Origin: an uncultured Gemmatimonadales bacterium
Lineage (GTDB): Bacteria; Gemmatimonadota; Gemmatimonadetes; Gemmatimonadales; GWC2-71-9
Assembly (NCBI GenBank): GCA_963695555.1
Contig: CAVOGR010000001.1
Span: 960,001-1,024,000 of the forward strand
Direction of reading: 5' to 3'
Length of the DNA stretch: 64,000 bases
The notes under the pieces: model-generated
The model's database searches: none
The model's input: the letters and a program-made list of their open reading frames with translations, nothing else
What the model was told of the DNA's origin: nothing
Program-made: the position numbers and the translations under genes
Shown here: positions 1 to 64,000 of the stretch, piece after piece
Position numbering within the stretch: position 1 is the stretch's first letter
Layout: the number at the start of each line of letters is the position of its first letter

Positions 1-1146
1 GAGCTGCCGGGGATCAAACGGCGTCTGATCCAAGAAGGAAGGGACGTGATCGATTTGGGCGCCGGCGACAACGACATGCCGCCGCCCGCCGAGGTCGTGG
101 CAGCGATGCAGGAGGCCGTCACCGACCCCGCCATGAGCAAGTATGGATTCCAGCAAGGCCTGCCCGAGTTTCGCCAGTCGGCCGTCCGATATCTCGAGCG
201 GCGCTTTGGGGTCGCGATCGATCCGGTCGCGGAGCTCCTGCCCATGATCGGCTCCAAGGAGGGAATTGCCCACCTGCCGTTCGGCCTCGTCGAGCCGGGC
301 GACGTCGCCGTCATTCCCGAGCCCGGGTATCAGGCCTACCTGGGTGGGGCGGTGCTGGCGGGTGCCGAGCCCTACGTCGTGCCGCTTCGGGCGGAGAACG
401 GTTTCCTGCTCGAACTCGACACGCTGCCCACGGACGTGCTCCAGCGAGCGGCCATCGCGTATCTCAACTACCCCAACAACCCGACTGCGGCCGTCGCGCC
501 GCGTGAGTACCTCGAGCGGGCGGTCGCCACCTGTCGCCGGTACGACATCGCGCTGGTGTATGACAACGCCTACTGCGACCTCACCTTCGACGGCTATGAG
601 GCGCCGTGCATGCTTGGGCTGCCGGGTGCGCGGGACGTGGCCGTGGAGTACTTCAGCCTGTCCAAGAGCTTCTCGATGACGGGCTGGCGGATCGGGTTTG
701 TGGCCGGCAATCGCGACCTGATCGCGTGTCTCACCAAGGTGAAGACCTATGTCGACACGGGGCCGTTCCTCGCCATCCAGCGCGCCGGCTCGGTGGCACT
801 CGACCATGCGGAGCGGTTCGTCGAACCCGTGGTGCGCACCCTCGCCGAGCGGCGGGACGCAGCGGTCGACAGCCTGCGGGCGGCCGGGTTCGCGGTCGAC
901 CCGCCGCGTGCGACCATGTACCTGTGGATCGCGTTGCCTGCGGGAGTCCGATCCTCCGAATTTGCGCGCGTGGCGCTCGAGGAGTGCGACGTCTTGGTAT
1001 TACCGGGGAGTGGATTCGGGCCGGCGGGTGAGGGGTTCTTCCGGATCGCACTCACGGTGAGTCTTGCGCGGCTGGCCGAAGCAAGTCAGCGTTTGGGACG
1101 GGCCCTGGACCGGGTGCGAGGCGGAGCGGTTGAAACCCGCAACTGA
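1..1146 (+). CDS. Class I/II PLP aminotransferase, LL-diaminopimelate aminotransferase-like (5' truncated)
   Basis: Frame open from base 1 (ELPGIKRRLIQEGRDVIDLG); motifs GSKEG, NYPNNPT, YDNAY, SLSKSFSMTGWRIG (PLP lysine). Confidence 0.85.
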   Translation, partial: ELPGIKRRLIQEGRDVIDLGAGDNDMPPPAEVVAAMQEAVTDPAMSKYGFQQGLPEFRQSAVRYLERRFGVAIDPVAELLPMIGSKEGIAHLPFGLVEPGDVAVIPEPGYQAYLGGAVLAGAEPYVVPLRAENGFLLELDTLPTDVLQRAAIAYLNYPNNPTAAVAPREYLERAVATCRRYDIALVYDNAYCDLTFDGYEAPCMLGLPGARDVAVEYFSLSKSFSMTGWRIGFVAGNRDLIACLTKVKTYVDTGPFLAIQRAGSVALDHAERFVEPVVRTLAERRDAAVDSLRAAGFAVDPPRATMYLWIALPAGVRSSEFARVALEECDVLVLPGSGFGPAGEGFFRIALTVSLARLAEASQRLGRALDRVRGGAVETRN

Positions 1147-1153
1147 CTTGTGG

Positions 1154-1975
1154 ATGCCGCGATCGCGGCGCTGGTCGCCTTGGGCCATCGGCCTGAGTGT
1201 GGCGATCCACGTCGCGTTCATTCTCGTCTTCCGGGCCGAGGGCCACCTGCCCCACATCGCGCGCAGGCCCAGTCCCGACATCATCGTGCTCTCCCCGCCG
1301 GAGGCGGAGCGACGCGAAGTGCTCATGCCGTTTGGCGGAGCCCCAGCGGTCCCGCCTGCCGCGGGCCGGCCGGCGGTGCGCGTGGCCATTCCGGCGGAAA
1401 TATCCGAGCCCGACACCGTCGCCTACGATTTCCCGCCGGTGACCGTGACCGAGACGAGCCCCTACCGCCGTACCATCGGACGCATCGCTCCGAGGCTGGC
1501 CGGAGGCGGGCTCTGGGTCCGCCCGCTCCCGCTGCCACCGCAGGAACTGGCCCAGCGGATTACCCGCTCGCATGAAGAACTGGTCGACAGCGCGGTCACG
1601 GCCATCGTGCAGGCCTTTCTGGATTCGGTGACACCCGTGCCCGGTTCGGTGGTGGCGTCACTCCCGAAGTGGACCACCGAGATTGGCGGCAAGAAATTCG
1701 GCATCGACGGGAGCAACATCTACATCGCAGGACTCAAGATTCCCACTGCCGTGCTCGCGCTCTTGCCGCTCCAGGGCGGCAACATCGATCAGTCGCGCCG
1801 CTACAACGACCTGATGGACATGCGGTCGGATATCTACAACGCCGCTCGACGCGCGGATAATCTCGAGGAGTTCAAGCAGGTGATCGAGGAGATTCGCGAG
1901 CGGAAGGAGCGTGAGAAGGAGTTCGAGCGGAACCAACGCACGGCCCCGCCGCCGGAAGAACCTCCGGTTCCGTAA
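1154..1975 (+). CDS. Hypothetical membrane-anchored protein
   Basis: ATG 7 nt after upstream stop; N-terminal TM (AIGLSVAIHVAFILVF), Pro-rich linker, charged helical C-terminus. Confidence 0.65.
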   Translation: MPRSRRWSPWAIGLSVAIHVAFILVFRAEGHLPHIARRPSPDIIVLSPPEAERREVLMPFGGAPAVPPAAGRPAVRVAIPAEISEPDTVAYDFPPVTVTETSPYRRTIGRIAPRLAGGGLWVRPLPLPPQELAQRITRSHEELVDSAVTAIVQAFLDSVTPVPGSVVASLPKWTTEIGGKKFGIDGSNIYIAGLKIPTAVLALLPLQGGNIDQSRRYNDLMDMRSDIYNAARRADNLEEFKQVIEEIRERKEREKEFERNQRTAPPPEEPPVP

Positions 1976-1984
1976 CCGACCGGC

Positions 1985-3331
1985 CTACTTGGCCTCGGGC
2001 GGCGGCAGGATCTCGCCACCGTCGCCGATCCTCGCCGCCGTCGCCCCGAAGTCCTCGGTCGAGAGGCGCCGCACCAGGGCGATGGCCCGGCCGGCGGGGT
2101 CGGTGCGCGGTCCGGCCCGGGGTACCTGGTACAGCGGCTGGAGCCGGGCGGATCGGAAGGCGCCGTCGGACCCCAATTCCAAATCCAAGATGGCCGTGAT
2201 GCCCAGGGGTCCCGACAGATTGAACCCCCGGTAGGTGGCGAAGTTGCCCAAGGAGTACGCGATCGGGCGGCCCCGATAGAATTCGATCCCACGGAGCACA
2301 TGCGGGCCGTGCCCGATTACGGCATCGGCCCCGGCATCCACCACCGCGCGCGCCCACCTTCGGAGATCGCCGCGCGGCTCGCGTCCCAGAAACTCGGGAC
2401 CGTCCGGCGTGTGCACGGCGTCGGCTCCCTCGCTCCCGCCGTGGAAGGTGACGATCAGCACGTCCACCAGCGGTCGCACGCTCGCGACCAGGCCTTCGCT
2501 CGCCGTGACGTCGAGCAGGTTGTACGAATGGGGATAGGTCGCGAAGCCGATGAGCCCGACCACGGTGATACTGTCCGCCCGGTAGAGCGTGTCGATGCTC
2601 AGGCGCTCCAGGGGGCCGTAGGTCCGAATGCCGAGCGCTTCCAACGAACGCTCGGCCATGCTCCGGCCTTCGGATCCCATGTCGTTGGCATGGTTGTTGG
2701 CCAAATTGAGGTGGGTAAACCCGGCCTCGGCCAGGCGCGGCAGCAAGTGCGTCGGAGCCACGAAGGCGTAGCATTGCTGCCGGATGGTTCCATCGTCCCT
2801 CCGGCACTTGGATGGTGAGCCGGTGTCTCCCACGGCGCTCTCGAAGTTGCCGACCACCATGTCTCCAGTCAGCAGTGGCACCACCGCGGCTAAGAGCCCA
2901 CGCCCGCTGTCCGCAGGAACCCCGTCCGGCAGCGTCGTCGTGCCGAGGCTGATGTCCCCAACGAAGCTCAAACGAACCGGTGCCTCCGCCTTGGGCGGCG
3001 ACCGGTCCATCGGGACCGCGAGCGGATCGCCCAGGCGGGCCGAGTCGATCGATGGCTTCATGGGGGCATCGCTGGGGATTGCGACGTCGGGACGATCGAG
3101 CCGCGCGGAATCGATGGAGGGCTCAGGCGTCGAGTCCCTCGGGATGGTAACCGGCCCGATCATCGGACCCGGATCGATGTTGGGTTTGATCGGTGGCGTC
3201 GGCGCCTCCGGTTGCTCGACTTCCGCCGGTGGCGGCTCGGGCTCGGGAAGGGCCTCCGGGGCAGGGCGGGCGCACGCCGCGGCCGTCACCAGCAGCCAGA
3301 GCCCGGCCGACGCCCGGAGGTCGTTACGCAT
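1985..3331 (-). CDS. CapA/PGA_cap family metallophosphoesterase-like lipoprotein
   Basis: Motifs VGDI, GNFE, LANNHAND, FHGG, GHGPHV, YSLGNF; lipobox-like TAAAC; start overlaps gltX stop. Confidence 0.85.
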   Translation of the reverse strand: MRNDLRASAGLWLLVTAAACARPAPEALPEPEPPPAEVEQPEAPTPPIKPNIDPGPMIGPVTIPRDSTPEPSIDSARLDRPDVAIPSDAPMKPSIDSARLGDPLAVPMDRSPPKAEAPVRLSFVGDISLGTTTLPDGVPADSGRGLLAAVVPLLTGDMVVGNFESAVGDTGSPSKCRRDDGTIRQQCYAFVAPTHLLPRLAEAGFTHLNLANNHANDMGSEGRSMAERSLEALGIRTYGPLERLSIDTLYRADSITVVGLIGFATYPHSYNLLDVTASEGLVASVRPLVDVLIVTFHGGSEGADAVHTPDGPEFLGREPRGDLRRWARAVVDAGADAVIGHGPHVLRGIEFYRGRPIAYSLGNFATYRGFNLSGPLGITAILDLELGSDGAFRSARLQPLYQVPRAGPRTDPAGRAIALVRRLSTEDFGATAARIGDGGEILPPPEAK

Positions 3332-4754
3332 CAGTACTCCTCTTCGCAGCGTTCCGAAGACGCTCGAGGCTCGAATCGCGCCCCACCACGTACAGCAGAT
3401 CATTGACTGGCTCCGATACGGTCGATCCGGTGAGGGCAACCCGAATCGGTTGCATGACGTCTCCGAGCGTGAGCTCATTTGACTCGGCGACCCGTCGCAA
3501 GGTGTCGATGAGGTGTTCCGGCGTCCACTCGGCGGCGGATAGCTCCTGGAGCGCGGCGACGGCCAACCCAAGATTCGCGTCGAAGGCCGGGCCCATCTTG
3601 CCTTTGAGTTTCTCGGCCTTTTGGTCCGGCACGACCCGGCTCGGGTCCAGCCGGATGGCTATCTGCTCGGCCAGGTGCACCACCGTTCGGCTCCGCGTCT
3701 TCACGGCGTCGATCAATGGTAGCACGTCCGCGATGTCGGGCAGCTGCATACGCCCGAGCTCGCGCCGCACCGGTCCGACCAACTCCTCCGCGGGAAGCAT
3801 GGACAAGTATTGGCCGTTCATCCATTCCAGCTTGGTTGTGTCGAACACGGCCGGTTTCTTCTGAATGGACTCGAGCGAGAAGGCGTCGATCATCTCCCGT
3901 TCAGTGAGGATCTCCCGGTCGTCGCCCGGGGACCAGCCGAGCAGGGCGAGGAAGTTCCGCATGGCCTCCGGAAGGATCCCATGGTCCTGGTAGTCTCCGA
4001 CGGCGGTGGCACCGTGCCGCTTCGAGAGTTTCTTGCCGTCCGTGCCCAGGATCATGGGCACATGCGCAAACACCGGCGGCTCCCGGCCGAGTGCCCGGTA
4101 GAGCGCGATCTGTTTCGGGGTGTTGGAGATGTGATCGGCGCCACGGATAACGTGGGTGATCCCCATGTCGAGGTCGTCCGAGACCACGGCCAGGTTGTAG
4201 ATGGGAGATCCATCACTTCGAAGGATGACCAAATCGTCGAGGTCGCGTCCGTGAAAGCTGATCCGGCCGTGCACGGTATCGTCCCACGCCAGCTCCTCCT
4301 TCGGCATGAGAAACCGGATGGCGAACGGCGTGCCGGCGTCGATCTTGGCAGCGATCTCGGCATCGGACAAGGCATGGCAGCGGCGATCGTACGTGAATGG
4401 GGCCTTCTGCCGATCGGCTTTCTGCCTCTGCTCCGCCAGCTCGACCACCGAGCAGAAGCACCGATAGGCCTTCCCCTCGGTCAGGAGCTGGTGGGCGCGG
4501 GCTCGCTGCTGGTCGGAATAGTCGGCCTGGAAGAAGGGCCCCTCCTCCCACGTGACGCCGAGCCAAACGAGCCCGTCATGAATGACCTTGGTGTGCTCGT
4601 CGCTGCTTCGCGTCCGATCGGTGTCCTCGATGCGGAGGATGAAGGTGCCGCCGGTTTGCCGGACGAATAGCCAGTTGAACAACGCAGTACGCGCCCCGCC
4701 GACGTGGAGGTAGCCGGTGGGGGACGGTGCGAACCGGACGCGGGGTGCGGACAT
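3324..4754 (-). CDS. gltX: Glutamate--tRNA ligase
   Basis: RVRFAPSPTGYLHVGG (HIGH-like), LRIEDTD, KLSKR (KMSKS-like), anticodon-binding domain. Confidence 0.95.
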   Translation of the reverse strand: MSAPRVRFAPSPTGYLHVGGARTALFNWLFVRQTGGTFILRIEDTDRTRSSDEHTKVIHDGLVWLGVTWEEGPFFQADYSDQQRARAHQLLTEGKAYRCFCSVVELAEQRQKADRQKAPFTYDRRCHALSDAEIAAKIDAGTPFAIRFLMPKEELAWDDTVHGRISFHGRDLDDLVILRSDGSPIYNLAVVSDDLDMGITHVIRGADHISNTPKQIALYRALGREPPVFAHVPMILGTDGKKLSKRHGATAVGDYQDHGILPEAMRNFLALLGWSPGDDREILTEREMIDAFSLESIQKKPAVFDTTKLEWMNGQYLSMLPAEELVGPVRRELGRMQLPDIADVLPLIDAVKTRSRTVVHLAEQIAIRLDPSRVVPDQKAEKLKGKMGPAFDANLGLAVAALQELSAAEWTPEHLIDTLRRVAESNELTLGDVMQPIRVALTGSTVSEPVNDLLYVVGRDSSLERLRNAAKRSTDA

Positions 4755-4829
4755 GGATGGACGAATTTGGGAAGACCGGTGGCGGGAAAGGGTACGGTCC
4801 CGAGGGCCGGCTGGCACGTCGGGCGGAAA

Positions 4830-4919
4830 CGGAGCGGGAGGGATTCGAACCCTCGATAGGGGGATAAGCCCTATGCCGGTTTAGCAAACCGGTGCCTTCA
4901 GCCTCTCGGCCACCGCTCC
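4830..4919 (-). tRNA. tRNA-Ser(GCT)
   Basis: Reverse complement folds as cloverleaf: acceptor GGAGCGG/CCGCTCC, anticodon arm CCGGT-TTGCTAA-ACCGG, long variable arm, GTTCGAATC T-loop; CCA not encoded. Confidence 0.95.
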
Positions 4920-5002
4920 TCGGGACGTGGAAAGTGATCGCCCGGCCCGACCGGGGCAAGGTCTCTTGACCCAGCGTCATCGGTACCAATCACCCACCCT
5001 GT

Positions 5003-5036
5003 CACCAGGGCCGGCACTGCTGTGCCGGCCCTGGTG
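5003..5036. terminator. Perfect 15-bp hairpin downstream of the DUF4097-like gene
   Basis: CACCAGGGCCGGCAC-TGCT-GTGCCGGCCCTGGTG; no clear U-tract. Confidence 0.5.
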
Positions 5037-5066
5037 GATGCACGCGGGATGAACCGCCTTCGGGAC

Positions 5067-5870
5067 CTACCGTCGCTCGATGTGGACCCCGCCGTTGGTT
5101 GTCATCGCTCGGATCGGCGGGCCGCCGTCACCCAGCGTCACGGACAAGCGCTTCGTAAGCCGGCCCTGAACCATGACAGGGAAGTCGATCTCCAGCCCAC
5201 CGTTGGTGGTGCCGGTTTCCAGTCGGGCCGAGTAGCCGTCGGGCATTGTAAGGGAAACGCCGCCATTCCTGGTCTGGGCGTCCAACCCGGCGCCCTGCCA
5301 CCGCGAGCCGCTGAGCTCAATGTGGAGCCCTCCATTGGTCGTACGAGCGCGAACATCACCGCCGAGATTCCTGAGGTGGACACCGCCGTTTACCGTGGCG
5401 AGTGCCATCTTGCCGCGAACATCGCTCACCTCGACTCCGCCGTTCGTGGTTTCGAGGTCCAAGTCCTGACTGCGGGGTAGGTAGATCTCGTAACTCGCGG
5501 ACCAGTTTTCGTTGCGGCCGGTGGAGGGTCCCTTGGCGCGGATCGAGCCGCGGTCGGCCTCGATGCGGACCTCTGACGCAACCGCCCGGGCGCGCTCGTC
5601 GGTTCTCGCGTGGCCAACGACCACCACCCGAACGGCGATTTGGTCTCGGTCCCACCCCGAGACCTGGATTCCTCCGTTGGGACCCGCATCGACCTCGAGG
5701 CTGCCGGTCGGTGAGAGCGTCAGGTCCTTGACCAGACAATGCCGGCCCCGGTCGGCATTCCGCTCACGGCCCTCGCAGCTGGTTTGCCAATCTTGAGCGG
5801 TGGCTGGGGAAACCATGAGGGCGAGGAGTACTGCGATTGAGAGGCATGGAAGCACGTCATGTGACCGCAT
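5067..5870 (-). CDS. DUF4097/adhesin-like beta-strand repeat secreted protein
   Basis: Repeated TxNGG motifs, signal peptide, GGAGG RBS before ATG 5870. Confidence 0.8.
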   Translation of the reverse strand: MRSHDVLPCLSIAVLLALMVSPATAQDWQTSCEGRERNADRGRHCLVKDLTLSPTGSLEVDAGPNGGIQVSGWDRDQIAVRVVVVGHARTDERARAVASEVRIEADRGSIRAKGPSTGRNENWSASYEIYLPRSQDLDLETTNGGVEVSDVRGKMALATVNGGVHLRNLGGDVRARTTNGGLHIELSGSRWQGAGLDAQTRNGGVSLTMPDGYSARLETGTTNGGLEIDFPVMVQGRLTKRLSVTLGDGGPPIRAMTTNGGVHIERR

Positions 5871-5962
5871 GGGGACCGACCTCCGGGTCGAGAGAGCCAA
5901 CGAGGGCATCAGAGGGTTAGATGCCCCGGAGTGCCCGAGGGTTGTCATCGTGCGACGAGCGG

Positions 5963-6625
5963 TTAGTCGAAGATGTGGTGGGTCACGGCGTAGTGGATCA
6001 GCCCCGGGGTGGTGCTCACGCCCAGGATCTTCTTGATGCGCCTGCGATGGAACTCGATGGCCTTGACGGTCAATTCAAGCGCCTCAGCCGTCTCGGCAAT
6101 GGTAGAACCGAGGACCAGGTGATGGAGGACTTCCAGCTGCCGTTCGGTGAGACGAAGCCAGGGCTTCATCCGCACCTCCCCACCGGTCGTTTGCTGCATG
6201 TCGCTGCCGGGCGAATACGCCTTGAGTTTGTCCGCCATGGCCGGGTCCATGAAGGTCTCGCCCTCGAGCGCCTTCTCAATGGCCGTCAAAAGCACCTCGC
6301 GCGGCGAATGCTTGAGCACGAACCCTGCAGCCGAGGCGCGCATGGCCTCGAGAGCGAACAGGGCCTCATCGTGCATGGTGAGGATGATGACCTTGGTGGG
6401 AGACCCGAGCTTCTTCATGCGCCGGGCCACGTCGATGCCGCTCTGTCCGGGCATGGACACGTCCACCAGGGCCAGGTCGGGCTTCAGGCGTTCGATCTCG
6501 TCCAGCACCTGCGAGCCTTCGTGTACCATGGCGACGACGCGGTAGGTGGGCTCGAGCGCGCCGACCAAGCCTTCGCAGAACATCTTGTGGTCGTCGGCCA
6601 CCAGGACTCGAGGGTGGTAGATCAT
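5963..6625 (-). CDS. NarL/LuxR-family response regulator
   Basis: Receiver motifs ADDH, LVDVSMPG, LTMH, VLKH; C-terminal HTH LTERQLEVL...TVKAIEFHRRRI. Confidence 0.93.
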   Translation of the reverse strand: MIYHPRVLVADDHKMFCEGLVGALEPTYRVVAMVHEGSQVLDEIERLKPDLALVDVSMPGQSGIDVARRMKKLGSPTKVIILTMHDEALFALEAMRASAAGFVLKHSPREVLLTAIEKALEGETFMDPAMADKLKAYSPGSDMQQTTGGEVRMKPWLRLTERQLEVLHHLVLGSTIAETAEALELTVKAIEFHRRRIKKILGVSTTPGLIHYAVTHHIFD

Positions 6626-7398
6626 GGCCGCCTCTGAAGCGGCACCCAGGCCTCGACCCGGGTGCCCCGGTCGCGAGCCGGCATGACAGAAACCTGCCCG
6701 TTCACCAGGCGCGCCCGTTCCTTCATGCTGGTGATGCCGAGCCCGCCGGCACCCCGCTCCCAGTCCTCCGGCAGACCCCGTCCCTGGTCTTCCACCACGA
6801 GCCGAATACCCCCGTCCTGTTCCGTCATGGACAGGGAAGCGCGGTTGACCTGGGCGTGTTGGGCCACGTTCCGCAATGCCTCCTGGGCGATGCGGTAGAG
6901 ACTGGTGGTGAGAGCCTTGGGGAGGACGGTGGTCTTGTGTTTCATGTCGATGTTCACGTCCAGCTGGACGCCATCGGTACCGGTCATGTCCTGCGCCAAG
7001 GCCTCGAGCGCGGCTTCGAGCCCGAGATGGTCGAGCACGGCCGGGTGCATCCGCTGGGCGATGTTCCGGATGTCGTCGGCCAGATCGGCGACTTCTTCGC
7101 GGAGTTGGCCCACCCATCGGGCATAGGCCTCACGGTTCGGCGGGGGTGCCGTCCGCTTGCCGTCCAGTTCGCCGAGCAGCACGGCCACCCGCTGGAGCAC
7201 GTCGTCGTGGATTTCGCGGGCCACGAGGGCGCGTTCCTCCTCTTGGGCGGCGAGGAGGCGGTCGCTGAAGGCACGGACCGACGCCATATGCCGTCGCTGC
7301 TGCAGCATGACGGCGATGACGAACGCTACGACGACGATCGTAACGGTGCCGGCGGCGGCGAGATAGACCCACCAAATCTCAGGTACGACCGTCCGCAC
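6622..7398 (-). CDS. HisKA_3 sensor histidine kinase with a single TM and no sensor domain
   Basis: EEERALVAREIHDD H-box, QEALRNVAQHA N-box, DQGRG, GLGITSMKER; probable GTG start at 7398; 4-nt overlap with regulator. Confidence 0.88.
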   Translation of the reverse strand: MRTVVPEIWWVYLAAAGTVTIVVVAFVIAVMLQQRRHMASVRAFSDRLLAAQEEERALVAREIHDDVLQRVAVLLGELDGKRTAPPPNREAYARWVGQLREEVADLADDIRNIAQRMHPAVLDHLGLEAALEALAQDMTGTDGVQLDVNIDMKHKTTVLPKALTTSLYRIAQEALRNVAQHAQVNRASLSMTEQDGGIRLVVEDQGRGLPEDWERGAGGLGITSMKERARLVNGQVSVMPARDRGTRVEAWVPLQRRP

Positions 7399-8016
7399 AG
7401 AACCCCCAGGGTCAAGAGTGCGTATGCCAGGATATTGATGGCGGCCTTCACGTAGAACGTCGCCCGCAGAATACTCCATGGAGTTCGAGGCGAGGAGCAT
7501 GTCACTCACGGGATCCAGCACCACCCCGCTCCCGAAGTAGAGCAGCCACCCGATGCTGATCCAAAACCACGGGGCGGCCGCGGGGGTGCTGGACTTCCTG
7601 AGCCGGGTCACCAGGGTGTAGGCCGCGGCCACCAGGATGACGAGGGCCTGGAGCGGGGCGGTGAACCGGCTGAACTGCGACGAGATCCTCGACGCAACCC
7701 CGTCATGACGAGCCAGGCCACCACGTAGAGCCCCGCGGCGATGCGCATGGCATCCCGCGGGACGACTGCGGAGCTGCAGGTAGGAGAAGCTCCACAGGAT
7801 GAGCGCCGTGATCACCGGCAAGGCCGCGTGGATGATCCAGAGAGTCTGGCTGCCGCGCTTGCCGAGCCATGTCATGACCACGTCCAGCATGAACATGGTC
7901 AGCATGGTGACTGCGGTTAGCATAAGGGCGGCGGTACCGGCCGGCGGACGGCAAATATCGCCGCGAACGCGAGGAACTCGACGCCGAATGACCGCGTAGA
8001 TCAGTGCATCGCCCAC
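7326..8016 (-). CDS. Multi-pass (about 6-7 TM) membrane protein, putative receptor; frameshifted in this sequence
   Basis: Hydrophobic segments alternate between frames (FLAFAAIFAV; LTMFMLDVVM; LPVITALILWSF; IAAGLYVVAWLVM; LQALVILVAAAY; PWFWISIGWLLYFGSG; AAINILAYALLTLGVLC); last frame ends TAG at 7326. Confidence 0.7.
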
Positions 8017-8026
8017 AACTCGAGCC

Positions 8027-8481
8027 CTACTGGCCCAGATTGCCCGAACGCCTGCTACAAAAGGGCGGGCACGGCCTGCCCTTCTCGGCTATGGTCCCGT
8101 CCTCGAGATCGTTGCCCTTGGCTATCGACACCAACCACCACCAACGCCGGTGATCCGTCCGGGTTCATCCCCTGATAGATCCTGAGGCCGGCGACACCCG
8201 ACTCGCTCAGCACTTGGTCGAGCACCGCGCGGTCGAAGTACCCGGCAATGACCGTCCCCGGCGGATTCGCATTCGCGGAAGGCCCGGGTGAGCTCCGCCG
8301 CCTCGGGAGCCGACATGGCATGGAGGGCAACGGCCTCGGCACTCGGCGGCGCCATGCCCGCTTGCTGCGCCGGCTGCTCGGCACGGCAGCCGGCGAATAT
8401 CACGGCCATGCCTGCTACGAGGCCAGGAATAGCGAGCTCGGTGGAGCACTCGCGGTGTCGTGTGGTGAGCAGGTTGAACAT
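8027..8481 (-). CDS. Exported lipoprotein-like protein with C-terminal PCPPFC motif; two frameshifts (~8275, ~8116)
   Basis: GGAGG RBS, lipobox-like FAGC; joined frames read ...EAAELTRAFR/NANPPGTVIAGYFDRAVLDQVLSESGVAGLRIYQG...LVVVGVDSQG/NDLEDGTIAEKGRPCPPFCSRRSGNLGQ*. Confidence 0.72.
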
Positions 8482-8593
8482 TGGACACCTCCGCCGACGA
8501 AATGATGAACTCGTGCGGGTCTCGGTACTGTCGCGACCCAAACTGATGCACGATACCATTCTCAGGCTAATCGGGGAATACGATCGTTGGGCT

Positions 8594-8613
8594 GACTAGG
8601 GTTTTCCCTAGTC
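8594..8613. promoter_or_regulatory. Perfect palindromic operator GACTAGGG-TTTT-CCCTAGTC
   Basis: 8-4-8 inverted repeat 113 bp upstream of the PCPPFC gene; extended -10-like TGGTATCGT on minus strand at 8550-8558. Confidence 0.6.
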
Positions 8614-8692
8614 CTGATTTCGCCCGTTTTCGGCGAAGTTGAGCCAAGGTGACGCGACTGCTGGAGGACGATCGAACTCCTGACACTACGAA

Positions 8693-8780
8693 CGGCGTGG
8701 GTGAGATTCGAACTCACGGTACCCGGTTAGGGTACGGCGGTTTTCAAGACCGCTGCATTCAACCACTCTGCCACCACGCC
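8693..8780 (-). tRNA. tRNA-Ser(TGA)
   Basis: Acceptor GGCGTGG/CCACGCC, anticodon arm GCGGT-CTTGAAA-ACCGC, long variable arm, GTTCGAATC. Confidence 0.95.
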
Positions 8781-8914
8781 CTGACGTGGAAGGTAGCGAG
8801 CGGCCCGGGGCGGATACAAGCGAATAACCGGTTGGCGGCCTTGTCCCTCCCCGTCATTCGGCCGTATCTTGCCGCGCCGTGAAGCCCGGCCTTCCTCGCT
8901 CCGTATGGTCTGCC

Positions 8915-9802
8915 ATGATTCCGAGAGTGTCCCGAGTGATTGCGATGCTCGCGGGGCTTGGCAGCGTGGCCTGTGGTTCCAGCCCGGCCTCTGATGCCAT
9001 CCGAGCGGGACCCCTGCCCGTCGCGGTCAGCATCCTGCCCCAGAAGTACTTCGTGGATCGGATTGGCGGGCCGGCCGTCTCGGTGTCGGTGCTGATCGGT
9101 CCGGGTCAGAGTCCCGACACCTACGATCCGACGCCGCGCCAAATGGCCAGCCTTGCCGGCACCCAGATCTATTTCACGATGGGGTTGGAGTTCGAGGAGG
9201 CCTGGCTCGGCCGGATGCATGCGGCATATTCCGGCATGACCCTGGTCGACATGCGTCGAGGGATCGAGCTGTTGCCGTTGGATGAAGACTCGGATCCAGG
9301 CCATGAGGGTCGTCAGGATCCGCACGTGTGGATGAGTCCACGGCTGGTGGCCGTCATGGCTGGGACCATTCGGGACGCCCTGATCGAGGCGCTGCCCGAT
9401 CGCCGCGAGCTATTCGATCATAATTACCAGCGGTTCGTCCGCGACCTGAGCGCCGTCGATGGTGAGGTCCAAGGCCTCCTTCGTGACCTCCCGACCCGGA
9501 CGTTCATGGCGTTCCATCCGGCGTGGGCCTACTTCGCCGAGGAGTACGGACTGCACCAAGTCCCCATTGCGAGCCACGGGAAGGAGCCCGGCGCCCAAAC
9601 CCTGGCGCGCCTGATCCACCAGGCTCGAGTCGAGCATATCCGGGTGGTGCTAGTCCAAGCCCAATACAGCCAAGGCATGGCGAAGACCGTGGCACAGGCG
9701 GCGGGTGCCAGGGTGCTGATGCTCGATCCGCTGGCGGAGGATTATGTGAACAACGTGCGGCATGTGGCCGAGCGGCTGGCGGAGGCGTTGCGCGAATCAT
9801 GA
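8915..9802 (+). CDS. znuA: Zn/Mn ABC transporter substrate-binding lipoprotein (ZnuA/TroA family)
   Basis: Lipobox SVAC, YDPTP, DPHVWMSP, FHPAWAYF, DPLAEDY. Confidence 0.85.
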   Translation: MIPRVSRVIAMLAGLGSVACGSSPASDAIRAGPLPVAVSILPQKYFVDRIGGPAVSVSVLIGPGQSPDTYDPTPRQMASLAGTQIYFTMGLEFEEAWLGRMHAAYSGMTLVDMRRGIELLPLDEDSDPGHEGRQDPHVWMSPRLVAVMAGTIRDALIEALPDRRELFDHNYQRFVRDLSAVDGEVQGLLRDLPTRTFMAFHPAWAYFAEEYGLHQVPIASHGKEPGAQTLARLIHQARVEHIRVVLVQAQYSQGMAKTVAQAAGARVLMLDPLAEDYVNNVRHVAERLAEALRES

Positions 9803-10533
9803 GTGCCGCGATCGAGCTCGAGCGGGTGTCGTTCAGCTACGGCGGGCCCCTGGTTCTGGAAGACATCGATCTCACCGTCGAAGAGGGCGAGTTCCTTGGC
9901 CTGGTGGGTCCCAATGCCAGCGGCAAGAGCACGTTGCTCAAGGTCATGCTCGGTCTCTTCCGGCCCACCGCGGGCCGAGTGCGGGTGTTCGGCCGCGATC
10001 CGGTAGACGGGCGCCACGCCATCGGCTACGTGCCCCAGTTCGCGACGTTCCGGCGGGACTTCCCGATCCTGGTTCGAGACATGGTGCTCCTGGGGCGGCT
10101 CGGCGCCACGCGGGTGCTGGGCGGCTATCGAGCGGCAGATCACGCCGCCGCCGAGCTCGCCATGCGTGAGGCCCAGGTCTGGGACGTCCGAGCCAACCCG
10201 ATCGGGATGCTCTCGGGCGGTCAGCTGCAGCGGGCGCTGGTGGCGCGGGCTCTGGTCTCGAATCCCAAGATCCTCATTCTCGATGAACCGACCTCGAACA
10301 TCGATGTGTTGGCGGAGGCCGACATTTTCACATTATTCCGGACGCTCAATGAGCGCATGACGATCGTTGTGGTGTCTCATGACGTCGGGTTCATCACCCA
10401 GTACGTGCATCGCGTGGCCTGCTTGAACCGGACCTTGGTGTGCCACCCCACCGGCGCCATCACCGGCGAGGTCATCGCCCAGTTGTACGGCACGCCGGTG
10501 CGGCTCATCGACCACGGCCATGACCACTCATAG
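9799..10533 (+). CDS. znuC: Metal ABC transporter ATP-binding protein
   Basis: GPNASGKST, LSGGQ, ILDEP, VSHD; His-rich tail; ATGA overlap. Confidence 0.88.
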   Translation: MSAAIELERVSFSYGGPLVLEDIDLTVEEGEFLGLVGPNASGKSTLLKVMLGLFRPTAGRVRVFGRDPVDGRHAIGYVPQFATFRRDFPILVRDMVLLGRLGATRVLGGYRAADHAAAELAMREAQVWDVRANPIGMLSGGQLQRALVARALVSNPKILILDEPTSNIDVLAEADIFTLFRTLNERMTIVVVSHDVGFITQYVHRVACLNRTLVCHPTGAITGEVIAQLYGTPVRLIDHGHDHS

Positions 10534-10539
10534 GATGCT

Positions 10540-11397
10540 GTGATGGGCGAGTTCTTCCGAACGCTTGCCACCGAGCAGTTCCTCCAGCACGCCTTGGCGG
10601 CGGGAATCCTCGCGAGCATCGGCTGCGGGGTCATGGGCTCCTACGTGGTGGTCAAGCGTATCGGCTACTTGGCGGGGGGTATCGCCCACGCCGTGCTGGG
10701 CGGGATGGGGATCGCGTACTTTTTTGGCCAGGACCCGATCCTCGGCGCACTGATCGCCGCGCTCGCGGCAGCCCTCATCGTGGGGTGGGTCAGCCGCCAC
10801 GGAACCGAGCATGTCGACACACTGATCGGTGCCCTGTGGGCCGTCGGCATGGCGATCGGGATTCTCTTCATTTCGCAGACCCCGGGCTACAACGTCGACC
10901 TGTTGAGCTACCTGTTTGGCAACATCTTGATGGTGGCTCCGAAAGGCCTGCTGTTCATTGCGATTCTCGACCTGATCATCGTGGTCTTGGTCTTGTTGCT
11001 CTACCGGCAATTCCTGGCCGTCGCGTTCGACGAGGAATTTGCCCTGCTCCGCGGCGTCTCCGTCGAGTTCGTCGATCTGCTACTCCTCTCCCTGGTGGCC
11101 CTCACGGTCGTCACGCTGATTCGGGTGGTCGGGCTGATCTTGGTGATCGCCCTGCTCACGCTCCCAGCGGCCATTGCCGGGCAATACGTCCGTTCCCTGG
11201 GACGCATGATGCTGCTGGCCATCGTTCTGGGGATGGGGTTTACGGTCGGCGGGCTGGCGCTGTCATTCCGCCCCGACCTCCCGGCAGGCGCTTCCATTAT
11301 TGTGGTGGCCGGGGTCGCGTACCTGGTGTCGACCGGGCTCCAGGCCGCCCTCAGGTGGCGGAAGATGCGCGGCTTACGAGGGCGACACTCCGCCTAG
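10540..11397 (+). CDS. znuB: Metal ABC transporter permease
   Basis: ABC-3 family features GGIAHAVLGG, LLSYLFGNIL, FDEEFA. Confidence 0.88.
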   Translation: MMGEFFRTLATEQFLQHALAAGILASIGCGVMGSYVVVKRIGYLAGGIAHAVLGGMGIAYFFGQDPILGALIAALAAALIVGWVSRHGTEHVDTLIGALWAVGMAIGILFISQTPGYNVDLLSYLFGNILMVAPKGLLFIAILDLIIVVLVLLLYRQFLAVAFDEEFALLRGVSVEFVDLLLLSLVALTVVTLIRVVGLILVIALLTLPAAIAGQYVRSLGRMMLLAIVLGMGFTVGGLALSFRPDLPAGASIIVVAGVAYLVSTGLQAALRWRKMRGLRGRHSA

Positions 11398-11422
11398 GCA
11401 CGCCGCGCTCCCCAGACCGACC

Positions 11423-12415
11423 TCAATGGCTCATCCGGTAGGTCAAGTACAGTCCCACCAGATACGTGATCAAGATGAACGCGGGTCCGGGCTCGATGAT
11501 CCACCAGCGTCGCTCGGACTTGTTGAGGATGTCGAGGATGGCGATCCCCATCATCAAGACCCCTACCAGCGCGCCGATGACGAGGGCCGGGTGGACCTGG
11601 GCCAGCAGCGATTCCGAGCCGTTCAGAATGTCCAATGGGAAGAGCACGGCGATGTTGAAGCAGTTGCTGCCAAGCAGCGTCCCGACGGCCAAGTTGTAGG
11701 CACCGGCCCGAATGCACGCCAGGGTCACCGCGGCCTCCGGCAGGGAGGTGGTGAATGCCAGGAGGATCATCCCGACGAAGCCCTGGGTCAGGTTCCATTG
11801 CTCCGCGAGATCTGCCGCGGAGGACGCCACGTACCGGGCGGCCAAGAGAATGACCAGCGAGGCGACGCCGAAGCCGATTACCGCGGACCCGATGGTGCGG
11901 GGCGGGGCTTTTCCGGTCGCCACTTCCTCCGGGGTGCGAAAGGGCGGACCCTCTCGATTTCGGTGCAGGAGCCGCATGCCCGCGACGTACGTGAGGCCGA
12001 TCACCAAGGAGGCCCATCCGAGGCCGACGAAGGTGGGGGTCGAGTGCGTGACGATCCCCATCGCGGCCATCACCGTGAGACAGATCGCCAACACGCCGAC
12101 CAGCGCCTGGTTGACGGCGACTCGGGTCAGGATGTGGCCCTGACGGTGCAGGAGGTCGGCAACGGCGAGGATGGCCATGTTCGCCATGCTCGAGCCGAAG
12201 AGATCTCCGACTGCGAGTCCGGGAGAGCCTTGCAGGACCGCATGTCCATCGGTAGCCAGCTCCGGGAGCGATGTCACGGCCGCCACCAGGATCGCGCCGA
12301 CCCAGGCCCCGCCGAGTCCGGTGACCTCGGCGATGGTATCACCGTCGCGAGCTAACCGTGAGCCGGCGGCGGCCACGGTGGCAGCGCTGATCAGGAACAC
12401 CAACCAAGCGGGCAT
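11423..12415 (-). CDS. Sodium:calcium antiporter (CaCA/YrbG-like)
   Basis: Two alpha-repeats TSLPEL...GSSMAN and TSLPEA...GSNCFN; multiple TMs. Confidence 0.88.
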   Translation of the reverse strand: MPAWLVFLISAATVAAAGSRLARDGDTIAEVTGLGGAWVGAILVAAVTSLPELATDGHAVLQGSPGLAVGDLFGSSMANMAILAVADLLHRQGHILTRVAVNQALVGVLAICLTVMAAMGIVTHSTPTFVGLGWASLVIGLTYVAGMRLLHRNREGPPFRTPEEVATGKAPPRTIGSAVIGFGVASLVILLAARYVASSAADLAEQWNLTQGFVGMILLAFTTSLPEAAVTLACIRAGAYNLAVGTLLGSNCFNIAVLFPLDILNGSESLLAQVHPALVIGALVGVLMMGIAILDILNKSERRWWIIEPGPAFILITYLVGLYLTYRMSH

Positions 12416-12729
12416 ATCAGTTCCGATTCAGGTCCTCGGGGGTCACCGGCCGACGCGCGAAGAAATGTCGCCGCGTAGCATAGCTCACAGGCGGCCGGTG
12501 GGGCAGGGCTTTGCGGTGGACGCCCCACGTCGCCCCCCGGGCCACGGGCTGCCCGAGGTTGAGACTAGGGAAAGCCCGGTGAAATCCTGGTGAAGCGTGC
12601 CTGAAGGTGTGACCCAGGATTGCCCAGTCTGAATGAGTCTTTAGGTTGGGTTCAGGACAGCTTTAGAGCCCACAGGCGATCTTGTAGGAGGTTCGAGCAA
12701 CTCGGTTCCACCTCAGCGAGGAGGGACTC

Positions 12730-13011
12730 ATGGTGGCGAAATCGGCGTCCAAGACCAAGCGGAGCCATCTCACGAAGTCGGCCGAGGTTGCGGGAGCCAG
12801 CCACGAGGAGCTGGTGCAATCGCTCGTCGCATCGCTCGAGAACAGCTTCTCCCCCGCAAAGCACGAGCACGCGCTGGAGTGGGCCATGCGCCTCTTTCGG
12901 GACTTAGATGAACCCACCCTCCGTGGGCTCGTCTACCGCTACGGCCTATTTGAAGAGCCCATGAAGGTAGAGGACGAACGACCGGCTTCTCGGGATACGA
13001 TCGAGGAGTGA
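12730..13011 (+). CDS. Hypothetical protein (93 aa)
   Basis: GAGGAGGG RBS before ATG; plausible helical composition. Confidence 0.55.
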   Translation: MVAKSASKTKRSHLTKSAEVAGASHEELVQSLVASLENSFSPAKHEHALEWAMRLFRDLDEPTLRGLVYRYGLFEEPMKVEDERPASRDTIEE

Positions 13012-13118
13012 CGTCCGACCCTGCCCGAGTGCGTGGAGGCAGGAGGCCGCGCGAGGTCGGTGTTGGAGACCCTGGACATAGCCCGATTGCGATCGAGAAT
13101 CACTGAGCCCGGGTCCCC

Positions 13119-13688
13119 TTACTCGTAGCCGGCAGCGTTCTCCCGGCCTGCCGGCATCCGGACCAACGTCACGGTGCTGGCCTGTGGTCCTTCATCGCCT
13201 TCCTCCTCGACGAAACGCACCTCCGCGCCCTCGGCGAGCTTCTCGAAGTTCCCGTTGAGCACGCTGTTGCGGTGGAAGTAGATCTCACGACCCAAATCAT
13301 CCTGGAGAAACCCGTAACCTTCATAGGGGAACAGCGTCAGGACCCGCGCTCGGTTGGGTGGCGGAGGGGCCTTCACCAAGCCCCGCCGGCGCCGGGTGTA
13401 GTCCTGCACCTGCCGCTTGGCCACATCGAACGCGTCCTGGAGGGCTGTTCTGAGGTCGGCCTGCGGCTGTCGCTTCACCACCAGCTCGCGCCCCGGCAAG
13501 GTCAAGTCGATACGCACGAGATACTGGATGCCCTCATTGCCGCGCCGGTGTGGTGTCTCAACCATGACACGGCAACTCATGATCCGATCCGCCATACTGT
13601 CGAGCTTCATTGCTTCGCTTCGGATTGCCTCTTCTTCGGAAATGGAGAGGCTGATGTTGCGAGTCGCGACTTGCAGCGGAAGCTCCAT
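13119..13688 (-). CDS. HPF/RaiA ribosome hibernation domain fused to cold-shock domain
   Basis: N-terminal CRVMVE...VRIDLTLPG...ALQDAFDVAKRQV; C-terminal GYGFL, IYFHRNSV, GPQASTV. Confidence 0.88.
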   Translation of the reverse strand: MELPLQVATRNISLSISEEEAIRSEAMKLDSMADRIMSCRVMVETPHRRGNEGIQYLVRIDLTLPGRELVVKRQPQADLRTALQDAFDVAKRQVQDYTRRRRGLVKAPPPPNRARVLTLFPYEGYGFLQDDLGREIYFHRNSVLNGNFEKLAEGAEVRFVEEEGDEGPQASTVTLVRMPAGRENAAGYE

Positions 13689-13738
13689 CTGTCACTCCTT
13701 CGCTCGATGTCGTCAGAATAGGTTCGTTACAGCAAGCC

Positions 13739-15166
13739 TCACCCCTTGATCACGCCCAGTGGCGTAAGCCTGGCCACCTTCCGAGCTAGGCCAGCCCGGT
13801 GGACCACATCGACCACCCGATCCACATCCTTGTATGCCAAGGGCGCCTCCTCGGCGAGCCCGCTCTTTGAGGCACAACGGACGACGATGCCGCGGGATTC
13901 AAGCTCACGGCGGACTTGGGCCCCTGTAACCGTGCGCTTGGCCGCCCCCCTGCTCATCGCACGGCCGGCGCCATGGCAGCAGCTGCCGAAACTGCGTTCG
14001 CCGGAGGTATCGGCACCGGCAAGGACGTAGGAGGCCGTCCCCATGCTGCCTGGAATAAAGACCGGCTGCCCGTGGGCCCGATACCGGTCCGGCGTCTCGG
14101 GAGAGGCCGGCCCGAATGCGCGCGTCGCTCCCTTCCGATGCACACACAGCTCCTCGCCGTCGTAGACCTCGAGCTTGGCGATATTGTGGGCCACATCGTA
14201 GACGAGGCGGGGGCGGTGCGCCTCGCCAAACACCCGGGCAAAGACCTCGCGGACGTAATGGGTAATCACTTGCCGGTTGACCCAGGCAAAGTTGGCGGCG
14301 GCGCACATCGCCCCGAAATAGCGCGCGCCCTCCGGCGAGTCGAGCGGGGCCGACGCCAGCTGCCGGTCGGGAAGGTGGATGCCATAGCGCTCCATCACTT
14401 GGTCCATTAACCGGACGTGGTCCGTGCAGACCTGGTGGCCCAACCCTCGCGAGCCGGTATGAATCAGTACGGTGAGCCGTCCATCAGTCAGGCCGTATGC
14501 CTCGGCGGCCGCGTCGTCGAATACCTGGTCCACCTGCTGTACTTCCACGAAGTGGTTGCCCGACCCGATCGTCCCGAGTTGATCGTGCCCGCGCGTCTTT
14601 GCCTTGGCGGAGACCGCGTCCGAATCAGCGGCCGCGAGGCAGCCTGTCGCTTCGGTGACGGCCAGGTCGTCTGGCGTGGCCAGCTCTCGCTCGACCAGAT
14701 AGCGGCAGCCCTCCGTCAGCACCCGGTCCAGCTCATCCGGGCCAAGTGAGAAGCGGGGATTTCGCCCCGGGCCCGACGGGATGCTCCGGCTCAGTTGGTG
14801 AACGACGGTCTCCAGGCGCCCGCCGGCACTCTCGGCGGTGAGTTCCGTGGCGAGGAGCCGGACGCCGCAATTGATGTCATAGCCCACCCCGCCGGGAGAG
14901 ATGACGCCATCGCGTACTCGGGTGGCCGCGACCCCGCCGACGGGGAAACCATAGCCCTGGTGGACATCCGGCATGGCGTAGACATAGCCCGTGACGCCCG
15001 GCAACGTGGCGACGTTCACCAACTGCTCGATCGATTGGTCCTTGGAAATTTGATCCCACAGCGCGGAGTCGGCATAAATCCGGGCCGGGACCCGCATGTC
15101 CGCTCGTGCTGTCCGCGGGATTTCGAACATCCACCCGCTTTGTCGTACTGCCTGGTAGTCAGGCAT
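13739..15166 (-). CDS. rtcB: RtcB family RNA ligase
   Basis: MPDVHQGYGFPVG, GYDINCG, GSGNHF, HTGSRG, HNIAK, HRKGATRA, PGSMG, HGAGR, EEAPLAYKD. Confidence 0.95.
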   Translation of the reverse strand: MPDYQAVRQSGWMFEIPRTARADMRVPARIYADSALWDQISKDQSIEQLVNVATLPGVTGYVYAMPDVHQGYGFPVGGVAATRVRDGVISPGGVGYDINCGVRLLATELTAESAGGRLETVVHQLSRSIPSGPGRNPRFSLGPDELDRVLTEGCRYLVERELATPDDLAVTEATGCLAAADSDAVSAKAKTRGHDQLGTIGSGNHFVEVQQVDQVFDDAAAEAYGLTDGRLTVLIHTGSRGLGHQVCTDHVRLMDQVMERYGIHLPDRQLASAPLDSPEGARYFGAMCAAANFAWVNRQVITHYVREVFARVFGEAHRPRLVYDVAHNIAKLEVYDGEELCVHRKGATRAFGPASPETPDRYRAHGQPVFIPGSMGTASYVLAGADTSGERSFGSCCHGAGRAMSRGAAKRTVTGAQVRRELESRGIVVRCASKSGLAEEAPLAYKDVDRVVDVVHRAGLARKVARLTPLGVIKG

Positions 15167-15177
15167 AGCGAATCATT

Positions 15178-15630
15178 TCATACGTCCAGGAGAAGATGGG
15201 CCTCGAGGGCGCCGTCCGTCTCCTCGAGCCTTGCTCCGTGATGCGTGGCTGCTTTCACCAGACTCGGTGACGTGCCGAGTGCTCTACCCCGCAAGCGAGC
15301 AAGGAGATAGGTGTGGGTGGCCTCGATCACATCGAACTCGAGCGGCATCCACTGCTCAGATTCGGCCAGGTAAATCAACTCATTGAGCCAGTCGACCAGC
15401 AGGGCCACGGCATCCGGAGAGCACACTTCGATCTCGCGCCAGGGCCCAGTCGCTTCCGGAAGCGGCTCACCCAGGGTGAGGCTGGCCAGCGCGCGCCCTG
15501 CTTCTCCGGCCACGTCGGCCAAGGAACCACCGTAGACCAACAGGTGGGCTTCGGAAGGGTGATCAACGAATCGGTGCCTCGGCGCGGCACGGTGTGGAGC
15601 GGGGACGGGTTGCTGTGAGGCTTCTGACAT
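15178..15630 (-). CDS. Archease (RtcB activator)
   Basis: DHPSE (cf. DHTAD), LLVDWLNELIY, VKAATHH, C-terminal LDV; directly upstream of rtcB; start 15630 or 15654. Confidence 0.85.
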   Translation of the reverse strand: MSEASQQPVPAPHRAAPRHRFVDHPSEAHLLVYGGSLADVAGEAGRALASLTLGEPLPEATGPWREIEVCSPDAVALLVDWLNELIYLAESEQWMPLEFDVIEATHTYLLARLRGRALGTSPSLVKAATHHGARLEETDGALEAHLLLDV

Positions 15631-15831
15631 GACCTCGTCGTCGAGCAGGACCACGGGTGGAGCAGGGACCCACGCACCTCGACCTCAAGATACGCCGGTC
15701 GAATCACGGTAACGAGGTGCAGACACTGCGGCCGTATCTGGAAGATGGGGATCGGCGATGGAAGCAGGCTTGATCCAACAATGAAAGTTGCTTCAAGGTG
15801 GGCGGCAAGGGTCGCCCAGACCTCATGGGTT

Positions 15832-16290
15832 CTACAGCGGCCAGCCGGCCGGCCGGGTCGCGGTCAAGAGAAGCAACGGCTCCGTAAGCGTGACGGGCGT
15901 CATTGTCCCCTGAGAAGGACAGAGCGCCGAGGCATCCGGGCTGCTGCCGTCCGGGGTGAGCAGGGTGACCATCAGCGTTCGCGCCATCGCGTCGGCCGGT
16001 CGTCCTTCATCATCCACGTGCATGGCATGACGGTCTCGATCGGCCGTCTCGATGCCGGCCGGCACCTCACCGTAGACCCAGCACACCACGCCCTGCAGGG
16101 CGTTCAGCATCCGATGGGTGAGCGGCATGCTCTCACCACCCAGCGTGATGAGCCCGAACTGGAGTTGCCCGAAGTCCTCCCGCCGATGGAGCAGGAACCC
16201 GTACTTGTAGGTCTCCCCTTCGCTCGCGGCGCCGGCGATAACCTGTCTGAGCTTTTCCTGGACCGTTTCGACGATGTTGCGTGCGTCCAT
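15832..16290 (-). CDS. Hypothetical protein (152 aa)
   Basis: AGGAG RBS before ATG; follows sigma54-like promoter. Confidence 0.6.
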   Translation of the reverse strand: MDARNIVETVQEKLRQVIAGAASEGETYKYGFLLHRREDFGQLQFGLITLGGESMPLTHRMLNALQGVVCWVYGEVPAGIETADRDRHAMHVDDEGRPADAMARTLMVTLLTPDGSSPDASALCPSQGTMTPVTLTEPLLLLTATRPAGWPL

Positions 16291-16345
16291 GAGTCACTCC
16301 TGGAGTGCATCCGGACATCGGTGTGCTCGCTCACATCGTCTCACT

Positions 16346-16361
16346 TGCATAAGCCGGGCCA
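16346..16361 (-). promoter_or_regulatory. Putative sigma54 -24/-12 promoter
   Basis: Minus strand TGGCCCGGCTTATGCA (GG-N10-GC). Confidence 0.55.
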
Positions 16362-16400
16362 CCTGCGCCCTGGGTTAGGCAGTGCCTGAGATAAGCAGTG

Positions 16401-16413
16401 TAAGTCGTTGAAA
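16401..16413. promoter_or_regulatory. Putative IHF site
   Basis: TAAGTCGTTGAAA, one mismatch to YAANNNNTTGATW, in an AT-rich patch 40 bp upstream of the -24 element. Confidence 0.4.
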
Positions 16414-16688
16414 GACAGCATATTATCGATGCCCATATGATGCACTTTCCGAATTGCGCCCCAGGCCTGTGCGGTGGCCTGCCTCCACGATGTCTGGCAA
16501 GTTCCTTTCTCGCCCGAGATGAATCAGCCCTTGGCCCTCGAGACTCGGCGCACCGCTGAGGGCGATTGAGTCGATCTGCGTCTTTTCCTTTCGCGCACTC
16601 AGCGCGTGGCGTTGGTCTCATGGTGCCTTCAGGGTCCTTTCATCCCAGCTGGCCCATTCTTAGTATTGGCCCCGCCAGGAGACGGCAC

Positions 16689-17363
16689 ATGTTTCAGGAC
16701 CGGGTGGATGGGGGGCAACAGCTAGCGCGTGCGCTCGGCGGATATCGCGAGTTCCATCCCATAGTCGTCGCCTTGCCGCGGGGCGGGGTGCCAGTCGGGT
16801 ATGAGGTGGCGCGGGCGTTTGACGCGGACCTCGACGTCATCGTGGTCCGGAAGCTCGGGGCACCGGGGAATCCGGAATTTGCTATCGGCGCGGTCGCGCC
16901 GGGCATTACGGAGGTCAATCGTTCGGTAGTCGACACGTACGGCATCCCCGAGCGGTACATCGAGGACGTGATCCGGCAGGAGCGTGCCGAACTCGAGCGT
17001 CAGGAGCGGCTGTACCGGAGTGGGCGTGATCCGATTCAGGTCGCGGGGCGAACGGTGCTGGTGATCGACGACGGTTTGGCTACCGGGGCGACTGCTTCGG
17101 CGGCCGTCGCCTCCATTCGAACCCATGGGCCGGACCGGGTGATCTTCGGCGCCCCCGTGTGCGCTTGTGATAGCGCCGATGATCTCGCCCCGAAGACGGA
17201 CGGGGTGGTGTGTGTGCTCCGCCCGCGTGACTTTGCCGCTGTGAGCATCTGGTATCGCGATTTCACCCCGACCACCGATGCGGACGTAACCGACTGCCTC
17301 AACCGGGCCTCGAGGGCGCGACCCCCGGTGGGCAGCCAGCCTTGGGAGAGAGAACGATCATGA
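16689..17363 (+). CDS. Phosphoribosyltransferase-like protein
   Basis: MFQDRVDGG, LPRGGVPV, VRKLGAPGNPE, PRPP-binding VIDDGLATGAT. Confidence 0.88.
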   Translation: MFQDRVDGGQQLARALGGYREFHPIVVALPRGGVPVGYEVARAFDADLDVIVVRKLGAPGNPEFAIGAVAPGITEVNRSVVDTYGIPERYIEDVIRQERAELERQERLYRSGRDPIQVAGRTVLVIDDGLATGATASAAVASIRTHGPDRVIFGAPVCACDSADDLAPKTDGVVCVLRPRDFAAVSIWYRDFTPTTDADVTDCLNRASRARPPVGSQPWERERS

Positions 17364-18034
17364 GGACGCTCGAACGGCAGCGGCTCGAACGGCCCGTTGT
17401 CATCCCGGCCGGCCCGGTTCGCTTGAGCGGCGATGTGGCGGTACCCGCTGGGGCGCAGGGGCTGGTGCTGTTTGCGCACGGAAGTGGGAGCAGTCGGTTC
17501 AGCCCACGCAATCGGATGGTGGCCGCCGAGCTGAGGCGGTCGGGGGTTGGCACCCTGCTGTTCGATCTCCTTACCGATCGTGAGGCGGGCAACCGGGCCC
17601 GGGTGTTCGACATTCCGCTCTTGGCCGAGCGACTGTGGTATGCGACCAGCTGGGCACTCGCCGAGCCCGACCTTCGCGGGTTACGGGTCGGTTACTTCGG
17701 CGCGAGCACGGGGGCGGCGGCGGCGCTGGTTGCCGCGGCCCGGCGCGATTCGCCGGTCGGCGCAATCGTGTCCCGTGGCGGCCGTCCGGATCTCGCGGCG
17801 GACGCACTGCCCATCGTTGCCGCACCAACCCTTCTCATCGTCGGGGCCAAGGACGACATGGTGCTCGATCTCAACCAGAGCGCGTTCGACCGGCTGACCT
17901 GCCACAAGCAATTGGAGGTCGTCCCTCGAGCGACCCACTTGTTCGAAGAACCCGGTGCCCTCGAGCGGGTAGCCCAGGTGGCCGCCGAGTGGTTCACCCA
18001 ATACCTGGGGACGAAGGAGGCTCAGGGAGCGTAA
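17360..18034 (+). CDS. Alpha/beta hydrolase (dienelactone hydrolase-like)
   Basis: FAHGSGSSRFSPRN, GYFGASTGAAA, SRGGRPDL, ATHLFEEPG; ATGA overlap. Confidence 0.88.
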   Translation: MRTLERQRLERPVVIPAGPVRLSGDVAVPAGAQGLVLFAHGSGSSRFSPRNRMVAAELRRSGVGTLLFDLLTDREAGNRARVFDIPLLAERLWYATSWALAEPDLRGLRVGYFGASTGAAAALVAAARRDSPVGAIVSRGGRPDLAADALPIVAAPTLLIVGAKDDMVLDLNQSAFDRLTCHKQLEVVPRATHLFEEPGALERVAQVAAEWFTQYLGTKEAQGA

Positions 18035-18247
18035 CTGCCACGGTGCTCGGTGAATATCCGGAGTACCTGTGGGAGCAGTAGCTGTCAGGCTCGGTGTTCC
18101 GCTGTGAAACCGAAGCGAAGCGCCTTCGTAGTGATGGAAGCTCAACGTTGCCATGGCTTTCCATTACCCGTCCGCGGGGCGCACGCACGGTTGAGTCGTG
18201 CGCGTTCCCGGCCCGGTAGGCCGTCTACCCCTTTCCGGGATCAGTTG

Positions 18248-20965
18248 ATGCCATTCCTGTCACAACGGATGAGGCGAGCGACCCCTATCCGCCAGGTAAT
18301 CGGGGCGGCCCGCCGGACCGTCCTGCCGGCCCTCGTGGCGCTCGTCTACGGCGTAGCCCAGGGCAGTGACCTCGCAGGGCAACAGACCCCCCAGGCGGCT
18401 CGAACCACGGCATCATCGAGAGAGGTCACCGCCACGCGCCTCAACGGAGCCAGAATCGAACTCGACGGGCACCTGGATGAGCCGATCTGGCAACAGGCAT
18501 CGTACACCAACGCCTTCATCCAGAAGGACCCGAACGAAGGGACTCCGGCGACCACCGATACCGAAGTCGGCTTCGTATTCGATGACAATGCGCTCTATAT
18601 CGGCGCCCGCATGCACAGCCTCGGCCGCGACGACATCCGCGCGGTGATGAGCCGCCGGGACAACGCGGGCAACTCGGAGCGGCTGCTCGTTTCGATCGAC
18701 AGCTACAACGATCGCCGGACCGCGTACACGTTGGGCATTACCGCCACCGGGGTCCGCATCGACTACTATCACGGCACCGACAGCGAACACAACCGCGACT
18801 ACAACTGGAATCCGGTGTGGCAGGCCCATACCCACGTCAGCGACTCGGGCTGGACTGCGGAAATGCGAATTCCGTTTTCCCAGCTTCGGTTTACCGATCG
18901 CGAACGGCAGGTGTGGGGCCTCAACATGAACCGCTATATCCCGAGCCGGAACGAGGACGTGTACTGGGTTCAGATCCCCAAGAACGAGACGGGCTGGTCG
19001 AGCCGCTTCGGCCGACTGACCGGCATCGATGGGGTCCAACCATCCCGGCGGCTCGAACTCATGCCCTACGTGGCGTCGGACGCCCGGCTGACGGGGCAGG
19101 GCGGCGGAGACAATCCCTTCGATGACGGGTTCAATTTTACCACGCGGGTCGGCGGCGACGTTCGCATGGGACTGGGGCCGAACCTGACGCTGGAGGCAAC
19201 GATCAATCCGGACTTCGGCCAGGTCGAGGCCGACCCGGCCGAGGTCAACCTGAGCGCGGTCGAGACCTTCTTCTCCGAACGGCGGCCATTCTTTACCGAG
19301 GGCAGCCAGCTGCTCGATGGCGACGGCGCCGACTTCTTCTATTCCCGCCGCATCGGCGCGGCGCCGCGTGGCAGGGCCAGCGGCGACTTCGTCGACCAGC
19401 CGCCGGCGGCCACGATTCTCAGCGCCGCCAAGATCACGGGCCGACTGGCCTCGGGGCTCTCAATCGCGACGTTGGCCGCGCTGACCGGCAATGAGTTCGC
19501 TGACACGTACGACGAAGCCGCCAATACGTTCGGTCGGACCAGGATCGCACCGCTCTCCGGGTACGGAGCACTCCGCGCCCAGCAAGAGTTCGGACCTTCA
19601 GCGTCTACCGTTGGGCTGAGCCTCACTGCCGTGTCCCGCGATATCAATGAAGAAAGCCCGCTCGCGGACCTGATGACCCGGCAAGCAGTGGCAGGCGGGG
19701 TGGATTGGAATCTCAGGTGGGATGGTGGGGCTTACGTGCTCGGGGGTTCCCTTGGCTTCAGCCACGTCGCGGGCGACTCCGAGGCCATTCTCCGCATCCA
19801 GCGCAACGGCGTCCACTTCTTCCAACGGCCCGATCAGGACCATGTGACCGTGGACCCCACGCGAACCTCGCTCACCGGCTTCGTTGCATCGCTCGAATTC
19901 GACAAGAACAGCGGCGAGCATTGGCTCTACGGGGTGGAGGCCTCGGCAGAATCTCCCGATTTCGAGATCAACGACGCCGGGAGGCTCGGGACGACCGATG
20001 ATATCGACGCGTTCGGGTTTCTGCGATACCGGGAAACCGCGCCCGGTCGGCTATTCCGCGAGTACAACGTCTCGCTCTACAATTTTGCCGGGTGGAACTT
20101 CGGTGGAATTCGGCAATACACCGGGTTCGACCTCGAGTCGAACCTGACCTTCCACAATTTTTGGCAGGCCCACTTGAGCGTGGAACTCCAGACCTCGGCC
20201 CTGAGTGACCGGTTGACCCGGGGCGGCCCGCTCATGAAGCGGACCACCGATGTGGGGATAAACGGCGGGGTGTCCAGCAGTTTCTCCTCCAACACGCAGT
20301 GGCGGACCTTCGTCAACTTTCTTTGGGATGACATCGGGGGCTGGTTCTACGCTCTTTCCGGCGAGGTGTTGTTCCGGCCCAGCAGCCGGTGGCAGTTCTC
20401 GGTCGAGCCCGAATACTTCCGGCTGCACGACACCCGTCAGTACGTGAGTCAGCGGGCCGGTGGAAGCGCCGCCACCTTCGGCACACGCTACATCTTCGGC
20501 ACCATCGATCAAAGCACCATCTCCGCGCAATTCCGCCTCAACTACACGGTGACGCCCGACCTGACCATCGAACTCTACGCCGAGCCGTTCGCCTCGAGCG
20601 GCCAGTACTCGGACATCGGCGAACTGGCCCGGGCGCGGACCAACGACCTCAGGCTGTATGGTACCGATGGCTCCACGATTACCGAGCTGGAGGACAGCGA
20701 AGGCAATCCCTATGTCCAGGTGACCGATGGATCCGACACCTTTGCGCTGGCGCCGAGTTTCAATGTCCTATCGTTCCGGAGCAATCTCGTGGTGCGGTGG
20801 GAATGGCGGCCCGGCAGCACGTTGTTCCTGGTGTGGCAGCAGAACCGAGCGGATTCCGGTGATCCGCGGAGGCGCGCCGGGCTCGGCTCCTTCTTCGACT
20901 CCTTCGGCGCCGAAGGCGAAAATTTCCTGGCGCTGAAGATCAGTTACTGGCTGCCGGTGCGGTAG
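18248..20965 (+). CDS. CBM9-like + DUF5916 outer-membrane protein
   Basis: LDGHLDE, WTAEMRIPFSQLRF, TINPDFGQVEAD, FSERRPFF, FYSRRIG; C-terminal KISYW; start uncertain. Confidence 0.8.
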   Translation: MPFLSQRMRRATPIRQVIGAARRTVLPALVALVYGVAQGSDLAGQQTPQAARTTASSREVTATRLNGARIELDGHLDEPIWQQASYTNAFIQKDPNEGTPATTDTEVGFVFDDNALYIGARMHSLGRDDIRAVMSRRDNAGNSERLLVSIDSYNDRRTAYTLGITATGVRIDYYHGTDSEHNRDYNWNPVWQAHTHVSDSGWTAEMRIPFSQLRFTDRERQVWGLNMNRYIPSRNEDVYWVQIPKNETGWSSRFGRLTGIDGVQPSRRLELMPYVASDARLTGQGGGDNPFDDGFNFTTRVGGDVRMGLGPNLTLEATINPDFGQVEADPAEVNLSAVETFFSERRPFFTEGSQLLDGDGADFFYSRRIGAAPRGRASGDFVDQPPAATILSAAKITGRLASGLSIATLAALTGNEFADTYDEAANTFGRTRIAPLSGYGALRAQQEFGPSASTVGLSLTAVSRDINEESPLADLMTRQAVAGGVDWNLRWDGGAYVLGGSLGFSHVAGDSEAILRIQRNGVHFFQRPDQDHVTVDPTRTSLTGFVASLEFDKNSGEHWLYGVEASAESPDFEINDAGRLGTTDDIDAFGFLRYRETAPGRLFREYNVSLYNFAGWNFGGIRQYTGFDLESNLTFHNFWQAHLSVELQTSALSDRLTRGGPLMKRTTDVGINGGVSSSFSSNTQWRTFVNFLWDDIGGWFYALSGEVLFRPSSRWQFSVEPEYFRLHDTRQYVSQRAGGSAATFGTRYIFGTIDQSTISAQFRLNYTVTPDLTIELYAEPFASSGQYSDIGELARARTNDLRLYGTDGSTITELEDSEGNPYVQVTDGSDTFALAPSFNVLSFRSNLVVRWEWRPGSTLFLVWQQNRADSGDPRRRAGLGSFFDSFGAEGENFLALKISYWLPVR

Positions 20966-20969
20966 CTGG

Positions 20970-23219
20970 TCAGGGGCCGCCGAGCTCGCGCCGGACGGCG
21001 CTCGCCACCGAATCGGCCTGGGCCGCGCCCGCCGAATCGCCCAGCTGGCGCAGGGTGGCCGCGAATCCGCCGTAAACGGCTTGATAGAGCTGCAAGATCG
21101 ACCCCGAGGGTGGATCCATCCATCCGCGGGGTCGTTCGCGCGCGGCCGACTGGTAGTGGTACACGGTCCAGAGCAGCTCGTAGGTGCGGGGCACGTCCAT
21201 GAACCCGAGACCCTGGCTCCAGACCACCGAGTCGCTGGGCACCACTCGGGTCGGCATGAGCTTTCGCACCAGTCCCTGGGTCACGAGGTACGGCGTGAGG
21301 GTAAAGGTCTGATCGGGGTATCCCGCCGCACTCCACGAAAAAAAGATCGGCCGTTGGTCGAGGTTGTCCCGGATCAGCGCCAGCATCGCGAGGTCGCGCT
21401 TCTCGAAGTAATCCTCGCCGAACTGGATGCGGACGCTGTCGAATTGAATCACGTTCCCGCGTTGAACGGGGAGAAGGAGCGGGAGACTATCGAGCTGTTG
21501 CTCGCTCATGCTGAACACCGGACGCGTCGGCTGGGTCCACGACCGGTTCCGCCACAGAGGGACCGAGCGGTCAGGGTCGAAGGGCACCTCCGGGCGCCGC
21601 CGCAGCTGCCGCAGGTGCCACTCGGTATTCATGAGGGAAAGATTGGCGAGCGTCACATCGCGGCGGACGCCCTCGACCTCCTGGGCATACCAGAGAGGGA
21701 AGGTGTCGTTGTCGCCGGCCGTCACGAGGATGCCGTAGGGCTCAACCGATTCCAGCAAATCGATGGCCACGTCGCGCGGCAGCGTCTCATGCGCCCGGCT
21801 GGCCGTGAAGCGATTGCCGAGCAGGGGCACGATCGCGAACAAGAGGATCGGGCTCGCGGCGAGCCAGCGGGTGCGCTCCGCCAGGCGCGATTCCAGGAAC
21901 CCGGCGATGCTCCGGAGCGCCGCGCCGAAGCCCAGCGCCACCAGCACACCGAAATACGCGAACGAACCAACGAAGAAGTAGTCTCGTTCGCGGACCTCAC
22001 GCACCAAGTCGGCGCGGTCCGGATAGATGGAGAACCCGTATTTGAAATTGAGATAGAAGATGAGCGCGAGGGTCAGCGTGCCGAACATGGCGGCCGCGGC
22101 CAAGCCGGCACGGCGGTCCCGGCGCAGCAGGCTGACGAGTCCTCCGAGCCCCAGGAACGTGAAGAGCGCGGTCACGACGCGGGCGACGCTGCCCCAGTCC
22201 CGCGCGAACTGCCAGGAGAAGTACTGGCCGTAGTTGGCCAGCTGAGCCACGAAGTCCGCCTGCCGGAGGAAGACCGACGGCTTGGCATACTGCTCTCGGT
22301 TGAGGACGGCCAGCAGACTCGACCATGTCGTTGGCTCGCCTTCATTGATCGGGGGGAACTGCCCGGCGCGGATCGGGAGGTAGAGGTAGTTGAGCGATAC
22401 GCCGATAATGACGGCGGCGAGACCTACGTACAGAAGGGGTCGCTTGAAGTCTCCGGGCGCGCGCCAGACGGCATACCCCACTGCGACCGGTACGGTCCAC
22501 ACGAGTGCGCCCCACTGACTCGGCGGTTGCCCGACCACAGTGGCCCACTGACCCGTCAGGGCGAGCGCTAAGGCGACGGCCATGAGCACAACCCACGGCT
22601 CGGTCGCCGCGCGCCAATCGGTCCAGAGCACGTAGACCGCCACGGCCGGCACGGCGAGGACGCCCATCATGTGGTTGGTGGAGGATAGGGCGATGATATA
22701 GGCGATCAACACCAACCAGCGATTCCGGTGGGGTCCCGGCGTGTCGTCTCCCCAGTGGACCGCGAGCCAGATGACGAGCGCCATCGAAAACAACGACAGC
22801 GTGTACACCTTCTCGTTCACGGTGGACTGGTTCCAGACCGTCCAGGAGGTCGAGGCGACGAGCGTGCCCGCGGCGGCCGCGGCGAGCCGCGCCCAGCGGA
22901 CCGGCACGATCTCGCGCAGCCAGCGCTCGGCGACGAGGAACCACAGCCCGGCCGCCGCGGCGCTGGTGACGGCGGCGAACAGATTGATACGGACCGCGTA
23001 GGCCTCGGCAAGGGGCAGCAGTCCGAAGACGTGGGCGGTCAGTGTAAAGAGCGGGTTTCCCGGCGGATGGGGAATGCCCAGCACGGCCGCGGCGGCGATG
23101 TACTCGCTCGTGTCCCAGAACGCGGTTGTCGGGGCCAAGGAGGCCAAGTAGATGGCGAAGATGGCCAGCGCCATGCCGACGGCCCACCCGTAGGGAGGGA
23201 ATGGCTTCGGGTCGTTCAC
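20970..23219 (-). CDS. DUF2723 family membrane glycosyltransferase-like protein (TMEM260-like)
   Basis: [43 protein letters not shown]. Confidence 0.85.
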
Positions 23220-23229
23220 GGCGCGACCG

Positions 23230-24759
23230 TCAATGGCGGAACTGGCGCTGGCCGGTGACGATCATGGCCATGCCGTTGTCGTTTGCCGCCGCCACCACTT
23301 CGGCGTCCCGGATGGAGCCCCCCGGCTGAATGATGGCCGTGACACCGGCTTTCGCGGCCTCCACAACGCTATCGGCAAAGGGAAAGAAGCCATCGGAGGC
23401 CAGGACGCTGCCGGCGACGTCGTGGTGCTGCTGCTGCGCCTTGTAAATGGCGAGGTAGGTCGCGTCCACCCGGCTCATTTGACCGGCGCCGATCCCGATC
23501 GCCATCTCGTTCTTGGCCAGCAGGACCCCGTTGGACTTGACCGGTGCCACGGCCGCCCAGGCAAATCGGATGTCGTTCCATTCCTGGTCGGTGGGCTCGC
23601 GGGTGGTGGCAATGCGCCAGTTGTCCTCGCTCGGGTCGAAAATGAACCGATCCTGAACCAGAAAGCCGCCACGCACCTGCTTCGCGTCCAATCCCCGCTC
23701 GCCCCGGCTCACTGGGAGCTCCACGACCCGGAGGTTCTTCTTGGTCGCCAAGATTTCGACCGCGTCCTCATGGAAAGAGGGTGCGCAGACGACCTCGAGG
23801 AACAGCTCGGTCATGGCTGCCGCGGCTCCCCGATCGACCACGGTGTTGAATGCGGCTACGCCGCCGAAGGCGGATTGTGGATCGGTCGCCAAGGCTCTGC
23901 GAAAGGCGTCCTCCGAGGTCGTTCCCAGCGCCACGCCGCACGGGGTGGTGTGCTTCACGATCACGCAGGCTGGCCGGACCGCCCAAGAGGACGCGGCCCA
24001 CGCCGCGCCGTCGAGGTCGAGCAGGTTGTTGAACGACAGTTCCTTGCCGTGGAGTTGACTCATGTCCCGAATGCCGCGGGGCTCCTCCGACGCATAGAGC
24101 GCGGCACGCTGGCCCGGGTTCTCGCCGTATCGCAGCAACATCATCCGTTCGAAGGCGCCGACCAATCGACTGGGCAGACCATCTGACTCTACGGGCAGGA
24201 ATCGGGCGATGGCCGAATCGTAGTCGGACGTGTGGGCGAAGACCTTGGCGGCGAGTTCCCGACGGAAATTTTGGGGTACATCGCCTTGCTTGAGCATGGC
24301 GAGCACTTTGGTGTAGTCCTGCGGATCCACCACGGGGATCACGAACTCGTGATTCTTCGCCGCGGAGCGAAGCATGCTCGGCCCGCCGATGTCGATGTTC
24401 TCCAAGGCATCCTCGAACGGGACGTCGGGCTTGGCGATCGTTGCTTGAAAGGGATAGAGATTGACGGCCACGAGATCGATGGGCGTGATCGCATGCTGTT
24501 CGAGGGTCAGCGCGTGCTCGTGGAGATCGCGGCGAGCCAAGAGTGCAGCGTGGATCGAAGGGTGAAGCGTCTTGACCCGGCCGTCCAGAATCTCCGGATA
24601 GCCTGTGACGTCGTCCACGAAGGTCACCGGCACGTCGCCCGCGAGGAGGGCAGCGCCGGTTCCGCCGGTCGAGATGATCTCCCAGCCCAGATCGACGAGG
24701 CCACGAGCAAACTGGACGATCCCACGCTTGTCGCTGACGGAAATGAGTGCACGCGGCAT
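23230..24759 (-). CDS. purH: Bifunctional AICAR transformylase/IMP cyclohydrolase
   Basis: [54 protein letters not shown]. Confidence 0.96.
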
Positions 24760-24770
24760 TTTGCGTTCGC

Positions 24771-25376
24771 CTACGGCTGCGGGTTCACTGGCTCGGTGAG
24801 CGGGACCGGCCGGCCGGCCCGGGCGGCGGCCAACACGACGGCCGGCAGCAAGCGGTGCTCCTGGTCGAGGACCCGTCGCGCCAGCGAATCCGGCGTGTCG
24901 TCGGATTCGACGGAAACCCGCGCCTGGGCCAACACGGTTCCATGGTCGAACTCTTCGTCCACGAGATGCACGGTGGCACCGGACTCGGCATCTCCACTCG
25001 CCAGCACCGCCTCATGGACTCGCCGGCCATACATCCCGTGACCTCCGAACTTCGGCAAGAGCGCCGGGTGGATGTTGATGATGCGGCCGGCATACGCTGC
25101 CACGACGGGCGCTGGGACCAACTTCAGGTACCCCGCCAGGACCACGAGGTCGATCGCTCGACGGCCGAGTCGATCCAGCCATTCCGCCGCGGCGCTTGGC
25201 TGGTCGAGAACCTCTGCGGCAACGCCGGCTGCGCGCGCGCGGTCGAGTGCGCGGGCGTCAGCGCGGTCGCTCAACACCAATACCACGGCGGCCGGGTTAT
25301 CAGGCCCCAATCGGTCGAGCAGCGCTTGCAGGTTGCTGCCGCCGCCCGACGCGCACACCGCTATCCGGTACGACAT
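24771..25376 (-). CDS. purN: Phosphoribosylglycinamide formyltransferase
   Basis: SGGGSNLQA, LAGYL, NIHPALLP, SGATVH, DHG. Confidence 0.95.
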   Translation of the reverse strand: MSYRIAVCASGGGSNLQALLDRLGPDNPAAVVLVLSDRADARALDRARAAGVAAEVLDQPSAAAEWLDRLGRRAIDLVVLAGYLKLVPAPVVAAYAGRIINIHPALLPKFGGHGMYGRRVHEAVLASGDAESGATVHLVDEEFDHGTVLAQARVSVESDDTPDSLARRVLDQEHRLLPAVVLAAARAGRPVPLTEPVNPQP

Positions 25377-25433
25377 CGCCGGGAAAGGTACAGGGACCCA
25401 GCGTGCCGGAGAAGGACGCCGCCCAAGTACCGC

Positions 25434-25991
25434 CTAGTCATGTTCGGCCAGGTGCGCGAGGATGGCATCCGTTGCCGCTCGGATGTCGGAGGCAGTCTCA
25501 AATCCGCTCGCCTCCGCGGCGGCGAGGAGGGCGTCGTTCGAACCGAGGATGAGAATGCCCTGGCCACCGAGCACCCGGGCCGGCTCCACATCGGTGAGTC
25601 GGTCCCCGACCCACCAGCAGCGCGCAAAATCAAGGTCGAAGCGCTGGGCCGCTTCGTGGTACAGATCGGTGCCCGGTTTGCGGCAACCGCATTGGCCGGT
25701 CACGGTTGGGGCGTGAGGGCAATGCAGTGACGCGGCGATCCGTCCGCCGTCACCGGACAACACAGTCTCCACCTTGGTGCGAACGGCGTGATACTGGTCT
25801 TCCGAAATGAGTCTGCGGCCGATGCCCGATTGATTGGTGACGATGATAGGCAGGAGGCCGGCCTGAGTGAGGCGGGCTATCGCCTGCGCGGCCCCGGGCA
25901 GGGGCCGCACGAGCGCTGGGTCGGCCAAGAACCCCGGATCGTCGATGAGGGTACCGTCGCGATCCAGGAAGACCGCCGCGCCCGCGCTCAT
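25434..25991 (-). CDS. gmhB: HAD-IIIA phosphatase, D,D-heptose-1,7-bisphosphate phosphatase-like
   Basis: FLDRDGTL, VTNQSGIGR, CPH...CGCRKP, VGDRLTD. Confidence 0.8.
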   Translation of the reverse strand: MSAGAAVFLDRDGTLIDDPGFLADPALVRPLPGAAQAIARLTQAGLLPIIVTNQSGIGRRLISEDQYHAVRTKVETVLSGDGGRIAASLHCPHAPTVTGQCGCRKPGTDLYHEAAQRFDLDFARCWWVGDRLTDVEPARVLGGQGILILGSNDALLAAAEASGFETASDIRAATDAILAHLAEHD

Positions 25992-27355
25992 ACTTCCAAT
26001 GCTCGGGCCAACGCGGCGCCGACTTCGGTGAATGACTCGACGGGCAACGTGCGGGGATCGAGTACGATACAGTCGTCGACCACCCGCGGCACGATGGCCG
26101 GCGTGCCAAGACGGAGCGCGCGCGCAAAACGGGTGGCGGCTCCCGGTCCGGGATCGAGGACCACGAGGCTGGTCGGGAGTGAAGCGCCAGCGAACGCGCC
26201 GCCGCCGACCACGGACTCTCCGGGCTGGACCGTCGGGTGGAGCGATTTGGGGCATACATCCGACAGGGCAAGCGCTCGACCCTCGAGGGTGTCCGCATCG
26301 AGCGTGAGCATCCGGAGGACCGGAATCTCTCCAATGGCCGATTCAAAGTCGCGGTAGAGGGCCAGCGTGGCCTCGAGTCCGGCCAGCGTCGATTTGTCGG
26401 CACGGAGGGCGCGAGCAAGCGGATTCCTCTGGCAGCGATCGATCAACGTTTGCCGCCCGACCAGGCACCCGGCCTGCGGTCCGCCGAGTAACTTGTCACC
26501 GCTGAACATCACGAGATCGGCTCCAACGGCCACAGCATCTTGCACCCTGGGCTCGTGGTGCAACCCCCAGGGTGTGAGGTCGGCAAGAAGACCGCTTCCG
26601 ACGTCGTACAGGTAAGGCAAGCCGGCCTCGTGGGCGAGTTGCGCCAAGTCGGCTGGGGCCGGAGACGAGACGAATCCTTGTTGGGCAAAATTGGATTGGT
26701 GGACGGTGAGAATCGCACCGGTGGCGTCGCTGAGCGCGTCGCGGTAGTCCCCGAGATGGGTGCGATTGGTGGTCCCGACTTCGCGAAGCCGGGCTCCGCT
26801 CTTCCTGAGGATGTCTGGAATCCGAAAGCTGCCACCGATCTCGATGAGCTCCCCCCGTGACAGGAGGACGTCGCGGCCGGCTGCGATCTCATTGAGCCCG
26901 AGGACCAGTGCCCCCGCGGCGTTATTCACAACCAGGCCCGCTTCTGCCCCACTGGCTTCAGCCAACAGGGTTCGACAGTGGGTGCTGCGGCTCCCGCGCG
27001 AGCCGCTCTCCAGATCGAACTCCAGCGTGGAATAGCCCGCGCACACCCGTGCCATGGCGTCGATCGCGCCGGGCGCCAGTGGGGCACGGCCGAGATTGGT
27101 GTGCAGCACGACTCCCGTGGCGTTGTAGACCGGGCCCAGCGAGGGGGCGGTACGGTGGAGCACCCGGCCGCGAATGTCGTCGGCCCAACTCACCGGTTCC
27201 GGACCGCCTCGGCGACGGGCCTCGTCCACCGCCTCGCGAACGGCGGCTACGACCACGCTCCTCGGCGCCGAAGCCAGCAACGGCTGGAGCGATGGTTCCC
27301 GGAGCAACCCGTCCACCGACGGGAGGCGCCGCCGAGGGTCGTCGTCGGCTGTCAT
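25988..27355 (-). CDS. selA: L-seryl-tRNA(Sec) selenium transferase
   Basis: NATGVVLHTNLGRAP, VNNAAGA, SRGELIEIGGSFRIPD, EVGTTNRT, FSGDKLLGGPQAG, RALRADK. Confidence 0.93.
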   Translation of the reverse strand: MTADDDPRRRLPSVDGLLREPSLQPLLASAPRSVVVAAVREAVDEARRRGGPEPVSWADDIRGRVLHRTAPSLGPVYNATGVVLHTNLGRAPLAPGAIDAMARVCAGYSTLEFDLESGSRGSRSTHCRTLLAEASGAEAGLVVNNAAGALVLGLNEIAAGRDVLLSRGELIEIGGSFRIPDILRKSGARLREVGTTNRTHLGDYRDALSDATGAILTVHQSNFAQQGFVSSPAPADLAQLAHEAGLPYLYDVGSGLLADLTPWGLHHEPRVQDAVAVGADLVMFSGDKLLGGPQAGCLVGRQTLIDRCQRNPLARALRADKSTLAGLEATLALYRDFESAIGEIPVLRMLTLDADTLEGRALALSDVCPKSLHPTVQPGESVVGGGAFAGASLPTSLVVLDPGPGAATRFARALRLGTPAIVPRVVDDCIVLDPRTLPVESFTEVGAALARALEV

Positions 27356-28638
27356 GCCCCGGAATCCGGCTGGGCCGGGGGCAGGGAATCACCCGGCGGC
27401 GCCGGCGCCGGGGCGAGCGAGTCGGGCTGGGCCGGAGGAGTGGGAGGTGGTTCCGGCACTTGAAGGCCAGCCGACGCGTCGGCCGCGACGCCATTCACGT
27501 TTCGTACGCCAAGCATTTCAATCATATAGGCGCCACCCGGGATCCACGGGGTGGTTACTCGCAGCACCAGTCGATCGGACAGCGCAGGCCGCGACTCGGT
27601 GCGCCGCGGCGTCGGCGTCGGCGTGGGTGCCAGTGGCGGGCCGGCCGCGCTGTCCGCGGCTTCGAGCGTATCCACTGCTGCGAGCGTATCTACTGCTGCC
27701 AGCGTATCTACTGCTGCCAGCGTATCCACTGCCGCTTGTGCTCGGGTGACGCTGTCGTCCTCGGCCGGAGTCCGAATAGCGGTCACGCCGATCGCGGTCG
27801 AATCCGGCATCCGCCAGACCCGAGCCGCCGTCGTGTCGTAGCGCGCGGCGGGGTCCAGAAACTGGGAAAACGTGATCGTGGCGCTCAGGCTGTCGCGCAC
27901 TGCGATGCTCTGCATCCGCGGACCGATCGTGTCGTGGGGGAACGTCCAGATTTCTCCCACGTCGGTCTGGCCGGGTCCCACGCGAACAGTGTCGAACGCC
28001 TCGCGCGGATCGCGCCGCTGGTTCCGATTCCCATCCAGCACGCCCACGACCACGTAGTCCCCGTCGGGCAGCGGATCGAGAACAAACGCGCCGGTTGAAT
28101 CGCTGAGGCTCCGGTATGCGAGGCGGTCGGGCAGCAATTCTGCCTGCACCAGCGCCCGTGGCGCGGCCTGGCCGCGGGTCCAATCGAGCACGCGTCCCAC
28201 GAGACGGTGCTGGGGCGCGGCAGCTCCGGTGGTGAAGGTGATGACCACGGACGTATCGGATCGGTTGCGTCGCAGGTCGACGATGCCCGGCAGGAGCTCG
28301 ACTCGGTAGACCCGATTCGGCTGCCATCCCTCCTTCGGCTTGACCGTGATCCGGCTCCGCTTCCAGGCAACGCGTGGAACCTCGTCCGAGGGCGACAGGA
28401 TGATGAGACGCTCGAGGTCTCCGGTGCCGAGCCCTTGATTCGGGCTCGTTCCCTCGGAGATGACCTCATCGAAGAGGAACTCGGCAGCGTCGTCGAAGCC
28501 GGGCAGCACTCTCAGTGAGTCTGGGCGCACGGTTACGACGCGTGGAGGTTGGAAATCGGATGGGCCGCCTGGCGGCGGCTCCATCTTGGCGCAGGCGAGG
28601 AGCAAGAGCAGGGTTGCGCCGACGGCCCGTGAGGTCAT
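27352..28638 (-). CDS. Ig-like (Big_5) domain lipoprotein
   Basis: LLLLLAC lipobox, PPPGGPSDFQPP, FDE, DLRRN, DGNRN; ATGA overlaps on both sides. Confidence 0.75.
   Translation of the reverse strand: MTSRAVGATLLLLLACAKMEPPPGGPSDFQPPRVVTVRPDSLRVLPGFDDAAEFLFDEVISEGTSPNQGLGTGDLERLIILSPSDEVPRVAWKRSRITVKPKEGWQPNRVYRVELLPGIVDLRRNRSDTSVVITFTTGAAAPQHRLVGRVLDWTRGQAAPRALVQAELLPDRLAYRSLSDSTGAFVLDPLPDGDYVVVGVLDGNRNQRRDPREAFDTVRVGPGQTDVGEIWTFPHDTIGPRMQSIAVRDSLSATITFSQFLDPAARYDTTAARVWRMPDSTAIGVTAIRTPAEDDSVTRAQAAVDTLAAVDTLAAVDTLAAVDTLEAADSAAGPPLAPTPTPTPRRTESRPALSDRLVLRVTTPWIPGGAYMIEMLGVRNVNGVAADASAGLQVPEPPPTPPAQPDSLAPAPAPPGDSLPPAQPDSGA
27664..27735. repeat. 18-bp tandem repeat x4 encoding (AAVDTL)4
   Basis: Units gagcgtatccactgctgc / gagcgtatctactgctgc / cagcgtatctactgctgc / cagcgtatccactgccgc. 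Confidence 0.9.
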
Positions 28639-31364
28639 GCGCAGCCGAGCAGCCGTCGCTTCTCCGCCAGCACCGTCGACTGCTCTTGCCACGCGCTGAG
28701 TTTGCGGCGCTCGTTGTCCACCACCAGGGCCGGGGCTCGCTCGACGAACTGTGTATTGGCGAGCTTGCGGTGTTGGGTCGCAAGCAGTTTCCCGAGCCGC
28801 TCGATCTCCGTGCCCAGCCTGGCGCACTCGCGCGCGATGTCGATCGCATCGCCCAGCGGTACGAAGATGCCGTTGCCATCGGACAGTACGTCGTGCGCGC
28901 CCGGTTCGTCGGTCGGCTCCCCGAAGCTCAGGTCGGCCACCTTCGCGAGGCGTCGAATAGTCTCTCCCTCCGACTCGAACACCGGATTTCGCCACGCGAG
29001 GCGGACATGCACCTGGCGTCCCGGCTCCACGTGGTACTCCGCTCGAATGGCCCGAATCGCACCGACCAATTCCTGGACCAGTGAGAAGGCGCGTTCCGCT
29101 TCCGGATCGCCGGCCCGCGGGTCGGGCAGTGGCCATGGCGCGCGCATGATGCTCGCCCCTGCGGCGTGTCCCGGCAGCTGCTGCCACAGGGTCTCCGTAA
29201 TGAACGGCATGATGGGATGGAGCAGCCGGAGCGCCACTTCAAAGGTCTTCACCACGACGGCCCGTGCAACGTCTCCACCGGGCTCGTCTCCGTAGAGCCG
29301 CGGCTTGACCTGTTCGAGGTACCAGTCGGCAAGGTCCGACCAGAGGAAGCGGTACACGGCATTGGCCGCGTCATTCAACCTGAACCGCTCGTACGCCTCC
29401 GTTGCCGTGACGACGGTGCTCTGGCATCGGGCGATGATCCACCGATCGGGCAGCGTGAGTTCCTCGGGCCGGACCACGGCTGGATCGGGCCCCGCGAGTG
29501 GCCGGGTCGGTCCGTCGATGTTGGTCAGGATGAACCGGGCGGCGTTCCAGAGCTTGTTCGCAAAATTCCGTCCCGCGGCAAAGGACGATTCGAGGTCGTC
29601 GGGATCGAGGATCAGGTCGGTGCCGACCGCCATGCCTGAGATCATCGTGAAGCGGAGCGCGTCGGCGCCGTAATGCTCGACCACCTCGAGCGGATCGATT
29701 CCATTGCCCAGCGATTTGGACATCTTGCGGTGCTGCGTGTCGCGCACGGTGCCGTGGAGATACACCGTGGAGAAGGGCACATCGCCCATGAATTCGATGC
29801 CGGCCATGACCATTCGTGCCACCCAGAAGAACAGGATCTCGGGTGCAGTCACCAGCGTGCTCCCGGGGTAGAACGCATCGAGATCGGGCGTCTCGTCCGG
29901 CCACCCCAAGCTGCTGAACGGGACGAGCCACGAGGAAAACCAGGTGTCGAGCACGTCCTCGTCCTGCCGAACGTCGCCGCCGCACGCGGAACAGGCGGTC
30001 ACGTCGGTGCGGCTCACCGTCATCGTTCCGCAGGCCGGATCGGCACAGTACCACACCGGAATGCGGTGGCCCCACCACAGCTGCCGCGAGATACACCAGT
30101 CCCGGATATTTTCCATCCACTGCGCGTAATCGTCGCCGCGGCGTGCCGGTATGAATGACAGCCGGCCGTCGCGGTAGGCCTCGAGGGCGGGCTTGGCCAG
30201 CGGGGCCATCTTGACGAACCATTGCTCGGACAAGCGGGGTTCGATGACCGTGTGGCACCGGTAGCAGTGCCCAACCGCGTGCCGGTGCGGTTCGACTTTT
30301 TCGAGCAATCCGGCTGCATCGAACTCCGCCACGACACGAGCCCGGGCTTCGAAGCGATCCAGGCCGCGGAAGCGAGGCGGGGCAGCATCGCTGATGCGCG
30401 CCTCGGGGGTGAGGATGTCGATGACGGGCAGGTTGTGGCGCAGTCCGATCTCGAAATCGAGGGGATCGTGCGCCGGGGTCACTTTGACGGCGCCGGTGCC
30501 AAACGACGGGTCGACCCCGGCATCGGCTACGATGGGAACCTCGCGGTCGGCCACGGGAAGGCGCACAGTCTTGCCGATCATCGCGGCAAAGCGCTCATCG
30601 TCGGGATGCACGGCGACTGCGGTGTCTCCCAACATGGTTTCGGGGCGCGTGGTCGCGACGACCATGTGCCCGCTGCCCGATGCAAGCGGATAGCGCAGAT
30701 ACCAGAGGGAGCCGTCCACATCGCGCTTTTCCGCTTCCTCGTTGGACAGCGCCGTGTGGCAGCGAGGGCACCAATTGATGATGTAGTTGCCGCGGTAGAT
30801 CAGGCCACGCTCGTACAGGCGCACAAAGGCTTCCCGGACCGCGCGCGACAGCTGCGGATCCAAGGTGAAGTACGTGCGGGACCAATCACAACTTGCACCG
30901 ATGGCTTTGAGCTGGTCGAGAATCGTGGCCCCGGTCTCGCGAACGTGTGCCCAGACCCGGGCTTCGAACTTGGCTCGGCCGATGTCGTGGCGCGTCGTGT
31001 GGTCCTGGAGCATCAGGCGTTCCACGACGTTTTGCGTCGCGATCCCCGCGTGGTCCGTGCCCGGAAGCCACAGCACTTCCTTGCCGCGCATCCGCTCGAA
31101 CCGGACCAGCACATCTTGAACGGTGTTGTTGAGGCCGTGCCCCATGTGCAAGCTGGCCGTCACGTTGGGCGGCGGCATCATGATCACGTAGCGGGGCCGT
31201 GGCGACGTCCGGTCGGCCGCAAAGAAGTGAGCCGCCGACCACCAGTGGTACAGGCTGCCTTCGATCTCGCCTGGTGCGTAGTGCGAGGCGGATCCTAAGA
31301 GCTTGCCCGCGATGCCGGGGAGCCCACCCTCGATGGTCGCACCGCGCTGGAGCGTGTGGCTCAT
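28635..31364 (-). CDS. valS: Valine--tRNA ligase
   Basis: PPPNVTASLHMGH, ATTRPET, DWCISRQLWWGH, DVLDTWFSS, KMSKS, C-terminal coiled coil. Confidence 0.96.
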   Translation of the reverse strand: MSHTLQRGATIEGGLPGIAGKLLGSASHYAPGEIEGSLYHWWSAAHFFAADRTSPRPRYVIMMPPPNVTASLHMGHGLNNTVQDVLVRFERMRGKEVLWLPGTDHAGIATQNVVERLMLQDHTTRHDIGRAKFEARVWAHVRETGATILDQLKAIGASCDWSRTYFTLDPQLSRAVREAFVRLYERGLIYRGNYIINWCPRCHTALSNEEAEKRDVDGSLWYLRYPLASGSGHMVVATTRPETMLGDTAVAVHPDDERFAAMIGKTVRLPVADREVPIVADAGVDPSFGTGAVKVTPAHDPLDFEIGLRHNLPVIDILTPEARISDAAPPRFRGLDRFEARARVVAEFDAAGLLEKVEPHRHAVGHCYRCHTVIEPRLSEQWFVKMAPLAKPALEAYRDGRLSFIPARRGDDYAQWMENIRDWCISRQLWWGHRIPVWYCADPACGTMTVSRTDVTACSACGGDVRQDEDVLDTWFSSWLVPFSSLGWPDETPDLDAFYPGSTLVTAPEILFFWVARMVMAGIEFMGDVPFSTVYLHGTVRDTQHRKMSKSLGNGIDPLEVVEHYGADALRFTMISGMAVGTDLILDPDDLESSFAAGRNFANKLWNAARFILTNIDGPTRPLAGPDPAVVRPEELTLPDRWIIARCQSTVVTATEAYERFRLNDAANAVYRFLWSDLADWYLEQVKPRLYGDEPGGDVARAVVVKTFEVALRLLHPIMPFITETLWQQLPGHAAGASIMRAPWPLPDPRAGDPEAERAFSLVQELVGAIRAIRAEYHVEPGRQVHVRLAWRNPVFESEGETIRRLAKVADLSFGEPTDEPGAHDVLSDGNGIFVPLGDAIDIARECARLGTEIERLGKLLATQHRKLANTQFVERAPALVVDNERRKLSAWQEQSTVLAEKRRLLGCA

Positions 31365-31792
31365 GCGCTTTGGTCGGTAAGCCTCAGGTCGGGAATGCGG
31401 CGCTGGTCATCTTCGCCCCGGACCAGCACGCTGTTGATGAGGGTGTCGACGGCGGGCAGGCTGTGCACCAGTCGGGCGGCTCGGGTCCGGGCGGCGCGGT
31501 CGGCCACCCAGCCGGTCACTTCCACCGTGTGCGGGCCCACCGCACGGGCTGACAGGGTCGCGAACGCCGGATCTCCGGCCAACGCCGCCTGCGCCTCCGC
31601 GGTCACCTTGCCGGCCGTCGGACGTGCTGCTCGGCGCCCGCTCGGTATGCGGGACGGGCCGCGTCGGCCTCGGCGGGGTGGGGTCGGCCCAAACCACTCG
31701 CCGAGGAGGAGGCCGGCCATGAGTCCCGCCGCAAATCCTGCGATGGACCATCCGGCGGCTTGGCTCGGGCTCAGGTGCTCTTTCCGGTACAC
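31361..31792 (-). CDS. Membrane-anchored BON-domain protein
   Basis: TM GFAAGLMAGLLLG, VEVTGWV...LINSVLV; GAGG RBS before GTG. Confidence 0.7.
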   Translation of the reverse strand: MYRKEHLSPSQAAGWSIAGFAAGLMAGLLLGEWFGPTPPRRGRRGPSRIPSGRRAARPTAGKVTAEAQAALAGDPAFATLSARAVGPHTVEVTGWVADRAARTRAARLVHSLPAVDTLINSVLVRGEDDQRRIPDLRLTDQSA

Positions 31793-31887
31793 GCTTTCCT
31801 CTTACATATGATTTTGTTCTGCGGTTAAGTTAACACGGTTCTGCACCGAATTGAGAGATCGGTTTCCAGTCTGGCGTGGGGTGAACG

Positions 31888-32040
31888 ATGGCCGAGGAAA
31901 AGGTGAGGGTGACAACGACGGAGTGGGCTCGGTGGCTGCCCGTTCTGGCCATCGTACTGATTGGGGTCGTGCTGTTCTTCTGGTTTCTTGGCTCGAGCCA
32001 GAGCGGCTCGGTCCCGGGCGCGGTGGGAGGCCGGCCGTGA
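31888..32040 (+). CDS. Small single-TM protein (50 aa), absent from the ORF track
   Basis: MAEEKVRVTTTEWARWLPVLAIVLIGVVLFFWFLGSSQSGSVPGAVGGRP*; GTGA overlap with thrS. Confidence 0.65.
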   Translation: MAEEKVRVTTTEWARWLPVLAIVLIGVVLFFWFLGSSQSGSVPGAVGGRP

Positions 32041-33974
32041 GTATTCGGTTGACCCTTCCGGACGGCAGCGTTCGCGAGGTGCCGCAGGGGACGACACCGG
32101 CCGAGGTAGCCCGGCAGATTGGCGCGGGGCTCGCCAAGGCCGCGATCGCGGCGCGAGTCAATGGGACGGTGTGGGACCTCCATCGGCCACTCGAGGGAGA
32201 TGCGGAGTTTGCCATCCTCACGGATCGTGATCCCGCTGCCCTCGAGGTGCTGCGTCACTCCTCGGCCCACATTCTGGCCACCGCGGTTCGCGAGATCTTT
32301 CCGGAGGCCGGCATCGGGTTCGGACCGCCGATCGAGGACGGCTTCTACTACGACTTCGACGTTCCGCGTCCCTTCACGCCGGAGGATCTCGCCGAAATCG
32401 AATCACGCATGCGTGGGGTGGTCGCGCGCGACGACACCTTCCTGCGGGAAGTCGTCGATCGGGAGACGGCCAACGCCCGATTCGCAGACGACGCCCTGAA
32501 ACTGGAGCGGATCGAAGAACTCGGGGACGACGAGGTGATCTCGATCTATACCGATGGCCCGTTCACGGATCTGTGCCGCGGCCCGCACATCCCGAGTACC
32601 GGCCGAGTCAAGCATTTCAAGCTGCTGCACGCCGCCGCCGCATACTGGCGCGGTGATGAGCGCCGCCAGTCGCTCCAGCGCATCTACGGGACGGCGTGGT
32701 TCACCAAGGAGGATCTGGAGGGCTATCTCCACCGCTTGGAGGAGGCCAAGAAACGGGACCACCGGGTGCTCGGGCGTCAGCTCGACCTGTATTCGATCCA
32801 GGAAGAGGTTGGCCCGGGGCTCGTGTTCTGGCACCCCAAGGGAGCAATGGTGAAGTGGTTGCTGTCGCGCGCGGTTGAGGATGACAACCTCGCGGCGGGC
32901 TATGAGCTCGTATACACGCCCAACATCACACGCGAGGATCTGTTCCGGATCTCCGGCCATCTGCCGCTCTACGAGGCCCAGCAGTATCCGGCCATGGGGG
33001 CCGGGCACGAAGAAGCCGAGCATGTGCACTATCGGGTCAAGCCCATGAACTGCCCCATGCACACGCTCATTTACGCGTCGAAGCAGCGGAGCTACCGCGA
33101 TCTGCCCGTGCGGCTGTCGGAAGTGGCCAACGTGTATCGCAACGAGCGGTCGGGAACGTTGCACGGGCTCTTGCGCGTGCGGGGCCTGTGCATGGACGAT
33201 GCCCACATTTTCTGCACGCCGGAGCAGGCGGAAGATGAAATCTTCCTCTGTCTCGACCAGGTCGACCGCATGATCCGGCGCACGTTCGGGTTCACCCTCG
33301 ATTTCGAGGTGTCGACTCGGCCGGAAGAAAAGTTGGGTGAGGACGCCGCATGGGACCAGGCGGAAGCCATCCTGAAGCGCGCGCTCGAGCGCAAGGAGAT
33401 CCCCTATACGATCGACGAAGGCGGCGGTGCGTTCTACGGCCCCAAAATCGATATCAAGTTCCTGGACGCCATCGGCCGTGCCTGGCAGGGGCCGACCATC
33501 CAGCTGGACTTCCAGCTCCCCGAACGGTTCGAGCTGGAGTACATCGGATCCGATAATCAGCCCCACCGGCCCATCATGATCCACCGCGCGATCTACGGCA
33601 CGCTCGAGCGGTTCATTGGAACCCTGATCGAGCACTTCGCCGGGGCATTTCCGGTCTGGCTCGCGCCGGAACAAGTGCGGGTGATCCCCATTTCGGATGG
33701 TCAGGCAGACGGCGCTCGGCGCGTGTCGGAGGCGCTGCGTGCCGCCGGCCTCCGGGTGTATCTGGACGACCGGCCGGAGACGTTGAATTACCGCATTCGC
33801 GAGGGTGAAGTCGCCAAGGTCCCCTACATGGCGGTCATCGGCCAGCGGGAGATGGATGCCGGCAGCGTGGCCGTGCGGGTCCGGGGTGCCGGGAAGAAGC
33901 AGGAAATCATCGCGCTCGACGCCTTCGTCGCCCGGGTGACGGACCAGGTCCGCTCCCGCGCCTTGGAGCCCTAG
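32037..33974 (+). CDS. thrS: Threonine--tRNA ligase
   Basis: TGS domain, HSSAHILA, DLCRGPH, KPMNCP, YRNERSG, AFYGPKID, HRAIYGTLERF. Confidence 0.96.
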   Translation: MSIRLTLPDGSVREVPQGTTPAEVARQIGAGLAKAAIAARVNGTVWDLHRPLEGDAEFAILTDRDPAALEVLRHSSAHILATAVREIFPEAGIGFGPPIEDGFYYDFDVPRPFTPEDLAEIESRMRGVVARDDTFLREVVDRETANARFADDALKLERIEELGDDEVISIYTDGPFTDLCRGPHIPSTGRVKHFKLLHAAAAYWRGDERRQSLQRIYGTAWFTKEDLEGYLHRLEEAKKRDHRVLGRQLDLYSIQEEVGPGLVFWHPKGAMVKWLLSRAVEDDNLAAGYELVYTPNITREDLFRISGHLPLYEAQQYPAMGAGHEEAEHVHYRVKPMNCPMHTLIYASKQRSYRDLPVRLSEVANVYRNERSGTLHGLLRVRGLCMDDAHIFCTPEQAEDEIFLCLDQVDRMIRRTFGFTLDFEVSTRPEEKLGEDAAWDQAEAILKRALERKEIPYTIDEGGGAFYGPKIDIKFLDAIGRAWQGPTIQLDFQLPERFELEYIGSDNQPHRPIMIHRAIYGTLERFIGTLIEHFAGAFPVWLAPEQVRVIPISDGQADGARRVSEALRAAGLRVYLDDRPETLNYRIREGEVAKVPYMAVIGQREMDAGSVAVRVRGAGKKQEIIALDAFVARVTDQVRSRALEP

Positions 33975-34097
33975 CGAGCGCCTCGGGCCTTGCTTGAACC
34001 GAGCCCCGGAGCGGGCTACCATTCAGGGCCTGCCGTCCCCCCGGGCGGGCTGTTCCCAGACCCAGCACATAGTGAACCCGGTGGAAGGCAGGTCCCC

Positions 34098-35285
34098 GTG
34101 AGCGACGCGACAACAGCGGTTCTCCTGGCTGCCGTTCGGACCCCAGTGGGACGATACCTGGGCGGCCTCTCCTCATTCAGCGCACCCCAACTCGGCAGCA
34201 TGGTCATTCGGGAGGCAGTGGCCCGGGCCGGCCTCGACGGCTCGGTCATCGACGAGGTCATCATGGGCCACGTGCTGCAAGGCGGCAGCGGTCAGGCCCC
34301 CGCACGGCAGGCCATGATTCACGCCGGCCTGCCGGGCACCATCCCGGCACTCACGATCAACAAGGTCTGCGGGTCCGGACTCAAGGCCGTGATGCTGGCC
34401 GCGCAGGCCATCCGCGCGGGCGACGCGCAATGCATCGTCGCGGGAGGGCAAGAGGCCATGTCGGCCTCGCCCCACTACCTCTACGGCATGCGTGGCGGCA
34501 TCAAGGCCGGCAATCAGACCCTCGTGGATGGGATGATCCATGATGGGCTGTGGGATTCCTTTGGCGACAACCACATGGGGTCCTACGCCGAGTACACCGC
34601 CCGCAAGGCCTCGATCAGCCGCGCCGACCAGGATGAGTTCGCCTACCACAGCCATCGCAAAGCCATTGCCGCGATGGAAGCGGGGAAGTTCGAGGCGGAA
34701 ATCCTTCCAGTGGAAATTGCAGGCAAGAAGGGCACCACGGTGGTGTCCGCGGATGAAAGCCCGCGCAAAGAGACGTCGATCGAGGCGCTGGCCAAGCTCA
34801 AGCCGGCCTTTGAGAAGGACGGCACGGTCACGCCGGGTAACGCGCCGGGTCTGAACGACGGAGCCAGCGCCCTGGTCGTGACCTCGCTTGCATTTGCGAA
34901 GGCGCACGGTCTGACTCCGCTGGCTACAGTGACCGGATACGCGACCGGCGGCGGGGAACCAAAGGAGCTCTTCTTCGCGCCGATCGAGGCCGTGAAGAAC
35001 CTGATGGCGAAGTCGAAGACCACGATTTCGGATTACGACCTGATCGAAGCCAACGAGGCGTTCGCCGTGCAGGCGCTGGCCGACGGCCGCGCGCTGGGAT
35101 GGGATTGGGACCGGGTGAATGTGCACGGCGGCGCGGTTGCCCTGGGCCATCCCATCGGGGCGAGCGGCGCGCGCGTGCTTACCACTCTGTTGTACGCCAT
35201 GCAGGACCGGGGCGCCGCGACGGGCCTGGCCACCTTGTGTCTCGGTGGCGGCAACGCAGTTGCCTTGAGCGTTCAGCGATCTTAA
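34098..35285 (+). CDS. Acetyl-CoA C-acetyltransferase (thiolase)
   Basis: [25 protein letters not shown]. Confidence 0.93.
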
Positions 35286-35300
35286 CCGACCGAGGAGTCG

Positions 35301-35876
35301 ATGGCATACCTGGAAAGCGCTAGTCACACGGCCGGTCGGACACCGGCTCTCACGCTACGGTGGGGCCTCGCCCTGGTCGTGGCGGCAGTGGTGGTGGCCC
35401 TGGCCGCTCGCATCGCGGTGCCGGTGCCCGGAACGCCGGTCCCGATGGCGCTGTCGCCGCTCGCGGTCCTAGTCGTCGGTGGTATCCTCGGCGCGCGCGG
35501 CGGGGCCGGCGCGCTGGCCGGCTACGTTGGGGCGGGCGCGACCGGTCTGCCCGTGTTCGCGGCCGGCGGCGGAGCGGCCTATCTCCTCGGACCTACCGGA
35601 GGGTATGTGCTTGCGTTCCCGATTGCCGCGGCAATCGTTGGGGCCCTCGCCGCGCCAGGCCGATTGGGGCGCTCGACCCTTGCGGCGGCTGCCGGGATGG
35701 CCGTGATCCACCTGGGCGGCATCGCCCAACTGACGATCCTCGGCGGCGATGTGGCCCAGGCGTGGCGCTGGGGTTCACTACCGTTTCTTCTCGGAGATGT
35801 GCTCAAGATCGCGATCGCGGGCGTCCTCATCGCTCGGGTGATGCCTTCGGTCCGCTCGTATCTCGCCGCTCGGTGA
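35301..35876 (+). CDS. bioY: Biotin transporter BioY
   Basis: PVP, GLPVFA, GPTGGY, PFLLGDVLK. Confidence 0.88.
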   Translation: MAYLESASHTAGRTPALTLRWGLALVVAAVVVALAARIAVPVPGTPVPMALSPLAVLVVGGILGARGGAGALAGYVGAGATGLPVFAAGGGAAYLLGPTGGYVLAFPIAAAIVGALAAPGRLGRSTLAAAAGMAVIHLGGIAQLTILGGDVAQAWRWGSLPFLLGDVLKIAIAGVLIARVMPSVRSYLAAR

Positions 35877-35886
35877 GGAGCTGTCC

Positions 35887-36759
35887 GTGGCGACCAACCA
35901 GGCGCACCCCGTGAAGGCGCTTGCGTGGGCGGTGGGGTTTCTGGTGGTCGCCTTCGTGCTTGCGATGGCCCTGGCGGGGCTCAGCGCCGCCGCGATGATT
36001 GGCGGACTCCAGTCCGGGTCTGAATGGCTTCGGGTCTCGGGCCCCGCGCAGATCCTGCTGCAGGGCATTTCGTTGACCGCGGGCGCGCTCCTGGCCACGT
36101 ACGTGATCGGGGTCAGGGTCCTCGGCATGGATCTCGAGACGCTGCGGTGGCGGGGCGCCGATTGGAGTGCGCGGCCCGTGCGGTGGGGGCTCGCGTTAGG
36201 GGTAGCCGCCGCGGCCCTGACGGTGCTGCTTTCGGTCGCGGTGGGACGCGCACGGTGGGTCGATGACGGCGGGACGCTCATGCAGTTCATGACGCGCGCG
36301 ATCGAGACGCTCGTGGTGCTCGCTCCCGCCGCGTTGAGCGAGGAGCTCATCTTCCGCGGCGTGCCGCTCGTCCTGGCGTCGAAGCTCTTCGGACGCGCGC
36401 CGGCCGTGATCCTGATGGCGATTATCTTCGGCTTGGCCCACGCCCTCAACCCAAACGTCACTCCCCAAGGGGTGGCCAACGTGGTGCTGGCCGGTCTGTT
36501 TCTGGGCACGGCCTTTTATTGTCCCGGCGGGCTCTGGACTGCGTTCGCAGCCCACCTCGGGTGGAATGTTACCTTAGCCGTGTCTGGGGCGGCGGTGAGC
36601 GGAGTGCCGTTCGACATTCCTGCGGTAGACTTCCACCCGGGAGGGCCGGGCTGGCTCACCGGCGGCAGCTTCGGACCGGAAGGCGGGTTGCTGGCGACCC
36701 TCGCCCTCGGGGCGGGGACGCTGATTGCGGTCCGCTGGGCACGAAAGGACACGGTATGA
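35887..36759 (+). CDS. CPBP/CAAX family intramembrane metalloprotease
   Basis: EELIFRG, FGLAH, HLGWN, FGPEG. Confidence 0.88.
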   Translation: MATNQAHPVKALAWAVGFLVVAFVLAMALAGLSAAAMIGGLQSGSEWLRVSGPAQILLQGISLTAGALLATYVIGVRVLGMDLETLRWRGADWSARPVRWGLALGVAAAALTVLLSVAVGRARWVDDGGTLMQFMTRAIETLVVLAPAALSEELIFRGVPLVLASKLFGRAPAVILMAIIFGLAHALNPNVTPQGVANVVLAGLFLGTAFYCPGGLWTAFAAHLGWNVTLAVSGAAVSGVPFDIPAVDFHPGGPGWLTGGSFGPEGGLLATLALGAGTLIAVRWARKDTV

Positions 36760-37610
36760 CACGGGCAGCGGTGGTAGGGGCCGGCACAATGGGGAATGGC
36801 ATCGCTCATGTCTTCGCGCTGAGCGGATGGGACGTGCAGCTGGTGGACGTTGACCAAGGCGCGCTCGACGCTGCAATCGCCACGATACGGAAGAACCTGG
36901 ACCGGCAAGTGCAGAAGGGGAAGGTGGCCGCGGAGGATGCAAAAGCGGCCCTCGGCCGGATCAGTCCTTCGCTCGAGATCGGCGCGGTCGCGGGAAGCGC
37001 CATCGTGATCGAGGCGGCGAGCGAGAATCCGGACGTCAAATTCTCGCTCTTTTCGTCCATGGATGCCCACGCAGGACCGGACGCGGTGCTGGCGACGAAT
37101 ACCAGCTCCATTTCGATCACCGAGATCGCGGCGCATACGCATCGCCCCGACAAAGTGATCGGCATGCATTTCATGAACCCCGTGCCGGTCATGCAGTTGG
37201 TGGAGGTGATTCGAGGTCACGCAACCAGCGATGCCACCGCCGCGCGGGTGATGGACTTGGCGCGCGACCTGGGCAAGACGCCGGTCGAGGTCAACGACTA
37301 TCCAGGCTTCGTGTCGAACCGTGTGTTGATGCCTATGATCAACGAAGCGGTGTACTGTGTAATGGAAGGCGTTGCAGCACCGGAAGCGGTAGACACGGTG
37401 ATGAAGCTTGGCATGGCCCATCCCATGGGGCCACTTGCATTGGCAGACCTGATCGGTCTCGATGTGTGCCTCGCGATTCTCGAGGTCTTACACCGTGGGC
37501 TGGGAGACGACAAGTATCGACCGTGCCCGTTGCTTCGGCGGATGGTGGCGGCCGGTGCGATCGGGCGAAAGAGTGGCCGCGGCTTTTACGAATACACGGC
37601 AACCGGCTGA
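36756..37610 (+). CDS. hbd: 3-hydroxybutyryl-CoA dehydrogenase
   Basis: GAGTMG, NTSS, GMHFMNP, GFVSNR, PMGP, GRKSGRGFY. Confidence 0.9.
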   Translation: MTRAAVVGAGTMGNGIAHVFALSGWDVQLVDVDQGALDAAIATIRKNLDRQVQKGKVAAEDAKAALGRISPSLEIGAVAGSAIVIEAASENPDVKFSLFSSMDAHAGPDAVLATNTSSISITEIAAHTHRPDKVIGMHFMNPVPVMQLVEVIRGHATSDATAARVMDLARDLGKTPVEVNDYPGFVSNRVLMPMINEAVYCVMEGVAAPEAVDTVMKLGMAHPMGPLALADLIGLDVCLAILEVLHRGLGDDKYRPCPLLRRMVAAGAIGRKSGRGFYEYTATG

Positions 37611-37630
37611 CACAGGGAGCATACACCGTT

Positions 37631-38700
37631 ATGGACATGTTCGAATCCATCCAGGCCCGGAACCATGAACAGGTTGTGTTCTGCTACGAACCGTCCTGCG
37701 ACTACAAGGGCATCATAGCCATCCATGACACGACGCTCGGGCCCGCGCTCGGCGGCACCCGGTTCTGGAACTACAAGAGCACCGATGAAGCGCTGGTCGA
37801 CGTCCTTCGGTTGTCGCGAGGGATGACCTATAAGGCCGCCGTCGCCGGGCTGTCGTTGGGCGGGGGCAAAGCCGTGATCATCGGCGACAACAAGCGCAAC
37901 GACCGAGAGGCGCTGTTCCGGACCCACGGCCGCTTCGTCGAATCGCTGGGCGGCCGCTATATCACGGCGGAGGATGTCGGTACGAGCCCGGCCGATATGG
38001 ACTTCGTGCATTTCGAGACGAATCACGTGACCGGTCTTCAAGGCCTCTCGGGCGATCCTTCCCCGGTCACGGCCTACGGCGTCTATGTCGGAATCAAGGC
38101 CGCTGCCAAGAAACACTGGGGATCGGACAGCCTCGCCAAGCGCGTGGTCGCCATCCAAGGGTGCGGCAACGTCGGACGGTGGCTGGCGTCCTACCTTCAC
38201 GAAGAGGGAACGAAGCTCATCGTGAGCGATGTCGATGACAGCAAGGTCAAACGGCTGGTCGATGCGACCGGGGCAACCGCGGTTGCCCCCGAGGCAATTT
38301 ACGATCAGCAAGCCGATGTCTTTGCTCCCTGCGCACTTGGCGCCATCGTCAACGACAACACGATTCCCCGGTTCAAAGTCGAGATCATCGCGGGCGGTGC
38401 CAACAACCAGCTGGCCGAGGCGCGGCACGGCGCCGAGCTGGAGGCGCGGAACATCTCCTATGCCCCGGACTATGTGATCAACGGTGGCGGGTTGATCAAT
38501 GTATGGGGAGAGATCAATAAGTGGTCCTCGGAGCGATCGAAAAAGAAGGCTGCCGAGATCTACGACGCGATCCTGAAGATCTTTGCGATCGCGGAGCGGG
38601 AAGGTATCCCGTCTAATGAGGCGGCCGATCGCTGGCGGAGGAGCGCGTCCTCGCGGTCCGGGCCATGTCGAAGATGTGGCTGCCCCGCGCGCGACGATAA
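37631..38700 (+). CDS. Glu/Leu/Phe/Val (leucine-type) dehydrogenase; frameshift near 38632
   Basis: GPALGGTR, GMTYK, GGGK, AEDVG, GCGNVG, GANNQL; natural C-terminus LAEERV...PRARR* lies in another frame ending TAA 38700. Confidence 0.88.
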
Positions 38701-38727
38701 CAGCACCGTAGTCGTATATTGCCATCC

Positions 38728-39165
38728 ATGGGCGAGACGATTCCAATTGGTGCGGATCATGCCGGGTACGCGCTCAAGACGAGGCTCCTGGCCGAGCTCC
38801 GGACTTTGGGGTTCGAGCCGCTCGATCTCGGCGTCTACAACGCCGACGCGGCCGATTACCCGGAGTTCGCTCATGCGGTCGCAAGCCGAGTAGAACGGGG
38901 AGAGGCCAAGCGGGGGGTCCTCCTCTGCGGGACCGGGCTCGGGATGTCCTACGCGGCCAACCGCCACCACGGGGTTCGCGCTGCGGTCACATGGAATGCG
39001 GACATTGCCAGGCTGGCCCGCCAGCACAATGATGCCAACGTCCTGATCCTGCCGGCCCGGTTCGTCAGCGAGGAGGAAGGGGTGGAGATCTTGCACGCAT
39101 GGCTAACAACGCCGTTTGAAGGCGGCAGACACGAGCGCCGCGTGCGCGAGATTGATCAGGAGTGA
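38728..39165 (+). CDS. rpiB: Ribose-5-phosphate isomerase B
   Basis: GADHAG, DYP, CGTGLG, HNDAN, FEGGRHERR. Confidence 0.92.
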   Translation: MGETIPIGADHAGYALKTRLLAELRTLGFEPLDLGVYNADAADYPEFAHAVASRVERGEAKRGVLLCGTGLGMSYAANRHHGVRAAVTWNADIARLARQHNDANVLILPARFVSEEEGVEILHAWLTTPFEGGRHERRVREIDQE

Positions 39166-39173
39166 GCTGAGCC

Positions 39174-40442
39174 ATGACCCTTGACCACAGCGCTCCCTTG
39201 AGGGATGTCGATCCCGACATCGCCGATTTGATCGAGCGCGAGCTTCGGCGGGAGCAAGAAGGCCTGGAGCTGATCGCCAGCGAGAACTTCGCCAGCCGGG
39301 CCGTGCTCGAAGCCTCGGGCACTCTCCTCACCAACAAGTACGCCGAGGGATACCCCTCGAAGCGCTACTATGGCGGCTGCGAGATCGTCGATCAGATCGA
39401 GCAGCTGGCCATCGATCGGGTGAAGCGACTCTTCGGCGCCGAGCATGCGAATGTGCAACCCCACTCGGGCGCGCAGGCCAACTTCGCCGCCTTCATGGCC
39501 CTCATCGAGCCCGGCGAGTTGCTCCTGGCCATGTCGCTGCCGCATGGGGGGCACTTGTCTCACGGGCATCCCGTCAACCACAGCGGCAAAATCTGGCGCG
39601 CGGTCCATTATGGGGTGAACACGGCTACCGGTCGGATCGACTACGACCAGGTGCGAGATCTGGCCCGGCGCGAGCGGCCGCGGTTGATCGTCGCCGGGGG
39701 CAGCGCCTATTCGCGCATCATCGATTTCGAGGTGTTCCGGGAAATCGCGGATGAAATAGAGGCGGTCCTGCTAGTCGACATGGCCCACTTCTCCGGACTC
39801 GTGGCCGGCGGTGCTCACCCGTCTCCCATTCCCCATGCCGAAGTGGTCACCAGCACGACGCACAAGACACTGCGCGGCCCTCGGTCCGGCATCATTCTCT
39901 GCCGGAAGGAATTTGCCAAGGCCATCGACCGATCGGTGTTTCCGGGCACACAGGGCGGCCCGATGCAGCACGTCATTGCCGCCAAGGCGGTGGCGTTTGC
40001 CGAGGCACTGACCTCCGACTTCCAGGCGTATGCCCGGGCGGTCGTGGACAACGCCCAGAAACTCGCGGCCGAGCTGGCCGGCCGCGGCTACGTGATCGTG
40101 TCGGGCGGGACCGACACCCACCTCATGTTGGTCGACCTGCGCCCGAAGGGGCTGACCGGAAAAGACGCGGAGGCCATCCTCGGTCGAGCAGCGATCACCG
40201 TCAACAAGAACACCATTCCCGACGATCCTCAGTCCCCGTTTGTTACCAGCGGAATCAGGCTCGGCACCCCGGCGCTGACCACGCGCGGAATGGGGACCGA
40301 TGAAATGGTTCGCGTTGCGGACCTGATCGATCGGGCGTTGACCACTCCAGATGACGCCCAGATCGCCCAGGTGCTGGACGAAGTGCATGCGCTCACCGCG
40401 GCATTCCCGCTCTACCGCAATCGCGTCGAGGCCATCGCTTGA
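39174..40442 (+). CDS. glyA: Serine hydroxymethyltransferase
   Basis: [38 protein letters not shown]. Confidence 0.96.
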
Positions 40443-40501
40443 CCTCAGTGGCCACAGCGCCCTAGCTTCGCTGCAAGTACGTCGCTTCCCATGGAGGTCC
40501 T

Positions 40502-40888
40502 GTGATAGGTTTGCAATTGGCCGACGACATCCTGACCCAGATACGTGAGCGGGGTGGTCGCTTCCATGAGCAGGCCTATCTCTTCATGCTCGAGGCGATC
40601 GAATATCTCCAGCACCAGCTGCCCGCTCGGCGCCACGTGAGCGGGACCGAGCTGTCCTGGGCCTGCCGGGACTACGCCTTGGAACAATTCGGGTTGCTGG
40701 CCCCCCACGTGTTGGAATACTGGGGCGTCGACAAGACGGTAGATTTTGGTGAAATCGTGTTTACCCTCGTCGAGGTCGGTCTCCTAGTCACACAGCCGGG
40801 AGATCAAATCGATGACTTCGCTGATGTGTACCAGTTCGACGAGGCGTTCCGCTCGGCTCACGTCTGGCAGCAAGTGCCGCGGGGTTGA
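40502..40888 (+). CDS. Conserved hypothetical protein (Minf_1886-like)
   Basis: AYLF, HVSGTEL, QFGLLA, WGV...DFGEIVF...DDF; GGAGG RBS. Confidence 0.75.
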   Translation: MIGLQLADDILTQIRERGGRFHEQAYLFMLEAIEYLQHQLPARRHVSGTELSWACRDYALEQFGLLAPHVLEYWGVDKTVDFGEIVFTLVEVGLLVTQPGDQIDDFADVYQFDEAFRSAHVWQQVPRG

Positions 40889-40920
40889 GCGCCAGCATCG
40901 GTTTGGATCCGGGAGGAGGC

Positions 40921-41115
40921 ATGGAGGGACGAGACTGGCCGGCGTGCCAGAAATGCTCGAACGGTAGGTTGATTCCCCTGTCGGATTATGGTCGCGATGG
41001 GGCACCGATCACCTACAAGGCGTGGGTCTGTACCAATCCGGACTGCGGGTTCAACCTCCGAATCGATAACGGCGAGATTTCCCTCGGCCGAGTCATCGGA
41101 CAGAGTTACAAGTAG
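40921..41115 (+). CDS. Small zinc-ribbon-like protein (64 aa)
   Basis: CQKC...CTNPDC; GGAGGAGG RBS. Confidence 0.72.
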   Translation: MEGRDWPACQKCSNGRLIPLSDYGRDGAPITYKAWVCTNPDCGFNLRIDNGEISLGRVIGQSYK

Positions 41116-41183
41116 CTCGATGGTGACCCGCCGGCGTATGGCCGGCCGGACCACCATGAGCCCGATCACCCAGGCGCCAATCG

Positions 41184-42731
41184 ATGCTCGCCATTCCCGT
41201 TCTGTCACCCGCGGAGTCCGCTGCCTGGGACAGTGACGCCGAACGCGCCGGCATCGAACCCGTCACCCTCATGGAATGCGCAGGTCGAGCCGCCGCCGCC
41301 GTTCTCGGCGCACGGTTCGGCCCGATCATGGCCGGCGGGGTCATCGTGGCTGCCGGCACCGGAAACAACGGCGGTGACGGCTGGGTCGTCGCCCGGGCGC
41401 TCCATCGCGTTGGGATCCCGGTGTGGGTGGCGCCGCTGGCAGGGCAGGGATCCGAACTCCAGACTCGAATGGCAGGCTTGGCCCGCGCCGAGGGAGTAAG
41501 GGTCGTCGATCCCCTCGGTCCCTGGCCCGGGGTCGGGCTCGCCATCGATGCCATCCTCGGAACCGGAGCCAAGGGAAGCCCACGTCCACCCGCGGCCGAC
41601 CTGGCTGCGCGACTCCACGACCTGAACGTGCCGATCGTGGCCCTCGATGGCCCAACCGGTGTCGATCTTGCCAACGGCACGACCCACGGGCGCGCCGGCG
41701 CTGACCTGTCGATCACCTTCGGCGGACTCAGGCGCGGGCATGCACTTGCCAGGGATCAGGTGGGCGCGGTCGTCGTGGTGGACATCGGTCACCCACCGTC
41801 ACGTGCAGAATGGCCCACGGTGATGACCGACCGCGTCGCGGCCCGCCTGCTGCCGCGTCTCGAAGCCAAGGCACACAAGGGAACCCGCGGTCGAATCGTG
41901 GTGATCGGTGGCGCGGAGGGTATGTCCGGCGCGCTTCGCATGGCCGGACGGGCAGCCTTCGCGGGCGGAGCAGGATTGGTTCACGTCGTCGCTCCGGATG
42001 CCACCATTCAAATCGTGCGGGCGGCGGACCCGGATCTGCAGACGTTGGTTCACGACTTCGACGGTCAGCCCGGCGAAGCGCTCCTCTCCGTGGTCCAGGA
42101 CGCGAACGCCGTTGTGGTCGGCCCCGGGCTCGGTCGAGCGCCGGGCCGCCGCGAATTCCTCCTGCCAATCCTCGATGCCGCGTCCGCCGCCGTGATCGAT
42201 GCGGACGCCTTGATGGCCTTCGCAGGAGCGCTGCCCGAGCTCCGTCGTGCGAGCAACGGGAAGCACTTCGTGCTCACTCCCCACCCGGGAGAGTTCCGGA
42301 CGGTCTTTCCCGAATTGGCGCCCGAAATGGAGGTAGATCCCTGGGCGGCGGCCACCAAGGCCGCCCGAAGCGTCAATGCCACTGTGCTCCTCAAGGGCGT
42401 GCCCACAGTGGTGGCCCGGGAAGGCACCTCGGTCGAGACGATCGTGGCCGGGAATCCAGGCCTGGCCACTGGCGGGAGCGGTGACGTGCTGGCCGGCCTC
42501 ATCGCGACCTTCCTCGCTCAGGGACTGGAGCCCCACCACGCCGGGGCACTCGGAGCCCAAGTACTCGGGCGGAGCGCTGATCTTGCGGCCAGGAGCCAAA
42601 CCGCTCGAGCGCTTCGGCCGCTCGACGTGATCGCCGCCGTGCCGGGAGTCTGGCGTGCCTGGCGCCAGGCCCAAGAATCCGTGTCGATGGCTCCCGTGCT
42701 GTTCGAGCTCGAGCGGCCGGAGCAGACTTAG
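41184..42731 (+). CDS. nnr: Bifunctional NAD(P)H-hydrate epimerase/dehydratase
   Basis: LMECAG, GNNGGDG, HKGTRG, GPGLG, DADAL, TPHPGE, LATGGSGDVLAG. Confidence 0.92.
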   Translation: MLAIPVLSPAESAAWDSDAERAGIEPVTLMECAGRAAAAVLGARFGPIMAGGVIVAAGTGNNGGDGWVVARALHRVGIPVWVAPLAGQGSELQTRMAGLARAEGVRVVDPLGPWPGVGLAIDAILGTGAKGSPRPPAADLAARLHDLNVPIVALDGPTGVDLANGTTHGRAGADLSITFGGLRRGHALARDQVGAVVVVDIGHPPSRAEWPTVMTDRVAARLLPRLEAKAHKGTRGRIVVIGGAEGMSGALRMAGRAAFAGGAGLVHVVAPDATIQIVRAADPDLQTLVHDFDGQPGEALLSVVQDANAVVVGPGLGRAPGRREFLLPILDAASAAVIDADALMAFAGALPELRRASNGKHFVLTPHPGEFRTVFPELAPEMEVDPWAAATKAARSVNATVLLKGVPTVVAREGTSVETIVAGNPGLATGGSGDVLAGLIATFLAQGLEPHHAGALGAQVLGRSADLAARSQTARALRPLDVIAAVPGVWRAWRQAQESVSMAPVLFELERPEQT

Positions 42732-42732
42732 C

Positions 42733-44313
42733 GTGGCCCGAGCCGTTCTCATCTTCGGATTGTTCCTCGCTCCCTTCGTGCGTGGCACGGCGCAGCAGGG
42801 GCTGCCGCGGCTCTGGTCGGTGGACGACCGCGTGATCCTGAGCGACTTCAGCACCATCACGTCGGTCGCGGCCGGTCCCGATCGTGTCGTCGTCACCTCG
42901 CCCACGTCGCTGGTCATTTGGGAACCGCTCATGCGACGGTGGAAAGGGCCATTCGACCCGCCGGACCCGTCCTACCTCAGCGGGGTTTTCGCGTCCCTCC
43001 TCGACCCCATCGATTACTCGGTCTGGCTGGCAAGCCAAAACGGATGGACCCGCTACGACACCAACATCGACGCATGGGATCGCGGTCTCATCCCCGCCCG
43101 GGTGCTGACCATCGCATTCGATCGCGCCAATCCCGGACGCGGGCTTTTCTTCAGAACGTCTGGCGGATGGTTCGAGGTGATGCGTGGAAGCATGATCGCC
43201 TCACCGAATTCTGGGCCACTCGACCCCGAGGTTCCCAAGACCGTGCAGGATGTCCTGCGGGAGAACCCGTGGTTCGAGGCCAATCAGGCCGCCGTCTTGC
43301 GAACGGCACGGTTGGGAACGGCACGATTCACGGTGGCCGCGCGATCCTTCGACCGGCAAGGCTGGTACCTCGGCACCTCGGGGGCCGGGTTGCTCTACGC
43401 AGAGGAAGGGACGGCAATCCCGACGCCGCTTTCGTTCGGCTTGCCCAGCGAACGAGTCGGTGCTGTGTTTGACGGGCCGGGCGGAGTGTGGGTCGCCACC
43501 GATCGTACGGTCTCGTCCGAGGCGACCATCACCTTTGTCGATCGACGCCTCACCGAGTTCAAACCGCTCGACGAATCGGCGGTGTTTGGCGTGCGCTTCA
43601 ACCAAGCAACTCACATGGTGGGACGCGACGCCTTTCTCTGGGTTGCGAGCGATCTCGGCGTTGTCCGGGTTGGCACCGATGGTCGTACGGCTGATGTGTT
43701 CGACGAAAGCCGCGGCATTCCCGATCGGCGCATCTTGTCCCTCGCGGCCCGGCGCGGGACGATCGCAGTCGGCACCGCACGAGGTCTCGCGGTCATTACC
43801 GACTCGCTCGAGGTCCGGCGGGTAGCGCCTGACTTCGCGGGCAGAGCCTTCGCCGTTGCCATTGGGGGCGACACGCTATGGGTTGGGACCGGTCTCGGGA
43901 TGTTCCTGGCACTGCCGGAGTCTCCGGATCTGGAGCGGCCTGTGGGGCTCGGGCCCGAGCCGAGCCTGCGCCAGCCTGTCGTGGACCTCGATTGGCTCGC
44001 CGACACGCTCGTTGCGCTGACCCCGGATCACCTCATGTGGCGCGACCCCATCACGGGCATCTGGACTCTGGGTCCGCTGCTTTCGCCTCAGTTGGGAAGG
44101 CTCAGAACCCTGCTTCCAGATCGTGGTGGCATGTGGGTCGCCGGCGACCGCGGCGTGGGCGCTGCCACGCTCGCGACGCCGTCTCCACGGACACTCCTGG
44201 TGGGTCGCGACCTTCCCGGCGAGGTGACCGATCTTGCGGTTGACGATGAGTTTCTGTGGGTGGCTACGGTGCGGGGCCTGGTGCGGTGGCGACTGGAGGC
44301 GGTGCGGCCGTGA
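42733..44313 (+). CDS. Secreted beta-propeller-like hypothetical protein
   Basis: Signal peptide; repeated (L/V)WV(A/G)TxxGL motifs. Confidence 0.7.
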   Translation: MARAVLIFGLFLAPFVRGTAQQGLPRLWSVDDRVILSDFSTITSVAAGPDRVVVTSPTSLVIWEPLMRRWKGPFDPPDPSYLSGVFASLLDPIDYSVWLASQNGWTRYDTNIDAWDRGLIPARVLTIAFDRANPGRGLFFRTSGGWFEVMRGSMIASPNSGPLDPEVPKTVQDVLRENPWFEANQAAVLRTARLGTARFTVAARSFDRQGWYLGTSGAGLLYAEEGTAIPTPLSFGLPSERVGAVFDGPGGVWVATDRTVSSEATITFVDRRLTEFKPLDESAVFGVRFNQATHMVGRDAFLWVASDLGVVRVGTDGRTADVFDESRGIPDRRILSLAARRGTIAVGTARGLAVITDSLEVRRVAPDFAGRAFAVAIGGDTLWVGTGLGMFLALPESPDLERPVGLGPEPSLRQPVVDLDWLADTLVALTPDHLMWRDPITGIWTLGPLLSPQLGRLRTLLPDRGGMWVAGDRGVGAATLATPSPRTLLVGRDLPGEVTDLAVDDEFLWVATVRGLVRWRLEAVRP

Positions 44314-45272
44314 GGCACTTTGCCCTCGGACCCGGCTCTGAATTCGATCACATTCGCGCCATCGTCGGTCTCCTGGGTGATCGAGCGGGTCAATCGGGTG
44401 ACGACTGCGCCGTCGTACGCCGACCCGATGGTTTCCTGGTGCTCAGCACCGACCTTTCGATCGAGCGGTATCATTTCCAGCGTGAGTGGCTCAGTTTCGA
44501 GGAGATCGGGTGGCGCGCCGCCGCGAGTGGTCTGTCAGACCTGGCCGCGGAAGGCGCCGAGCCTCTTGGATTGTTGGCAAGCGTAGCCGTGCCGAAGGGC
44601 GAGGCGGGGGCGACGGAGCGGATCATGGCAGGCGTAGGCGCGCTCGCGGCTGATGCCGGCACCATGGTGCTGGGAGGCGACCTGAGCGCCGGCCCCGCTA
44701 TCATCGTCGACGTCGTGGCGGTCGGGCACACCACACGCCCCATCACGCGAGCGGGTGCCAAGCCTGGTGACGGGCTGTGGGTGACCGGCACGCTCGGCGG
44801 GGCCCGTGCGGCCCTCGATGCGTGGCGTGACGGGAGGGAGCCTGTGCCGGTTGCGCGGGAGCGATTTGCCCGGCCCGTGCCCCGCCTGGCTTCCGGCCGG
44901 TGGCTCGCGGCGCACGGCGCCCGAGCGATGATCGATCTGAGCGATGGGCTGGTGGGAGACGCGAGGCACGTGGCGGCAGCGTCCGAGGTGGGGCTCCGCA
45001 TCCACCTCGAGCAGATCCCGGTCGATTCGTCGGTGGTCGCCGAGGTGGTCGAGCGGGGCGCACAGGCCCAATGCTATGCGGCCGAGGGCGGTGAGGACTA
45101 CGAGCTGTTGGTGGCCTTGCCGCCGGAGTTCGGCGCGGCGGAAGCGCACGAGTGTCAGCGTGAATGCGGGGCCGTGCTCACTCGAATCGGAGACGTCGTC
45201 ACGGGCGGAGCAGTGCGGTGCACGCTCGCGGGCGTGCCGCAGAAGCTCGATGGCTTCGATCACTTTGGCTGA
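44310..45272 (+). CDS. thiL: Thiamine-monophosphate kinase
   Basis: GDDCA, LSDLAA, GGD, MIDLSDGL, GGEDYEL. Confidence 0.92.
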   Translation: MRHFALGPGSEFDHIRAIVGLLGDRAGQSGDDCAVVRRPDGFLVLSTDLSIERYHFQREWLSFEEIGWRAAASGLSDLAAEGAEPLGLLASVAVPKGEAGATERIMAGVGALAADAGTMVLGGDLSAGPAIIVDVVAVGHTTRPITRAGAKPGDGLWVTGTLGGARAALDAWRDGREPVPVARERFARPVPRLASGRWLAAHGARAMIDLSDGLVGDARHVAAASEVGLRIHLEQIPVDSSVVAEVVERGAQAQCYAAEGGEDYELLVALPPEFGAAEAHECQRECGAVLTRIGDVVTGGAVRCTLAGVPQKLDGFDHFG

Positions 45273-45306
45273 CCGAGACCTCTCGGCGTGGACTCGCGTC
45301 CGTTGA

Positions 45307-46952
<1,646 letters not shown>

Positions 46953-46987
46953 CGCCGGCGCCGCGCCTGGGGTAGGATGTGGCGCTC

Positions 46988-47061
<74 letters not shown>

Positions 47062-47275
47062 CTCCTGAGTTCCGATTCACCCCGCCTGACCGAATCCCTT
47101 CCTCGCAGAATTCCGTGGCGCGCTATATTAGCTACCCGCGCGGGCCGGAGGGCTGTCCCGAGCCCGCCGCCAGTCGCATAGGAACCGTGAGCCCGTGAAT
47201 CTCCGAGCGACGTGAAGAAATGGTAGGCGCACCGGCGAGCGGAGCAGACCTCACATCACTAGGGTGGTGCAGAAT

Positions 47276-47881
47276 ATGACTGCGAGCAAACACAAAGCAG
47301 GCCGGGCCTCGTCCCAGGCCCCGAGTCGTCGCTCCGAGTCTGATGAGGACGGGGCAGGCGGGAACATCGATAAGATCCGGGACATCATTTTCGGCAGCCA
47401 GATGCAGGAGTACGACCGGCGTTTCCGTGCGCTGGAGGACCGGCTCCTTAAGGCCTCAGCCGATCTCAGGACAGACCTCGACAAACGGGTGTCCACGCTC
47501 GAGTCCTACTTCCGGAAGGAACTCGAATCGCTCGGGGCGAGCCTCAAGACCGAACAGCAGAGCCGGGCGTCGTCCCTGGAAGAAGCTGTGGCCAAACTCG
47601 CCGAGCTGCGAAAACACGCCATGCAGCAGCTCACGACCGTCGCCAACGAGGCCGCTGAGCGCGATCGAGACTTGCGCGGCCAGCTCGAGGAGCGCGCACA
47701 ATCGTTGAGCCGAGAGATTCAGGACAAAGTGTCGGCCCTCACCCTGGAGCTCAAACGTGAGGCGGATGAGCTGAGGCAGGGCAAGACCGATCGGACCGGG
47801 TTGGCAGCGCTCCTGAGTGAGATGGCGCTCCGGCTCGCGGAGGAGGCTCCACCCAAGGATCATGGGCGAAAGAAAGGCTGA
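47276..47881 (+). CDS. Coiled-coil hypothetical protein
   Basis: IDKIRDIIFGSQMQEYDRRF followed by heptad-rich helix and KTDRTGLAALLSEMA; start 47264 or 47276. Confidence 0.78.
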   Translation: MTASKHKAGRASSQAPSRRSESDEDGAGGNIDKIRDIIFGSQMQEYDRRFRALEDRLLKASADLRTDLDKRVSTLESYFRKELESLGASLKTEQQSRASSLEEAVAKLAELRKHAMQQLTTVANEAAERDRDLRGQLEERAQSLSREIQDKVSALTLELKREADELRQGKTDRTGLAALLSEMALRLAEEAPPKDHGRKKG

Positions 47882-49631
47882 CACCTTGACCGACGGGCGT
47901 GAGATTCCCGATCCAGAGGGGGACGGCGACAACGGAGCGTTCGGAGAGGCGCGACGGCTGGAGGAGCTGAGAACACTCCTCCGCGGCCCCGACTGGGACA
48001 AGGTGGTCGAGCTCCGCGAGCGGCTCAGCGATCCGGAGAAGTACGCGGAGGATGTCGGGCGCGCCTTGCCGTCCGCCGTGACCCTGAGTCGAGGCCAGGA
48101 TCAGCGCCTCGAGCAATCCCTGAGTCCGATCGTGGCGGAGTCGTTCAAGGACACGGTCCGTCGCGATCCGCGTACCTTCGCCGACGCCATCTTTCCCGTC
48201 ATCGGGCCCGCGATCCGGAAATACATCGCGAACGCGCTCGCCGGAATCGTCCAGTCGATCAACCAGGGCCTGAACAACACCTTCACCCCCCGAGGCCTCC
48301 GGTGGCGCTGGGAAGCCTTCCGCACCGGCACGTCGTTCGGAGAGATCGCCCTCCGACACAGCCTGGTCTACCGGGTGGAGCAGGTGTACCTGATTCACAA
48401 GGAGACCAGTCTCCTGCTCGAGCATGTGGTCGCGGAGAACATCGAAGCCCAATCGCCGGACATGGTGGCCGCGATGCTCACGGTCATCCAGGACTATTTC
48501 AAGGATTCGTTCCACGCGGCTCCGGGTGAAACATTCGATGCGCTGAGCGTGGGCGATGTCAGCGTGTGGGTCGAAGTAGGCCCAGAGGCGATCTTGGCGG
48601 CTGTCATCCGTGGCCAGGCCCCGGTAGGGTTGCGCGAGGAATTCGAGGCGGCGCTGGAAGACATCCACGCCACTCACCGCGTGCCCCTGGAGTCCTTCGA
48701 CGGCGATGCGGGCGCCTTTGCAACCGCTCGCCCGCGCCTCGAGGAGTGCCTTCATTCCAAGCTCGCCGAGCCGGTCGCACGGCCGCCCTGGTTTGCGCTT
48801 GCCCTCATCTCGGTGGTGGTGCTCCTCGTTGCCTGGTGGGCCATTCCCCGGATCATCGAGAGCCGTCGGTGGCATGCCTATCAGGTTCGGCTCCAAGACG
48901 AGCCGGGAGTCGTTGTCACTCAGGTCGGGCAGCGCGACGGGAAGCGGTATGTCGCCGGGTTGCGTGATGCCTTGGCACCCGATCCTCAGATGTTCCTCGA
49001 CACGGTTGGGCTCGACCCCGAGCGGGTAGAGAGCCGGTGGGATCCCTACATTTCGCTCCTGCCCGACCTCATCCTGCGCCGCGCGCGGGCCAGCCTCGAT
49101 CCGCCCGCCGGGTTGGATCTTTCCTTGCGCGATGGGGTCCTCATCGCGACCGGGTCGGCTCCGACGGACTGGATCGACCGGGCGCGCCACGTTGCGCCGA
49201 CCATTCCGGGGGTGGTCGGATTCGAGGTTTCGGATCAGGTGCTGAGCGGCCTCGCGGCCGAAATCCAACGTCGGTCGGTACTCTTTGCGGTTGGCAGTGA
49301 CACCCCGAATATTCCGGAAGCCGTCGAGGAGATCGCCGGTCAGGTGAGAGCGCTGGACGTGGCGGCGCGGGCCCGGGGCCGGAGCGTGACCGTCGAAGTG
49401 CGTGGCTCGACGGACGACCTGGGAGACTCGCTCTCCAACGCCCGCTTGGCCTTGGCGCGGGCGCAACGGGTCCGTGCCATGTTGCTGGCGGCCGGCGTCG
49501 GCCGGGCAGAGGTGCGTGCCATGCGCGAGCCGCTCGCCCCGCCAACCGATCCGGGTGACGCGGTCCGGGCCAGATACCGCCGGGCCTCATTCTCGATCAT
49601 TCTCAATACCGGTTCCGAGGGATCGCCGTGA
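47862..49631 (+). CDS. Trans-envelope protein: helical N-terminus, putative longin-like domain, TM helix, periplasmic domain, OmpA-like C-terminus
   Basis: TM PWFALALISVVVLLVAWWAIP; OmpA-like VRGSTD...NARLALARAQRV...RYRRASF. Confidence 0.8.
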   Translation: MGERKADTLTDGREIPDPEGDGDNGAFGEARRLEELRTLLRGPDWDKVVELRERLSDPEKYAEDVGRALPSAVTLSRGQDQRLEQSLSPIVAESFKDTVRRDPRTFADAIFPVIGPAIRKYIANALAGIVQSINQGLNNTFTPRGLRWRWEAFRTGTSFGEIALRHSLVYRVEQVYLIHKETSLLLEHVVAENIEAQSPDMVAAMLTVIQDYFKDSFHAAPGETFDALSVGDVSVWVEVGPEAILAAVIRGQAPVGLREEFEAALEDIHATHRVPLESFDGDAGAFATARPRLEECLHSKLAEPVARPPWFALALISVVVLLVAWWAIPRIIESRRWHAYQVRLQDEPGVVVTQVGQRDGKRYVAGLRDALAPDPQMFLDTVGLDPERVESRWDPYISLLPDLILRRARASLDPPAGLDLSLRDGVLIATGSAPTDWIDRARHVAPTIPGVVGFEVSDQVLSGLAAEIQRRSVLFAVGSDTPNIPEAVEEIAGQVRALDVAARARGRSVTVEVRGSTDDLGDSLSNARLALARAQRVRAMLLAAGVGRAEVRAMREPLAPPTDPGDAVRARYRRASFSIILNTGSEGSP

Positions 49632-50128
49632 CGCTCATTCAGAAGAAGGTCTGTATGCTGGGTGCGAGCCGCGTGGGGAAGACCAGCCTGGTGCGGCGGT
49701 TCGTCGAGAGCCTGTTCTCCGAGAAGTACCATCAAACGGTCGGTGTGAAAATCGATCGCAAGGTCGTGGCCGTCGCGAACGACACCGTCGGGCTCATGCT
49801 CTGGGACCTGCAGGGCGAAGCCGAGGATCAGGCGTTCCGTCCCCAATACCTGCGCGGCGCGGCCGGGCTCCTGGCAGTCGCCGATGGGACCAATGCGGCC
49901 ACGCTCGAACCCGCCCTCCGGCTCGTTGAGACCGCCCGCACTGCCCTCGGCGTCGTGCCCCACGTGCTGCTGCTCAACAAGAGGGATCTCGAGGCGGAAT
50001 GGGCGGTTTCCGACGCGGAGCTGGCCCGGCTCCAGAAGGAGGGTCACGCGGTGCTCATGACGAGTGCCAAGACGGGCGAAGGGGTCGAGGAGGCCTTCAG
50101 GCTCCTCACCGAGAAGATGCTCGCATAA
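49628..50128 (+). CDS. Rab/Ras-like small GTPase
   Basis: G1 GASRVGKTS, G2 TVGV, G3 WDLQG, G4 NKRD, G5 SAK; 166 aa; GTGA overlap. Confidence 0.92.
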   Translation: MTLIQKKVCMLGASRVGKTSLVRRFVESLFSEKYHQTVGVKIDRKVVAVANDTVGLMLWDLQGEAEDQAFRPQYLRGAAGLLAVADGTNAATLEPALRLVETARTALGVVPHVLLLNKRDLEAEWAVSDAELARLQKEGHAVLMTSAKTGEGVEEAFRLLTEKMLA

Positions 50129-50281
50129 CACGCCTCGCGCCTGTCAGGCTCCCCCCGCGGTCTCATTTCCAGAAAGCCCGTCCGGCATTCGGATCATCGT
50201 ACTTCGTCCATCACATCACATGATGCAGGTAACATCCTCTCCTGTATTCTCTTACATGAGTTGACGGCGATCCCATTTTGG

Positions 50282-50297
50282 TGGCCCCGCGCTTGCC
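50282..50297 (+). promoter_or_regulatory. Putative sigma54 -24/-12 promoter
   Basis: TGGCCCCGCGCTTGCC (GG-N10-GC with TTGC) after an AT-richer tract. Confidence 0.5.
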
Positions 50298-50338
50298 CTT
50301 TAGCTATGGCAACTGGGCAAACGAATCGGGGGCATGGC

Positions 50339-50746
50339 GTGAAGAACCTGTTCAATCAAGTTGCTGGGCGGATGGGAGTGCCATCGGGAGACACAGGTGA
50401 CCCCACGAGTCTCGGGCAGCTCCTGCTCGGGATGATCGGTTCGGAGCAGGGCGCGCTTGCCGGCCTCACCAAGCTATTTCATGACCAGGGGCTTGGCGAC
50501 GTCGTCGATTCCTGGGTCGGCAGCGGAGTGAAGCGGCCGATTTCGGCCGAGCAGGTCCGACAGGTTCTCGGGGAGGAACGGTTGGCGGCATTGGGCAAGG
50601 GAGCCGGTCTAGCCCCGGAGAATGTGGCGACCGGGCTGGCTGCCCTCCTGCCGAGAGCGGTGAGTTCGCTCGTGTCCGGAGGTCACAGTAGCGAGGCCGG
50701 GTCAGTCCCTCGGATGCAGACCCCCCTAGCGAAAAAGCCGCGATGA
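50339..50746 (+). CDS. YidB/DUF937 family protein
   Basis: GLGDVVDSWVGSG...PISAEQV...LAALLP. Confidence 0.82.
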   Translation: MKNLFNQVAGRMGVPSGDTGDPTSLGQLLLGMIGSEQGALAGLTKLFHDQGLGDVVDSWVGSGVKRPISAEQVRQVLGEERLAALGKGAGLAPENVATGLAALLPRAVSSLVSGGHSSEAGSVPRMQTPLAKKPR

Positions 50747-50932
50747 TATGAACTTAAGGGGCAAACCGCCCGGGGCCGCGGGCGGGAGGCGGGTTGCCGG
50801 AACAGTGTCGGGCGCCTGTCAGTGAACGCCCCTTCATGCTGCATTCAGGAACGAGTCAGTACGGAAGGGCACAGTGTGGTGATTCGTGCCACGGTTCCTT
50901 CGCGGCCAGTCTAACCCGTTCAGGAGAACGCA

Positions 50933-52308
50933 ATGATAGCTCGTTTGGTTGGTCTGTGTGGGGCAGCCGTGCTGTTCTTGGCTGCGCCGCTCGCAGCCCA
51001 GAAAGCAGGAACGATCGAGCTGGGATTCTTCGGTCGCTACACCAACTTCGACCAGTCCCTGCAGGTGGCGGATGGTGGTGGCGCCGGTGGTCGGCTCGGC
51101 ATCTTCGTCGCGCGGAATCTGGAACTCGAAGGGGATGCCTCGTACTCGTCCCTGCCGCGTGAAGGTGGGATCGGCGGACATCTGTCCGCAGTGCCGATTC
51201 ACGCCCGCTTGCTCTACAACTTCCCGGTCGGCCGAGCACTCCGCCTTTCTGCTCGGCGGGGGCTGGACCCACAATGAATACGGCAAGTCGTACAAGGCGA
51301 AGGATGACGGGTTTGGCGGTCTCGCAGGCGTGCGGCTGGGAATGGGTGGCACTGGTGTCCATTCGGTTGGACATCACCGCCGACTACATGAGCTCGCCGG
51401 CCGTCGACACCATCTTCGCCGACGTCGACAACTGGAACTACGGCGTGCAGGCCGGCTTGAGCCTGCTCACCGGCCAGGGGCCACGGGATTCGGATCGTGA
51501 CGGTATCACCGACGAGTTCGACCGGTGTCCCAACACCCCGCGTGGCGCTGTGGTGGACTCCAACGGCTGTCCCGACAGCGACGGAGACGGTGTCTTCGAT
51601 CTGACGGATCAGTGTGCCAATACGCCGGCCGGTGACCGCGTCGATGCCCGCGGCTGCTCGTTGCCCAAGGATGCAGACGGCGACGGCGTGGTGGATTCGG
51701 CCGATCGCTGCCCGAACACACCGGCTGGTGACGCGGTTGATGCGAACGGCTGCTCGTTGCCCAAGGATGCCGATGGCGACGGTGTGGTGGATTCGGCCGA
51801 TCGCTGCCCGAACACCCCACGTGGTACGGCGGTGGACGCCAGTGGCTGCCCGATTCCGCAGGACTCCGATAACGACGGCGTGAACGACGACCGCGACCGC
51901 TGCCCGGGCACGCCCGCCGGGGTCCAAGTCGACGCCGTAGGCTGCCGGATCCTGTTCCAGGAGCGGCAGACCACCTTGATTCTCGAGGGCGTGAACTTCG
52001 AGACTGGCAAGTCCGCTCTGACGGATGCCGCCCGAGCGATCCTGCTCACCGTGGCGCAGTCGTTGGTTGCCAACCCGGATATTCGGGTGGAGGTCGGTGG
52101 CCACACGGACATCACCGGTTCCCGGGCCTTGAACATGCGGTTGTCGCAAGCCCGTGCTGAATCGGTGCAGCAGTTCCTGACTCAGAACGGCGTGAGTGCC
52201 AATCGGCTCTCGGCTCGAGGGTATGGGCCGGACAAGCCGGTCGCCACGAACAACACGCGCGCGGGTCGGGCGCAGAACCGTCGGGTGGAGCTTACCCGTC
52301 AGAACTAG
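50933..52308 (+). CDS. OmpA-family outer-membrane protein (beta-barrel, TSP3-like repeats, OmpA C-terminal domain); two frameshifts (~51235, ~51350)
   Basis: AGGAG RBS, signal peptide, barrel strands over three frames, DxDGDGVxDxxDxCPNTP repeats, GHTD...LSQARA...NRRVE. Confidence 0.85.
51487..51945 (+). repeat. Five TSP3-like Ca-binding repeats, two nearly identical with 96-bp period
   Basis: ggctgctcgttgcccaaggatgc...cgctgcccgaacac at 51652 and 51748. Confidence 0.85.
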
Positions 52309-52323
52309 GAAGTAGTGGGGCCG

Positions 52324-52359
52324 GGTTGCATCGGATCTCATCTGAGGTCCGATGCAACC
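52324..52359 (+). terminator. Long hairpin after ompA-like gene
   Basis: GGTTGCATCGGATCTCA-TC-TGAGGTCCGATGCAACC. Confidence 0.55.
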
Positions 52360-52549
52360 GCGGCACCGCCCCCAATCCCACATTCGCTGGCAGCTGGAAC
52401 ACGTTGCTCACCGTAACGCGCGGGGCAACATGCAAGGTGGAGTGTGCGTAGGGCAGGGACAACGCGGGGCTCTGAGCCGGGCAACCGGCAATGCCGTGAG
52501 TCCGTACAGCGATTGAGGATCGACAACGAACGTTCGACAAGGAGATTGA

Positions 52550-53296
52550 ATGATGAGGCAGTTTGTGCGTGGATGTGCGTTGGGGGTCGCCCTCTTGGTG
52601 GGTGCGCTCCCGTCGGTGGCTCGCGGGCAGGACGAGCCCCCGCCGCCGGTCCAATTCACCGGTGACCTGGGTTTTGTCAACACGGCTGGCAACAGCGAAG
52701 TCACCACCTTGAACGTCGGCGAGCGCCTGACCTACCGGACGGACGGGTGGGTGTTGAGCGAGTTCTTCAACATTATTTACGGCAAGACGGATGGAACGGA
52801 GAGCACTAGCCTCTGGAAGGCCGGAGTGCGGGTGGACCGGGACATTACCCCGCGCCTGGCCGCGTACGCATTTGCCGGCTGGGAGCGCAACAAATTCGCC
52901 GGGATCTCACGCCGTTTCGACGAAGGCGTGGGGCTGGCGTACAAGGTGCTCATGGGTCCGAAGAGCGTGCTCGACTTCGAGGCCGGCGTCGCATTGAACC
53001 AACAACGCTCGACCCTCGTCGGTGCGGCAGACAACAACTTCACGTCCGGCCGGGCCGCAGGCCTCTATCGCTACAACTTCTCGGAATCGGCCTTTATCAG
53101 CCAGCTAGTGGAGTTCTTGCCGAATTTCGAGCTGTCGGACGATTACCGGGTCAATAGCGAGACTGCGCTCGTCGCGTCATTATCGAAGTCGATCGCACTC
53201 AAATTGGGATATGTCATTCGCTTTGATAACCTGCCGGAGCCGGGGTTCAAGGATACCGATCGCATCTTCACGAGCGGCATCCAGGTGAACTTCTAG
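52550..53296 (+). CDS. DUF481 family outer-membrane beta-barrel protein
   Basis: Signal peptide, TAGNSE, amphipathic strands, C-terminal Phe. Confidence 0.8.
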   Translation: MMRQFVRGCALGVALLVGALPSVARGQDEPPPPVQFTGDLGFVNTAGNSEVTTLNVGERLTYRTDGWVLSEFFNIIYGKTDGTESTSLWKAGVRVDRDITPRLAAYAFAGWERNKFAGISRRFDEGVGLAYKVLMGPKSVLDFEAGVALNQQRSTLVGAADNNFTSGRAAGLYRYNFSESAFISQLVEFLPNFELSDDYRVNSETALVASLSKSIALKLGYVIRFDNLPEPGFKDTDRIFTSGIQVNF

Positions 53297-53354
53297 GGTG
53301 GCAGGACTTGGTTCCTGGAGCAGCGTGTGGTTCGCGCAGAAGGAGGTTCGTGCG

Positions 53355-53759
53355 GTGGCTAGTTTGGGAACGATTGACGGTGTTGGACCGCAGGGTGCGC
53401 GGAAGCTACGGGCAGCAGGCATTCGCACCACCCATTCGCTTCTCGGGAAGGGTGCGACGCGACAGGGCCGGAGGGAGATTTCCGCACAGTGTGGACTCAC
53501 GGAAATGCAGGTCCTCCAGCTGGTCAATCACGCCGATCTCTTTCGCATTCGAGGGGTGGGCCGAGAATACGTCGAGCTGCTCGAAGCTGCCGGCGTCTCG
53601 ACCGTGGTCGATCTTTCGTTGCGAACTGCCGACACTTTGCACCAGAGGCTGATGAAGGTGAACACCAAGCGGCAGCTGGTGCGCAAGGTCCCGACCTTGG
53701 CCCAGGTCCGTGTCTGGGTCTCATCCGCCAAGCAATTGCCACGGGCGGTGAAGTACTAG
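53355..53759 (+). CDS. DUF4332 family protein
   Basis: IDGVGP..KLRAAGI, ADLFRIRGVG, LLEAAGV; AGGAGG RBS. Confidence 0.8.
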   Translation: MASLGTIDGVGPQGARKLRAAGIRTTHSLLGKGATRQGRREISAQCGLTEMQVLQLVNHADLFRIRGVGREYVELLEAAGVSTVVDLSLRTADTLHQRLMKVNTKRQLVRKVPTLAQVRVWVSSAKQLPRAVKY

Positions 53760-53876
53760 CACGTCAATGTTGTCTCGAAGCATCCACGGCCTCAAGGAGT
53801 GGCGCATGCGCTTCTTGGGGCCGTGCCGCATACCTTTCTGTGGTATCTCCAAGGGGGCCGGGACGTGGCAGCCGCC

Positions 53877-54527
53877 GTGGTCAAGATCAAGATCTGCTGC
53901 ATCACGAGTCAGGCCGAGGCGGACCTAGCCATACGCCATGGCGCGCATGCCCTGGGACTCGTCTCCGCCATGCCGAGTGGTCCCGGGGTCATTCCCGAAC
54001 CGCGAATCGCTGAGATCGTGGCGCAGGTGCCAACGTCGATCGACACGTTTCTGCTGACGTCGGCCGTCGATCTGGAAACGCTCGCGGCCCAACAGGCCCG
54101 GACCGGCGCAAACACGCTGCAGCTCTGCGACCGCGTGCCGTCTGAGACACTGGGCGTGCTTCGGCATCGGCTTCCTCGGCTGCGGCTGGTCCAGGTCATC
54201 CATGTCACCGGACCCGAGGCTGTGGAGCAAGCACTCGAGGTCGCCTCTCTGGTCGATGCCGTCCTGCTCGACTCCGGCCAACCGGATGCGCCGATCAAGG
54301 AGCTGGGTGGAACCGGTCGCATCCATGACTGGGCCCTGAGCAGGGAGGTCGTGTCCCGAGTTCCGGTGCCCGTCTACTTGGCCGGGGGGTTGAGCGCGGA
54401 GAACGTCGCTGATGCGATTCGGGCCGTGCAGCCCTTTGGGATCGACGTGTGCTCCGGCGTCCGGAGGGCCGGACGACTGGATGCGGGGAGACTCCAGGCG
54501 TTCTTCGACGCCGTCCTTTGCGCGTGA
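53877..54527 (+). CDS. trpF: Phosphoribosylanthranilate isomerase-like protein
   Basis: KIKICCI, LLDS, GGTGRIHDW, LAGGL, DVCSGV; start uncertain. Confidence 0.8.
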   Translation: MVKIKICCITSQAEADLAIRHGAHALGLVSAMPSGPGVIPEPRIAEIVAQVPTSIDTFLLTSAVDLETLAAQQARTGANTLQLCDRVPSETLGVLRHRLPRLRLVQVIHVTGPEAVEQALEVASLVDAVLLDSGQPDAPIKELGGTGRIHDWALSREVVSRVPVPVYLAGGLSAENVADAIRAVQPFGIDVCSGVRRAGRLDAGRLQAFFDAVLCA

Positions 54528-54737
54528 CAATGATGAACCGGAGCCCTGCCGGCCATCGCGGTCCCTGTTGGCCGATCGGATGGGATTGTTATCTTCCTTC
54601 ACCCTTCGCCGTGGGCACCGTGCCGCCCGAGCTTCGGACGGCGATCGGGGCAAGGCCCGAAGGTGCATTAGCGGGCCTCATGCCCGGCGAGATTCGTCCC
54701 AACTGAAGATCCGTACCCTCATTCACGGAGTTGTGCC

Positions 54738-55214
54738 ATGCAGCTGTCGTCGCAAAAGACATTCCTAATCGGCGCGATTCTCGCGCTTGCCGTTGGCGTT
54801 AGCGCCGCGGTGGCGAGCGCAAACCTCCCGGTCTCGTCGGCCGGCTCCATGACGGTATACAAGACGGCGACCTGCGGTTGCTGCTCGAAATGGATCGACC
54901 ACCTCCGCGCAAACGGATTCACCGTCGACGCGAAGGATGTAACCGAAGCGGCCCTGGTCTCGATGAAGCGCGACGTTGGAGTTCCCTCCGCGCTCGAGTC
55001 CTGCCATACCGCCATCGTCGATGGATATGTGGTTGAGGGCCACGTGCCGGCCGATGTCATCCAAGAATTCCTGGACGAACACCCCAAGGCCGTCGGGCTG
55101 GCCGTCCCAGGGATGCCGTTGGGATCGCCCGGCATGGAAAGCGACGTCAAGCAGCCCTACAACGTGCTGGTGTTCGACGCGAGCGGCGCGAGCAAGGTCT
55201 ATCGAAGCCGCTGA
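54738..55214 (+). CDS. DUF411 family metal-binding secreted protein
   Basis: TCGCCSKW, SCHTA, EGHVP, PGMPLGSPGME. Confidence 0.88.
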   Translation: MQLSSQKTFLIGAILALAVGVSAAVASANLPVSSAGSMTVYKTATCGCCSKWIDHLRANGFTVDAKDVTEAALVSMKRDVGVPSALESCHTAIVDGYVVEGHVPADVIQEFLDEHPKAVGLAVPGMPLGSPGMESDVKQPYNVLVFDASGASKVYRSR

Positions 55215-55244
55215 GCCACGGGAGCCGTTCTGGCAGGAGTAGCG

Positions 55245-56867
55245 ATGCTCACTCGCCGGGTGTTCGTTGGTCGAACCGCCGCAGCGGCCGCGGCATTGGC
55301 GTGGCGCATGCCGGCTCCCACCGCGTCGGTTGTCATACGCGGCGGGACCGTGTACGACGGAACCGGCGCTCCGCCCATCCGCGCCGACGTCGCGATCGAC
55401 GGCGACCGGATTCGCGCTGTCGGGACCAACCTTCAGACAACAGGCAGCACAATCATCGACGCGCGCGGCCTCGCCGTCGCCCCCGGTTTCATCGACATCC
55501 ACTCGCACTCCGATCTCGAACTCCTGGTCGAGCCCCGGGCCCACAGCAAGATTCGCCAAGGGGTCACGACGGAGATCATCGGGCAGGACGGGGGGTCACT
55601 CGGGCCGTGGCGCAACGGCCCGCCGCGTGAAGACGATCGCCCCCCTGACGTGACCGAGTTCTTCCAGCGTTTGTCTCGCTCCGGCTCCGCGGTCAACGTA
55701 GCGAGCATGATCGGCGCGGGAACGGTGCGGCATGTGGTCATCGGCGACGTGGACCGGCCGTCAACCGCTGACGAGCTCGATCGAATGGTGGTGCTCGTCA
55801 GGGACGCGGTGGCCAACGGCGCCTGCGGACTCTCGAGCGGCCTCGAGTATGTGCCCGGTGGCTTTGCCGATCTGGCCGAACTCGTGGCCCTCGCCCAACC
55901 CCTCGCGAAGTCCGGGCTCCCATACGCCAGCCACATCAGAAACGAGGACGATCGGCTCCTGGCCGCCGTTGAGGAAGCCCTGGCCGTGGGCCAGGGGGCC
56001 GGGGTGCCGGTACAGATCTCCCATCTCAAGGCCCAGGGGCAGCCGAATTGGTGGAAGGCCGAGCCGGCGCTTCGGGCCATCGAGGCGGCCCGGGCTGCCG
56101 GAGTGGACGCGACCTTCGATCGTTATCCCTACGTGGCGTACAGCACCGGCCTCGGTTCGCTGTTTCCGCTGTGGTCCCGCGATGGTGGAACGGAAGCATT
56201 CCTTGCCAGGCTCGCCGACCCGGCCCTGCGGCCGCAAATCGAGGAAGCCGTCCGAAACAAAGTCGCTCGGCTCGGGTCGTGGGACGCCGTTCAGATCACC
56301 TCGACCCGATCGGACACCTTGGCGTGGACCAGGGGCAGGCGGCTCGGAGCGCTGGCCGCTGAGCGCGGGGTCGATCCGTACCAATTGCTGCTCGAGATTT
56401 CGCGATTGGACCGGAACGGTTCCGGAATGGTGGGATTCGGGATGAGCGAAGAGAACACGGCGCGGATCCTCGCCCACCCGCTGTGTATGATCTGTTCCGA
56501 CGGCTCGGCGCTGGCGGTGGACGGGCCGCTCGCCGAAGGATCACCTCATCCCCGGTCGTTCGGCACGTTCCCGCGGGTGTTGGGATGGTACACGCGGGAT
56601 CAAAGCGTGATGCCGCTCGAGACCGCGGTGCACAAGATGACCGGCTTGCCGGCGGCCAGAGTGCGGCTCCAAGATCGGGGGGGCATCCGAGCCGGTGCCT
56701 ATGCGGACATCGTCGTGTTCGATCCGGTAACCGTGGCCGACCGCGCAACATTCGAGAATCCCTTCCAATACCCGGTCGGCATCCGCCATGTGATGGTGAA
56801 TGGGATGCTGGTGATCCGTGACGAGGAGCACACCGGCGCCCTGCCTGGAAGACCGCTCAGACCCTAA
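55245..56867 (+). CDS. N-acyl-D-amino-acid deacylase (amidohydrolase) with Tat signal
   Basis: TRRVFV, PGFIDIHSHSD, SHIR, SHLK, CSDG, HPRSFGTFPR. Confidence 0.88.
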   Translation: MLTRRVFVGRTAAAAAALAWRMPAPTASVVIRGGTVYDGTGAPPIRADVAIDGDRIRAVGTNLQTTGSTIIDARGLAVAPGFIDIHSHSDLELLVEPRAHSKIRQGVTTEIIGQDGGSLGPWRNGPPREDDRPPDVTEFFQRLSRSGSAVNVASMIGAGTVRHVVIGDVDRPSTADELDRMVVLVRDAVANGACGLSSGLEYVPGGFADLAELVALAQPLAKSGLPYASHIRNEDDRLLAAVEEALAVGQGAGVPVQISHLKAQGQPNWWKAEPALRAIEAARAAGVDATFDRYPYVAYSTGLGSLFPLWSRDGGTEAFLARLADPALRPQIEEAVRNKVARLGSWDAVQITSTRSDTLAWTRGRRLGALAAERGVDPYQLLLEISRLDRNGSGMVGFGMSEENTARILAHPLCMICSDGSALAVDGPLAEGSPHPRSFGTFPRVLGWYTRDQSVMPLETAVHKMTGLPAARVRLQDRGGIRAGAYADIVVFDPVTVADRATFENPFQYPVGIRHVMVNGMLVIRDEEHTGALPGRPLRP

Positions 56868-56910
56868 CGGCCATGACGGCCCCCACATCACGATCAGCGG
56901 CACAACTCCG

Positions 56911-57903
56911 TCAAGGAACCACGGCGCGGCCAATCGTGTTGGCATCGGTACCAAACCAAATGGTGCGTGTTGGCTGGTGAAACACCATGTGGCGCACCGA
57001 GCCGCCGCCGCTGGGGATGGCCGTCACGCTAAAGAATTGCTCCGTCTTCGGATCGAATCCAACCAGGCGGTTGGGCCGGGGGCCGGTTTCGACGAACCAC
57101 AGCCTGTCGAGATGGTCCACGGCCATGGCATACGGCAGCGAGGCGGCGCCACCCGGCGAGGCCCACTCCCGGACGGCTCCCGAGGCGGGATCCAACTGGC
57201 CAAGAAACCCGCGCGAATAATCCACATACCACACCATACCGTCGGAGGTCACGGCGATGCGACGCGGCCGGGCCCGTTCGTTCGGGAGCGGGAAGAGACG
57301 GAGCTTCATCGTCTCCGGGTCGATGGTGGCAATGGCGTTGGTACCGAAGGTAGCGATCCACGGCCGGTTCCTCCTGTCGACCACGATGCCGTACGGGCGG
57401 GCGCTCGGTACCGGGACCGGCACGATGGTGACATCGTTGGTCTTCGGATCGAATCGGGCGATGACGTTGCCCTGCTGGGCGGTGAACCAGCCGATGCCCA
57501 TGCCGTCGAAGATGAGGGTGTGCGGATCGCGGGGCTCGCCGTCGGGCATGGGAACGGTGGTGACCGTTCCGGTAGCAGGGTCGAGCCTGCCCAGATTGGC
57601 CTGGCGGTTTCCGGTGTACCACATGGCGCCATCCGGCCCCTGCACCACGTTGTGCGGTCCCGCTCCGTCCGGAAGCGGGAAGCGCCGGAACTGGCCGGTG
57701 GCCTCGTTCAAGAGGCCCACGTAATCTCCCTGTTGCCCGACGAACCAGATCCGGCCGTCCCGATCGACGAAGGGATCGCGCGGCCGGGTCCCGGGCCACG
57801 GAACGAGCCATTCCTGGATCGTGACGGTGTCCGGCGCTGCCGGCTCAGGTGACTGAACGGGCGCGAACGGGAGCGTGCAGAAAGGCAGGAGGGCGGCGAG
57901 CAT
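56911..57903 (-). CDS. Virginiamycin B lyase (Vgb)-like beta-propeller
   Basis: Repeated GxxW(F/Y) blades, GPH, DPH, RPYG; GAGG RBS, signal peptide. Confidence 0.8.
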   Translation of the reverse strand: MLAALLPFCTLPFAPVQSPEPAAPDTVTIQEWLVPWPGTRPRDPFVDRDGRIWFVGQQGDYVGLLNEATGQFRRFPLPDGAGPHNVVQGPDGAMWYTGNRQANLGRLDPATGTVTTVPMPDGEPRDPHTLIFDGMGIGWFTAQQGNVIARFDPKTNDVTIVPVPVPSARPYGIVVDRRNRPWIATFGTNAIATIDPETMKLRLFPLPNERARPRRIAVTSDGMVWYVDYSRGFLGQLDPASGAVREWASPGGAASLPYAMAVDHLDRLWFVETGPRPNRLVGFDPKTEQFFSVTAIPSGGGSVRHMVFHQPTRTIWFGTDANTIGRAVVP

Positions 57904-58032
57904 GTGTGTTTCACCTCAGGGATAGATCGGCTAATGTTAGGGAGTCCGTTGCGCAACCTGCAAGGTGGTTCGCCAATCTTCCAGCGGCGGGCTGAACCCA
58001 TTCCGGGCACGCGACCACCACGCGAGGATGAC

Positions 58033-58689
58033 ATGAAGTCACCAGTTCCAATGCACCTGGCCCTCATATCGCTCATCTCGCTGGCCGGCTGTGCGGCCCG
58101 CCAGTCGGGCCAGGGCCGGGAGTGCGCCAAGGTGGCAAGCGGCACCGAGCTGCCCTCGAGTGTTCACGCCCGGGATTTGGCCGGGTCGTTTCGGATCGCC
58201 ATGGTTGGAGAGTCGGCGGACTTCGATGGCAGGCGCATCGAAGGCACGCTCGATCTCCTGCCGCAGGATAGCGCTCTCCAGTCGCTCGAGCTGTTTGCCG
58301 GAAGTCCGGTGAGCGGGGCCACGATGCCGCTCCATGGGGCTCTGGACGCCGCAATCGAACAGGTCGGTGGGGTGCGCGTCGGCGACGCGACGAGGCGGGA
58401 CCCGATGCAGCCCGGCGTGGCGGTGCTCGAGCAGACCATGGCCGGCGCAAACAAATCGGCCCCCAGCATCACGCTACGGGTTGGCGCCGACGCCAATCGG
58501 CGGGACATGGTCCGGTTCGACGGCGGTTTCATGGCGCTGTACGTCAAGGAGATCACCGCGGACGGATTCCGCGGGGACTGGTCGAGCGGCAGTCGGGGCC
58601 CCACACATGTCGGGCACTTCTGTGCCAATCGCGTGCGGCACGACGGCACTTCCGGTGAGGGTCTCGACACGCCCCCATCTGACCCGTAA
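58033..58689 (+). CDS. Hypothetical lipoprotein
   Basis: Lipobox LAGC; GAGG RBS; C-terminal FRGDW...GHFCA. Confidence 0.65.
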   Translation: MKSPVPMHLALISLISLAGCAARQSGQGRECAKVASGTELPSSVHARDLAGSFRIAMVGESADFDGRRIEGTLDLLPQDSALQSLELFAGSPVSGATMPLHGALDAAIEQVGGVRVGDATRRDPMQPGVAVLEQTMAGANKSAPSITLRVGADANRRDMVRFDGGFMALYVKEITADGFRGDWSSGSRGPTHVGHFCANRVRHDGTSGEGLDTPPSDP

Positions 58690-58701
58690 CTAGGAGACAC
58701 A

Positions 58702-59001
58702 ATGGCACGGCAACGGTTGTCGGATGCTGACGTTCAGGCGCAACTCAACGAGGTGGCGCGGTGGGAGGTTGTCGAGGGGAAGCTGCACCGCGAATTCCGG
58801 TTCACGAATTTCGTCGAGGCCTTCGGGTTCATGGCGCAGGTGGCGTTGCTCGCGGAACGGCGGGACCATCACCCGGAATGGTCGAATGTGTACAATCGGG
58901 TGACCATCGATCTCACGACTCACGACGCGGGCGGCCTCACGGCGCTCGACTTCGACTTGGCTCGGTCGGTTGACCAGGCCTTCGAAACCCGGCACGGCTA
59001 G
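58702..59001 (+). CDS. phhB: Pterin-4-alpha-carbinolamine dehydratase
   Basis: [27 protein letters not shown]. Confidence 0.9.
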
Positions 59002-59053
59002 TCCGGGTGTTGCCGGATGTCTGATTGGCTCCTTCACTCGGGGGAAGAGACCC

Positions 59054-59563
59054 ATGGCGCAGATCATCGATCGCATGATGGGCGCAGCGTTTTTGAACGT
59101 TGCCACGTATGAGGAGGTCGAAGCCGATACCACCGCGACAAGCCAGGCGGCCATAGTCGTCCTGCTGGGCGCCATCGCGCAAGCCATCGGCGGCATCGGG
59201 CACGGCGGCACCGGCATCATCGTGGGCGCGATAGCAGCATTGCTGGGATGGCTCGTGTGGTCCGGCATTACCTACCTCATTGGTGACAAACTCCTCGGCG
59301 GCACCGCCACGTGGGGAGAGCTGTTGCGGACGCTCGGGTTCGCCCAGGCCCCCCAGGTGCTGGTCGTGCTCGCGGTCATTCCACTGGTTGGCGGTCTCGT
59401 CCGGGCGGCCGTGGTTATTTGGGTGTTGGTCGCGGGCGTCATCGCCATTCGGCAGGCGTTGGATTTCAGTACCGGCAAGGCACTCGCCACGGCACTCTTG
59501 GGCTGGCTGGCAATCGCAATTCCCGCAGCCATCCTCGGCGGCGCGATGGGCTGGGGCCGCTGA
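59054..59563 (+). CDS. YIP1-like membrane protein
   Basis: YEEVEAD, LLRTLGFAQAP, IRQALD; several TMs. Confidence 0.75.
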   Translation: MAQIIDRMMGAAFLNVATYEEVEADTTATSQAAIVVLLGAIAQAIGGIGHGGTGIIVGAIAALLGWLVWSGITYLIGDKLLGGTATWGELLRTLGFAQAPQVLVVLAVIPLVGGLVRAAVVIWVLVAGVIAIRQALDFSTGKALATALLGWLAIAIPAAILGGAMGWGR

Positions 59564-59791
59564 CACATCGCTGAGGGCTCGGATCCGCGGCGCCGGGCCC
59601 GCCGCCGGTGGTCTCCAGCCGCGGCCTCTGCCGCTGGGCCGATTGCCCTGGTCCAGGATTCGGATTCCCGCGTCTCCAATCAGGATTGCGGGAGCGCCCT
59701 TCATCCAGGCCTAGACGTCAGAGGCCACCTCCTGGTCGGAGCGGGCAGCCTGGCCGCTCAACAGGAAGCGGCCGGGAAATTGTTGCCGCCC

Positions 59792-59932
59792 AATGACCCC
59801 GGGAGCGTGGATGGCGTGATTGGGACCGGCACGATGCGCGCGGTGACTGCCTACCAGCGTGCCAAGGGCCTGCCCGTCGATCCCTATCTCAATGTGGCCA
59901 CGGTGAAGTCGCTTGGAATCGCGCTTCGCTAG
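59792..59932 (+). pseudogene. Remnant of a peptidoglycan-binding (PG_binding_1-like) domain
   Basis: NDPGSVDGVIGTGTMRAVTAYQRAKGLPVDPYLNVATVKSLGIALR*; no credible upstream start. Confidence 0.6.
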
Positions 59933-59957
59933 GAGCCGGAGTAGTCGTACTAGTGCC

Positions 59958-59995
59958 AACCAGGGGCACAGTGCTCACGCGCTGTGTCCCTGGTT
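59958..59995 (+). terminator. Hairpin after PG-binding remnant
   Basis: AACCAGGGGCACAGTG...CGCTGTGTCCCTGGTT followed by AGCTTT. Confidence 0.55.
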
Positions 59996-60129
59996 AGCTT
60001 TGGGGCTGAGACGTGGGGTGCTACTGGCGCCCGCGTCGGTTGCCCTTAGCTTTGTCGAAGCCCCCTGGAGCGGCGGTCAGTCTCGAGGGGATCATGGTGC
60101 CTGATCGGATCCTGCGAGGCATTGAAACA

Positions 60130-60543
60130 ATGAAGAACGACGTTGTAGCACATTTCCTCGACGGTCGACTGGTGAAGGGCACGAGTTTGGACGTCGCGCC
60201 GAACCGGCCAAAGTGCCATGTCAAAACGAATGAATCGATGGTCGAGGTCGAGCTGGCGAAGCTCAAGGCGCTGTTCTTCGTGCGCGATATCGACGGAGAC
60301 CGCGAATACTCGGAATCATTGACTGTGGATCCCGCAGACATGCGGCTTCGTGGTGCCAAGGGAATCGAAGTCACCTTCCACGATGGCGAGCGCTTCGTGG
60401 GGCTCACCAACCGCTTCCCACCGAATCGGCCGTTTTTTTTCGTCCTGCCGATCGATGCCAAGAGCAACAACATCCGCGTGCTGGTGAATCGGTTTGCGGT
60501 CGAGACCATCAAGGAGCATGTGCCGGCGGGTTTGGAAGGCTGA
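60130..60543 (+). CDS. Conserved hypothetical protein (DUF6982-like)
   Basis: VVAHFLDGRLVKG, LKALFFVRD, VTFHDGE, FFVLP..SNNIRV. Confidence 0.7.
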   Translation: MKNDVVAHFLDGRLVKGTSLDVAPNRPKCHVKTNESMVEVELAKLKALFFVRDIDGDREYSESLTVDPADMRLRGAKGIEVTFHDGERFVGLTNRFPPNRPFFFVLPIDAKSNNIRVLVNRFAVETIKEHVPAGLEG

Positions 60544-60614
60544 ACATGAGAGGGCGGGTTTAGCCAGGGCGCGCCTGACATCCACTGTCGGGAGCAACCG
60601 GGGAGCAGACGGGA

Positions 60615-60989
60615 ATGGTTGAACTCTCGTTCGGACCTGGAGTGCTGATCCTCGATGTCCAAGGCTGGAGTAAGCTTTGGTCCCTCAAGAGTCGCCTCGA
60701 AATCCCCTTCGAGAACATCCGAGGTGCCCGAGCCGACCCGAGCGTCGCCGGTGGGTGGTGGAAGGGCATCCGCGCCCCCGGCACCCACATTCCGGGCGTG
60801 GTCGTCGCGGGAACCTTCTATCAGGACGGCAAACGCATCTTCTGGGACGTCCGTGATGCCGAGCGGACTATCGTCATCGATTTGGTAGATGACCGCTACG
60901 ATCAGCTGATTGTCGAAGTGGCAAATCCCGCAGCAGCGATTGCCAAGATCGAGTCGGTCGTGCCGACGGGAGGCGACGCGCGCTCCTGA
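60615..60989 (+). CDS. Conserved hypothetical protein (PH-like)
   Basis: RAPGTHIPGVVVAGTF, FWDV, YDQLIVEVANP. Confidence 0.7.
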   Translation: MVELSFGPGVLILDVQGWSKLWSLKSRLEIPFENIRGARADPSVAGGWWKGIRAPGTHIPGVVVAGTFYQDGKRIFWDVRDAERTIVIDLVDDRYDQLIVEVANPAAAIAKIESVVPTGGDARS

Positions 60990-61030
60990 CGCGCGGCATT
61001 CGCTCCACACCTGACCTCTGAGGACCTCCA

Positions 61031-62011
61031 GTGTATCACGATATCATGGTGCCGCTCGACGGGTCGACGTTCGCGGAACAGGCATTGCCGCATGCGCTGT
61101 TCTTTGCGCGGGCGGCCAAGGCGCGGCTCCACCTGGTGTTGGTACACGAGCCCATGCCGTCGTGGGTGCCCAGCTCCGCGGGCGGCGGCCCTGCGACGAG
61201 CGAGGCCAGGCCGGTCGAGCAGGCCTACCTCGACGGCATGGCGGAGAAGGTAGGGCGGCAGCTGCCGCAGGGCGTGGAATCGGCCCTCTTGGAGGCGCCG
61301 ACCGCCGGTGCGCTGGCGGAATATGCGGTCCGGCAAGGATTCTCTGCGGAGATCTTGGACCGACCCGTCGCGGTCGCGTTGGCTACCTTCGCCGCCAAGC
61401 AGTCCATCGATCTGATCGTGCTCGCGACCCATGGGCGAGGGCCACTCACCCGGAGCTGGTTCGGCGGGGTGGCCGACCAGCTGGTGCGTCAGGTACACAT
61501 GCCGGTGCTCTTCATCCGCCCGGAAGAGCAGGCAGCGCCACGCGACCCATCCTATCGGCACATCCTGATTCCGCTTGATGCGTCACCCTTTTCCGAGGCG
61601 GTCCTGGAGCACGCTCGCAACCTTGGCCGGCTCACCGACGCGCGCTTCACGCTGCTGCATGTGGTGGAGGACACCCTCCCGGCACCGGCGCTGACCGAAT
61701 TCATGCCTGCGGAGGAGTTCGCCGGCGTGGCGCGCGCCCCTTGGCGGGAGCAGGCCGAGGGCTACTTGCAACAGTGCGCCACCCGGTTTCAGGCAGAAGG
61801 CGTTCAGGTGGAAACGGCAACGGTCTACGGCGTGAGCCCCGCGGCGTTCATCATCGACGAAGCACGTCGCCGCGAGGCCGACCTCATCGCCCTGACGACC
61901 CACGGGGCGCGAGGGTTGCGCCGCATGCTCCTGGGAAGCGTCACCGATCGCGTGATTCGCGGGTCGGACATGCCAGTTCTGGTCTTCCGCCCACCGGCTG
62001 CAGCCACGTAA
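61031..62011 (+). CDS. Tandem universal stress protein
   Basis: VPLDGS/IPLDAS, THGRG...FGGVAD and THGARG...LGSVTD. Confidence 0.9.
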   Translation: MYHDIMVPLDGSTFAEQALPHALFFARAAKARLHLVLVHEPMPSWVPSSAGGGPATSEARPVEQAYLDGMAEKVGRQLPQGVESALLEAPTAGALAEYAVRQGFSAEILDRPVAVALATFAAKQSIDLIVLATHGRGPLTRSWFGGVADQLVRQVHMPVLFIRPEEQAAPRDPSYRHILIPLDASPFSEAVLEHARNLGRLTDARFTLLHVVEDTLPAPALTEFMPAEEFAGVARAPWREQAEGYLQQCATRFQAEGVQVETATVYGVSPAAFIIDEARRREADLIALTTHGARGLRRMLLGSVTDRVIRGSDMPVLVFRPPAAAT

Positions 62012-62189
62012 CTCAGCGCCCGACCCGTCAGCAAAGAAAGCGCGGAACCGGATAGGGTCTCCACCGGTTTCCTCTAACGATCCGGACCCTGGCCCTGCTG
62101 CCACCTGAGCGCTACGATGGGCGAGTGGGGCACCACGCCCAGACATGTGAACCATGTTGCCAACCCATCCGAGCAACTGGGGGGAATCC

Positions 62190-62606
62190 ATGCCGGTGAC
62201 TCAGATCAATATGTTCGCCGTGATAGTGGCTGGAATCAGCGCCTTCGTACTCGGGGCGCTCTGGTATTCTCCGGTTGCCTTTGGCAAGGCCTGGGCGGCG
62301 GCGCACGGGTACTCCAAAGAGAAACTGGTGGAGCTGCAGCAGACCGCCGGCCGCGCCTATGCGGTGTCCTTCCTCACCTACCTGTTTATGGCATTGGTCA
62401 TCGCGATCCTCGTCGCCCTCACCGGCATCGCGACCTTCATTCAAGGCATGTGGTTGGGGACGCTGCTCTGGGCCGGATTCGCCTTCACCATCGGGCTGAC
62501 CGGCAACATGTTCTCCGAGAAACCGCTCGCAACATTCCTCATTGATGCCGGGTACCAATTGGTATACCTCAACATCATGGGTGGCATCCTCGCCGCGTGG
62601 CGCTGA
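62190..62606 (+). CDS. DUF1761 family membrane protein
   Basis: LGALWYSP.AFGKAW, IDAGY; four TMs. Confidence 0.82.
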   Translation: MPVTQINMFAVIVAGISAFVLGALWYSPVAFGKAWAAAHGYSKEKLVELQQTAGRAYAVSFLTYLFMALVIAILVALTGIATFIQGMWLGTLLWAGFAFTIGLTGNMFSEKPLATFLIDAGYQLVYLNIMGGILAAWR

Positions 62607-62659
62607 TTCCCGCGCGCGAGGGACAGTCCCCCATCGCCCAGAGCTACAGGAGCCGATAG

Positions 62660-64000
62660 ATGGCGTTACCCGCACCATCCCCCGACCTCGTATGGCATCG
62701 GGTTCTGGACCACGATGAGCTCGCCGAGGGCAGGGTCAAACCCGTGACCTGCGCGCGGCAAACCGTGTGCATGACGCGCCATGAGGGGCAGTACGCCGCG
62801 CTGGACAATCGATGTCCGCATCAAGGCGGTCCACTCGGCGAAGGATCGATCGAAAATGGCTGGCTCAGATGTCCGTGGCACGGGTGGGATTACGATCCGC
62901 TGACGGGCAAGCCACCGGGCGGATACTCCGACGGTGTCGCGACGTACCCGGTCGAGGTTCGAGAGGACGGCATCTACGTCGGGTTCTACGAGGAGCGCCC
63001 CCACGCGCGAACGGTCTCCGATGTCATGGCCGAAACGATGGTTGCGTGGGGCATCACGACCGTCTGGGGAATGGTGGGGCATTCCAATTTGGGCCTGGCG
63101 GACGCATTGCGACGCCTCGAGCAGGCCGGACAGCTACGCTACATCGGAATTCGTCATGAAGGTGCGGCATCATTTGCGGCCTCGGCCTATGGGAAGCTCA
63201 CGGGAAAGCTCGCAGCCTGCCTGTCGATCGCAGGCCCCGGGGCCACCAACCTGCTCACCGGGCTCTGGGATGCGAACGTCGATCGCGCTCCCGTGCTGGC
63301 ACTGACGGGGCAAGTCGACACGCAAGTCCTCGGGCCCGGGGCATTCCAGGAAGTCGACCTGGCGGCAGCGTTCGGGAAGGTGGCGCAGTGGAGCCAGCCT
63401 GCGCTGCCATACCAGCAAGCACGCTGAGCTGGTGAACCTGGCCTGCAAGAGCGCGCTGCTCAATCGCGGCGTGTCGCACCTCATCTTTCCCGACGAAGTG
63501 CAGAACGCCGCGGCGCCGGCCGCCGCCGGCTCGCCTCGGGGTCGCCTGACCGCTCGCACGATCGCGCCGCCCGCGGAGGCGACCGATCAGGCGGTCACCC
63601 TGCTCGGAATCGTCCAAGCGACCGGTGATCATCGTGGGCCACGGGGCACGCTTCCACATGCCCGAGGTCATCGCACTGGCCGAGCAGATCCACGCACCGG
63701 TGATTACGACCTTCAAAGCGAAGGGACTCATTCCCGATCGCCACCCGCTGGCCTGCGGTGTGCTCGGCCGGAGCGGCACGCCGATCGCGAGTTGGTTCAT
63801 GAATGAGAGTGACTGCCTGCTCGTGTTCGGCGCGAGCTTCAGCAACCACACCGGGATCACGCCCAAGAAGCCGACCATCCAAGTGGATTTCGATCCCATG
63901 GCGCTGGGCAAGTTCCACGCAGTGGACGTTCCCGTGTGGGGCGAAATCGGCATTACGGCCGCGATACTCCAGAATCGTCTGACGCGCGGCGCCGATCGGG
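62660..64000 (+). CDS. Rieske [2Fe-2S]-fused thiamine-diphosphate enzyme (pyruvate oxidase-like); frameshifts ~63410 and ~63612; 3' truncated
   Basis: CPHQGGPL...CPWHG; RHEGAASFAA, GPGATN; later frames NLACK...PDEVQ and RPVIIVGHG...TTFKAKG. Confidence 0.85.

Follow-up and report, generated by a model that had tools for sequence, protein, structure and literature searches.

A four-gene cassette on the minus strand of the window (the whole 64,000-nucleotide stretch of an uncultured Gemmatimonadales genome analyzed here) appears, from comparison of sequences across genomes, to be a widespread and unnamed bacterial signalling module with an undescribed input pair. The tightly packed genes encode a small lipoprotein with a cysteine motif (G1), a seven-helix membrane protein (G2), a histidine kinase and a NarL-type response regulator. 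The interpretation towards which we lean, by analogy with the SaePQRS and LiaFSR systems, is that G1 and G2 form a detachable sensor module and, through intramembrane contact, drive an output protein that crosses the membrane once.

Gene models and frame disruptions in the window

The preliminary description of this DNA had proposed four co-oriented, packed or overlapping genes, and its gene models proved correct. G1 (8027..8481, minus strand) runs from an ATG at 8481 to a stop at 8029-8027 and encodes 149 residues, with intact 149-residue homologues as the reference; the window copy spans three reading frames. Its signal peptide (8386..8481, minus strand) ends in FAGC (8397-8386), with Cys32 at 8388-8386, and is followed by LRIY and by the PCPPFC motif (Cys-x3-Cys; 8074-8057, minus strand). 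Among seven homologues, four are intact at 149 residues and one at 150, and they carry a lipobox (FAAC or LAGC), GLRIY or GVRVY, and RPCPPFC, which bears out the lipobox protein of about 150 residues with LRIY and PCPPFC that had been described. The lipobox was assigned by eye and with a simple pattern: G1 has a signal peptide ending in a lipobox of the type L-(A/S/V)-(G/A)-C, and the versions found in the genus are FAGC in the window and FAAC, LAGC and VAGC in its relatives, each after a basic and a hydrophobic stretch.

G2 (7326..8016, minus strand; about 230 residues, containing PWFWISIGWLLYFG) is followed by the kinase gene (6622..7398, minus strand; 258 residues, GTG start) and by the gene for the NarL/LuxR-type regulator (5963..6625, minus strand; 220 residues), whose start shares 4 nt (ATGA) with the stop of the kinase gene. 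The tail of G2 and the start of the kinase overlap by 73 nt in different frames (7326..7398, minus strand). An open reading frame of 464 residues (6622..8016, minus strand) that joins G2 and the kinase is an artefact, because an extra base at 7469 shifts G2 into the kinase frame. Intact relatives keep G2 as a separate gene of 231-232 residues in a frame other than that of the kinase, overlapping the kinase start by 82-85 nt (82 in L032, 85 in L015), in agreement with the earlier remark that the two genes had been fused in the list of open reading frames. A true fusion would also contradict the topology, because the C-terminus of G2 lies inside and the N-terminus of the kinase outside. A scan of positions 4500-9500 returned no promoter-like sites, five terminator-like sites that all lie within coding sequence and, from Rfam, two tRNAs and nothing else. 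A toastrack (DUF4097) gene downstream was considered as a fifth member and rejected, being present in only two genomes of the genus and at none of 80 wider loci.

The window copies of G1 and G2 carry about ten single-base indels within 1.15 kb. In G1, one base is missing near 8460 and extra bases lie near 8435, near 8273 and at 8119-8123; intact relatives agree with the two repairs made previously (near 8273 and at 8119-8123), while the compensating pair 8460/8435, which had been overlooked, scrambles eight signal-peptide residues. G2 has about six, with extra bases at 7993, 7767, 7697, 7682 and 7469 and one missing at 7931. Short-read contigs from three studies lack one base at 7469, 7682, 7694, 7767, 8123, 8272/3 and 8435. 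The sequencing runs that match the stretch come from relatives only, with shares of at most 0.16.

Could G1 and G2 be true pseudogenes here, with real indels and a kinase and regulator that still work alone? The indels fall exactly in these two genes and are far denser there than elsewhere on the contig, with no break in gltX, the kinase, the regulator or the toastrack gene; the inserted bases lie outside homopolymers; and both genes are also broken in a second genome of the genus, the long-read-like G002, which has its own set of indels. These observations speak for true mutations. On the other side, nearly all of the indels (8/10) are insertions, unlike natural decay, and their place outside homopolymers can equally be read as a sign of assembly error. 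A third-position bias persists, with substitutions by codon position of 11:8:38 in G1 (G004 against the window), as expected of a gene under selection, and of 21:10:38 at the 5' end of G2. After frame repair every conserved residue is present, and three short-read-like genomes of the genus hold intact copies. The assembly, in 14 contigs at 87% completeness, has other frame breaks: a gene for a TPP enzyme in the window changes frame twice, although the frame tracker is crude and over-calls (one of its four window candidates was verified). We therefore regard decay of the two genes as unlikely; the indels are most likely assembly errors, and so G1 and G2 are probably intact in the organism.

Conserved linkage and single-pass outputs

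The kinase and regulator are a HisKA_3/NarL-LuxR two-component system. The kinase scores 30.6 bits for HisKA_3 (cut-off 24) and 45.7 for HATPase_c (26.4), and the regulator 85.3 bits for Response_reg (cut-off 30.2; 4e-24) and 34 for GerE (23.5; 2e-8); the same domains were recovered in an intact relative. From its GTG at 7398, placed by reference to relatives with GGAGG 5-7 nt upstream, the kinase begins MRTVVPEIWW, leaves about eight residues outside the membrane and crosses it with one helix (EIWW...QQRRH); HisKA_3 starts at residue 55 and HATPase_c follows. No sensing domain or any other domain was found in the window kinase besides these two, as had been noted from the sequence. Such a minimal extracytoplasmic part together with no other input domain is what characterizes intramembrane-sensing kinases.

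The linkage of the four genes, which had been put forward as a check on the cassette, is conserved. Of 20 loci from this taxonomic order, 19 have G2 after G1, and each of the 17 whose contig leaves room continues with the kinase and regulator; G2 thus adjoins the kinase in 17/17 such loci, as an accessory membrane protein would. Both G1 and G2 are present in an identical 22 of 61 related genomes. A wider set of 80 loci, collected by a degenerate DNA pattern scan with one genome per species, extends to Bacteroidota, Ignavibacteriota, Gemmatimonadota and others, and so includes the Bacteroidota clusters that had previously been mentioned; among the carriers are the culturable Pontibacter qinzhouensis and a Chryseobacterium sp. 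(L033 and L064). In 70 of the 74 loci with room, G1 is followed by a co-oriented G2 (median spacing between hits 23 nt), and a kinase core lies no more than 3 kb downstream in 47/54. One locus, L023, has a tandem or two-domain G1 and no G2 nearby. The G1 family as a whole comprises 1368 cluster representatives at 50% identity from at least five phyla.

What stays constant next to the pair is a membrane helix. In 67/69 loci the product of the gene after G2 opens with one strongly hydrophobic helix and then a basic motif, and this helix is carried by HisKA_3 kinases, PAS-HisKA kinases, hybrid kinases, a PAS-GerE protein (L076) and a helix-plus-PAS-like protein of 164-184 residues. This bears on a different reading of the operon, in which G1 and G2 would be its regulated output, as liaIH is for LiaRS, for example a pair protecting against thiol or metal stress encoded upstream of its own regulators. 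The two genes do come first in the operon, G1 has a conserved histidine and a Cys-x3-Cys site, and its occurrence in either compartment (see below) is easier to reconcile with a protective protein than with the fixed partner of a receptor. However, the constant partner is the specific helix and not a kinase, since the helix also sits on non-kinase outputs; the kinase here lacks its own sensing domain; and the reading frames of G2 and the kinase overlap. We consider a role as regulated output quite improbable.

The proposed input pair G1 and G2

G1 is conserved across its entire domain of about 95 residues, which ends in PCPPFC, and does not consist of a leader and a variable core. In 99 aligned members the conserved positions include H54 (82%), R100 (99%), Y102 (99%), D124 (97%) and the cysteine motif with C137 (99%), P138 (100%) and C141 (97%). 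The motif was also kept in the wider collection, as had been anticipated, with CP..C in 150 of 156 proteins; 54 of these 156 are two-domain fusions, half of which keep one CxxxC only. The predicted structure has a pLDDT of 85.5 overall and above 90 in the core. Neither Pfam nor NCBIfam contains a family that matches G1 (E up to 1, chance-level rows aside), and profile searches against solved structures gave no relative. Fold searches ended at E 0.17 in Foldseek and Z 3.5 in VIA; the latter hit, CopG (rmsd 5.2 Å over 60 residues), was rejected as insignificant. A search for longer proteins that carry G1 gave no scoring hit, which is weak evidence by the search tool's own rating, and in the Protein Atlas the clusters nearest to G1 and to G2 are all annotated "hypothetical protein". 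A literature search on the cysteine motif returned conopeptides and chance letter matches (e.g. the polyphosphate probe PPXc) and nothing on the G1 family.

The lipoprotein signal of G1 is confined to this genus. Other Gemmatimonadales begin directly at the domain, and a hydrophobic stretch upstream was found for 35 of the 90 G1 domains in the 80 loci. This distribution weighs on the model first offered for the cassette, according to which G1 or its Cys-ring tail is an exported autoinducer-like signal that G2 reads, thereby controlling the kinase; in a variant, G2 would mature or export it. In the agr and comQXPA systems, genes for a small protein and for a membrane or modifying protein lie together with those for a kinase and a regulator, an outline that the gene set shares, and ComP/ComA are of the HisKA_3/NarL type. 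The model can also draw on the export signal of G1 in this genus and in many Bacteroidota, on the nearly invariant CPPxC, and on the stretch 7867-8061 (G1 tail, spacer and G2 start), in place of which contigs of related strains carry diverged sequence. The letters PCPPFC are also those of a conopeptide described as "single-disulfide" in a paper's title (PMC9409646).

Most of the evidence on G1 nevertheless points away from a secreted peptide. The conserved part is a whole, confidently folded domain with its highest conservation at the cysteine motif itself and not in a leader; 55/90 domains have no export signal, including those of almost all Gemmatimonadales outside the genus that share G2, kinase and regulator; and two-domain fusions are frequent, many with a single CxxxC. 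No peptidase, ABC exporter, modifying enzyme or prenyl transferase was found among the conserved neighbours of the cassette. G2 itself might still act in maturation or export; it has no conserved His/Cys catalytic pair. The precursors of agr and com systems are short and vary in sequence, and the peptide is received by a multi-helix part of the kinase. G1, in contrast, is a folded domain of conserved sequence, often unexported and without the variable peptide and conserved leader of such a precursor, and the kinase has a single helix in place of a multi-helix peptide-binding sensor. The proposal of a secreted Cys-ring precursor is thus poorly supported, and we consider it very unlikely.

G2 was confirmed as the separate, stand-alone multi-pass protein of the initial account and is modelled with seven helices (pLDDT 92). 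The distribution of lysine and arginine places its N-terminus outside and its C-terminus inside in 73/73 homologues; a flipped topology that would suit the compartment of G1 was considered and rejected on the constancy of this bias. Conserved residues are P16, N58, R87, W101, F150, W151 and C206. Like G1, G2 has no match in Pfam or NCBIfam (E up to 1, chance-level rows aside). Bacterial 7TM receptor domain families are known, such as 7TMR-DISM, and no curated 7TM input-domain family in Pfam matched G2. Profile searches gave no solved relative, and a search for longer proteins that carry G2 gave no scoring hit, again weak evidence by the tool's own rating. The helix arrangement resembles that of GPCRs and rhodopsins (VIA Z 10-14, rmsd about 4 Å over about 200 residues), a generic match between helical bundles. 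A structure search of the Atlas returned the N-terminal membrane parts of clusters of a GGDEF protein and a histidine kinase (TM 0.64-0.65); these neighbours are only a lead.

A proposed sensor module and its relation to known systems

The data fit the earlier suggestion of a separate membrane protein working with a sensor-less kinase. In the sensor module that we favour, G1, a folded protein with conserved His, Arg, Tyr and Asp residues and a Cys-Pro-Pro-x-Cys turn, would make up the sensor together with G2. The kinase consists of no more than a short outside stub, the catalytic core and, between them, the conserved helix (x-I/F-W-W...G-T/S..., then QQRR), and the state of G2 would reach the kinase helix through contact within the membrane; the kinase would then phosphorylate the NarL-type regulator and so change transcription. 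We infer the contacts between G1 and G2 and between G2 and kinase, the direction of the signal and its chemical cue.

G1 would act from the periplasmic face in this genus because a lipoprotein signal has been acquired. Its most likely role would be to modulate or tune G2, and it may use the histidine and the Cys-x3-Cys site to report a thiol-reactive cue, either redox state or a soft metal, a suggestion drawn from the conserved residues. The compartment of G1 varies and the topology of G2 is constant in 73/73 homologues, so G1 cannot contact one and the same side of G2 in every lineage; a simple ligand-receptor picture leaves the varying compartment unexplained. A bolder reading would make G2 a bacterial seven-helix receptor that signals sideways to interchangeable single-pass outputs via the conserved W-W helix, with the CPPxC protein G1 as its thiol- or metal-sensitive co-sensor, which different lineages would have relocated from one side of the membrane to the other (cytoplasm or periplasm). 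This we regard as possible, though rather doubtful.

A stand-alone membrane protein with a HisKA_3-type kinase and a NarL-type regulator is also found in UhpABC, where the membrane sensor UhpC signals to the kinase UhpB and the regulator UhpA. The core of the window kinase scores 111 bits against the NCBIfam model of UhpB, below the cut-off of 408. UhpC is homologous to transporters and UhpB contributes a multi-helix domain of its own; G2, in contrast, is a seven-helix protein outside known families, and the kinase here has a single helix. LiaFSR and VraTSR resemble the cassette in a HisKA_3 kinase that exposes almost nothing outside the membrane, in a NarL-type regulator and in an accessory membrane protein encoded alongside. 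Against NCBIfam LiaS the window kinase reaches 59 bits, far under the cut-off of 450, and it has one helix where LiaS has two. G2 is not LiaF, as it matches no family, and the Lia system has no small partner with a cysteine motif. LiaF is described as a negative regulator of its kinase (PMC3543457).

A similar composition is that of SaePQRS from Staphylococcus aureus, described as the lipoprotein SaeP, the membrane protein SaeQ, an intramembrane-sensing kinase and a regulator, with SaeP and SaeQ acting on the Sae kinase (PMC3748130, PMC5083920). The likeness lies in the four-gene set of lipoprotein, membrane protein, kinase and regulator. Unlike in SaePQRS, G2 has seven helices, the kinase is of the HisKA_3 type with one helix, the regulator is NarL-type, G1 has no export signal in most lineages, and the module occurs in Gemmatimonadota, Bacteroidota and Ignavibacteriota and not in Firmicutes. 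G1 and G2 are also unrelated in sequence to the Sae proteins, belonging to no Pfam or NCBIfam family; searches of Pfam, NCBIfam and solved-structure profiles gave no homology of either protein to SaeP, SaeQ or LiaF.

Kinases without a sensor need partners, and to our knowledge few partner families have been recognized, mostly from Firmicutes. G1 and G2 are a large family pair that no Pfam or NCBIfam model names, and one that travels with one particular membrane helix while its outputs vary. For gene calling the locus is also a warning, as assembly indels concealed one gene and fused two others. The module offers a testable case of transmembrane signalling without a classical sensor domain, and its description would give a name to many "hypothetical" genes in bacteria of soil, sediment and freshwater. 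Should G2 prove to be a receptor, the pair would constitute a plug-and-play system of receptor and adaptor across Bacteroidota, Ignavibacteriota and Gemmatimonadota, distinct from all described two-component input domains.

Gene models at the cassette locus

The window lies on contig C1, which belongs to a 3.57 Mb genome (14 contigs, 87% complete) whose close relatives carry the Gemmatimonadales label in public records. All four cassette genes lie on the minus strand. The first, G1, encodes the small lipobox protein with the PCPPFC motif; it runs from an ATG at 8481 to a stop at 8029–8027 and traverses three reading frames in the window copy. A search with its middle frame piece matched seven proteins, among them four of 149 aa and one of 150 aa that were uninterrupted. 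These homologues have a basic start, a hydrophobic stretch and a lipobox (FAAC or LAGC), followed by GLRIY, VVVGVD and RPCPPFC, all read through in one frame, which shows that the G1 frame repair made in the preliminary description was right. A six-frame search recovered G1 in 22 of 61 related genomes. Within the window's genus it is unbroken in G001, G003 and G004, assemblies of hundreds of contigs each, and it is split in three both in the window's genome and in G002, the genus's other few-contig genome.

The next gene, G2, encodes a seven-helix membrane protein that the ORF track joins to the kinase as a single 464-aa ORF (8016–6622), with HisKA_3 and HATPase_c in its last 200 residues (Pfam). 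In two intact relatives (L032 and L015), G2 is an ORF of its own (231–232 aa) and the kinase lies in a different frame, with a GTG start 5–7 nt after GGAGG and an overlap of 82–85 nt with the G2 tail; 17 further loci of the order likewise have a distinct ORF for each, so they are separate genes, as had been proposed. An extra base at 7469 shifts the window's G2 into the kinase frame, which happens to be open, and this produces the 464-aa ORF. A real fusion was rejected as topologically impossible, the G2 C-terminus lying inside by K/R bias and the kinase N-terminus outside. The true kinase (7398–6622) starts with MRTVVPEIWWVYLAAAGTVTIVVVAFVIAVMLQQRRH... and has, as first described, one transmembrane helix and no sensing domain, HisKA_3 beginning at residue 55. 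The ATG of the 220-aa regulator (6625–5963; Response_reg and GerE in Pfam) overlaps the preceding stop (ATGA).

Upstream of G1 lies a tRNA-Ser(TGA) gene (8693–8780) and, just past it on the opposite strand, genes for a ZnuA-type metal-binding protein and an ABC ATPase (8879–10533, plus strand). On the regulator's strand, 15 nt past it, lies a gene for an exported toastrack (DUF4097) protein (5067–5948, minus); this gene stands beside the cassette in only two genomes of the genus and in none of 80 loci from a wider scan. Elsewhere in the window, an archease gene (Pfam, 2.5e-18) directly follows a same-strand 471-aa ORF (13745–15654, minus) that may encode an RNA ligase RtcB.

Indels in the window copy of G1 and G2

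Comparison with four genomes of the genus placed extra single bases in the window near 8273, 8119, 7993, 7767, 7697, 7682 and 7469, a further one near 8435, and one missing base each near 8460 and 7931. Short-read contigs from three different studies, representing relatives at roughly 85–95% identity, have one base absent at 7469, 7682, 7694, 7767, 8123, 8272/3 and 8435; they also cover 5900–7400, where they show no indel. In G1 and G2, G002 has eight or nine extra single bases at positions other than the window's. At its locus L014 (G002:C10:276000-286692) the kinase and toastrack genes are also frame-broken, though that genome is rated 98% complete.

We consider the window indels likely to be assembly errors, because nearly all are insertions, they do not lie in homopolymers, and the repaired G1 and G2 proteins keep all their conserved residues. 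By codon position, the substitutions that separate G004 from the window split 11:8:38 in G1 and 21:10:38 over the 5′ end of G2, a bias that we read as the mark of genes under selection and that points the same way. So do frame breaks elsewhere in the assembly: the Rieske-TPP enzyme gene (62684–63999, plus strand) changes frame twice, near 63415 and 63622, with TPP_enzyme_N ending in one frame and TPP_enzyme_M starting in another. The excess of insertions, the intact conserved residues and the codon-position bias make it unlikely that G1 and G2 are truly decaying in this genome, although the indel density does not readily follow from assembly error (about ten in 1.15 kb of G1/G2, against roughly one per 10–40 kb elsewhere on the contig by a crude tracker).

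Conservation and linkage of G1 and G2

The G1 frame pieces contain no Pfam domain, neither G1 nor G2 matched Pfam or NCBIfam, profile searches returned no solved structure for either, and a literature search for the motif yielded no paper on the G1 family. The G1 profile retrieved 1368 representatives of 50%-identity clusters at E ≤ 0.001 (478 at 1e-10), sharing a part of ~95 residues. Among 99 aligned members, H54 (82%), R100 (99%), Y102 (99%) and D124 (97%) are conserved, and so is the PCPPxC motif: C137 (99%), P138 (100%), P139 (86%) and C141 (97%), with CP..C present in 150 of 156 collected proteins. Two-domain size was reached by 54 of the 156, carrying two CxxxC (25), one (25) or none (4). 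The model of a 149-aa homologue (mean pLDDT 85.5, core above 90) shows helices and then a small sheet, the Cys turn directly following the last strand; fold searches gave no credible relative (best Foldseek E 0.17; best Z 3.5, to CopG, in a wide VIA search). With its conserved His, Arg, Tyr, Asp and Cys-x3-Cys, G1 may have a small site for binding or redox chemistry, and a thiol-reactive cue is, at best, a doubtful guess.

The G2 model (pLDDT 92) comprises seven helices and a disordered 25-residue tail, and matches GPCRs, rhodopsins and designed GPCR-like folds at Z 10–14, a range that can mean a common helix arrangement only. No catalytic pattern is evident among its conserved residues (P16, N58, R87, W101, F150, W151, C206), and its topology is constant, with the same K/R bias in 73/73.

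A degenerate pattern (VGVD, 16 residues, PCPPxC) scanned over one genome per species gave at least 120 stretches, 80 of which were fetched as the wider loci. Their sources are Bacteroidota (Pontibacter, Chryseobacterium, Chitinophagaceae and Saprospiraceae among them), the phylum named in the preliminary description, together with Ignavibacteriota, Gemmatimonadota and Calditrichota, with single records labelled Eisenbacteria, Glassbacteria, Chromatiales and Synechococcus. A local profile found the G1 domain in all 80. Of the 74 loci where 750 nt or more are available, 70 have G2 after G1 on the same strand, the other four having a G2-sized gap without a match to the G2 profile, and both genes occur in exactly the same 22 of the 61 related genomes. 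Of 54 loci with enough sequence to tell, 47 have a kinase core no more than 3 kb downstream. Among the rest, one has its kinase at 3.1 kb, one has a kinase–regulator pair upstream, one has a PAS-GerE protein, and four (L042, L045, L096, L112) have no kinase, a short helix-plus-PAS-like protein taking its place in at least three of them.

The kinases are of very different kinds: those of Gemmatimonadota have HisKA_3 only, and those of other lineages are PAS-HisKA, PAS-GAF-PAS-HisKA_3 or receiver-bearing hybrids. In 67 of 69 loci the gene after G2 begins with a short stub, one strongly hydrophobic helix (often x-I/F-W-W...G-T/S) and a basic motif (e.g. QQRR), the helix mostly starting 0–30 nt beyond the point where the G2 match ends. 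When the ORFs of the 80 loci were clustered all against all, no further neighbour proved to be widely shared. A 510–615 aa ORF converges on the hybrid kinase in Ignavibacteria-type loci (L050, L077, L104, L108, L109; cluster in 15 loci). At L076:6923-7807, G1–G2 is followed by a membrane-anchored PAS-GerE protein that shares the N-terminal helix, and there is no kinase, making this a one-component form of the system. Amplification of the module is frequent (L025, L035, L066, L079, L100; L108, L109; L022, L023), as two to three tandem G2 genes, two to three tandem G1 genes or two-domain G1 fusions; the tandem G1 at L023 has no G2 nearby.

A proposed G1–G2 input module

A 42-residue lipoprotein signal precedes G1 only in the window's genus, where it is probably real, since it is kept in three diverged versions. 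Elsewhere in the Gemmatimonadales, alongside the same G2, kinase and regulator, G1 begins right at the domain, and across the 80 loci a hydrophobic stretch lies upstream of 35 of 90 G1 domains, mostly in Bacteroidota with A-x-A|Q-Y/F-T-G sites. Because the G1 compartment varies and G2 topology is constant, the face of G2 on which G1 acts cannot be the same in every case, which argues against a simple outside-ligand model. This leaves room for G1 and G2 being regulated effectors, which we regard as quite improbable.

The agr/com analogy drawn in the preliminary description predicts a precursor that is short and variable, an enzyme for its maturation or export, and a kinase with a multi-helix receptor. 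G1 is instead a conserved domain, such an enzyme did not turn up among the widely shared neighbours of the 80 loci, and the window kinase has a single helix. A peptide signal of this kind is therefore very improbable, even though the segment 7867–8061 (G1 tail, spacer and first ~50 G2 codons), which may be locally fast-evolving, is replaced by diverged sequence of similar length in related strains' contigs from two studies, and the letters PCPPFC also occur in a conopeptide titled "single-disulfide" (PMC9409646, title). The gene models, linkage and motif of the preliminary description stand in relatives and the wider loci; its interpretation has partial support, the agr/com analogy being the part that finds little.

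Further systems for comparison are UhpABC and comQXPA. Closest by architecture, on the excerpts cited, is saePQRS, which combines a lipoprotein and a membrane protein with an intramembrane-sensing kinase and a regulator (PMC3748130, PMC5083920); LiaFSR/VraTSR, as excerpted, is also close in its HisKA_3 kinase, NarL-type regulator and accessory membrane protein (PMC3543457). G1 and G2 have no homology to the accessory proteins of any of these four in Pfam and NCBIfam, so the cassette, which by analogy would work like saePQRS/LiaFSR-type systems, stands outside their families.

Three elements stay constant, namely G1, G2 and one specific membrane helix, which is coupled to interchangeable outputs in the cytoplasm; this is the pattern expected of a G1–G2 input module with the helix as adaptor. 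The helix would be the route by which the output protein reads G2; in the window that output is a bare HisKA_3 kinase with no other means of sensing, followed by the NarL-type regulator. From the constant trio, the varied outputs and this bare kinase, we think it somewhat probable that G2, tuned by G1, sets the kinase state via contact within the membrane, with contacts and a direction of flow that we infer. We take the cassette to be an accessory input module, widespread and not described before, that serves single-pass signalling proteins.

Follow-up and report, generated by a model that had tools for sequence, protein, structure and literature searches.

Among bacterial proteins, the Group 1 Rup (Rup1) GTPases are, to our knowledge, those closest to eukaryotic Rab and Ras, and apart from a possible glutamine supplied in trans, we know of no regulator suggested for them. 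The Group 1 neighborhood was described from genomes alone by Wuichet and Søgaard-Andersen in 2014 (PMC4316618). Table S2 of that paper holds 27 Group 1 entries, mostly arranged as DUFY>DUFX(:OmpA)>Rup and with GTPases of 158 to 181 aa; none of the 27 rows is from Gemmatimonadetes, and the neighborhood strings name only DUFY, DUFX, and Rup (PMC4316618). Where the paper discusses Group 1, DUFX is left as a domain of unknown function, and a fourth highly conserved gene is described that combines a signaling output with an N-terminal domain containing an invariant Gln (PMC4316618). A GAP acting in trans was proposed there, with the fourth gene, not DUFX, as the candidate for the trans-acting Gln, and an analogy was drawn to the actinobacterial conservon (CvnA-D) (PMC4316618). 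Unlike the Rup1 trio, the conservon pairs a GTPase of the MglA type with a free protein of the MglB type and has no wall anchor. Wuichet and Søgaard-Andersen also reportedly expected no interaction between Rup GTPases and MglB. Our literature searches found no experimental study of any Rup1 cassette member.

We analyzed 64,000 nucleotides (here referred to as the window) from an uncultured Gemmatimonadales bacterium (GenBank assembly GCA_963695555.1; contig CAVOGR010000001.1, positions 960,001 to 1,024,000). The ORF map of the window contains three overlapping ORFs on the same strand (Table 1), which confirms the three genes that a preliminary description had placed at 47264..50128. Genes 1 and 2 overlap by 20 nt, and the GTG start of gene 3 overlaps the stop of gene 2 by 4 nt (within GTGA). 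The lengths of 201 and 589 aa follow from ATG starts at 47276 and 47862; alternative GTG starts lie at 47264 (gene 1) and 47817 (gene 2). Because the gene order and a GTPase lacking the G3 Gln match the published Group 1 Rup, the trio is, on sequence grounds, the Rup1 core, arranged as DUFY>DUFX:OmpA>Rup. It shares with the published group the same three genes in the same order, eukaryote-like G motifs, and a similar GTPase length (166 aa versus 158 to 181 aa), and differs in that the fourth gene was not found here and in that DUFX models as a longin domain. The Rup group of GTPases had been presented as largely uncharacterized, which holds for Rup1 as far as experiments are concerned, but the cassette itself was already catalogued in 2014. 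We consider it likely that the operon is a Gemmatimonadales Rup1 cassette in which a wall-anchored longin protein docks a Rab-like GTPase.

Table 1. Features of the Rup1 locus, in positions of the window
Feature	Position	Strand	Basis
Remnant of an NtrC-type response-regulator gene (3' end with stop codon)	47202..47226	+	Alignment with L099
Gene 1, Rup1 "DUFY," a cytoplasmic coiled-coil protein of 201 aa	47276..47881	+	ORF, translation, heptad test
Gene 2, 589-aa bitopic inner-membrane protein ("DUFX:OmpA")	47862..49631	+	ORF, translation
Gene 2, cytoplasmic helical region, residues 25-167	47934..48362	+	AF2 helices (block pLDDT ~37-72), conserved columns
Gene 2, predicted longin domain, residues 168-302, predicted GTPase docking site	48363..48767	+	AF2, Foldseek, VIA-align, co-fold
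Gene 2, single transmembrane helix, residues 310-330	48789..48851	+	Kyte-Doolittle 19-residue mean 2.5
Gene 2, periplasmic conserved module, about residues 331-470	48852..49271	+	Alignment of relatives
Gene 2, OmpA-like putative peptidoglycan-binding domain, residues 499-580	49356..49601	+	Weak profile matches, invariant residues
Gene 3, 166-aa Rup1-type Rab-like GTPase	49628..50128	+	Pfam, motifs, PDB sequence matches

The three genes had been put forward as a linked system, and related loci bear this out. Among 80 loci from many phyla (tblastn), the gene 2 relative is immediately preceded by a relative of gene 1 in 78 and has a GTPase beside it in 75, with the same gene order in most of the 80. 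Three of the five loci without a GTPase match (L002, L028, and L040) are truncated where the contig stops; the other two (L007 and L038) have flanking sequence from which the GTPase is absent. Both the coiled-coil gene and the GTPase were present in all of 20 further Gemmatimonadota loci (20/20). This linkage far exceeds chance. The relatives fetched include loci of Nostoc, Fischerella, and Calothrix, and a Mesorhizobium protein is among the homologues.

Gene 3 matches the Pfam Ras family (98 bits; E = 5.4e-28), and each of its 60 best PDB sequence matches is a Rab-type protein (e.g., Rab4B; E = 2.5e-22), on which ground membership in the MglA family was rejected. The MglA-like GTPases of this genome lie elsewhere, next to Roadblock genes, and give only weak Arf/Gtr1 matches. 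Gene 3 was correctly described as a stand-alone GTPase with all five G motifs (GxxxxGKT, switch I Thr37, DxxG, NKxD, and SAK), which are invariant or nearly so across 65 relatives, and as having no prenylation tail (i.e., its C terminus contains no Cys). The protein is 45 to 59% identical to GTPases of cyanobacterial and acidobacterial loci that share its neighborhood. Aligned to Rab4B, it has Glu64 in place of the switch II catalytic Gln; the Gln61 equivalent is Glu in 50 of the 65 relatives, and Gln is never the majority residue. The positions of Ras Gly12 and Gly13 are occupied by Ser14 and Arg15, the Gly12 equivalent being Phe in 56 of the 65 relatives. Given the missing catalytic Gln and the non-Gly residue at the Ras-12 position, the GTPase would probably be slow in GTP hydrolysis unless aided in trans.

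The gene 2 protein has numerous relatives (>1223 among the candidates scored), and a profile of its cytoplasmic part retrieved 6113 representative proteins at E <= 1e-3. The tabulated transmembrane helix is the only segment above a Kyte-Doolittle value of 1.2. On its cytoplasmic side, the helical region, which the structure searches barely covered, contains conserved residues (e.g., P112, W148, R149, and E161 in the alignments); on the other side, the periplasmic module is present in up to three copies in longer relatives (720 to 896 aa; alignment). The OmpA-like region scored 25.2 bits against PF00691 (OmpA; E = 2.1e-5; residues 504 to 566), below the cut-off of 27.2, and PF00691 is precomputed for most of the listed homologues. 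Weak matches were also obtained to YiaD, YfiB, Pal, and TssL (NCBIfam) and to OmpA-family and TssL domains in the PDB (E = 0.005 to 0.009). Given the PF00691 annotations of the homologues, the domain is a diverged member of PF00691 at the family level. Six of its residues (G515, D518, G521, N526, R533, and A534) are invariant in 18/18 relatives; D518 and R533 would be the Asp and Arg with which such domains bind peptidoglycan, and the domain aligns to solved OmpA-family and TssL domains. These conserved residues suggest that gene 2 probably binds the wall, with its C-terminal OmpA-like domain in the periplasm and probably attached to peptidoglycan. The term "trans-envelope," which had been applied to the protein, fits insofar as it crosses the inner membrane and reaches the wall, but it does not span the whole envelope.

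Bitopic OmpA-like anchors (MotB, the long form of TssL, and YfiB/Pal-type proteins) resemble gene 2 in having one membrane helix followed by a periplasmic OmpA-like domain with the conserved Asp and Arg. They differ in their cytoplasmic parts, which in gene 2 comprise ~300 residues with a predicted longin domain and in the MotB and TssL types a short stator plug or a DotU domain. A MotA/TolQ-type partner is also absent here, no MotA/ExbB-type channel gene being present among the ORFs and Pfam matches.

The AF2 model of the cytoplasmic fragment of gene 2 has a mean pLDDT of 61.8. Within it, residues 168 to 302 follow the order strand-strand-helix-strand-strand-strand-helix-helix, with a pLDDT of 77 to 89 for most strands and the C-terminal helices and of about 48 to 66 for residues 191 to 230, which contain the interface helix described below. 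The top Foldseek matches were Mon1-Ccz1, AP sigma, Sec22b, TRAPP, and MglB, including MglB chains at E = 2e-3 to 6e-3 and the MglB-MglA chain 3t12_C at E = 1.9e-3. In VIA-align comparisons, the Sec22b longin domain superposed on residues 168 to 302 with a Z of 13.5 (rmsd, 2.6; 124/127 residues), Fuzzy-Inturned, Ykt6, VAMP7, and Mon1-Ccz1 followed at Z of 10 to 12.5, and longins stood above Roadblock proteins, MglB included, in the Z-ordered list. We conclude that residues 168 to 302 are predicted to adopt a longin fold, in a model of moderate confidence. No curated longin or Roadblock profile of Pfam or NCBIfam matched gene 2 residues 1 to 475 at E <= 0.01; PF03259 (Robl_LC7), which does not match gene 2, matches five places elsewhere in the genome. 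The longin fold is reported to be close to the Roadblock-domain fold of MglB (PMC10933270; PMC3747258). The statement that the locus has no MglB-type gene is thus accurate for a separate gene, as the ORFs and Pfam matches reveal no Roadblock/MglB gene beside the trio, but it overlooks gene 2 itself, with its predicted longin domain.

The loop between strands 1 and 2 of this domain reads basic-x-T-G-L. G183 and L184 are conserved, and of 18 relatives in the alignment, 14 have Lys or Arg at position 180. The GAP longins of FLCN, SMCR8, and NPRL2 are described as being marked by a GP motif just before strand 2 and a conserved arginine finger (PMC12290439). No such signature is present in the loop of gene 2 (i.e., no GP motif, no Pro, and no invariant Arg or Gln).

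Co-folding, which the preliminary description had named as a check, placed the GTPase on the cytoplasmic part of gene 2. The GTPase with a longin dimer (2:1) gave ipSAE values of 0.80, 0.80, and 0.81 in three runs, compared with 0.01 for the best of three controls, with 75 to 80 contacts and a partner pLDDT of 84. In calibration, 116 of 157 solved complexes and 2 of 215 mismatched pairs attained this mark; the calibration conditions differ from those of the present run, with its own alignments and 2:1 set-up. The score may stem from likeness to solved longin/roadblock-GTPase complexes rather than from a signal of this pair itself. In the co-fold, the central helix and the strand 1-strand 2 loop of the longin domain (interface residues 181 to 185, 197 to 216, and 280 to 283) contact switch I, the interswitch, and switch II. 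Positions with at least 90% conservation are modestly enriched in the interface, both on the longin side (12/24 versus 40/144 elsewhere; p = 0.029) and on the GTPase side (13/28 versus 40/138; p = 0.059).

The gene 1 protein contains no proline between residues 17 and 191, and charged residues or Gln make up 43% of it. Hydrophobic occupancy of its heptad a/d positions is 0.696, compared with 0.58 +/- 0.03 for shuffled sequences (0/200 shuffles reach 0.696). No Pfam family scored above the cut-off for gene 1, and its closest Atlas clusters are hypothetical proteins without names.

A PAS-like domain, the fourth-gene domain, is present in 70 of the 80 related loci, alone or fused to signaling outputs; its model has a pLDDT of 91.8, and the top 50 structural matches are all PAS domains. 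No fourth gene lies beside the present trio, and no match was found in the genome at E <= 10, which, at 87.1% completeness, means not found rather than proven absent. Among 301 sampled Gemmatimonadota genomes, the domain was detected in 3 and gene 2 in 23. Given that the Table S2 strings list only DUFY, DUFX, and Rup, the fourth gene is treated here as a frequent accessory and not as a criterion for Group 1. Upstream of the trio, a deletion of ~3.3 kb is evident from blastn comparison with a same-genus genome (L099): the window is collinear with it at 92 to 96% identity except for L099 positions 10179 to 13487, which are missing here (junction at 47168-47202). The deletion took out a PAS histidine kinase gene together with that of an NtrC-type sigma-54 activator, and the remnant in Table 1 is what is left of the latter. 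A second relative (L001; 94% identical) has the same upstream gene order and retains the trio, with no kinase or regulator ORFs in a cruder ORF map. The dN/dS values against two close relatives were 0.05 to 0.08 (gene 1), 0.19 to 0.23 (gene 2), and 0.06 to 0.21 (gene 3), with enolase (0.03 to 0.04) as the yardstick and with the compared relatives including both carriers and non-carriers of the deletion; purifying selection acts on each of the three genes. The trio was also found on contigs of three metatranscriptome libraries (95 to 99% identity), two of which span gene junctions (47669-48629 and 49340-49910), a weak hint that it is transcribed. This locus is a trimmed copy of a widespread bacterial cassette.

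We propose that the cytoplasmic N-terminal half of gene 2 ends in a longin domain, probably dimeric, which would dock the gene 3 GTPase via switch I, the interswitch, and switch II. Such docking would couple the GTPase, in its nucleotide state or its location, to a signal from the envelope or to a fixed site there. In most family members, the signal would pass to the fourth gene, whose PAS-like domain is joined to a kinase, phosphatase, cyclase, HD-GYP, or sigma-54 module; here, since the fourth gene was not found and the kinase/NtrC pair is deleted, the output would go through the coiled-coil protein or unlinked partners. As scaffold or effector, the coiled-coil protein would complete the system as an obligate third partner. 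The coupling of an envelope-anchored protein with a GTPase switch in the cytoplasm and a coiled-coil partner had already been suggested, perhaps for polarity or envelope remodeling; the anatomy and the general idea of such coupling stand, and the co-fold adds a predicted docking.

Binding through the switch regions, as modeled, would be equally compatible with an exchange factor, an activator, or an effector. Among these docking roles, we tentatively favor a membrane-fixed platform of the exchange-factor type, by analogy with eukaryotic longin Rab GEFs (Mon1-Ccz1, the TRAPP core, and Fuzzy-Inturned), because its strand 1-strand 2 loop (basic-x-T-G-L) contains neither a GP motif nor an invariant Arg. 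The fold matches these GEFs at Z of 10 to 12.5, the predicted contact faces are similar, and gene 2 lacks the GP/Arg signature of GAP longins. However, gene 2 would act as a homodimer of a single-pass, peptidoglycan-tied protein, whereas the GEFs are soluble heteromeric complexes on organelle membranes; sequence similarity to them is undetectable, and any exchange activity of gene 2 is putative. It is possible, though doubtful, that bacteria have in this domain a true longin-type exchange platform, anchored to peptidoglycan and serving a Rab/Ras-like GTPase. The same cassette and docking could instead involve an MglB-like longin, serving as a GTPase-activating platform, or as a co-activator in need of a catalytic residue from a third protein, and switching the GTPase off at the envelope. 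As in MglA-MglB of Myxococcus and Thermus, a bacterial Ras-superfamily GTPase would meet a dimeric domain of the roadblock/longin group on its switch face; in the predicted 2:1 complex, both central helices touch the GTPase, which resembles an asymmetric regulator dimer. The MglB-MglA structure among the Foldseek matches, the basic residue prevalent at position 180, and a GTPase without its own Gln, for which a GAP in trans was proposed (PMC4316618), would also fit. We judge this rather unlikely: the loop has neither an invariant Arg or Gln nor the GP motif of known longin GAPs, longins outrank Roadblock proteins by Z, and the trans-Gln candidate discussed in 2014 was the fourth gene, not gene 2 (PMC4316618). 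Unlike in MglA-MglB, the GTPase here is Rab/Ras-like, and the predicted regulator, of the longin type, is part of a protein that also provides the membrane and wall anchor.

The remaining readings give the trio other functions or none. Changes at the Gln61 and Gly12 positions cripple hydrolysis in Ras and Rnd proteins, and the prevalent Glu and bulky Phe at these positions, the nearly constant coiled-coil partner, and the lack of a linked signaling output in this genome would suit a hydrolysis-poor, mostly GTP-locked adaptor in a structural wall-tethered complex (e.g., a landmark for another machine). This is unlikely, as the nucleotide-binding motifs are all strictly kept and the PAS-like domain, alone or fused to classic signaling outputs, follows in 70 of 80 loci, which points to signaling. 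The loss of the kinase and regulator, with a 3' remnant left behind, and the fourth gene not being found could also mark a decaying, non-functional leftover; with three intact frames, all motifs kept, dN/dS of 0.05 to 0.23 against relatives with and without the deletion, a trio retained in L001 without kinase/regulator ORFs, and (weakly) coverage by RNA-library contigs, decay is very unlikely. Least probable is a Zorya-type anti-phage or conflict system with a wall-anchored stator-like protein and a long coiled coil. Gene 1 does have weak PADLOC matches to the ZorA tail region (best E = 6.6e-6; 22.8 bits), and an OmpA-like anchor occurs in such systems too, but these matches cover coiled-coil sequence only, PADLOC has no model that matches gene 2 or the GTPase, and the channel gene is absent; the conserved neighbors in most loci are two-component/second-messenger outputs or a stand-alone PAS-like protein.

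The pairing of a longin domain with a GTPase that it regulates is usually regarded as a hallmark of membrane traffic in eukaryotes and Asgard archaea. If the exchange-platform reading is true, this regulatory pair would be widespread in bacteria (6113 representative proteins by profile), and bacterial Rup1-longin pairs could be related to the eukaryotic regulator-switch pairs as sisters or as donors. A predicted longin domain fused to a wall anchor and docking a GTPase is a concrete and cheaply testable hypothesis, the outcome of which bears on whether longin-GTPase control predates eukaryotes. In this copy, the three-gene core persists under purifying selection without the kinase/regulator pair or the usual fourth gene; because the core was kept after the loss of its neighbors and without that gene, it appears separable from interchangeable outputs.

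The preliminary description had placed three overlapping genes in this part of the window, and the open reading frames (ORFs), all on the same strand, and their translations bear this out. Genes 1 and 2 overlap by 20 nt, and the GTG start codon of gene 3 and the stop codon of gene 2 share GTGA. Gene 1, which had been described as encoding a coiled-coil protein, has a proline-free product over residues 17 to 191, with charged or Gln residues making up 43%, and a heptad pattern that was matched by 0 of 200 shuffles. Its family yielded only subthreshold matches in Pfam and NCBIfam, and the nearest Atlas clusters were without names. The gene 3 product is, as had been proposed, a stand-alone GTPase (Pfam Ras, 98 bits) with all five G motifs and no prenylation tail (i.e., a C terminus without cysteine). 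Scans of positions 46500 to 51000 revealed a single sigma-70-like promoter site, ahead of the tRNA gene, and no convincing terminator within or after the trio.

Positions of the trio and flanking genes in the window
Feature	Position	Orientation or location	Product
Gene 1	47264/47276-47881	same strand as genes 2 and 3	201 aa from ATG start
Gene 2	47817/47862-49631	same strand as genes 1 and 3	589 aa from ATG start
Gene 3	49628-50128	same strand as genes 1 and 2	166 aa, GTG start
tRNA-Met gene	46988-47062	upstream of trio	
YidB-like gene	50261-50746	downstream of trio	

Farther along the window, the reading of a gene for an outer-membrane beta-barrel/TSP3/OmpA porin (50816 to 52308) is spread over more than one frame, with ORFs at 50933 to 51277 and 51274 to 52308 and a tblastn match in three pieces in three frames. 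The porin is a single 500-aa ORF in a genome of the same genus, and one RNA-library contig carries an extra C after position 50817. The split reading reflects a frameshift in the gene or an error in the assembly.

The trio is conserved as a neighborhood, which was one of the checks suggested earlier. Relatives of gene 2 numbered more than 1223 among the candidates scored, and a profile of its cytoplasmic part matched 6113 representative proteins at an E value of ≤1e-3 (2389 of them at ≤1e-30); 579 of 600 pattern matches in genome contigs encode a gene 2 relative. The best 80 loci came from Gemmatimonadales, Acidobacteriota, Nostocales and other cyanobacteria, Desulfobacterales, Verrucomicrobiales, Binatia, Latescibacterota, and Gammaproteobacteria. 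A gene 1 relative lay directly upstream of the gene 2 relative in 78 of these loci (tblastn), the two misses being L027, which has almost no upstream DNA, and L031. The GTPase was found by tblastn in 75 of the 80; it is encoded downstream and in the same direction in 69 of them, and upstream and in the opposite direction in 6 (L006, L008, L011, L023, L053, and L064). Three of the five misses (L002, L028, and L040) stop at a contig edge; the GTPase was not found in the available flanks of L007 and L038. Both neighbors were present in all 20 further Gemmatimonadota loci. Two GTPase genes stand in tandem after the membrane protein gene in four of these 20 (L112, L116, L117, and L118) and in L058.

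This arrangement has been catalogued. Wuichet and Søgaard-Andersen (Genome Biol Evol 2014; PMC4316618) defined the Group 1 Rup GTPases as having eukaryote-like G motifs without the G3 glutamine; their neighbors are a coiled-coil protein (DUFY), a protein in which an unknown domain is combined with a membrane helix and an OmpA domain (DUFX:OmpA), and, in most cases, a signaling output protein. The N-terminal domain of the output protein carries an invariant Gln, for which the authors proposed action in trans. Table S2 of that paper has 27 Group 1 entries, mostly in the order DUFY>DUFX(:OmpA)>Rup and with GTPases of 158 to 181 aa, none of them from Gemmatimonadetes; operons of Nostoc punctiforme and Anabaena are among the entries. 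The group was later named Rup1 and placed with eukaryotic Rab/Ras/Rho/Ran and Asgard RasL (bioRxiv 2024.02.28.582541). The window trio has the same gene order, and its GTPase, like the published group, lacks the catalytic Gln, having Glu64 instead. The trio is a new member of this catalogued system; a full-text literature search, which covered a minority of subscription journals, found no experimental study of the Rup1 cassette.

Gene 2 encodes only one strong hydrophobic helix (residues 310 to 330). The OmpA-like domain reported at its C terminus scored 25.2 bits in the window copy, below the Pfam cutoff of 27.2, and matched YiaD, YfiB, Pal, and TssL models and structures weakly. Six residues (G515, D518, G521, N526, R533, and A534) are the same in all 18 relatives compared. 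The earlier reading stands in this modified form: on sequence grounds, we regard the region as a diverged OmpA-like domain. From where the domains must act, we infer a topology with the N terminus inside and the C terminus outside. In longer relatives (720 to 896 aa, e.g., P0014, P0021, and P0025 in A1, the alignment of gene 2 relatives), two or three copies of a periplasmic module of approximately 130 residues separate the membrane helix from the OmpA-like domain.

The cytoplasmic part of gene 2 (residues 1 to 307) was modeled with AF2 from 79 sequences. The mean pLDDT was 61.8; within residues 168 to 300, the C-terminal helices and the majority of the strands had values of 77 to 89, and residues 191 to 230 had values of about 48 to 66. 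From residue 168, the elements follow the order strand, strand, helix, three strands, and then helices. Nearly all Foldseek matches in the PDB were longin/roadblock proteins (8 at an E value of ≤1e-3), including Mon1-Ccz1, AP sigma subunits, Sec22b, TRAPP subunits, Rag/Ragulator, and MglB. VIA-align superposed the model on the Sec22b longin domain with a Z score of 13.5 (rmsd, 2.6 Å; 124 of 127 residues), and Fuzzy-Inturned, Ykt6, VAMP7, synbindin, and Mon1-Ccz1 gave Z scores of 10 to 12.5 over model residues of about 168 to 302. No curated sequence profile in Pfam or NCBIfam matched the region. As judged from the model, the hitherto unknown domain of gene 2 (i.e., DUFX) is a predicted longin domain. 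No paper tying the cassette to a longin domain was found in the full-text search, with its coverage of a minority of subscription journals. Residues 25 to 167 are helical and conserved; model confidence there is low, and the structure searches barely sampled the region.

Co-folding of the three proteins had been suggested as a check; for the GTPase and the cytoplasmic part of gene 2, it supported docking. The input was two copies of gene 2 residues 140 to 307 plus a single GTPase, and the alignment supplied for each had 72 rows, with the loci in identical order. The ipSAE values were 0.80, 0.80, and 0.81, compared with 0.01 for the highest-scoring of three controls, with 75 to 80 contacts and a partner pLDDT of 84. 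In the calibration of the tool, 116 of 157 solved complexes reached this mark, as did 2 of 215 mismatched pairs. On the longin side, the interface comprises the strand 1-strand 2 loop (181 to 185), the central helix (197 to 216, in both copies), and residues 280 to 283, which belong to the invariant F279-G281-D282 region. On the GTPase side, residues 2 to 7, 27 to 34, 37 to 44, 57 to 59, and 71 to 79 correspond to switch I, the interswitch, and switch II. Positions conserved at ≥90% were modestly enriched at both faces (longin side, 12 of 24 interface positions versus 40 of 144 others, P = 0.029; GTPase side, 13 of 28 versus 40 of 138, P = 0.059). Because pairs resembling solved complexes may pass on the strength of that resemblance and the setup departs from the calibration of the tool, the co-fold supports docking of the GTPase on the longin domain without demonstrating it. 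The predicted complex would suit an exchange factor, an activator, or an effector equally well and does not tell them apart; we lean toward an exchange factor-type or anchoring platform.

Glu64 of gene 3 occupies the site of the Rab/Ras catalytic Gln, and Glu is likewise found in 50 of 65 relatives. The position of Ras Gly12 is Phe in 56 of 65 family members; the window copy has Ser14, followed by Arg15. In the light of Ras biochemistry, the absent catalytic Gln and these residues at the Gly12 position suggest slow intrinsic GTP hydrolysis.

The fourth gene, which follows that of the GTPase, opens in 70 of the 80 loci with a domain of 130 to 170 aa without a Pfam match. The domain stands alone or is joined to a histidine kinase, PP2C/SpoIIE, adenylate cyclase, HD-GYP, sigma-54 AAA+, or PAS module. 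Its model (pLDDT, 91.8) shows a PAS-like fold with a long helix after it, and all 50 listed structural matches were PAS domains (best, ThkA PAS; Z score, 10.8). In three Desulfobacterales-type loci (L006, L008, and L023), the opposite-strand upstream GTPase is followed by a sigma-54 activator with this domain in place of a receiver domain. The four Gemmatimonadales loci, two of them truncated at a contig end, are all among the ten that lack the domain. In the genome of the window (assembly, 87.1% complete), the domain was found neither by HMM at an E value of ≤10 nor by genome search. Among 301 genomes sampled from the phylum, gene 2 is present in 23 and the domain in only 3, which belong to one genus and have it on contigs other than that of gene 2.

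Other neighbors replace the fourth gene in Gemmatimonadota copies. In 8 of 20 loci, the gene after the GTPase encodes a stand-alone PP2C phosphatase; no hidden PAS-like N-terminal domain was found in it (hmmsearch --max; best E value, 0.63). Gene 1 is immediately preceded by genes for a PAS histidine kinase and an NtrC-type sigma-54 regulator in L099, L112, L113, L002, and L037; in L118, the regulator alone is present before the contig end. Neither adjoins the window trio, and the best PP2C homolog in the genome is unlinked to it (41 to 48% identity). The window is collinear with the same-genus genome (92 to 96% identity) save for 3.3 kb carrying the kinase and regulator, the junction lying between 47168 and 47202. 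Because a remnant of the regulator gene (its final ~24 nt, stop codon included) survives at 47202 to 47226, the pair was lost by deletion in the lineage of the window. A cruder ORF map of L001, a 94% identical locus, has the same upstream genes, with neither a kinase nor a regulator ORF ahead of gene 1.

In comparisons with the two nearest relatives, dN/dS was 0.05 to 0.08 for gene 1, 0.19 to 0.23 for gene 2, and 0.06 to 0.21 for gene 3, compared with 0.03 to 0.04 for enolase. Contigs of three metatranscriptome libraries from three studies carry the trio at 95 to 99% identity, and two bridge its gene junctions. Since RNA libraries may include DNA and the contigs give no strand, ends, or level, they offer a weak hint of transcription. 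Library run X1 had no contig over stretches around the trio (e.g., 46500 to 47400 and 50275 to 50727), an absence that is uninformative.

A defense system was considered and rejected: PADLOC matched neither the membrane protein nor the GTPase, and gene 1 had only coiled-coil-type matches to the ZorA tail. No second Rab-like GTPase was found in the genome by phmmer at an E value of ≤1e-3. Roadblock/LC7 (MglB-like) genes lie outside the window at G000:C1:844600-846020, G000:C1:1050900-1052660, and G000:C3:9608-9871 (G000 being the genome of the window). Two of these places directly adjoin MglA-like GTPases of 200 to 224 aa, and one such cluster also has DUF4388 and TPR proteins; thus, the organism has MglA/MglB-type switches besides the Rup cassette.

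The window copy adds to the Rup1 family a phylum absent from the original listing of the group and a trimmed, three-gene form of the cassette. Its main value lies in two predictions that we did not find in print, namely, that the membrane partner has a longin fold and that the GTPase docks on it.
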